This document shows, piece by piece, positions 1 through 13,157 of a stretch of DNA of 13,157 nt. The notes under the pieces were generated by a model that was given only the letters and a program-made list of their open reading frames with translations, was not told where the DNA came from and made no database searches. The translations under genes were made by a program, and so were the position numbers. The DNA is from an uncultured Gammaproteobacteria bacterium (GTDB lineage: Bacteria > Patescibacteriota > Microgenomatia > Daviesbacterales > UBA10151), in NCBI GenBank assembly GCA_964522265.1, contig CAZFVS010000009.1, positions 5,819-18,975 on the forward strand, read 5' to 3'. Within the stretch, counting starts at the first letter, position 1. Each line of letters opens with the position of its first letter.

Positions 1-2
1 TA

Positions 3-1079
3 GGATCCATTTCGCTATTTATTTTTAACCTAAGACTTGTTTCAGCCGCTCTTTTAGAAAGAAATTTGCATTTCAATAAATTAGTCATAGCCGAAATAGG
101 AGAACTTCTGATGCGTCAAGTTCTGACTATAATTCTGGCTTACTTGGGTTATGGTGTTGCTAGTTTTGTTTGGGGATTACTGGTGAGCCGATTAGGAGGG
201 TCGGTATTTTATTATATTTTATATCCCTGGAAGATGAAATTTCGCTTTTCCTTTGCTGATATAAGACCTTTCCTGCCTTTTGGAATTCCGTTTCAACTGA
301 GTACTATAGCAAACAATGTAGGCGGGATAGCAACTCCCTGGATAGTGGGTGGTGAAGGGACGAAAGCCTTAGGGCTTGTTGGTTGGGCTGGGGGTACCGG
401 TCAAACAGCGGTGTCTATTAGTGATACAGTCAGTAAGGTAATATTCCCGATTTGTGCAAGAGTCCAACATCACAAGAAGCTTGTGATAAGCAGTATCGAG
501 AAAGCGGTTCACTTTACCAGTCTTATGACTTTTCCGGTTGTAGCGATGATGTTTGTTTTGGCTGAACCGATAACTTACATAATATTTACAGCTAAATGGA
601 AAGACGGGATACCGGCTCTGTATGTCTTTACTCTTTCTTCGGTATTTATCTCATTTAGCCATTTGTCCAATTTTATTCTGCTTGGTCTTGGTAAATCACG
701 GATAGTCAGAAACATCTCAATATTAAACGGTTGTCTGCTTTGGTTGTTGGCAATTCCTCTGGTAAGGTATTTTGGTTTTATCGGTATGGCCTGGGCAAAT
801 TTACTAGTTTACCTAACATCAATAATTGCTTTTAGGGAAATAAAAAAAGTAGCTGATATTAGGATAATTACTTTTATTCTTCCGTATTTAATGTTTTCAG
901 CCGTAGCAGGAATAGCTACATTTCTGTATGTTCTTAAATTTCCAATACACAATTTTTTGGAACTTAGTCTGGCTGTGATTTTTGGATTTTTGCTGTATGC
1001 AATACTGGTTGGGATTTTTAGGCTGAAGCTAATTCTTCATGATGCCAAACAAATTTATGACCTTCTCAGGAAAGAATGA
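3..1079 (+). CDS. Polysaccharide/oligosaccharide flippase of the MOP superfamily (Wzx/PST-like), 5'-truncated by the window edge. Only the C-terminal ~359 codons are present.
   Basis: The track starts this ORF at TTG 66, but the same frame (codons from nt 3: GSISLFIFNLRLVSAALLERNLHFNKLVIAE...) has no stop back to the edge. The LLERNLHFNKLVIAEI segment resembles the conserved central (Q/E)R.L.F..L motif of PST/Wzx flippases. The rest is a run of hydrophobic helices typical of the Polysacc_synt_C half. TGA stop at 1077-1079. Confidence 0.7.
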   Translation, partial: GSISLFIFNLRLVSAALLERNLHFNKLVIAEIGELLMRQVLTIILAYLGYGVASFVWGLLVSRLGGSVFYYILYPWKMKFRFSFADIRPFLPFGIPFQLSTIANNVGGIATPWIVGGEGTKALGLVGWAGGTGQTAVSISDTVSKVIFPICARVQHHKKLVISSIEKAVHFTSLMTFPVVAMMFVLAEPITYIIFTAKWKDGIPALYVFTLSSVFISFSHLSNFILLGLGKSRIVRNISILNGCLLWLLAIPLVRYFGFIGMAWANLLVYLTSIIAFREIKKVADIRIITFILPYLMFSAVAGIATFLYVLKFPIHNFLELSLAVIFGFLLYAILVGIFRLKLILHDAKQIYDLLRKE

Positions 1080-1101
1080 AGTTTACTGTCATTTCAGAAA
1101 G

Positions 1102-1123
1102 CCCCAGCTTTTTAAAGCTGGGG
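1102..1123. terminator. GC-rich palindromic hairpin 1 (CCCCAGCTT/AAGCTGGGG stem, T/A loop), 23 nt after the flippase stop. Possible terminator, or a member of a small palindromic repeat family.
   Basis: Positions 1102-1110 pair perfectly with 1115-1123. It shares the 12-nt core GCTTTTTAAAGC with hairpin 3. No clean U-tract follows on either strand, so intrinsic-terminator function is uncertain. Confidence 0.4.
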
Positions 1124-1139
1124 ATGAATGAAATTATGG

Positions 1140-1159
1140 ATTCCCGCCTTCGCGGGAAT
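1140..1159. repeat. GC-rich palindromic hairpin 2 (ATTCCCGC-CTTC-GCGGGAAT).
   Basis: 8-bp perfect stem (1140-1147 with 1152-1159) and a 4-nt loop. It lies in noncoding DNA between convergent genes, and its GC content is far above the surrounding sequence. Confidence 0.5.
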
Positions 1160-1171
1160 GACAGGAAGATG

Positions 1172-1191
1172 CACCGCTTTTTAAAGCGGTG
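1172..1191. terminator. GC-rich palindromic hairpin 3 (CACCGCTTT/AAAGCGGTG). It is the first hairpin met by transcription leaving the minus-strand GT2 gene. Possible terminator or repeat-family member.
   Basis: Positions 1172-1180 pair with 1183-1191. The core GCTTTTTAAAGC is identical to hairpin 1, while the outer stem bases differ but stay complementary. Confidence 0.4.
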
Positions 1192-1237
1192 TAGATTCAT
1201 TGTTTGCCAAAGGACTAGTTAATTTCTCAGGATTCAT

Positions 1238-2017
1238 TCAGCCTTTCTTCTTACTGTCTTTGGCCAAAGCCTGGAGTTCCCAGATTTTTACCCATTTTAA
1301 AAAATGGTAAATCAAAAAAATAGAAGTTAGCACAAAACCCCTCACTCCTGATTTATAATCTTTAAACTCTTTTTGGCGGATCCAGAAGTTATAAATCATC
1401 GAGCCGGGTATTGTTAAAATACCTGCTCTTGACCCTTTTAAATACATGATTTTAGCCTGGTCGTCTGTGTACTTGTTAAATTTATATATCAGACCAGAAA
1501 TACTGCGGTGAGAAAGATGAATTATTGGAGTTTTGAGCTGCCCGATTTTGCCATTTATGATGATTCTTTCATGCACAGCAGCTGGAGTAACCCTCCCAAC
1601 TCCCCGTTTGAAGATTCGAGGATGCCCCCCGGAAAGAGTGGGTGTTAAAGGCTTACCTAAAAAAAATTGGTGAAAATAGACATTATAAGCGCTGTAATCA
1701 CTTTTTTTAATTGCATTGATAATTTCTCTACTCAGGTTAGCAGGTATTCTTTCATCGGCATCAAGCATTATGATCCAGTTACAAGTTGCTTTATTTAAAG
1801 CATATTGTTTTTGTTTACCTAAAGTTTGGAGTTTGTGCAAAAAAACATTTTTGGTATATTTTTTTGCAATTTTTACTGTGTTATCATCACTGAAATCATC
1901 CACCAGAATGATTTCATCAACCCAGAACAAACTTTTGAGAGACCCTGCGATTACATCCTGTTCGTTTTTAGTAATGATAACAGCCGAAATTGACGGATGG
2001 TTTGATAAAGGTCTCAC
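1238..2017 (-). CDS. Family-2 glycosyltransferase, WaaE/KdtX-like (beta-glycosyltransferase of the cd02511 type).
   Basis: The N-terminus ISAVIITKNEQDVIAGSLKSLFWVDEIILVDDFSDDNT is the classic GT2 Rossmann start. It has the LDADE (DxD-type) motif. The C-terminal KFNKYTDDQAK...GVRGFVLTSIFLIYHFLKWVKIWE tail is typical of WaaE-like enzymes. The start is GTG (plus-strand CAC at 2015-2017), and the frame upstream has no other start codon before the divergent wzm-like gene. Confidence 0.85.
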   Translation of the reverse strand: MRPLSNHPSISAVIITKNEQDVIAGSLKSLFWVDEIILVDDFSDDNTVKIAKKYTKNVFLHKLQTLGKQKQYALNKATCNWIIMLDADERIPANLSREIINAIKKSDYSAYNVYFHQFFLGKPLTPTLSGGHPRIFKRGVGRVTPAAVHERIIINGKIGQLKTPIIHLSHRSISGLIYKFNKYTDDQAKIMYLKGSRAGILTIPGSMIYNFWIRQKEFKDYKSGVRGFVLTSIFLIYHFLKWVKIWELQALAKDSKKKG

Positions 2018-2060
2018 GGAGGTAAGTTTTGCATAGATTGGTAGTTTTGTAAAGAAAAAA

Positions 2061-2900
2061 ATGGATAAAAATTATGACCTGGAAGAAATAATTATTGAAC
2101 CCAAACCCAAATGGATGCTTTTGAAAATTAAAGAGCTGTGGGATTTCAGAGAACTTTTTTACATTTTTGTCTGGAGAGATTTAAAGGTACGTTACAAGCA
2201 AACAATTCTGGGAGTTATGTGGGTAATTTTCCAGCCACTTATCACAGCGGCTGTTTTTTCATTATTTTTCGGAAGGTTGGCAAAAATGTCGTCCGGTAAT
2301 CTGCCGTATGAATTATTTGTATTTATAGGTTTAGTTTTTTGGATTTATTTTTCAAGTGCACTGTCCAATGCGAGCAACAGCATGGTGGAGCATGCCAATA
2401 CCATCAAAAAAATATATTTTCCCAAAGAAATTTTACCGATATCAGCTGTTATTACAAATTTTCTTGATTTTTGCATAAATTTTTTTATTTTAATAATATT
2501 ATCCTTGTACCTCGGTTATATACCTTCTAAAATTATTTTCGTTCTGCTGCCTGTTTCTGTTGTAATTATTTCTTTGGCTGCTTCGGGACTTGGATTGTTT
2601 TTGGCGTCTTTTAATGTAAAATATCGGGATGTCAGATACATTTTACCTTTTTTTATACAGCTTTTACTTTTTCTAACGCCTGTAATCTATCCGTCATCAT
2701 TTTTCAGGCCATCCCTGCAATATTTTTTCGGGTTCAACCCGCTAACCGGTGTCATAGAAAATATGCGGTTAGTTTTATCAGGCCGAAATCCAACGGATTG
2801 GAGCCTGGTTTTTATCTCAGGAACATCCGCAGTATTTTTGTTTATTGGAGGTTTGGCTTATTTCAGATCAACTGAAAGATATTTTGCCGATTTAGCATGA
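2061..2900 (+). CDS. wzm: ABC-2 type polysaccharide/teichoic-acid exporter permease (Wzm / TagG / KpsM family).
   Basis: The 279-aa protein has about 6 hydrophobic helices. The conserved N-terminal segment LWDFRELFYIFVWRDLKVRYKQTILGVMWVIFQPL is characteristic of ABC-2 glycan exporters. Its stop overlaps the ATPase start (ATGA at 2897-2900). Confidence 0.88.
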   Translation: MDKNYDLEEIIIEPKPKWMLLKIKELWDFRELFYIFVWRDLKVRYKQTILGVMWVIFQPLITAAVFSLFFGRLAKMSSGNLPYELFVFIGLVFWIYFSSALSNASNSMVEHANTIKKIYFPKEILPISAVITNFLDFCINFFILIILSLYLGYIPSKIIFVLLPVSVVIISLAASGLGLFLASFNVKYRDVRYILPFFIQLLLFLTPVIYPSSFFRPSLQYFFGFNPLTGVIENMRLVLSGRNPTDWSLVFISGTSAVFLFIGGLAYFRSTERYFADLA

Positions 2901-4177
2901 AACCTCTTATTGAGATTTTTAAATTATCAAAATGCTACAATTCAGTTTCCCAAAAAGATTCCTATGTAGCCCTAAGAGATGTTATACCTAATTTCATAAA
3001 ATCTTCGTTGCAGTTTAAAAAAATTCAAAAGAAATATTTTTTTGCTCTAAGGGGTATCAATTTAGCAGTTAATGAAGGGGATGTTATAGGCGTTATTGGT
3101 GCAAACGGCGCCGGCAAATCGACTTTTTTAAAGATTTTGGCCCGGATTACTCCTCCCACTTTCGGAAAAGCCATCTTAAGGGGAAGAGTGGCATCATTGC
3201 TTGAAGTAGGGACAGGTTTTCATCCGGAGCTGACCGGAAGAGAGAATGTATTTTTAAACGGTACTCTTTTAGGTATGACCAGAAGAGAAATTAGGCAAAA
3301 ATTTGATGATATTGTAAATTTTTCCGGAGTTGAAAAATTTCTTGATGCCCCGGTAAAGCATTATTCAACAGGCATGCAGTTGAGGTTGGCTTTTTCAGTA
3401 GCAGCGCATATTAATCCTGATATTTTGCTTGTTGATGAGATTTTGGCGGTTGGAGACGCTGACTTCCAGAAAAAAACATTGGCAAGAATACGCGATATTT
3501 CTGTCAGAGGGAAGGCGATCATTTTTGTTTCCCATAATTTATCCGCTATTACATCACTTTGCAATAAAGTTGTTCTTTTGGAATCGGGCCGTATGGTAAA
3601 AATCGGTAACCCGGCAACAGTTGTCTCAAGCTATTTGAAAAAATCCGGAGTTATAACGACAGCAAAGTTACCGGCAAACAGTTATTATGCGAACAGTTTT
3701 ATCCACATATTAAAAATCTCAGTTTGCAGCAGTGAAGGTAAGACTTTTAAGTCATTTGATATCACGAAACCCTTAAATATAGAGATTTGTTATCAGATAA
3801 TAAAGATGAATGTATGGTTTACCTGTCATGTTTTCGTTACCGATATGTCGGGAACTCTGCTGTTCCAATCCCCCGAAGATGCCAGCGGAGACCCGGCTTT
3901 TGCTCCAAAAACGACCGGTACGTATAAAAGCACTTGTATTATTCCGGGGAATTTCTTGCCGGAAGGGTTATTTTCTGTGAGGATTGTGATAGCTCCTTCT
4001 TTAATACTTATAAAAGAAGCAATTGATATTAGTAATGTTATCACTTTTCATATACATGACAGTTTAAGGGGGGATTCAGTAAGAGGAAAGTTGTCAATGA
4101 TATTATCCGGAGCTGTCAGGCCAAAATTTGCCTGGAATAGGATAAAATTAACAAAACCTGCTTCAAGTTTTAAATGA
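2897..4177 (+). CDS. wzt: ABC transporter ATP-binding protein for glycan export (Wzt / TagH family) with an additional ~165-aa C-terminal beta-rich domain (Wzt_C-like).
   Basis: Walker A GANGAGKST (nt 3098-3124), signature YSTGMQLRLAF, Walker B ILLVDEILAVGD and H-loop FVSHN are all present. Residues ~262-426 (nt ~3680-4174) extend beyond the nucleotide-binding domain. The gene is coupled by ATGA overlaps at both ends. Confidence 0.9.
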   Translation: MKPLIEIFKLSKCYNSVSQKDSYVALRDVIPNFIKSSLQFKKIQKKYFFALRGINLAVNEGDVIGVIGANGAGKSTFLKILARITPPTFGKAILRGRVASLLEVGTGFHPELTGRENVFLNGTLLGMTRREIRQKFDDIVNFSGVEKFLDAPVKHYSTGMQLRLAFSVAAHINPDILLVDEILAVGDADFQKKTLARIRDISVRGKAIIFVSHNLSAITSLCNKVVLLESGRMVKIGNPATVVSSYLKKSGVITTAKLPANSYYANSFIHILKISVCSSEGKTFKSFDITKPLNIEICYQIIKMNVWFTCHVFVTDMSGTLLFQSPEDASGDPAFAPKTTGTYKSTCIIPGNFLPEGLFSVRIVIAPSLILIKEAIDISNVITFHIHDSLRGDSVRGKLSMILSGAVRPKFAWNRIKLTKPASSFK

Positions 4178-5748
4178 CCCAAGAAAAAATTAGTGCCAAA
4201 CAAAAACTACCCGGATTATTTATTGGGATTTGTACAGTTTGCCTGATTGCAGTTTTTTTGTATAGCGGGGTTTTAAATGCTTATTTTGTAAGTGAAGATT
4301 ATGAATGGTGGACCAGGGTGCGGAATATTGATTTAATCAACTCTTTCCGGTTATTTTTACCACCAATTTTGGGTGGTATATCTTTACCACCATATTTTCG
4401 GCCCCTGGTTGGTTGGACTGTTTGGTTGGATACAGTTGTTTTTGGGATGACTCCTTTGGCATCCCATATAACCAGCTTAATATTTCATTTAATTAATATT
4501 GCCTTGGTTGGAATAATTGGTTTTTATATTTTCAGAAAATCGATCTTAGCCGGCGTACTGGGTGCACTTTTTTTTTCCGTTTTTCCCTTTCATCCTGAAG
4601 CTGTAGTTTGGAGTATAGGCGGTAGGAGTGATGTAGTAATGGCTACTTTTTATTTATCAGCTTTCCTCGGTGTCATGAAGTATGTTGAATACAATAAGAG
4701 AACTTTTGTAATTCCGATTTTAATATGCTTTCTGCTGGGATTATTATCTAAAGAAGCTGCTGCGACCTTTCCTCTTGCGGTTTTGGTTTATCTTCTTTTT
4801 TCAAATCAAGGAAGCATTCACGAAAAACTATCCGCCCAGAAAAATTTGTTAGTGATATCGGTTGTGGTATTTATAGGTTATTTTGTTTTCCGTAGTGTGG
4901 TACTGCAGACGATTAACCCCTATCAGGCGGTGAAAATGATAAGCAGTTTTACTCTGGGCAGCATATTTCAATTATATCTGATTCTATTATTGAGCAGCTT
5001 ACTCTTTAGAAGTATTCTTAACCGGATGGTGCCAAAAAATCTGGAATGGATAAAGAATAAAATATGGTATTTATGGATGCTGATAGGGATTACATTTTTG
5101 CCGACTTCCTATTTGGTTACACAAGAAAGGCAGTTGTATTTACCCTCAGCTGTTTCCGGCTTGTTTCTATCGGGGGTTATTTTCATAATTTATAGTTATA
5201 TAAAAGGCAAATCAGTTTTAATCAAAACATTTTTTATTATTTCTGTCATCTCTGGTTTGGTATATAGCGGCCAATTGCTTTACCAAAGAAATGAAGTCTG
5301 GAAAAATGCAGGAAATATTGCCCAGTCTATTGCCGGCCAGCTTGCCGATCAATTAGCGGAAGTGGGCACCGATAAAAAAGTTTATTTTGTCAATGTACCG
5401 GACAGCGTTAATGGGGCATATATTTACCGGACTCATCTTCAGCAAGCGGTAGAGTTTTTGTTAAACAGGCAAGGGCCACAGCTTATTGTTACACCGGAGC
5501 TTTATGGTACAGACTCAAAAGTTTACTACATATCCCCCAGAAATATCCGGGTCGAAAACGAACAGGGTTTTGTGATGTATTTGGCTAACAAGGATAGGTA
5601 TGGGAGGTTTGTAAAAGAAACCCCGGACTATTATGCGACCTTATTATCAAAAAAGTTATTAAATATAGAGATTAAGGATCAGGATTTCAGTAAAAAAAGA
5701 AACCTGGTTTATTTTTTAAAGAATGGGAAAATAGAATTATTGGAATAA
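4174..5748 (+). CDS. Polytopic membrane protein, GT-C-fold glycosyltransferase-like (TMTC / PMT_2 / DUF1736-type), with a ~150-aa non-TPR C-terminal soluble domain.
   Basis: An acidic first-loop motif (VSEDYEWW) follows TM1. The motifs YFRPLVGWTVWLD...HITSLIFHLINIAL...FHPEAVVWSIGGRSDV...LLSKEAAATFP match the conserved loop and helix pattern of bacterial TMTC-like GT-C proteins. ATGA overlap with the wzt-like gene. Confidence 0.62.
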   Translation: MTQEKISAKQKLPGLFIGICTVCLIAVFLYSGVLNAYFVSEDYEWWTRVRNIDLINSFRLFLPPILGGISLPPYFRPLVGWTVWLDTVVFGMTPLASHITSLIFHLINIALVGIIGFYIFRKSILAGVLGALFFSVFPFHPEAVVWSIGGRSDVVMATFYLSAFLGVMKYVEYNKRTFVIPILICFLLGLLSKEAAATFPLAVLVYLLFSNQGSIHEKLSAQKNLLVISVVVFIGYFVFRSVVLQTINPYQAVKMISSFTLGSIFQLYLILLLSSLLFRSILNRMVPKNLEWIKNKIWYLWMLIGITFLPTSYLVTQERQLYLPSAVSGLFLSGVIFIIYSYIKGKSVLIKTFFIISVISGLVYSGQLLYQRNEVWKNAGNIAQSIAGQLADQLAEVGTDKKVYFVNVPDSVNGAYIYRTHLQQAVEFLLNRQGPQLIVTPELYGTDSKVYYISPRNIRVENEQGFVMYLANKDRYGRFVKETPDYYATLLSKKLLNIEIKDQDFSKKRNLVYFLKNGKIELLE

Positions 5749-5749
5749 C

Positions 5750-7492
5750 ATGTTTTTACTGATTCTTATATTAATTTTAGGGGTGGTTGTCAGGTTATGG
5801 GGAATAAATTTCGGTTTGCCGTATATTCAACATTTAGATGAGGGGGGGGTAACATATACTGCTTTTTTTGCAGCAGCCAACCACCTTAAACCGGATATGT
5901 ATTTTCATACAACCTTCCTGCCGTACAGCTTGATATTGTTATATGGGGTATATTATTTATTCGGGTTAATATTCCATTTATGGGGGTCGACCCAACAGTT
6001 TTTTACTGCATTTTTAAAAGATCCGAGCATCTTTATTCTGATCGGTCGAATGATTACTGTTATGATTTCGGTGGCTTCTATAGTATTGATTTATTGGATT
6101 GGTAAGAAACTTTACGACTACAAGATAGGTTTAATATCTGCATTATTTTTAAGCCTAGCATTTCTTCATGTACAAGAGTCACACTATATCAAAGAAGATG
6201 TCATGATGGGGTTTTTTGGTTTGTTAATCTACTACAATTCTTATCAATTATCCCAAAAAGGTAGGTACAGAAATTATTTATTGTGCGGGCTGTTTCTGGG
6301 ATTGTCCTTTGCGCTAAAGTATAATTTTTTTGTTTTTTTGCCGGTATTTATTGTCTCCCATCTGCTGGTCGGTTTTCAATCAAAACATAAATGGTTGTAT
6401 CTAAATTTAAAATTTCTTACAGCGATTTTTATTGTAGTTACTCTTTATTTTTTTATAAATCCCTACGTATTAATTGATTGGCACAAGGCAGTTCGGCAGC
6501 TTGATTATCAAAAGGAGCTTTCGATTGTCCAGTGGGTTAGTTCTGAAGGTCAACCTGTTTGGGTTTATTACATAAGCCATCATTTACTAAACGGAATCGG
6601 TTTTCCCTTGCTAATCTTAAGTGTTTTAGGAGTTTTTTATTCTGTTTTTGGTAAGAAAAACACAAAAGATATTCTTTTAGTTACGACGCCTGTCTGTTTT
6701 TTCCTCTTGATCGGGATAGCTGGAGGCACAAATTTTTCCAGATATGTGGTGATGATTATTCCTCAGCTGATGCTTATTGCTGCTGTAATGATAAATCGAT
6801 TGGTAAATATGATCAACCAAACGCAACCTAAAAAGAATTTTCTGCTCTTTTTTGCCAGTATTCTGGCAGTTATTCCGTCAGCTATTTTAGTCATTAAATT
6901 TGATTATTACCTGAGCAGTAATGATACGCGCATATTGGCTAAAAATTGGATAGAAAAGAATATACCTGCCGGTACAAGACTGGTTAACGAGGGGGCTGCC
7001 AGATCGCAGATCTATTCGGCAATCGGACCGCCCCTTTCCATGGACCAGGAATCAATAAAGAAACTTATTGCAGAGGTATCCGGAAAGGGCTTAGATATCG
7101 GATCACTTCTTGCGCTGTCATATGCGACTCAAGATAGGGTTGGTTATAACTTAATTGGTACTCCCAGGATGGATTATAAATATAATCCTGATTCAGGTAG
7201 TTATAGTACTCTTTCGTCGGTTGATGAATATGTTAAAGGAGAGTACTGCTTTTTAGTTTTATCTAGCTGGGCTGTTAAAAACAGGCAAAAATATAACCGG
7301 GATTTTGAAACTTCAATCAATAATTCATATTATTTGTATAAAGAATTTTTGCCTTTTCCTGAGCTGAACGAAGATCTCATATGGAATGTTGATTATAATA
7401 ATCTGGTTCGTGTCAGAATATTCGACAACAGAATTACTTCTGGTCCGCGGATTAAAATCTTTAAACTTAAGGATAACAAGGGTTGCAAGTAA
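5750..7492 (+). CDS. Polytopic membrane protein, ArnT / GT39-like GT-C glycosyltransferase (lipid-carrier-dependent) with a C-terminal soluble domain.
   Basis: The N-terminal RLWGINFGLPYIQHLDEGGV motif (LP....DE in the first extracytoplasmic loop) is typical of PMT_2/ArnT-like enzymes. There are at least 10 hydrophobic helices and a soluble tail from about residue 385. The start lies 1 nt after the preceding TAA. Confidence 0.68.
   Translation: MFLLILILILGVVVRLWGINFGLPYIQHLDEGGVTYTAFFAAANHLKPDMYFHTTFLPYSLILLYGVYYLFGLIFHLWGSTQQFFTAFLKDPSIFILIGRMITVMISVASIVLIYWIGKKLYDYKIGLISALFLSLAFLHVQESHYIKEDVMMGFFGLLIYYNSYQLSQKGRYRNYLLCGLFLGLSFALKYNFFVFLPVFIVSHLLVGFQSKHKWLYLNLKFLTAIFIVVTLYFFINPYVLIDWHKAVRQLDYQKELSIVQWVSSEGQPVWVYYISHHLLNGIGFPLLILSVLGVFYSVFGKKNTKDILLVTTPVCFFLLIGIAGGTNFSRYVVMIIPQLMLIAAVMINRLVNMINQTQPKKNFLLFFASILAVIPSAILVIKFDYYLSSNDTRILAKNWIEKNIPAGTRLVNEGAARSQIYSAIGPPLSMDQESIKKLIAEVSGKGLDIGSLLALSYATQDRVGYNLIGTPRMDYKYNPDSGSYSTLSSVDEYVKGEYCFLVLSSWAVKNRQKYNRDFETSINNSYYLYKEFLPFPELNEDLIWNVDYNNLVRVRIFDNRITSGPRIKIFKLKDNKGCK
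5842..5849 (+). repeat. G8 homopolymer tract inside the GT39-like CDS (codons gaG GGG GGG Gta, encoding E31-G32-G33-V34).
   Basis: Counted directly: aggggggggt at 5841-5850. It is the longest G/C run I noticed in an otherwise AT-rich window. Confidence 0.9.
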
Positions 7493-7512
7493 AGTGTAAC
7501 CTTGTTTAGTAG

Positions 7513-7545
7513 TTGAAAGCCTTTGTTCGGTAATGCTAGTATAAT
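7513..7545 (+). promoter_or_regulatory. Candidate sigma70-like promoter in the only sizeable gap of the plus-strand cluster.
   Basis: TTGAAA (7513-7518), 18 nt spacer, TGcTAGTAT (7534-7542), overlapping a perfect TATAAT at 7540-7545. It lies 15-20 nt upstream of ATG 7561. This rests on motif matching only. Confidence 0.3.
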
Positions 7546-7560
7546 TTTAATTCTCTGCTC

Positions 7561-10479
7561 ATGAAAAGGTGGTTGCTGCTAGTTTCTAGTATTATCTTTC
7601 ATATATCAACGCATATCACTGCTGTAGCGCTTCTCATATTCTTTTTTTTGCCCATCTCAAATTGGTATATCAATCACTCGGTGATACTGGGAGTTGACTT
7701 CTATAATATGGTTTCTAACACTTCTTATTATTCCCGGCATTTTGATGCCCGTTACTTAGGTTACAAACCAATCAATTGGGCCGGATACCCATATGCATAT
7801 GATTACCCCTCCCTTCATTTTTATCTGAATGCATTGCTGGTGCCATATTTTGGTGTTCAACAATCAACTCTAATATATTCGATGTTATCTTTGTTTGCGT
7901 TCGGGCTTAGTAGTTATTTTTTATTCTGGGTGATTTCAAGAAATAAAGCGTTGTCTTTTGTTTTGGCGCTTTTCAGCCTATACTCCTCGGCGAATTGGGG
8001 TCCGATTATTTGGGGTGGTAACTTACAGTATGTAGGAACAATGGCATTTTTACCGTTTACTATTGGGTTGCTTTATTTATATACCCAAAGCAAAACAAGG
8101 AAATTTTTAATCGTTTCTGCTGCTGTTGCAGGACTTTCTGTATTGGGCCACCCGCAGATCTTAATTTCTTACATCTCAATATTTGTGTTCCTGATTATTG
8201 TCTTCGGATACTTTGAAAAAATTAAGGCGACTATCAAAAGAAGGCTTGTAGATTTGGGGATTTATTTTGGGGTAGTTCTGGTTATATCCTATGTTCAATT
8301 ACAACAATTCCTGGGATCCAACATCCTATATTTACCCGTATATATTTTAAATCAAATTAGTGCACTATTTTCAAGATTTTCCGGGTCTGTGAGTAAGCCT
8401 GATTATGGTTCTTCGGTTAGCAGTATTACCCCGATAGCAACTATCAAAGCAATCGCAGCCTACAATAAACAGGAGTTTTGGAGGTTTCTGTCTGAAGTTA
8501 ATGAAATATTTTTTGTATTTTTTGCTGCAGCGGTCGTCTTATTAATTATTAGTGTAATTTTTGCAAAAAAGAGGTTAAAGGTATTAGGCGTTCTGCCTTT
8601 TTTAATATTCTTAGGCTATACGTTCGTATCAATTTATGGACTTTCAAGGGGAATCCCTTTTTTTCAGGGTGGTTGGTATAGGGCTTTTTGGGCAATGCCT
8701 CTGGCATTTGGGGTTTGTATTGCTTATGGATACCGAATGTTTTGGTTCTCGTTAATAGAGCGGATCAGTCTGTTGGATAGTTTAGCTGCAAAAAGTATTC
8801 TGGCATTGGTATTTACAATTGTAATTTCAGTATCGGGATATTTTTACTTCAGTAGGCAGCCGTTGGAAGATTTTATTGATAAGCACATTGATACCATTAG
8901 GTTTAGACAAAAGTCAGGTGTTTATCCGGATGCGCTTAACAAACCGTTTAAAAACCATTCAGAATTTGAAAATTTAGCCCAAAATTTAGTTCCTAAATGG
9001 CTTCCTGTGCAAGATCATCAATACCGATTATATTCAGCTGACCAGAAAGTCAATATTTGGTGGCCAACTTTTTATGAGATGCCTCTTTTCAGAGGTTATA
9101 ACGATTCCCCGATTGGTTCAGGTATGGCAGGGTCATATTTTTGGACTGATATAGCACTCGCTGCCAATGCCGGAAAAGATCCCATTATTGAGGATTTCAA
9201 ATATCCAAAAGATATTGCTAAAAACAACGCGCTATATTTAATTGATTGGTTTTCGATAGGTTATTTTGAGGGGGGACACGAAAGAAGCGATTCTTACAAT
9301 CCTCCATCCAGTTTCTTACTGGAGGATAAAAATATTTTTGAAAGGGAAGAAATAGCTTCTGTTGCCGGTAGAGTTAAAGTATTTGAGACAAAAGACGGGA
9401 AAATGGAGTGGGTGAATGACGACAGTGACGCACTGAAATTTTACAAGTTCAAAGATGGTTTAGTTTCACCGGTTGCGTCAGCTACAGATGCATCAATTAT
9501 TGGTATTATCGGTTCGTGGGAGAGTTTTGAAACTTTTAACAGAAGTTTGGCGATGACTAATACCAACTCTCAGCAGCTTATTACAGTGTGGCTTACACAA
9601 TCATTGGCAGAAATACCCAGTTTGGATAATCTAAATTTAGACGCAGTGATATTATATGGATATAAAAATGGAGATAACAATTCTGGTTGGAATAAAGTAG
9701 AAAAATATCTCAAAAAAGGTGGTAAAGTTTTTGTGGAAACAGGTAGTGATGTTTTTCAGACTAAAAATACCAAGCTGCCTAAAATTTTTCCTATAGAAGG
9801 TACCAAACGAGAGGGATTGGGCATGAGTTGGGATTTAAATGAATTTGGACCTCCCAGTATTGATGGTAAGGAGTGGAACTTTTCACTGCCAACAAACTTA
9901 AAGAATAATGCTGAAGTTATACTAAAAACCGGTAATACACCCTTGATTGTTAGCGGATCTTTTGAAGGCGGTAAAGTAATTTGGAGCGGCATGAACCTTT
10001 TCTATCATGCCAATGTTTATAAATCAACTAAAGAAGGAGAGTTTATCAGGTCCATAGTTTCTCGATTGGTTTCACTGGAAAAAAACGATCCTCCACCCTC
10101 GCAAGCCCAATTTATCAGCAACCGAAAGATTAAAATTAAATCCCAAAATGCCAAAGCAGTGTTGCTTAGACAGGAATTTTGGCCTGTCTGGACTGCCAAA
10201 GTTAATGGTCAAACTCAAAAGATCTTACCGGCAGGTCCAACGGGTCCAGGATTTATGTACGTTCCGATTCCGACACAGCTTCGAGATAAACCGGTTGAGG
10301 TTGAATTCAATTATCAGGGGGATACCTCAACACTTATATATACAATATTAACGATTGTAGTATCGCTGGTTATACTAGATTATTTATTAGGTGGCAAAAT
10401 CACTAAAATGATTTATTTGAGACACCAGGGGAAAATAGTTAATCATATAGGTAGGTGGTGGAAAAAAGAAGATGAGTGA
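7561..10479 (+). CDS. Large (972 aa) YfhO-like / GT-C-superfamily-like membrane protein. N-terminal polytopic domain (~aa 1-430), ~490-aa extracytoplasmic domain, single C-terminal TM anchor.
   Basis: It has many hydrophobic helices with loop motifs WAGYPYAYDYPSLHFY and GLSVLGHPQ. The C-terminal EFWPVWTAKVNGQTQKILPAGP..GFMYVPIP...VEVEFNYQG, followed by the helix TLIYTILTIVVSLVILDYLLGG, reproduces the W.A.V.G......V....V.F.Y-plus-terminal-TM pattern of YfhO-family proteins. The family call is from memory of motif patterns, not from a search. Confidence 0.6.
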   Translation: MKRWLLLVSSIIFHISTHITAVALLIFFFLPISNWYINHSVILGVDFYNMVSNTSYYSRHFDARYLGYKPINWAGYPYAYDYPSLHFYLNALLVPYFGVQQSTLIYSMLSLFAFGLSSYFLFWVISRNKALSFVLALFSLYSSANWGPIIWGGNLQYVGTMAFLPFTIGLLYLYTQSKTRKFLIVSAAVAGLSVLGHPQILISYISIFVFLIIVFGYFEKIKATIKRRLVDLGIYFGVVLVISYVQLQQFLGSNILYLPVYILNQISALFSRFSGSVSKPDYGSSVSSITPIATIKAIAAYNKQEFWRFLSEVNEIFFVFFAAAVVLLIISVIFAKKRLKVLGVLPFLIFLGYTFVSIYGLSRGIPFFQGGWYRAFWAMPLAFGVCIAYGYRMFWFSLIERISLLDSLAAKSILALVFTIVISVSGYFYFSRQPLEDFIDKHIDTIRFRQKSGVYPDALNKPFKNHSEFENLAQNLVPKWLPVQDHQYRLYSADQKVNIWWPTFYEMPLFRGYNDSPIGSGMAGSYFWTDIALAANAGKDPIIEDFKYPKDIAKNNALYLIDWFSIGYFEGGHERSDSYNPPSSFLLEDKNIFEREEIASVAGRVKVFETKDGKMEWVNDDSDALKFYKFKDGLVSPVASATDASIIGIIGSWESFETFNRSLAMTNTNSQQLITVWLTQSLAEIPSLDNLNLDAVILYGYKNGDNNSGWNKVEKYLKKGGKVFVETGSDVFQTKNTKLPKIFPIEGTKREGLGMSWDLNEFGPPSIDGKEWNFSLPTNLKNNAEVILKTGNTPLIVSGSFEGGKVIWSGMNLFYHANVYKSTKEGEFIRSIVSRLVSLEKNDPPPSQAQFISNRKIKIKSQNAKAVLLRQEFWPVWTAKVNGQTQKILPAGPTGPGFMYVPIPTQLRDKPVEVEFNYQGDTSTLIYTILTIVVSLVILDYLLGGKITKMIYLRHQGKIVNHIGRWWKKEDE

Positions 10480-13156
10480 TGATAAAGAGTCGGTAAAACT
10501 TAATGAAGAGATAATCGAAAAAGATGTCGAAAAACTGACCGAAGATGTAGTGAAAATAATAAAAAAAGAGGAAAAGATTCATACCCGGATATTCAGATGG
10601 ATTTTATTTTTAATAAGTGCTTTAATAAATGTTGCTGCAGCGGGAATAGTTTATAAAACTCTAGAACCTATTATCGGTTGGTATCTGACAAAAAATCCGG
10701 TTAGAGGAATTGATTTATTTTTATCTGCAGCTTATGCCAACTATATTATAAAATGGCATGACTTTTTAAGGCCTTTTGCCTGGAAATATATTTGGTTTGG
10801 CGGACAACCATTCTCTTTAGATTATCCATCGCTATATTTTTTAGGGATGATTCCCTTTGTAGAAAAGTTCGGATTAATTCAGGGAGTAATGCAATTTGCT
10901 GTGTTTTTTTTGCTGATCTTTGCCATCTCTTGCTATTTTTTCTACAAGGAACTTTCTTCAAATGTCGGTTTGTCTTTGGTTTTAACTGTTGCTACTATTT
11001 TATCGGTAAATTTATATCGAGCACTAATTTGGGCCGGCGGTATTCCTTTCTGGTCTACCCAAGCCTTTTATCCGTTAGTCGGTTTTCTGCTGGTCAGGTT
11101 TTTGAATACTTACAAAAAAAAATGGTTATATTTAGCAGGTATTATTGCGGGGTTGGGAGTTATGGGGCATCCGCAAGGTTTTTTAAATGTTATTATTCCT
11201 TTAAGCATTCTGATTTTACTCTTTTACAGCGGTAAGGAGGGGTTAAAAATTGGTCAAAGGATCAAGAATTTGGTTATTTTTCTTCTAATTTGGTTTTTGG
11301 TTGGTCTTCCGGGTATATTATTAAATTTTGTCGGCACCCTATTTTCAGCACTAATATCTTATTTGGGCCAATTAGGTTCATTATTTGGTAAATCAGTTAT
11401 AAATCCATCTGTAGTAAGTAGCGGTCCGGTTGAGGGATCAACAGCTGCAGATATAATTAAATGGACTCATCAGCAATTTTATTATGTCTTTTCTGATACG
11501 CAGCAAATCATTTGGTACTTATTGGGAATATTTGCACTTTGCTGGATTGTTACCGTTGTATTCCGCAAGCACCGGATTAGAAGCATACTATGTATTTTGC
11601 CCTTTGTAATTTTCCTAAGTTATCAATTTATCTCTGTATTTTTGTTTTCAAGAGGGATAGACTTATTTATCACCGGTTGGTACAAAGCTTTCTGGCCTAT
11701 ACCGGTGGCTGCTTCCGCGTTAACTGCGGTGTTTTGGGGGCAAACAACGCAGGCGTTTAAAAGATTTAATTCCTTTAAATTATTTAAGATGACCTCTTGG
11801 TCTGTTGCAATAGCAACAAATTTAATCTTTATTTCGTTTGGGTATTTATATTTTACACCCGGATTAACAAAAGTATTAGTTGACCGGATAGATTTTTTAT
11901 CCACGATGTCCAGTCCGTATCCTGATATTTTGAATATTAAAATCAGTGATACAGAGAGAAAAGATTTGGCATCCCAACTGGTTCCTAAGTTTATAGACCC
12001 GAACGATAAAAATAAAAGGCTTTATACGGTTGACGCCACGGTCAATTTATGGTGGCCTACTATGTATGATATGCCACTAGCCAGAGGGTATGTAGATCCT
12101 GCAATTAATACCGCCCAAAGATGGGGAATTTTTTGGTTGGATTCAATTATGGGGCCGTCTGGTAAAGATTCCAAAGCCTCATTGATTGTTGACTGGAAAA
12201 CTCCGGAAAATGTGGCTTATGAAAATACTAAGTTTCTGCTTGATTGGAATTCCATATATTATTATTTAGGGAATTATTCAAGCAACTCTCCCTCGATACT
12301 GGCGGAACATGTAATAAGCAATGATTATACAGATGGGGAGGAAGAGGTCAAGACATTCGGAGTGATTAGGCGTTATGGTCCGCCTGCAGAAGAAGTGGGG
12401 AAGTTTTATCCTGATTGGACTCAATCGCTTAAATATTATCGAGTTAAGCCTGAACTGGTTTCACCGATACTGGCTCCCAATAATGCCAGCCCAATCCTGC
12501 TAATTGGAGATGCGGTTGCTTATGACACATTTTATCGCTTTATCGGTATGCATAATTTGAATAGTCAAAAAATTGTAATTGCAACGAAATCAAATTTTAT
12601 AGATGACTACAGTTTATCTGAAATAAAAAAGTTTGATAAGGTAATCCTATACCGCTATGACTATAAAGATAAATCAAAAGCCTGGGAAACACTGTCGAAA
12701 TATCTGGAAAAAGGCGGACGGGTATATATTGATACCGGACCAGAGGGGAAAGAAGCCGCAGCTAGTAATTTACCTGGGATACTGCCTGTAAAACGAACTA
12801 CCAGAAACAACATTGGACGGGATTGGAACGTTGAGGTTTCAGATAGTAATCTAACACAAGAAATAATGTTTGATAAATTCACCCCTTTAGATTTTGACGG
12901 ACAACCCTGGAATGTATCCCATCCGGATAGTGACAGTGATCTTGCAGCAGATGCAAAAATCATTTTAAAAAACAATGGCAAAATAGTAGCCGTTGAAACC
13001 GATATTGGATCCGGAAAGGTAATTTGGACAGGGTTTAATTTACCGTATCATATAATCCGGGATTATAACGAAGAAGAATCCAAGTTTTTGATTAACATCC
13101 TCTTTTCCGATCTTGATATAGCGGAAAAGAGGATCGATAATTTTAATTATCGGTTC
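10472..13156 (+). CDS. Second YfhO-like large membrane protein, a tandem paralog of 7561..10479. It is 3'-truncated by the window edge (895 codons present) and is NOT in the supplied ORF track.
   Basis: Frame 2 is open from ATG 10472 (overlapping the upstream stop: ATGAGTGA) to the last base. Translation: MSDDKESVKLNEEIIEKDVEKLTEDVVKIIKKEEKIHTRIFRWILFLISALINVAAAGIVYK...DYPSLYFL...GLGVMGHPQ...GWYKAFWPIP...LVPKFIDPNDKNKRLYTVDATVNLWWPTMYDMPLARGY...KYLEKGGRVYIDTGPE...GSGKVIWTGFNLPYH...IDNFNYRF. These motifs are collinear with the upstream gene. Confidence 0.85.
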   Translation, partial: MSDDKESVKLNEEIIEKDVEKLTEDVVKIIKKEEKIHTRIFRWILFLISALINVAAAGIVYKTLEPIIGWYLTKNPVRGIDLFLSAAYANYIIKWHDFLRPFAWKYIWFGGQPFSLDYPSLYFLGMIPFVEKFGLIQGVMQFAVFFLLIFAISCYFFYKELSSNVGLSLVLTVATILSVNLYRALIWAGGIPFWSTQAFYPLVGFLLVRFLNTYKKKWLYLAGIIAGLGVMGHPQGFLNVIIPLSILILLFYSGKEGLKIGQRIKNLVIFLLIWFLVGLPGILLNFVGTLFSALISYLGQLGSLFGKSVINPSVVSSGPVEGSTAADIIKWTHQQFYYVFSDTQQIIWYLLGIFALCWIVTVVFRKHRIRSILCILPFVIFLSYQFISVFLFSRGIDLFITGWYKAFWPIPVAASALTAVFWGQTTQAFKRFNSFKLFKMTSWSVAIATNLIFISFGYLYFTPGLTKVLVDRIDFLSTMSSPYPDILNIKISDTERKDLASQLVPKFIDPNDKNKRLYTVDATVNLWWPTMYDMPLARGYVDPAINTAQRWGIFWLDSIMGPSGKDSKASLIVDWKTPENVAYENTKFLLDWNSIYYYLGNYSSNSPSILAEHVISNDYTDGEEEVKTFGVIRRYGPPAEEVGKFYPDWTQSLKYYRVKPELVSPILAPNNASPILLIGDAVAYDTFYRFIGMHNLNSQKIVIATKSNFIDDYSLSEIKKFDKVILYRYDYKDKSKAWETLSKYLEKGGRVYIDTGPEGKEAAASNLPGILPVKRTTRNNIGRDWNVEVSDSNLTQEIMFDKFTPLDFDGQPWNVSHPDSDSDLAADAKIILKNNGKIVAVETDIGSGKVIWTGFNLPYHIIRDYNEEESKFLINILFSDLDIAEKRIDNFNYRF

Positions 13157-13157
13157 A

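Follow-up and report, generated by a model that had tools for sequence, protein, structure and literature searches.

Does a Wzm/Wzt exporter followed by four membrane proteins of the GT-C type constitute a dedicated system that exports a glycan polymer and completes it mostly outside the cell? The locus analysed here raised this question in an earlier note, whose reading, if true, would amount to a novel mode of surface-glycan assembly. The window (the whole stretch of DNA analysed, 13,157 nucleotides) has the gene content on which that reading was based: gene calls, Pfam matches and a fold model of bigA confirm that Wzm/Wzt is directly followed by four co-directional polytopic GT-C-type proteins, and a divergent GT2 is the only soluble glycosyltransferase within the window (Table 1). 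No polymerising cytoplasmic glycosyltransferase, priming phosphoglycosyltransferase or sugar-nucleotide gene is visible within these 13 kb. Wzm, Wzt, PMTa, PMTb, bigA and bigB are all encoded on the plus strand, from position 2061 to the end of the window, with 4-nt overlaps at 2897 (Wzm/Wzt) and 4174 (Wzt/PMTa), a 1-nt gap at 5749 (PMTa/PMTb) and an 8-nt overlap at 10472 (bigA/bigB). The sole real gap in the run, 68 nt long, lies 5′ of bigA, and the other four junctions overlap or nearly abut. Because the six genes are co-oriented and tightly packed they are probably co-transcribed, in agreement with the claim that the GT-C genes are joined in one operon with the exporter.

Table 1. Features of the 13,157-nt window, with coordinates and the main evidence for each assignment.
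Feature	Position	Strand	Evidence or remark
Wzx/MOP-type flippase, 3′ part, cut by window start	3..1079	+	Polysacc_synt_3, E 3.5e-35
Terminator-like hairpin between convergent Wzx and GT2	1170..1193	+	10-bp stem, 5 G-C pairs; consensus match only
Soluble GT2 (GT-A), 259 aa	1238..2017	-	Glycos_transf_2, E 5.7e-18; divergent from exporter operon
Wzm, ABC-2 permease of glycan exporter	2061..2900	+	ABC2_membrane, E 5.3e-21
Wzt, ABC ATPase with C-terminal extension	2897..4177	+	ABC_tran; NBD residues ~38-255
PMTa, PMT_2-family GT-C, 524 aa	4174..5748	+	PMT_2 33.2 bits vs gathering 26.1
PMTb, second PMT_2-family GT-C, 580 aa	5750..7492	+	PMT_2 46.3 bits vs gathering 26.1
Gap 5′ of bigA, possible internal promoter for the pair	7493..7560	+	exact TATAAT at 7540-7545
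bigA, 972 aa	7561..10479	+	PF10131 25.7 bits; GT-C fold model
bigB, >895 aa, cut by window end	10472..13157	+	paralogue of bigA; PF10131 33.8 bits

The first two genes of the run encode an ABC-2 permease and an ATPase of the Wzt/TagH/KpsT group, the composition of a glycan ABC exporter. Wzm has six hydropathy-predicted TM segments and, among NCBIfam models, fits the galactan export permease Wzm/RfbD best and KpsM next; Wzt matches the Wzt/RfbE and TagH models, and for both proteins the top NCBIfam scores are those of galactan-exporter models, though far below the cut-offs. Over models and structures together, both are nearest to galactan, teichoic-acid and Aquifex Wzm/Wzt. The nucleotide-binding domain of Wzt matches Aquifex Wzt (E 5e-62), TarH/TagH (TarH 9e-52) and mycobacterial RfbE (3e-47) in the PDB. 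The Wzt extension of ~170 aa, encoded at ~3647-4174, is a putative, divergent carbohydrate-binding domain of the Wzt_C type: taken alone it matches Wzt_C (PF14524) weakly (E 0.021, 15.2 bits against a cut-off of 30.4), and the same family is matched by 25 of 34 aligned homologous C-terminal domains (best E 1.6e-11). The profile of this C-terminal part gave no match in the PDB. Relatives of Wzt, of which even the nearest reaches only ~45% full-length identity, reside in classical loci with NDP-sugar genes and cytoplasmic glycosyltransferases, and in L074/L087, L103, L109 and L053 a same-strand PMT_2-type GT-C follows.

PMTa and PMTb both score above the gathering threshold of PMT_2 (PF13231) and carry an acidic pair after TM1, which is E41-D42 in the PMTa sequence; in PMTb the pair is D30-E31, which together with H28 shows no variation among six homologues. 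Hydropathy predicts seven TM segments and a soluble C-terminal part of ~150 aa for PMTa, and nine segments and ~190 aa for PMTb. The two proteins have no similarity to each other detectable by BLASTP, and PDB sequence searches with either returned nothing meaningful. A PMT_2 (GT39/GT83-like) GT-C identity holds for this pair, and the subfamily labels given previously are correct only in part. TMTC-like is unsupported: at E≤0.01 both PMTa and PMTb matched PMT_2 and no TPR or TMTC family. YfhO-like is wrong for bigA and bigB at the level of the family, PF09586 being matched by none of 45 members of their family and by no window protein at the same threshold, with PF10131 nearer.

bigA and bigB are paralogues (31% identity over 860 residues, E 4e-118). 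bigA comprises a GT-C domain of ~13 helices (residues 1-~435), a motif region (~440-640) and a GH42-like ectodomain (~640-920), and ends with a TM anchor (925-943) and a WWxKEDE tail. A hydropathy scan detected 8 strong TM segments within residues 1-430 in addition to this anchor, and a model of residues 1-450, of moderate confidence (pTM 0.76, pLDDT 67.5, from an 8-sequence alignment), contains ~13 long helices. The best 19 matches of this model in a Foldseek search of the PDB are all GT-C enzymes, with STT3 (E 4.6e-5, TMq 0.54), AglB, PglB, ArnT, DPY19 and GPI-MT-I among the top ones. The full-length model was poor (pLDDT 53), and only its C-terminal part gave usable matches, resembling the C-terminal half of GH42 enzymes and STM3548; across the family the ectodomain combines a GATase1-like domain with a beta-sandwich (GH42-like). 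In the first external loop, which follows helix 1, G44 and D46 do not vary across 45 members, both paralogues and third copies included, and R489, D494, N498, W500-W501, P508, R511-G-Y and D515 are strongly conserved ~60-80 residues past the last helix, giving the family pattern R-x4-D-x3-N-x-W-W...P-x2-R-G-Y-x-D a short way beyond the membrane. Searches of the PDB by sequence or profile with bigA and the family alignments found nothing meaningful, and a profile-profile comparison of the bigA N-terminal domain with the PMTb family reached only 10% probability; fold and motif, and not a sequence link to PMT_2, are the basis for placing bigA in the GT-C group. The fold model of bigA and the motif lead us to conclude that bigA and bigB are GT-C-type glycosyltransferases, predicted to use polyprenyl-phosphate sugars on the outer face of the membrane. 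The strongest family motifs fall within residues 440-640, and the model spans 1-450.

The nearest described family is PF10131 (PTPS_related), a member of the GT-C clan CL0111 whose function is listed as unknown (PMC7801869). It is matched by 32 of the 45 bigA/bigB family members (E≤0.01, best E 1.8e-15), yet bigA itself falls just below the gathering cut-off of 26.4 bits, through profile positions 4-144, and bigB exceeds it through C-terminal profile positions 476-555 only. With their distinctive C-terminal anchor and tail, bigA and bigB form a group of their own relative to PF10131. The family comprises roughly 820 clusters at 50% identity, 378 of them at E≤1e-30; word-indexed protein searches returned the same seven proteins only, also with the 45-sequence alignment as query. 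We know of no characterised member of either this family or PF10131. bigA and bigB belong to an uncharacterised, tandemly paired GT-C family that occurs here only in Microgenomates and related CPR MAGs.

We compared gene order in 31 loci related to bigA/bigB, 28 of them distinct, and in 80 Wzt-related loci. The 25 genome loci with relatives belong to Patescibacteria/Microgenomates MAGs or to MAGs that are labelled otherwise, evidently wrongly, and have the same locus type. Wzm/Wzt was found in none of the 31 bigA/bigB-related loci within ~10 kb of the pair (tblastn, E<0.1), and none of the 80 Wzt-related loci contained homologues of PMTa, PMTb, bigA, bigB or GT2, so that the conserved module wzm-wzt-GTC-GTC-YfhO-YfhO proposed as a neighbourhood check is not seen from either side. 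In the closest relative, L007, bigA and bigB are 80% and 79% identical to the window proteins and GT2 is present as an 82%-identical fragment, whereas PMTa and PMTb have counterparts of only 42% and 35% identity (the L012 and L014 copies of PMTb reach 42-44%). In L007 the position of Wzm/Wzt is taken by Wzx, GT4 and GT2 genes, and three extra genes (methyltransferase, GT87-like and GT2) are inserted 5′ of bigA. Tandem copies of bigA/bigB occur in 20 of the 28 distinct loci and fall into position-specific clades in a rough NJ tree; in relatives the pair is the conserved flank of a hypervariable cassette. These comparisons suggest that the pair is old and retained. Other components recur nearby: GT2 orthologues of 40-45% identity adjoin the pair in L001/2/9, L003, L004, L006/8 and L029, and Wzx homologues of 28-43% identity lie near it in L001/2/9, L007, L011, L013, L024, L028 and L029, the window flippase itself matching the NCBIfam MOP flippase and O-glycosylation Wzx models. 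A double GT4 of ~780 aa is convergent to the pair in 18 of the 28 distinct loci and recurs with a 387-aa GT4, a 229-aa methyltransferase and a 478-aa PMT_2 protein; the NCBIfam matches of this GT4 set are to generic GT4 models. By synteny, the double GT4, second GT4 and methyltransferase genes probably lie within the 5.8 kb of the source contig outside the window.

These results change the picture of an outside-heavy locus. In relatives, the neighbours of the pair include conventional GT4/GT2 enzymes of the cytoplasm, and the locus looks outside-heavy only because of where the window ends. The earlier note had itself named an unconserved gene order and a conventional set of cytoplasmic glycosyltransferases as evidence against its reading; essentially both were found, the latter next to the pair in relatives. 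Export of a polymer followed by its decoration outside the cell is still a sensible reading of the genes; what fell is the notion of a dedicated system. From synteny, the joining of wzm-wzt to the GT-C genes appears to be a strain-specific cassette arrangement in a hypervariable region.

We consider it somewhat probable that the window represents the 5′ portion of a large, mosaic locus for a cell-envelope glycan, in a Curtissbacteria-like host from the Microgenomates (Patescibacteria/CPR), with the pathway that follows. The analysis itself shows the gene content, the GT-C fold, the paralogy of bigA and bigB, the unconserved order and the cytoplasmic glycosyltransferases of relatives. In the cytoplasm, GT-B/GT-A enzymes whose genes lie beyond the window would make a lipid-linked polymer; judging by synteny, the genes are most likely those of the double GT4, second GT4 and methyltransferase just downstream of bigB. 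Wzm/Wzt would export this polymer, the carbohydrate-binding-type domain at the C terminus of Wzt recognising a polymer end. The four GT-C enzymes would then act on the outer face of the membrane with polyprenyl-phosphate-linked sugars: the strain-variable PMTa and PMTb may add side-chain or protein-linked sugars, and the lineage-conserved bigA and bigB would perform a core step outside the cytoplasm, in which the glycan is either elongated or passed to its final acceptor, possibly as a heteromer comparable to EmbA-EmbB or Pmt1-Pmt2. The substrates, the order of the steps, the heteromer and the gene content beyond the window are inferred.

A different role for bigA and bigB is conceivable, in which they act like an oligosaccharyltransferase or ligase and move a whole lipid-linked glycan in one step onto a surface protein or wall polymer; the variable cassette would make this glycan, and Wzx or Wzm/Wzt would flip it. 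Such a role would explain why a conserved pair stands beside neighbour genes that vary, the pair flanking a variable centre. In structure, STT3, AglB and PglB match best (TMq up to 0.55), and bigA shares with STT3/PglB the succession of ~13 helices and an external domain; monosaccharide transferases are also matched, DPY19 at TMq 0.50 and ArnT less well at 0.37, so that the fold does not discriminate between the two activities. Oligosaccharyltransferases carry a WWDYG motif past the last helix, and the conserved WW-containing motif of the family sits roughly at this position, but it differs from WWDYG and its region extends beyond the 1-450 model. No sequence match to any oligosaccharyltransferase was obtained by single sequence or profile, and no acceptor protein was identified. 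We regard this role as unlikely, and equally doubtful its more specific form, a heteromeric bigA/bigB pair that attaches strain-variable glycans, delivered via Wzx or Wzm/Wzt, to the surface of an ultrasmall cell.

The mosaic-locus reading has also to be weighed against a meaningless adjacency, in which recombination would have placed a Wzm/Wzt that serves an unrelated polymer, for instance a teichoic-acid-like one, beside GT-C enzymes that use the Wzx pathway. The same GT-C genes of relatives occur with Wzx and never with Wzm/Wzt, Wzx is encoded in the window as well, and each of the six window proteins tested stands alone in its 90%-identity cluster, with even the nearest Wzt as distant as noted above. 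Against this, the 4-nt start/stop overlaps of wzt and PMTa suggest translational coupling and co-expression, and the succession of an ABC exporter and a PMT_2 GT-C recurs in other lineages and in the gac cluster (PMC8035078). We find a chance adjacency quite improbable. Least tenable is a self-contained system in which Wzm/Wzt would export a simple precursor that the four GT-C enzymes build up or decorate outside, the gene order being a functional module: the tight packing of six genes on one strand, the single soluble glycosyltransferase of the window and the adjoining Wzx flippase and GT2, reminiscent of three-component systems, speak for it, yet the order is kept in no locus from either side, L007 has other genes where Wzm/Wzt would be, a cytoplasmic GT4 adjoins the pair in most distinct loci, and the putative carbohydrate-binding-type extension of Wzt is a usual feature of exporters whose polymers are completed in the cytoplasm (pathway logic of PMC11127046), which makes it very improbable and, from synteny, largely refuted.

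The arrangement had been considered unlike any described system; gac, mycobacterial arabinogalactan and Klebsiella O2 are described precedents. In the gac cluster of S. pyogenes, which encodes the ABC exporter GacDE, the GT-A enzyme GacI, the Wzx-type flippase GacK and the PMT_2 GT-C GacL, GacDE exports a polymer made in the cytoplasm and GacL decorates the exported polymer (PMC8035078). All four component types of gac and the related rhamnan/EPA clusters are represented in the window, compared here by type only. It differs in that rhamnosyltransferases are found inside the gac operon and no backbone glycosyltransferase in the window, although relatives have GT4 genes of the backbone type, that it lacks a GacJ-like small membrane protein, the gaps containing no ORF for one, and that it has four GT-C genes instead of one, two of them from the PF10131-related family. 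In mycobacteria, Wzm-Wzt exports galactan, to which several GT-C enzymes (AftA-D, EmbA/EmbB) then add arabinose; here too a lipid-linked polymer is exported and extended outside by multiple GT-C enzymes, some of them tandem paralogues whose external carbohydrate-binding domains are large (PMC11127046, PMC13018209). The likeness of bigA/bigB to Emb/Aft does not extend to sequence beyond the common fold (Foldseek E 0.3-1), the ectodomains are GH42-like in bigA/bigB and CBMs in Emb/AftD, and no DPA-type donor pathway genes are seen in the window.

The polymannose pathway of E. coli O8/O9a uses WbdA, WbdB/C, WbdD, Wzm and a Wzt with a carbohydrate-binding domain, and is without GT-C enzymes. The window Wzt resembles it through its putative carbohydrate-binding C-terminal domain, and the two-GT4-domain enzyme, single GT4 and methyltransferase of relatives mirror WbdA, WbdB/C and WbdD at the level of domains only; unlike O8/O9a, relatives with this GT4 set have no Wzm/Wzt nearby. 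Three-component systems (GtrA/GtrB/GtrV, CsbB/GtcA/YfhO and gmlABC of Klebsiella O2) combine a GT2, a flippase and a GT-C, as the window does, and act on polymers after export, including those exported by ABC transporters (PMC11127046, PMC8035078). The proposed analogy with CsbB/GtcA/YfhO is weak in detail. GT2 has no hydropathy-predicted TM segment, in the PDB it is closest to the GT2 domain of GmaR (4.4e-15), with SunS also matched and no GtrB or DPMS match at E≤0.01, and its NCBIfam matches are generic and confined to the N-terminal half; a GtrB/CsbB-type role was rejected on these grounds. The only flippase is of the Wzx/MOP type, with no ORF or Pfam match for a small GtrA-family flippase in the window, and YfhO is unmatched. 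No gene for a GtrB/CsbB-type polyprenyl-phosphate-sugar synthase turned up to account for the donors of the GT-C enzymes.

Judged by synteny, the gene order appears to be a one-off reshuffle of known parts and not a new conserved system, and it therefore does not change the understanding of glycan assembly. The bigA/bigB family is the more interesting finding, flagged here as a candidate for the terminal step. The comparison also provides a first description of the organisation of a surface-glycan locus in Microgenomates, a group for which, to our knowledge, there are no cultured representatives and whose envelopes are poorly known. Its conserved core comprises the paired PF10131-like GT-C proteins, the double GT4, the GT4 and the methyltransferase, with a hypervariable cassette alongside, as is the pattern of O-antigen and capsule loci subject to diversifying selection.

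Neither a tRNA nor an Rfam family was detected in the window. Promoter-like sites are at chance level over its whole length (42 found, 44.3 expected); one of them, TTGAAA-18-TAGTAT with a TG, lies in the gap 5′ of bigA, a region poorly conserved in L007. Terminator-like hairpins number 15 in the whole window, against 10.3 ± 2.9 expected from shuffles.

The window (37% GC, 13,157 bp) carries eight genes, six of which form a single co-directional run (see table), and our gene calls bear out both the coordinates and the gene count of the earlier note. At four of the five junctions between wzm and bigB, the stop codon of one gene and the start codon of the next overlap or are almost contiguous. 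The sole real gap in the run, 68 nt at 7493-7560, lies 5′ of bigA and contains an exact TATAAT hexamer at 7540-7545, 15 nt 5′ of the bigA start, which may be an internal promoter of the conserved bigA/bigB pair. Promoter-like sites show no enrichment in the window, and the 7493-7560 segment is poorly conserved in L007, the nearest related locus.

Genes of the window, with positions in nucleotides
Gene	Position	Strand	Arrangement
Wzx/MOP flippase gene, 3′ part	3-1079	+	
Soluble GT2	1238-2017	-	divergently oriented
Wzm	2061-2900	+	co-directional run of six
Wzt	2897-4177	+	co-directional run of six
PMTa	4174-5748	+	co-directional run of six
PMTb	5750-7492	+	co-directional run of six
bigA	7561-10479	+	co-directional run of six
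bigB	10472 to beyond 13157	+	co-directional run of six

Wzm and Wzt constitute a standard glycan ABC-2 exporter. They match the Pfam families ABC2_membrane and ABC_tran, respectively, their top NCBIfam models are galactan exporter Wzm/Wzt, TagH and KpsM, and the nearest solved structures are Aquifex Wzt, TarH/TagH and mycobacterial RfbE. The C-terminal extension of Wzt, about 170 residues long, gives by itself a weak match to Wzt_C (E 0.021). Because 25 of 34 aligned homologous C-terminal domains from metagenomes match Wzt_C (best E 1.6e-11), we read this extension as a predicted, divergent carbohydrate-binding domain. The soluble GT2 (259 aa) is devoid of predicted transmembrane helices and resembles GmaR rather than GtrB/CsbB.

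PMTa and PMTb both exceed the Pfam gathering score of PMT_2 and have two adjacent acidic residues after TM1, while BLASTP detects no similarity between the two. Since neither of them matches a TPR or TMTC family in the Pfam search, the “TMTC-like” label proposed previously is unsupported. The large proteins bigA and bigB are paralogues (31% identity over 860 residues) that lie at the edge of PF10131, a member of the Pfam GT-C clan (PMC7801869), with scores of 25.7 and 33.8 bits, respectively, for a cut-off of 26.4. PF10131 is matched by 32 of the 45 family members that we collected and YfhO by none of the 45, hence the description of the pair as YfhO-like was not borne out.

Searches of the PDB with bigA family sequences and profiles returned no match, and profile-profile comparison of the bigA and PMTb families gave a weak result. 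The model of full-length bigA was poor (pLDDT 53), and residues 1-450 were modelled separately (pTM 0.76, pLDDT 67.5). The 19 best PDB matches of this model are all GT-C enzymes, the first being yeast STT3 (E 4.6e-5, TMq 0.54), followed by AglB, PglB, ArnT, DPY19 and GPI-mannosyltransferase I. In GT-C enzymes the catalytic acid sits in the loop after helix 1, and D46, located in that loop of bigA, is invariant in 45/45 members. Given these fold matches and the invariant D46, we accept the proposal of four consecutive GT-C proteins. The bigA/bigB pair may more specifically be an oligosaccharyltransferase (OST)-like or ligase-like en bloc transferase, a reading compatible with the STT3-like top matches, the 13-helix layout and the pattern of a conserved core with variable cassettes; however, DPY19 scores almost as well as STT3, and the fold does not separate OST from monosaccharide transferases.

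Beyond their GT-C domain, the proteins of this family have a large external part. Residues ~640-920 of bigA resemble the C-terminal half of GH42 beta-galactosidases, which consists of a GATase1-like domain and a beta-sandwich, and also STM3548. The strongest conservation of the family is found outside the membrane domain, in the external stretch 489-573 (window 9025-9279), where R489, W501, P508, R511, G512, Y513 and D562 are invariant, D494, N498, W500, D515 and P517 are nearly so, and AlphaFold confidence is below 50. At the C-terminus (window 10360-10476 in bigA), a membrane anchor (925-943) is followed by a nearly invariant WWxKEDE tail, predicted to be cytoplasmic, with which the proteins of the family end (alignment of 45 sequences); W966 and W967 are kept in at least 90% of the 45 members. 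Some relatives are much longer (P0008, P0012, P0013, P0019 and P0079, from the cluster-library profile search; 1264-1326 aa, one of 2159 aa) and contain several profile-matching stretches, and a 1313-aa ORF in the family locus L028 (7241-11179) ends with a second ectodomain copy (query residues 609-972).

By neighbourhood comparison, the exporter and the GT-C genes do not form a module of conserved order. When all window proteins were run by tblastn against the 31 loci (28 distinct) that surround bigA/bigB relatives, neither Wzm nor Wzt gave a match even at E<0.1, and none of the 80 metagenomic loci centred on Wzt relatives, of which 38 reach at least 3 kb downstream, contained a homologue of PMTa, PMTb, bigA, bigB or GT2. 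The bigA/bigB relatives form a same-strand tandem pair in 20 of the 28 distinct loci, and L010, L011, L013, L014, L022 and L030 have, a few kb downstream and on the other strand, a third copy that is more divergent (24-29% identity). In a rough NJ tree the copies fall into position-specific clades, indicating that the duplication is old and that both copies have been kept. A ~780-aa double-GT4 protein is convergent to the pair in 18/28 distinct loci (in L007 at 17800-20139, minus strand); with its frequent companions, a GT4 of ~385 aa (387 aa), a methyltransferase of ~230 aa (229 aa) and a 478-aa PMT_2 protein, it looks like the real conserved module surrounding the pair. Several loci have orthologues of Wzx and of the 259-aa GT2 next to the pair, and in L029 the order Wzx-GT2-pair is contiguous on one strand.

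Alignment of window 1238-13157 with L007 1-15968 reveals a mosaic in which the flanks are ~80% identical (GT2 82% over a 76-residue fragment, bigA 80%, bigB 79%) and the centre is 35-42% identical or replaced. PMTa is 42% identical to its L007 copy, and PMTb is 35% identical to the L007 copy versus 42-44% to copies in other genera, which suggests cassette exchange. The Wzm/Wzt slot is filled in L007 by Wzx, GT4 and GT2, and a methyltransferase, a GT87-like membrane protein and another GT2 precede bigA there. Conserved flanks and a divergent centre are the pattern of hypervariable surface-glycan loci, which speaks for a strain-specific cassette arrangement at the wzm-wzt/GT-C junction.

The bigA/bigB family is small: out of 1.84 billion, an exhaustive profile search retrieved 819 50%-identity clusters at E≤1e-3, of which 378 pass E≤1e-30. 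When one genome per species was scanned, 25 loci with relatives were found, confined to CPR MAGs (the cluster library carries no taxonomy); the named hosts are all Microgenomates/Patescibacteria MAGs (Curtissbacteria, Daviesbacteria, Levybacteria, Chisholmbacteria, Gottesmanbacteria and CPR3). bigA is 80% identical to its relative in L007 and 54% to that of named Curtissbacteria, and at 90% identity each of the six window proteins tested forms a cluster of its own. The MAGs of L007, L012, L014, L018, L020, L022, L027 and L030 (binchicken/SRP co-assemblies), in which this Microgenomates-type locus occurs at 32-41% GC, are titled “uncultured Gammaproteobacteria bacterium”, a name that seems to be a placeholder or a wrong assignment.

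The view that this arrangement had not been described does not hold given several close precedents. The gac cluster of S. pyogenes encodes the ABC exporter GacDE, the GT-A enzyme GacI with GacJ, the Wzx-type flippase GacK and the PMT_2 GT-C protein GacL, which decorates the rhamnan after its export (PMC8035078). In mycobacteria, Wzm-Wzt exports galactan, to which several GT-C enzymes then add arabinose, some of them tandem paralogues whose external domains are large (PMC11127046, PMC13018209). In Klebsiella, too, a three-component GT-C system modifies O-antigens that are made by the ABC-dependent pathway (PMC11127046). Compared to these systems, the window is unusual only in its number of GT-C genes (four) and in its PF10131-like pair. 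The mechanism envisaged in the earlier note is partly supported, and a conserved, undescribed, “outside-heavy” system is refuted by the lack of conserved order, by these precedents and by the cytoplasmic GTs of relatives. The analysis shows the component identities, the GT-C fold, tight co-directional packing and cytoplasmic GTs in relatives. In the working that we propose, GT4/GT2 enzymes, whose genes probably lie in the 5.8 kb of the source contig that the window does not cover, would build a polymer in the cytoplasm while it is attached to a lipid carrier, Wzm/Wzt would then export the polymer, and at the outer face the four GT-C enzymes would either modify it or transfer it. The uncharacterised paired GT-C family of Microgenomates is what most deserves to be followed up.

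Adjacency of exporter and GT-C genes recurs elsewhere: among the metagenomic Wzt loci, L074/L087, L103, L109 and L053 have a same-strand gene for a PMT_2-type polytopic protein after Wzm-Wzt. In L074 (8970-14265) and L103 (9178-14302), from unrelated metagenomic lineages, the order is Wzm, Wzt with its carbohydrate-binding domain, a DegT-type aminotransferase and a 667-727-aa PMT_2-like membrane protein, which may be a separate exporter/GT-C association. In L103, a Wza-like Poly_export/SLBB gene lies upstream.

Follow-up and report, generated by a model that had tools for sequence, protein, structure and literature searches.

A partial gene for a predicted GT-C-fold membrane glycosyltransferase, second of a tandem pair, in a Microgenomates surface-glycan cluster

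An open frame running off the right edge

The locus analyzed here, a 13,157-nt stretch hereafter called the window, raises the question of what is encoded in the 2.7 kb at its right end. With an ORF track that leaves out edge-running ORFs, this segment, a fifth of the window, seems non-coding or is misannotated by four short ORFs. A preliminary description had read by hand a frame running from an ATG at position 10472 to the last nucleotide. Re-translation bears out this reading: the frame comprises 895 codons without a stop, and the residues used as spot checks fall where they had been placed (M231-G-H-P-Q at nt 11162-11176; V524-N-L-W-W-P529 at nt 12041-12058). Read upstream, the frame first meets a stop at 10448, and the ATG at 10472 is the earliest start codon past it. 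The gene is absent from the ORF list because the list omits ORFs that run off the ends of the source. An edge-running ORF is likewise omitted at the left edge of the window.

Could the frame be open by chance or be the remnant of a pseudogene, the true gene being one of the alternative-frame ORFs? In 200 shuffles of the span, the longest open stretch averaged 90 codons and reached a maximum of 156, so that the observed length far exceeds chance; each of the remaining five frames of the span contains between 38 and 78 stops. A log-likelihood score for codon usage, with the genes upstream as training set, reaches +214 in the 10472 frame and lies below zero in the other five. Relative to an ortholog with 79% identity, differences number 147, 75 and 354 at the first, second and third codon positions, respectively. 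Codon usage and the third-position substitution bias both support the main frame and show it to be under selection. Homologs of its product are conserved. The four track ORFs lie exactly where the preliminary description had reported them, and their dismissal as shadows holds up: all four score below the main frame per codon, and three of them carry stops at homologous positions of the ortholog (Table 1). The ORF at 11623-11904 on the minus strand is likewise open in the ortholog, the sole point in favor of a chance frame or pseudogene. Length, codon usage, homologs, substitution bias and the broken shadow ORFs refute that explanation, whose probability we regard as practically nil. We conclude that positions 10472 to 13157 are a real protein-coding gene truncated by the window edge. 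Its product is referred to as paralog B.

Table 1. Features of the window. Residue numbers refer to paralog B; codon scores are per codon, with the score of the main frame given for comparison.
Feature	Position (nt)	Strand	Remarks
Wzx/MOP-type flippase	3-1079	+	5' end cut by left edge
Small GT2 glycosyltransferase	1238-2017	-	context
Wzm ABC-2 permease	2061-2900	+	glycan-export transporter
Wzt ATPase	2897-4177	+	glycan-export transporter
Two PMT_2-type GT-C glycosyltransferases	4174-5748, 5750-7492	+	
Paralog A	7561-10479	+	complete, 972 aa; same architecture as paralog B
A/B overlap, 8 nt, GAAGATGAGTGA	10472-10479	+	start ATG of B over last codons and TGA stop of A
Paralog B, partial CDS	10472-13157	+	895 codons; 3' end cut at window edge
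Charged N-terminal helix, predicted cytoplasmic, residues 1-42	10472-10597	+	10 K+R, 12 D+E; in closest orthologs only
Membrane domain, residues 43-461	10598-11854	+	11 predicted TM helices, GT-C-like fold; hydropathy, model, Foldseek, positive-inside count
First extracytoplasmic loop (EL1), residues 67-136	10670-10879	+	9/22 invariant membrane-domain residues
Candidate catalytic Asp D81, in EL1	10712-10714	+	conserved
G232-H233-P234-Q235 motif, short extracytoplasmic loop	11165-11176	+	H233 97% conserved family-wide
Membrane-proximal extracytoplasmic alpha/beta subdomain, residues 462-668	11855-12475	+	long beta-hairpin; carries R516 and D591
Class-I glutamine-amidotransferase-like domain (GH42 domain-B-like, GIFT-like), residues ~669-878	12476-13105	+	
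PF10131 HMM match, residues 705-782	12584-12817	+	inside glutamine-amidotransferase-like domain
Shadow ORF, non-gene	10746-10961	-	codon score -0.001 (main frame 0.196); 3 ortholog stops
Shadow ORF, non-gene	10792-11235	+	codon score -0.004 (main frame 0.244); 2 ortholog stops
Shadow ORF	11623-11904	-	codon score 0.186 (main frame 0.265); 0 ortholog stops
Shadow ORF, non-gene	12661-12981	-	codon score 0.029 (main frame 0.311); 2 ortholog stops

Judged from orthologs of 959 to 1028 aa, full-length paralog B is expected to measure about 1017 aa. The missing portion had been put at about 130 codons ending in a TM helix. The orthologs give about 122 codons and do include the helix, but it is not terminal: the predicted order is a beta-sandwich, a single TM helix and then a short cytosolic tail of WWxKEDE type, some 25-30 residues long. 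Paralog A ends in the same manner, with a beta-sandwich, a TM helix (residues ~925-943) and a WWKKEDE tail. Scanning the genome collection for a continuation past nt 13157 returned relatives only, with no more than 79% identity, and an exact 45-nt pattern taken from positions 13080-13124 had no match in metagenome contigs. Looking up the exact products of the neighboring genes likewise led to no recorded DNA. The source assembly probably ends close to the right edge of the window. In a large protein collection, paralog B is absent in both partial and full-length form, while the products of all its neighbors are present.

Domain architecture of the partial protein

The charge distribution in the membrane domain gives its orientation: lysine and arginine make up 21 of the 73 residues in inside loops versus 12 of the 181 in outside loops. 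Invariant membrane-domain residues cluster in the outside loops (17 of 22) and are missing from the inside ones (0 of 22). In the resulting model, the N-terminus is cytoplasmic and D81 (in EL1), H233 and K/R405 lie on the outer face. D81 is invariant across an 18-sequence set and, in 123 divergent members of the family, the conservation of D81, H233, R516 and D591 is 95%, 97%, 99% and 98%, respectively. We infer a catalytic role for D81.

An AF2 model of the window protein (pLDDT 79.6, pTM 0.71) was compared with solved structures. Foldseek matched the membrane domain to STT3 (8agc_A, E 1.4e-6), AftA (8if8_B, 1.1e-5), PglB (5ogl_A, 1.5e-5) and DPY19 (7zlg_A, 2e-4); GT-C matches as a whole span E values from 1.4e-6 to 2.8e-4, with probability 1.00 and modest TM-scores (TMq 0.30-0.36, TMt 0.37-0.48). 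At the level of fold, the protein has a multi-pass domain resembling solved GT-C enzymes and a conserved acidic residue in EL1. Sequence comparisons gave a different picture. Residues 1-462 of the ORF taken alone had no Pfam match even at E<=10, a single-sequence search against solved structures found no sequence-level link, and a profile search of PDB sequences returned only spurious matches to de novo TIM barrels (E>0.6) and no oligosaccharyltransferase (OST).

The Pfam match that had been anticipated is with PF10131 (PTPS_related), a family belonging to the GT-C clan (PMC7801869; CL0111). The whole protein scores 33.8 bits (E 1.8e-8) against a gathering score of 26.4; the profile matches 16 of the 18 family members (best E 9.5e-13), and paralog A scores 25.7 bits over profile positions 4-144, just under the cut-off. 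Paralog B and PF10131 members are both large multi-pass membrane proteins with a soluble C-terminal part. However, the match covers about 80 of the 621 profile positions and falls in the soluble domain only, the membrane half being too divergent. The pointer to GT-C given by PF10131 is confined to this domain, so that for the membrane half the assignment depends on the structural model.

A second model was obtained for the C-terminal module (pLDDT 85.5). When the C-terminal ~350 residues of a full-length ortholog were used in a fold search, they superposed, as a GATase1-like domain followed by a beta-sandwich, on domains B and C of GH42/GH164-type enzymes (E ~2e-8). ThuA/STM3548-type domains and the GIFT domain of IFT52 are related to these GH42/GH164 domains; the match of the module to the latter GIFT type is weak (5fmr, E 1.4e-3; PF23355, E 0.1) and GH42-type domains match far better. 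Unlike GH42/GH164 enzymes, paralog B lacks a catalytic TIM barrel (domain A): the region preceding the GATase1-like domain is not modeled as a barrel, and the protein has no glycoside-hydrolase Pfam match. Here the module is joined to a GT-C membrane domain on one side and to a TM anchor on the other; this anchor, the final helix, is modeled as holding the extracytoplasmic region to the membrane in the full-length protein.

The tandem pair, its family and its neighborhood

As had been noticed, paralog B is a membrane protein and aligns collinearly with its paralog, the 972-aa protein encoded upstream, paralog A (31% identity over 860 aa, E 2e-119), itself 100% identical to protein P0022. The A/B pair is a conserved feature of Daviesbacteria, Curtissbacteria and related bacteria. 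At Daviesbacteria and Curtissbacteria loci and at locus L005, A precedes B and the two form distinct orthology groups; the 8-nt overlap recurs at the Daviesbacteria and Curtissbacteria loci. Some genomes carry one or three copies at the locus instead of a pair. No relation to the two adjoining PMT_2 proteins was detected (profile comparison probability <1%).

Close homologs number 17 (858-1028 aa); a second word-indexed search gave the same 17 proteins, and a third gave seven relatives of paralog A. The family has 966 representatives at 50% identity. No characterized member was found in the literature on PF10131/PTPS-related proteins or on GT-C enzymes of CPR bacteria. Paralog B is thus a further member of a known, uncharacterized family of CPR bacteria, and this PF10131-related group looks like a distant CPR-specific branch. 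The finding overturns nothing and opens no long-standing question. Its relevance lies in the breadth of a family of about 1000 clusters whose genes are nearly always paired in tandem in Microgenomates glycan clusters, and in the fact that the envelope chemistry of Microgenomates is essentially unknown and their surface glycans probably matter for an episymbiotic lifestyle.

Homologs of the Wzx/MOP flippase occur in loci L004, L007, L009 and L010. Orthologs of the GT2 immediately precede the A/B pair in L004/L007 and in L005, and in L008 the ortholog lies close by. Three lineages share the gene order GT2, A, B, methyltransferase, GT4-GT4, PMT_2; the methyltransferase gene comes after the pair in L001 and L004, for example. 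The closest relatives of the GT2 are GmaR, SunS and AglJ-like proteins, all below family cut-offs; it resembles the protein/peptide glycosyltransferases GmaR and SunS more than a membrane-linked polyprenyl-phosphate sugar synthase.

Proposed function and competing explanations

We consider it probable that paralog B is encoded second in a translationally coupled tandem of paralogs and is a GT-C-fold membrane glycosyltransferase of the PF10131 group, belonging to a surface-glycan operon of Microgenomates (CPR) and using a polyprenyl-phosphate-linked donor. Most likely it is a glycosyltransferase that depends on lipid-linked sugars and works at the outer face of the membrane. Once the donor had crossed the membrane by flipping or export, the enzyme would take a sugar or glycan from it and transfer this onto an extracellular acceptor, either a surface polysaccharide or a protein, gripped by the soluble domains; D81 could serve as catalytic base or metal ligand. 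The scheme of multi-component transmembrane glycosylation comprises a GT-A enzyme, a flippase and a GT-C enzyme, and large GT-Cs in it carry acceptor-binding domains (PMC8035078). The gene set of the window (Wzx, GT2, Wzm/Wzt and two PMT_2 proteins) fits this scheme. The donor-supply step is less certain, since the GT2 looks nearer to GmaR and SunS than to polyprenyl-phosphate sugar synthases. The predicted active-site residues (D81, H233, K/R405, R516 and D591) and the domain map provide direct targets for experiments.

The structural matches invite a different view, in which paralog B would behave as an oligosaccharyltransferase or ligase in the manner of STT3, PglB and AglB, moving a preassembled glycan en bloc from a Wzm/Wzt-exported undecaprenyl-diphosphate carrier to a surface protein or the wall, rather than single sugars from a polyprenyl-monophosphate donor. 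STT3 and PglB (GT66) are the top matches of the membrane domain and share with paralog B the N-in topology, the conserved EL1 Asp and a large extracytoplasmic C-terminal domain. An exporter for lipid-linked polymers is encoded in the same operon, the adjoining GT2 resembles protein glycosyltransferases, and the GIFT-type likeness of the C-terminal domain, weak as it is, recalls Wbp1 of eukaryotic OST, which has a GIFT domain (PMC7226087). However, the STT3 family PF02516 is not matched at any Pfam threshold, even E<=10, no sequence-level relation to STT3/PglB was found, and the WWDYG motif is absent from paralog B, whose only WW lies in VNLWWP (residues 524-529), lacks the D-Y-G and has a first W that varies among homologs. 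The protein has 11+1 TM helices versus 13, and its C-terminal fold is GATase1-like plus beta-sandwich, re-anchored by the final helix. Wbp1/OST48 chains are missing from the top 50 matches of both fold searches. Mycobacterial arabinofuranosyltransferase AftA and C-mannosyltransferase DPY19 are GT-C enzymes using polyprenyl-monophosphate sugars and match nearly as well as STT3 and PglB; they work at the outer or lumenal face, their acceptors being polymers or proteins, but share no sequence similarity with paralog B and carry other soluble domains. On balance, en bloc transfer seems unlikely.

Rather unlikely, too, is the idea that A and B form an obligate heteromer similar to Pmt1-Pmt2 or EmbA-EmbB, with one partner being perhaps mainly structural. 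The tandem order and the separate orthology groups are conserved, and the recurring overlap suggests coupled translation. Domain B is an oligomerization domain in GH42 enzymes, and the C-terminal domain resembles it by fold. Against this, every invariant residue is kept in both paralogs, so that neither looks like a pseudoenzyme; none of 175 family proteins is a natural A-B fusion, since those of greater length only duplicate the C-terminal module; and single-copy and three-copy loci exist. Combining these two ideas, A and B together might amount to a bacterial equivalent of the multi-subunit OST that is complete in itself: a heteromer of two GT-C cores, each with a TM-re-anchored, GIFT/GH42-B-like sugar-binding module, uniting the roles of STT3 and Wbp1 in one chain. 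In CPR bacteria it would link glycan exported by the ABC transporter to the wall or to proteins of the surface. If true, this would define a new class of glycan-attachment machine; we regard it as quite improbable. The notion of an STT3-Wbp1 fusion lacks specific support, as GH42-type B and C domains match best and no Wbp1 chain is among the matches listed.

Compared with these alternatives, assignment as a GT-C glycosyltransferase of the PF10131 group agrees with one of the two families named in the preliminary description; the other, YfhO, fared differently. A YfhO-family teichoic-acid glycosyltransferase would share with paralog B general traits only: large size, a GT-C-type membrane part, an extracellular domain and a place in a glycan cluster (PMC8035078). 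Yet PF09586 matches none of the 18 family members, nor either isolated half at E<=10. With zero match to this profile the assignment was rejected, and its probability is very slight. The CsbB/GtcA/YfhO and GacI/GacK/GacL systems (PMC8035078) resemble the present locus in clustering a GT-A-fold GT2, a Wzx-type flippase and GT-C enzymes. They differ in that the GT2 here is not evidently a C55-P-sugar synthase, and that four GT-C proteins are found together with a Wzm/Wzt exporter in a CPR host.

An open frame at the right edge

Translation from ATG 10472 (+) to nt 13157 yields 895 codons with zero stops; each of the remaining five frames of this segment contains 38 to 78. When the segment was shuffled (200 shuffles), the longest open stretch averaged 90 codons and reached 156 at most. 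A codon-usage model trained on the five upstream genes of the + strand returned a log-likelihood of +214 for this frame and negative values in every other frame. The closest in-frame stop upstream lies at 10448, with no start codon between it and ATG 10472. This start is shared by the closest ortholog, whose N-terminus is very similar (MSN... vs MSD...).

The gene, termed paralog B below, is absent from the ORF list because ORFs running off the end are left out by a documented rule of the tool, not for any biological reason. Its omission had been pointed out in the preliminary description, where the frame was read as stop-free, and both statements hold. The two codon-phase checks made there are right on translation, and the four short ORFs that it reported in other frames (10746-10961 (-), 10792-11235 (+), 11623-11904 (-) and 12661-12981 (-)) occur in the list at exactly these coordinates. 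Neither an in-frame stop nor a coding score favouring another frame, which it had named as grounds for rejecting the gene, was found. Altogether, the observation of an edge-cut gene is correct and its interpretation essentially right.

The best homolog, P0001, is a 1017-aa hypothetical protein from Candidatus Daviesbacteria that aligns without gaps across all 895 codons (79% identity). Nucleotide differences between the two genes are distributed 147/75/354 over codon positions 1/2/3, and the differing codons comprise 260 synonymous and 188 non-synonymous changes. The four short ORFs are shadow ORFs: in the aligned ortholog sequence three of them are each interrupted by 2-3 stops, and the fourth, 11623-11904 (-), is open there but has a codon score under that of the main frame. 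As judged from orthologs, some 122 codons beyond the window edge would encode a beta-sandwich, a TM anchor and a tail. The number is close to the 130 or so anticipated earlier; however, the TM helix is not the C-terminal end as proposed, since the tail extends past it.

The window's complete genes all occur, as singletons from a single 18,975-bp NCBI contig, in a collection of 15 billion proteins, from which the 895-aa fragment is absent and which has no full-length version closer than 79%. The contig exceeds the window by 5.8 kb, probably on the left side. This pattern suggests that the source assembly ends near the right edge of the window as well.

Family assignment and domain architecture

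The paralog B product matches PF10131 (PTPS_related) with 33.8 bits, above the gathering score of 26.4, as the suggested HMM search had envisaged; the other family proposed, YfhO, gave no match in the Pfam search. The PF10131 match is confined to residues 705-782 (profile positions 476-555 of 621). Searched alone, the membrane half yields no Pfam hit at a cut-off as lax as E<=10, and the membrane half of paralog A (the 972-aa protein encoded upstream) falls just under threshold against the N-terminal part of PF10131. PF10131 is the sole Pfam model matched in 16 of 18 family members, and the product is covered by no NCBIfam model. When 1.84 billion representatives were searched exhaustively with a profile, 966 proteins were retrieved at E<=1e-3, 528 of them at E<=1e-30; most are 880-1010 aa long. 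One paper places PF10131 in the GT-C clan, with its function given as unknown (PMC7801869), and no functional work on the family turned up in a literature search. Paralog B is a new member of a catalogued, uncharacterised GT-C-clan family typical of Microgenomates. The finding is of modest note and holds no surprise for the specialist; it serves annotation hygiene and points to an unstudied module of envelope glycosylation.

An AlphaFold2 model of the window protein, built on an 18-sequence alignment, has a mean pLDDT of 79.6 and a pTM of 0.71. In a comparison with the PDB, the membrane domain of this model has matches in STT3 of yeast and mammals (E 1.4e-6 to 6e-6), AftA (1.1e-5), PglB (1.5e-5) and DPY19 (2e-4). 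TM-scores are modest (TMq 0.30-0.36, TMt 0.37-0.48), in part because query and targets carry differing extra domains. The C-terminal soluble domain resembles class-I glutamine-amidotransferase-like folds (STM3548, lin1909, GH42 domain B, the IFT52 GIFT domain). A second model, of P0001 residues 463-1017 (pLDDT 85.5, pTM 0.83), covers the part absent from the window. From N- to C-terminus it shows a membrane-proximal alpha/beta subdomain that has a long hairpin, a GATase1-like domain (residues ~668-878), a beta-sandwich (~894-962), a TM helix (~966-993) and a helix in the cytosol whose last residues are WWQKEDGE. In the PDB it is matched best by the B and C domains, both non-catalytic, of GH42, GH164 and related enzymes (E about 2e-8, ~350 columns); the catalytic barrel of these enzymes is missing. 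In family variants of 1264-1326 aa (P0024, P0026, P0027, P0046; 9959-11134 in the Chisholmbacteria locus L011), the GATase1-like domain and beta-sandwich are doubled before the TM anchor, which marks this module as a duplicable unit.

A conserved surface, predicted to face outward

Eleven TM helices were set from hydropathy and the model. Predicted cytoplasmic segments hold 21 Lys+Arg in 73 residues, against 12 in 181 extracytoplasmic ones. Of 22 invariant membrane-domain residues, 17 lie in extracytoplasmic loops, 5 in TM helices and none in cytoplasmic loops. Among 123 divergent full-length family members, conservation reaches 95% for D81 in the first outer loop, 97% for H233 in the GHPQ loop, and 99% and 98% for R516 and D591 in the membrane-proximal subdomain. 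Position 405, which is basic, and several positions of the GATase1-like domain, N856 and E869 among them, also rank with the most conserved, and both paralogs retain all of these residues. D81, H233, R516, D591 and the basic residue 405 are candidates for the active site. GT-C enzymes have as their hallmark an acidic residue conserved in the first extracytoplasmic loop (PMC8035078; PMC7801869).

The protein, as shown or modelled here, combines a GT-C-like membrane domain bearing an outward-facing conserved surface with an outward-facing two-domain module held by the last TM helix. Most likely, such an enzyme would draw on a polyprenyl-phosphate-linked donor at the outer face and pass its sugar to a surface polymer or protein positioned by the soluble module. 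The donor may be a monophosphate sugar or else a diphosphate-linked glycan brought out by Wzm/Wzt. En-bloc transfer of the OST or ligase type is also possible, given that STT3 and PglB are top fold matches and that a Wzm/Wzt exporter lies in the same operon, although an STT3 HMM match and the WWDYG motif are both absent. The presence of a GIFT domain in Wbp1 (PMC7226087) makes it attractive to view the protein as STT3 plus Wbp1 in one chain; this is not specifically supported, no Wbp1 chain being found among the top fold matches. Conservation of the coupled tandem arrangement suggests that paralogs A and B may form a heteromer, but no fusion protein was found among 175 family proteins and the long variants duplicate the C-terminal module only.

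The tandem pair and its operon

The two paralogs share 31% identity over 860 residues (E 2e-119), in line with the collinearity noted earlier. The A-then-B order recurs in the Daviesbacteria loci L001-L003, the Curtissbacteria-type loci L004, L007 and L008, and L005; the 8-nt overlap of the genes was directly observed in L001-L003 and L004, and the L005 pair lacks it. More distant genomes (L011 and L012) carry two or three tandem copies. GT2 orthologs (39-45% identity) immediately precede paralog A in L004/L007 and L005, and in L008 they are found nearby. Downstream of the pair, related loci encode a methyltransferase, a double GT4 and another PMT_2 protein, in this order. The L006 and L012 MAG records are titled 'uncultured Gammaproteobacteria bacterium', probably a taxonomic mislabel since P0001 is elsewhere named Candidatus Daviesbacteria and all other relatives are Microgenomates.

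Genes of the window
Feature	Coordinates	Strand
Wzx/MOP flippase, left-edge cut	3-1079	+
Small GT2 glycosyltransferase	1238-2017	-
Wzm, ABC-2 permease	2061-2900	+
Wzt, ABC ATPase	2897-4177	+
PMT_2-type GT-C protein	4174-5748	+
PMT_2-type GT-C protein	5750-7492	+
Paralog A	7561-10479	+
Paralog B	10472 to edge	+

The whole window is a glycan-assembly operon, tightly packed and probably translationally coupled. Neighbours on the + strand overlap by 4 nt (2897-2900), 4 nt (4174-4177) and 8 nt (10472-10479), the last being the overlap of the paralog B ATG with the final codons and TGA of paralog A. A conserved WWxKEDE tail ends both paralog types (10455-10479 in the window; alignment columns ~1078-1090 in all homologs). 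In paralog A a purine-rich stretch falls within the codons for this tail, as does the paralog B ATG, so that one sequence would serve as protein tail and translation-coupling signal.

The closest solved relative of the GT2 protein is the flagellin glycosyltransferase GmaR (E 4.4e-15), with weak SunS and AglJ-type matches; by these similarities it looks more like a protein/peptide glycosyltransferase than a lipid-sugar synthase. The flippase is a second edge-open gene, given in the ORF list only from an internal TTG at 66; its 5' end is lost at the left edge, as its reading frame is already open at nt 3 and the match to Polysacc_synt_3 starts at profile position 109 of 293. Methyltransferases are abundant in related loci. 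The Wzt-type ATPase carries a C-terminal extension of ~180 aa (residues ~250-426) that matches no Pfam model; extensions of this kind bind the capped glycan terminus in the Wzt proteins of O-antigen systems.

Follow-up and report, generated by a model that had tools for sequence, protein, structure and literature searches.

Two adjacent genes for very large membrane proteins occupy the last part of the window (the whole stretch of DNA analysed here, 13,157 nt), and they raise the question of what these proteins do and why two copies of them are kept side by side. A previous sequence-only reading had described the pair as tandem, deeply diverged paralogs of a giant YfhO-like membrane protein, maintained either for two distinct specificities or as a heteromeric pair. 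The genes come from a group in which the envelope deserves attention, as CPR/Patescibacteria live as episymbionts, have not been cultivated and probably attach to their hosts through the cell surface. To our knowledge, the envelope glycans of CPR/Patescibacteria are not known, and the literature searched on CPR envelope glycosylation gave nothing specific.

Two collinear paralogs of ancient origin

The upstream and downstream genes are referred to here as gene A and gene B, and their features, together with those of the neighbouring genes, are collected in Table 1. Gene B was read as 895 codons of about 1017 aa, its 3′ end lying beyond the window. When both translations are compared by BLASTP, 263 of 860 positions are identical (31%; 52% positives, E 4e-118), and the alignment runs collinearly from A3/B42 to A833/B877, which upholds the claim of tandem, deeply diverged paralogs. 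The Smith-Waterman score of A against B is 1049, while 30 shuffles of B give 50 ± 8, with a maximum of 72. A similarity due to hydrophobic composition alone is ruled out by the distribution of identities, the soluble C-terminal domain (A 446-835; 33.6%) being more alike than the membrane domain (A 1-445; 26.8%). At the nucleotide level, identity over aligned codons amounts to 47%, and genes A and B share no direct DNA repeat above 29 nt, so that the earlier remark on "little DNA identity" is correct. All eight ranges of the four motif pairs that had been reported with coordinates translate exactly to the quoted peptides (Table 1), and the four motifs quoted without coordinates could be located at 9703-9750, 9967-10008, 12698-12745 and 13007-13051. 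The overlap of 8 nt between both genes was likewise confirmed, and translational coupling of A and B through it is likely.

The pair recurs in related genomes. The order with A upstream and B downstream was found again in loci L001-L016 and in L019, in Daviesbacteria-, Curtissbacteria- and Chisholmbacteria-type genomes; the source names are Ca. Daviesbacteria for P0008 (the B protein of L007), Ca. Curtissbacteria for L011/L012 (L006- and L001-type loci) and Ca. Chisholmbacteria for L019. In the NJ tree, A and B form separate clades, with bootstrap values of 95 for the A clade and 76-98 for the B clade. A second type of pair, of clades C and D, is represented in L013, L015 and L016. The presence of same-order pairs in several Microgenomates lineages, along with the separation of both clades, agrees with the earlier proposal of an old duplication, and a recent one is ruled out by the 47% nucleotide identity and the separate clades. 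A and B are collinear paralogs, and they are ancient duplicates. Among the genomes examined, the conserved tandem A/B pairing was seen only in Microgenomates-type genomes.

Table 1. Features of the window, with positions counted from its first nucleotide.
Feature	Position	Strand	Basis or remark
Wzx-type (Polysacc_synt_3) flippase-like gene, 3′ part, cut by window start	3-1079	+	Pfam profile positions 109-291 of 293
GT2 glycosyltransferase	1238-2017	-	PF00535
Wzm-like permease	2061-2900	+	Pfam, NCBIfam
Wzt/TagH-like ATPase	2897-4177	+	Pfam, NCBIfam
Two PMT_2 GT-C proteins	4174-5748, 5750-7492	+	Pfam, NCBIfam
Gene A, upstream paralog, PF10131-type GT-C membrane protein, 972 aa	7561-10479	+	ORF, translation
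A: N-terminal membrane domain, 11 predicted TM helices, N-terminus inside	7561-8853	+	AF2 helices, loop charges
A: first extracytoplasmic loop, residues 37-98, candidate catalytic loop	7669-7854	+	Conserved acidic residues
Motif pair DYPSLHFY (A), DYPSLYFL (B)	7801-7824 (A), 10820-10843 (B)	+	Translation, exact
A: outer loop 2, WGGNLQY; B: WAGGIPFW	8011-8031 (A), 11030-11053 (B)	+	
Motif pair GLSVLGHPQ (A), GLGVMGHPQ (B)	8131-8157 (A), 11150-11176 (B)	+	Translation, exact
Invariant GHPQ, outer end of TM5/TM6	8146-8157 (A), 11165-11176 (B)	+	
A: outer loop GGWYRAFW; B: TGWYKAFW	8668-8691 (A), 11672-11695 (B)	+	
Motif pair GWYRAFWAMP (A), GWYKAFWPIP (B)	8671-8700 (A), 11675-11704 (B)	+	Translation, exact
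A: extracytoplasmic C-terminal domain, residues 432-921	8854-10323	+	Secondary structure, Foldseek
Motif pair LVPKWLP.. (A), LVPKFID.. (B)	8986-9099 (A), 11978-12091 (B)	+	Translation, exact
A: best-conserved block WWPT..MPL.RGY.D, in C-terminal domain	9052-9105	+	Alignment
A: GATase1-like alpha/beta part of C-terminal domain	about 9478-10068	+	Model
A: beta-sandwich of C-terminal domain	about 10093-10320	+	Model
A: 12th TM helix, residues 922-942, anchors C-terminal domain	10324-10386	+	Mean hydropathy 1.86
A: basic cytoplasmic tail, ends WWKKEDE (10456-10476)	10387-10476	+	Kept in A and B clades
Stop/start overlap, 8 nt, ATGAGTGA	10472-10479	+	TGA of A, 10477-10479; ATG of B, 10472-10474
Gene B, downstream paralog, ATG at 10472	10472-13157	+	Open to window end, no stop
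B: charged cytoplasmic N-terminal extension, about 40 residues, absent from A	10472-10591	+	Alignment starts at B42

Family assignment

The label "YfhO-like" had to be abandoned. The YfhO profile (PF09586) matches neither A nor B at E ≤ 10, nor any of 24 relatives at E ≤ 1, which rules out membership in that family, whereas 20 of the same 24 relatives match PF10131 (PTPS_related), of the same GT-C clan, at E ≤ 1 (best E 9.5e-13). With a gathering score of 26.4, B lies above the threshold of PF10131 (33.8 bits) and A just under it (25.7 bits); the aligned segments are residues 82-221 of A (profile positions 4-144) and residues 705-782 of B (positions 476-555). The A1 profile finds the full-length PF10131 proteins P0161 and P0172 (E about 1e-82 to 1e-77), which score 77 and 90 bits against PF10131 over profile positions 34-621 and 1-530, respectively. 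A homologue search with the A1 profile returned the same seven A-type proteins and no additional ones. PF10131 belongs to the GT-C clan CL0111 (PMC7801869). Judged by these profile matches, A and B are a divergent Microgenomates branch of PF10131, whose members share their architecture of a membrane domain and a C-terminal alpha/beta domain. Compared with PF10131 at large, this branch is very divergent, and many of the relatives are devoid of a precomputed Pfam match. No NCBIfam model matches A or B, and ten distant relatives carry only the database label "hypothetical protein".

Predicted fold and topology

The AF2 model of A has a pLDDT of 79.9 and a pTM of 0.72; it is poor at residues 64-81 of loop 1 and at 450-520, and residues 620-920 reach a pLDDT of 85-95. 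P0008, a full-length B ortholog (79% identity, 1017 aa), was modelled with a pLDDT of 80.3 and a pTM of 0.74 and displays the same architecture as A, with the B-specific extension appearing as a long N-terminal helix. An N-in topology is predicted from the AF2 helices and from a positive-inside charge bias: in A, the short predicted cytoplasmic loops contain 2, 1, 2, 5 and 4 K/R residues, and the short outer loops 0, 0 and 2. Foldseek places STT3, PglB, AglB, ALG12, AftD and DPY19 on top for both models (probability 1.00, E 1.9e-7 to 1e-4), in line with the GT-C-like core that the sequence-only reading implied, and by TM-score the agreement with solved GT-C enzymes is moderate (TMt 0.42-0.52; lower for AglB, 0.29-0.36). 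In the C-terminal domain, the Foldseek matches are GH42/GH164 glycosidases, through their non-catalytic domains, and STM3548/STM1381 (TMt 0.53); weak Pfam matches to DUF4159 and GATase1_like are also detected, together with positions 476-555 of the PF10131 profile. The motif WW-x-[KR]-[DE] lies at the C-terminus in 55 of 106 full-length family representatives.

The GT66 enzymes STT3, PglB and AglB resemble A and B in that a multi-TM core with its N-terminus inside precedes an extracytoplasmic C-terminal domain, and the models of A and P0008 match them with E values of 2e-7 to 1e-5 (TMt 0.41-0.48 for STT3 and PglB). That they are the best structural matches of both models suggests that A and B might be an oligosaccharyltransferase or polymer ligase, performing the en bloc transfer of a Wzm/Wzt-exported, polyprenyl-diphosphate-linked glycan to a protein or cell-wall acceptor. 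A Wzm/Wzt-type exporter, the product of which needs a final attachment step, is indeed encoded in the same operon, and the conserved W-rich block (WWPT...RGY.D) comes after the final TM helix of the core, comparable in position to WWDYG in STT3. However, the WWDYG motif itself is absent from A and B: the block reads NIWWPT or NLWWPT, and W501 alone is invariant among varying neighbours (GWPT, SWNT, WWGG). The C-terminal fold is also different, and neither a Pfam STT3 match nor a PDB sequence match with the family profile was obtained at E ≤ 10. Moreover, STT3-type enzymes are also the usual top structural matches of GT-C enzymes that transfer monosaccharides (PMC8035078), and a DPMS-like monophosphate-sugar synthase adjoins the pair in L007. 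En bloc transfer is, in our opinion, improbable.

Conserved residues and differences between A and B

The motifs quoted in the sequence-only reading had been assigned to the outside of the membrane, and they do fall in predicted outer loops or in the predicted extracytoplasmic domain according to AF2 helices and loop charges. Across the family alignment there are 61 invariant columns, all of them common to both clades, including G75, P77, Y82, W372, the RGY.D block and the GHPQ motif, whose four residues (G196, H197, P198 and Q199) do not vary in 24 sequences, and position 374 is K or R throughout. Two acidic residues are found in loop 1 of A, D46 (GVD, 7696-7698) and D81 (DYPS, 7801-7803). 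Both positions, the first within G-[VI]-D, are acidic in all A- and B-type relatives having them, D81 being replaced by E in one sequence. D46 and D81 would represent the acidic residue(s), DxD or modified, found in a predicted extracytoplasmic loop of GT-C enzymes. Since the same conserved extracytoplasmic residues (D46, D81, H197, K/R374) are present in both paralogs, both are probably active.

On this common background, 32 clade-diagnostic sites carry one fixed residue in A and another, conserved one in B, and seven of them gather at A 146-161, the densest cluster, which corresponds to outer loop 2. In addition, B varies at 19 sites at which A is invariant, and the reverse pattern is seen at 12. 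The clustered differences between A and B and the retained candidate catalytic residues fit two specificities or a heteromeric pair alike.

Duplicated enzymes often evolve in such a way that one copy becomes a catalytically dead scaffold or acceptor-binding partner, that is, a pseudoenzyme, of the other. The sites invariant in one clade and variable in the other (19 and 12) would be compatible with this, as would the position of A below B in PF10131 score, but all of the invariant columns are shared, D46 and D81 are acidic in both proteins, and dN/dS is equally low in A and B. We regard a pseudoenzyme in this pair as highly improbable.

Conservation of the pair and its selective regime

With respect to the ~80%-identical ortholog pair in L007, dN/dS is 0.113/1.17 for A and 0.120/1.14 for B (about 0.1), and purifying selection acts on both genes. 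The stop/start junction is identical in L001, L003 (reading its in-frame ATG), L006 and L007, and the overlap in L005 comprises 11 nt.

These observations bear on a reading in which A and B would be an obligate heterodimer like EmbA-EmbB or Pmt1-Pmt2, forming a single machine, such as a processive polymerase or an enzyme that introduces branches, with neither subunit functional without the other. Several features argue for it: in almost every locus the genes keep their order and are immediate neighbours, A/B-type loci conserve the 8-nt stop/start overlap, an arrangement that favours synthesis in equimolar amounts, and A and B evolve at near-identical rates. Both proteins also carry the GATase1-like domain, a structural match to GH42 enzymes, in which it is an oligomerisation domain. 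The arabinosyltransferases EmbA/EmbB of the mycobacterial embCAB cluster and Pmt1/Pmt2 are, like A and B, tandem GT-C paralogs of ~1000-1100 residues with large extracytoplasmic C-terminal domains, and A and B share with the Emb genes the conservation of tandem paralogous GT-C genes as a pair. Nevertheless, there is no sequence relationship to Emb beyond the fold, phylum and envelope type differ, and the Emb C-terminal domains carry carbohydrate-binding modules, whereas that of A and B combines a GATase1-like domain with a beta-sandwich. The precedent lies in EmbA and EmbB being described as working as a heterodimer (PMC2885622), and the Emb paralogs have been proposed to act jointly on one cell-wall polymer (PMC2885622, PMC7341804).

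On the other hand, single-copy family members exist (P0133 in L021, and also in L017 and L020), so the fold needs no paralogous partner. Adjacency is not absolute either, as L004 contains a 475-aa gene between A and B and some other pairs are 46-136 nt apart, and enzymes that act one after the other are likewise commonly encoded side by side and coupled. An obligate heterodimer is a possibility that we entertain tentatively, at clearly less than even odds. A more elaborate version of it is doubtful, namely an obligate heterodimeric GT-C machine specific to the ultra-small Microgenomates (CPR): polymerisation or branching of their main surface glycan would fall to its two active sites together with both GATase1-like ectodomains, and the WWxKEDE tail would dock to cytoplasmic or ABC-export machinery.

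Genomic neighbourhood

Upstream of the pair, the genes between 2061 and 7492 are tightly packed, with 4-nt overlaps and one 1-nt gap, and 68 nt precede gene A; promoter and terminator scans remained at background level. SAM methyltransferases are among the genes that flank such pairs. The two PMT_2 genes were considered as a comparable paralog pair and discarded as such, given that they show no BLASTP similarity to each other (E 0.2). The frame of the flippase-like gene is open from base 3. The GT2 of the window aligns along its entire length with those of L001, L003, L004 and L006 at 39-45% identity, and in Curtissbacteria-type loci a homologous GT2 lies directly upstream of A. Its best PDB match is GmaR, and not GtrB, DPMS or ArnC. 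No GtrA-type flippase was found within the window, which contains only the Wzx-type fragment. Because the GT2 is not of the polyprenyl-phosphate-sugar synthase type and a GtrA-type flippase is lacking, the window does not contain a complete donor pathway. In L007, the closest relative, a DPMS/ArnC/GtrB-like polyprenyl-phosphate glycosyltransferase domain adjoins A (PDB 5mlz, E 2e-22).

Proposed function

The interpretation that we favour, with a probability of roughly 0.6, is that A and B form an ancient co-translated GT-C pair placing polyprenyl-phosphate sugars onto a surface glycan in two different transfers. Glycosyltransferase activity is attributed to them from predicted fold and clan only, given that the searched literature yielded no functional study or characterised member of PF10131/PTPS_related. 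Each enzyme would take a sugar from a donor, presumably polyprenyl-phosphate-linked, at the outer face of the membrane and add it to a putative acceptor, a cell-surface glycopolymer, which the ~490-residue extracytoplasmic domain may hold. This glycopolymer would be assembled and exported by the products of the neighbouring genes, that is, the Wzm/Wzt ABC transporter, the Wzx-like flippase, the GT2 and the PMT_2 proteins. A and B would catalyse two different and probably successive transfers, a division of labour that appears most likely because the full set of conserved residues is present in both and the systematic differences between them lie in the outer loop and the C-terminal domain. Equal amounts of both enzymes would be made through translational coupling.

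The mechanism proposed for A and B is of the YfhO type, even if the proteins are not members of that family. In the CsbB/GtcA/YfhO system of teichoic-acid glycosylation, YfhO resembles A and B as a large membrane enzyme of GT-C fold whose C-terminal part is extracellular, and it works outside the membrane on a cell-wall polymer with a C55-P-sugar (PMC8035078). Unlike in that system, a CsbB-type GT2 and a GtrA-type flippase are absent from the window, and the tandem paralog pair, the 12th TM helix and the WWxKEDE tail are features of A and B that set them apart from the description of YfhO.

Significance

The locus is a fairly ordinary surface-glycan operon and no new kind of system, and its pair of GT-C paralogs is a further example beside EmbA/EmbB and Pmt1/Pmt2. 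It points to a conserved, strongly selected pair of predicted extracytoplasmic glycosyltransferases in Microgenomates. For PF10131, a family of about 1000 clusters at 50% identity, D46, D81, GHPQ, the WWPT..RGY.D block and the WWxKEDE tail offer handles for a first biochemistry. If the pair did turn out to be a heterodimeric machine, PF10131 as a whole would gain its first functional assignment.

Family Assignment

The upstream gene A and the downstream gene B, paralogs encoding membrane proteins, are best explained, at a probability of roughly 60%, as two active GT-C glycosyltransferases, each working outside the membrane, which would carry out different and probably successive transfers to the same exported surface glycan and would be supplied in equal amounts through translational coupling. 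PF10131 (PTPS_related) is the only Pfam family found for either product: B scores 33.8 bits (residues 705-782) and A 25.7 bits (residues 82-221) against a cut-off of 26.4, and there is no NCBIfam model for A or B. When 1.84 billion representative proteins were searched exhaustively with a profile, 998 clusters matched at E<=1e-3, 547 of them at E<=1e-30, the more distant matches being full-length PF10131 proteins. A and B are divergent members of this family, which is part of the Pfam GT-C clan and carries the label 'function unknown' (PMC7801869); no functional study of PF10131 was found in the literature searched. The sequence-only reading had called the pair YfhO-like, a label that has to be replaced, as none of the 24 aligned relatives matches the YfhO profile and 20 of them match PF10131 instead (best E 9.5e-13). 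Membership of the YfhO family was tested and rejected; that of the STT3 family was rejected on both motif and profile. The resemblance to Emb proteins is by analogy only, and A and B are not Emb.

Genomic Neighbourhood and the A/B Junction

The operon in the window encodes a Wzm/Wzt-type glycan exporter, whose best NCBIfam matches are galactan and teichoic-acid export subunits. Its ATPase continues for ~180 residues past the nucleotide-binding domain, the match to which ends near residue 247 of 426. Some Wzt proteins carry C-terminal domains that bind glycan ends, and the extension is reminiscent of these. Before the pair come two PMT_2 genes, 1 nt apart, between which BLASTP shows no similarity (E 0.2); this brings the number of consecutive GT-C-type proteins encoded in the window to four.

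Features of the window around the A/B pair
Feature	Position	Strand relative to A and B	Basis or remark
GT2 gene	upstream of operon	opposite	Pfam
Wzx-type gene, 3' part	upstream of operon		Pfam
Wzm-like permease	2061-2900	same	Pfam, NCBIfam
Wzt/TagH-like ATPase	2897-4177	same	Pfam, NCBIfam
PMT_2 GT-C protein	4174-5748	same	Pfam
PMT_2 GT-C protein	5750-7492	same	Pfam
Gene A	7561-10479		972 aa; last gene before B in the row
Gene B	ATG 10472 to window end		895 codons, no stop

In nearly all related loci the pair has SAM methyltransferase genes at its flanks. The GT2 that immediately precedes A in Curtissbacteria-type loci shares 39-45% identity with the one in the window. In L007, the locus closest to the window, the position next to A, where the window has the PMT_2 genes, is occupied by a divergently oriented 232-aa GT2 (6282-6980, minus strand), which lacks a membrane anchor and matches Dol-P-Man synthase (PDB 5mlz, E 2e-22), ArnC, GtrB, AglJ and PgfS. 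These enzymes make polyprenyl-phosphate sugars, the donors for GT-C enzymes. Between the convergent Wzx-like and GT2 genes (1080-1237) lie GC-rich hairpins, ccccagctttttaaagctgggg and gcaccgctttttaaagcggtg, with the shared core CTTTTTAAAG, which are likely bidirectional terminators.

The stop codon of A (TGA, 10477-10479) overlaps the start of B (ATG, 10472-10474) by 8 nt, ATGAGTGA, an overlap kept at the A/B junctions of loci L001, L003, L006 and L007. At the same junctions, and at 10465-10479 of the window, the B start is embedded in the codons of the conserved acidic tail of A, GAAGATGAGTGA, so tail and start codon may each limit how far the other can change.

Age and Maintenance of the Duplication

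The proposal of tandem, deeply diverged paralogs holds. A and B share 31% identity (52% positives) over 860 collinear residues in BLASTP (E 4e-118), with a local alignment score of 1049 (shuffled B: 50 +/- 8); the aligned codons are only 47% identical at the nucleotide level, and no DNA repeat of >29 nt joins the two genes. The motif peptides quoted earlier all translate exactly from their coordinates. The two proteins are more alike in the soluble C-terminal domain (33.6% identity) than in the membrane domain (26.8%), so the similarity is not confined to hydrophobic segments. Compared with A, B is extended at the N-terminus by a charged stretch of ~40 residues and has ~13 extra residues inserted in its C-terminal domain. 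At 32 sites the two paralogs are fixed for different residues, and seven of these sites lie in outer loop 2, which reads W-G-P-x-x-W-G-G-N-L-Q-Y in A and Y-R-x-L-x-W-A-G-G-I-P-F-W in B.

The closest relatives are hypothetical proteins that their sources assign to Ca. Daviesbacteria and Ca. Curtissbacteria, and a scan of GTDB species gave 11 loci, the named ones from Ca. Daviesbacteria, Curtissbacteria, Chisholmbacteria or 'Patescibacteria group'. This places the origin of the window among the Microgenomates (CPR). The nearest relative (L007/L010) has orthologs 80% (A) and 79% (B) identical. An A-type gene precedes a B-type gene in every A/B-type locus fetched; the two are adjacent in L001-L003 and L005-L012 and 46 nt apart in L019. 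In L004 a 475-aa ORF without Pfam match (12906-14333) is inserted between them, its start overlapping the end of A by the same 8 nt. Tandem pairs also occur in L013-L016, that of L014 grouping on its own, and single copies in L017, L020 and the outgroup L021.

In a neighbour-joining tree with 100 bootstraps, all upstream A-type proteins, the Chisholmbacteria member included, form one clade (bootstrap 95) and all downstream B-type proteins another (76-98). Such separation across lineages indicates a duplication older than their divergence. The pairs of L013, L015 and L016 (at ~6000-11900) are of another type, made up of clades C and D (bootstrap 100 each), with which the single-copy L017 is grouped; this type occurs in other Microgenomates, including one Daviesbacteria genome, and the deep nodes linking it to the A/B duplication have bootstraps of 26-49%. 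When each gene is compared with its L007 ortholog, dN/dS comes to ~0.10 (A 0.113/1.17, B 0.120/1.14): purifying selection keeps both copies.

Some A-type proteins of ~1300 aa (P0029, from Chisholmbacteria, L019 3241-7182; P0031, P0033 and P0043) carry the C-terminal ectodomain (profile positions 607-978) twice in tandem. In P0097, a distant relative of 2159 aa from a Chloroflexota MAG, a complete family copy is preceded by the tail of another (profile 859-946); this is either a tandem-pair fusion or a gene-call artefact.

Predicted Structure and Conserved Residues

The AlphaFold2 models of A (pLDDT 79.9, pTM 0.72) and of P0008, the full-length B ortholog of L007 (pLDDT 80.3, pTM 0.74), share one architecture, in which the helical membrane domain is followed by a beta-rich domain (~490 residues), then by another hydrophobic helix and, at the end, by an amphipathic one. 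Foldseek searches of the PDB matched both models to STT3, AglB, PglB, ALG12, AftD and DPY19 (E 1.9e-7 to 1e-4, TMt up to 0.52), so the GT-C-like core expected from the sequence is present in both predicted folds. With STT3 and PglB as the top structural matches and an ABC exporter in the operon, an en-bloc oligosaccharyltransferase or ligase might be considered, but A and B lack the WWDYG motif and any STT3 profile match, and STT3-type matches are generic among GT-C enzymes, which makes that function improbable.

The C-terminal part matched GH42 and GH164 glycosidases and the small alpha/beta proteins STM3548 and STM1381 (TMt 0.53). The region of GH42 enzymes concerned is the non-catalytic GATase1-like oligomerisation domain together with a beta-sandwich, and weak Pfam matches to DUF4159 and GATase1_like agree with a GH42-type reading. 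An ectodomain of oligomerisation type, together with the fixed gene order, the coupling and the equal evolutionary rates of the paralogs, would also suit an obligate heterodimer like EmbA/EmbB or Pmt1/Pmt2; single-copy relatives exist, however, and we consider this arrangement possible though rather unlikely.

For the topology, model helices were taken as TM segments and the N-terminus was set inside. Eleven predicted TM helices form the core and lead to the large domain outside, after which helix 922-942 would bring the chain back to the cytoplasm, with a tail bearing 7 K/R. The short predicted cytoplasmic loops contain 2, 1, 2, 5 and 4 K/R, the short outer loops 0, 0 and 2. The motifs of the sequence-only reading, DYPS (loop 1), GHPQ, GWY[RK]AFW, WWPT..RGY and KGG/WSG, all fall on the extracytoplasmic side in this predicted topology.

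Across the A and B clades 61 columns are invariant. D46 (in G-[VI]-D, immediately past TM1) and D81 (in DYPS; numbering of A) are acidic wherever the position is present, H197 never varies, and position 374 holds K or R throughout. An extracellular loop with a DxD or modified motif is typical of GT-C enzymes (PMC8035078), and with these shared residues both paralogs look catalytically competent. That one of them is a pseudoenzyme partner is very improbable, given the invariant residues common to both and the equal selection on A and B.

At the very end of the protein, on the predicted cytoplasmic side, lies the motif WW-x-[KR]-[DE][DE][DE] (WWKKEDE in A, 10456-10476; also in P0008-P0024), shared by both paralog clades and present in 55 of the 106 full-length proteins that represent the wider family. 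It is possibly a docking or sorting signal.

The conserved tandem pairing, the twelfth TM helix and the WWxKEDE tail add to the description of an uncharacterised family without making up a new type of system.
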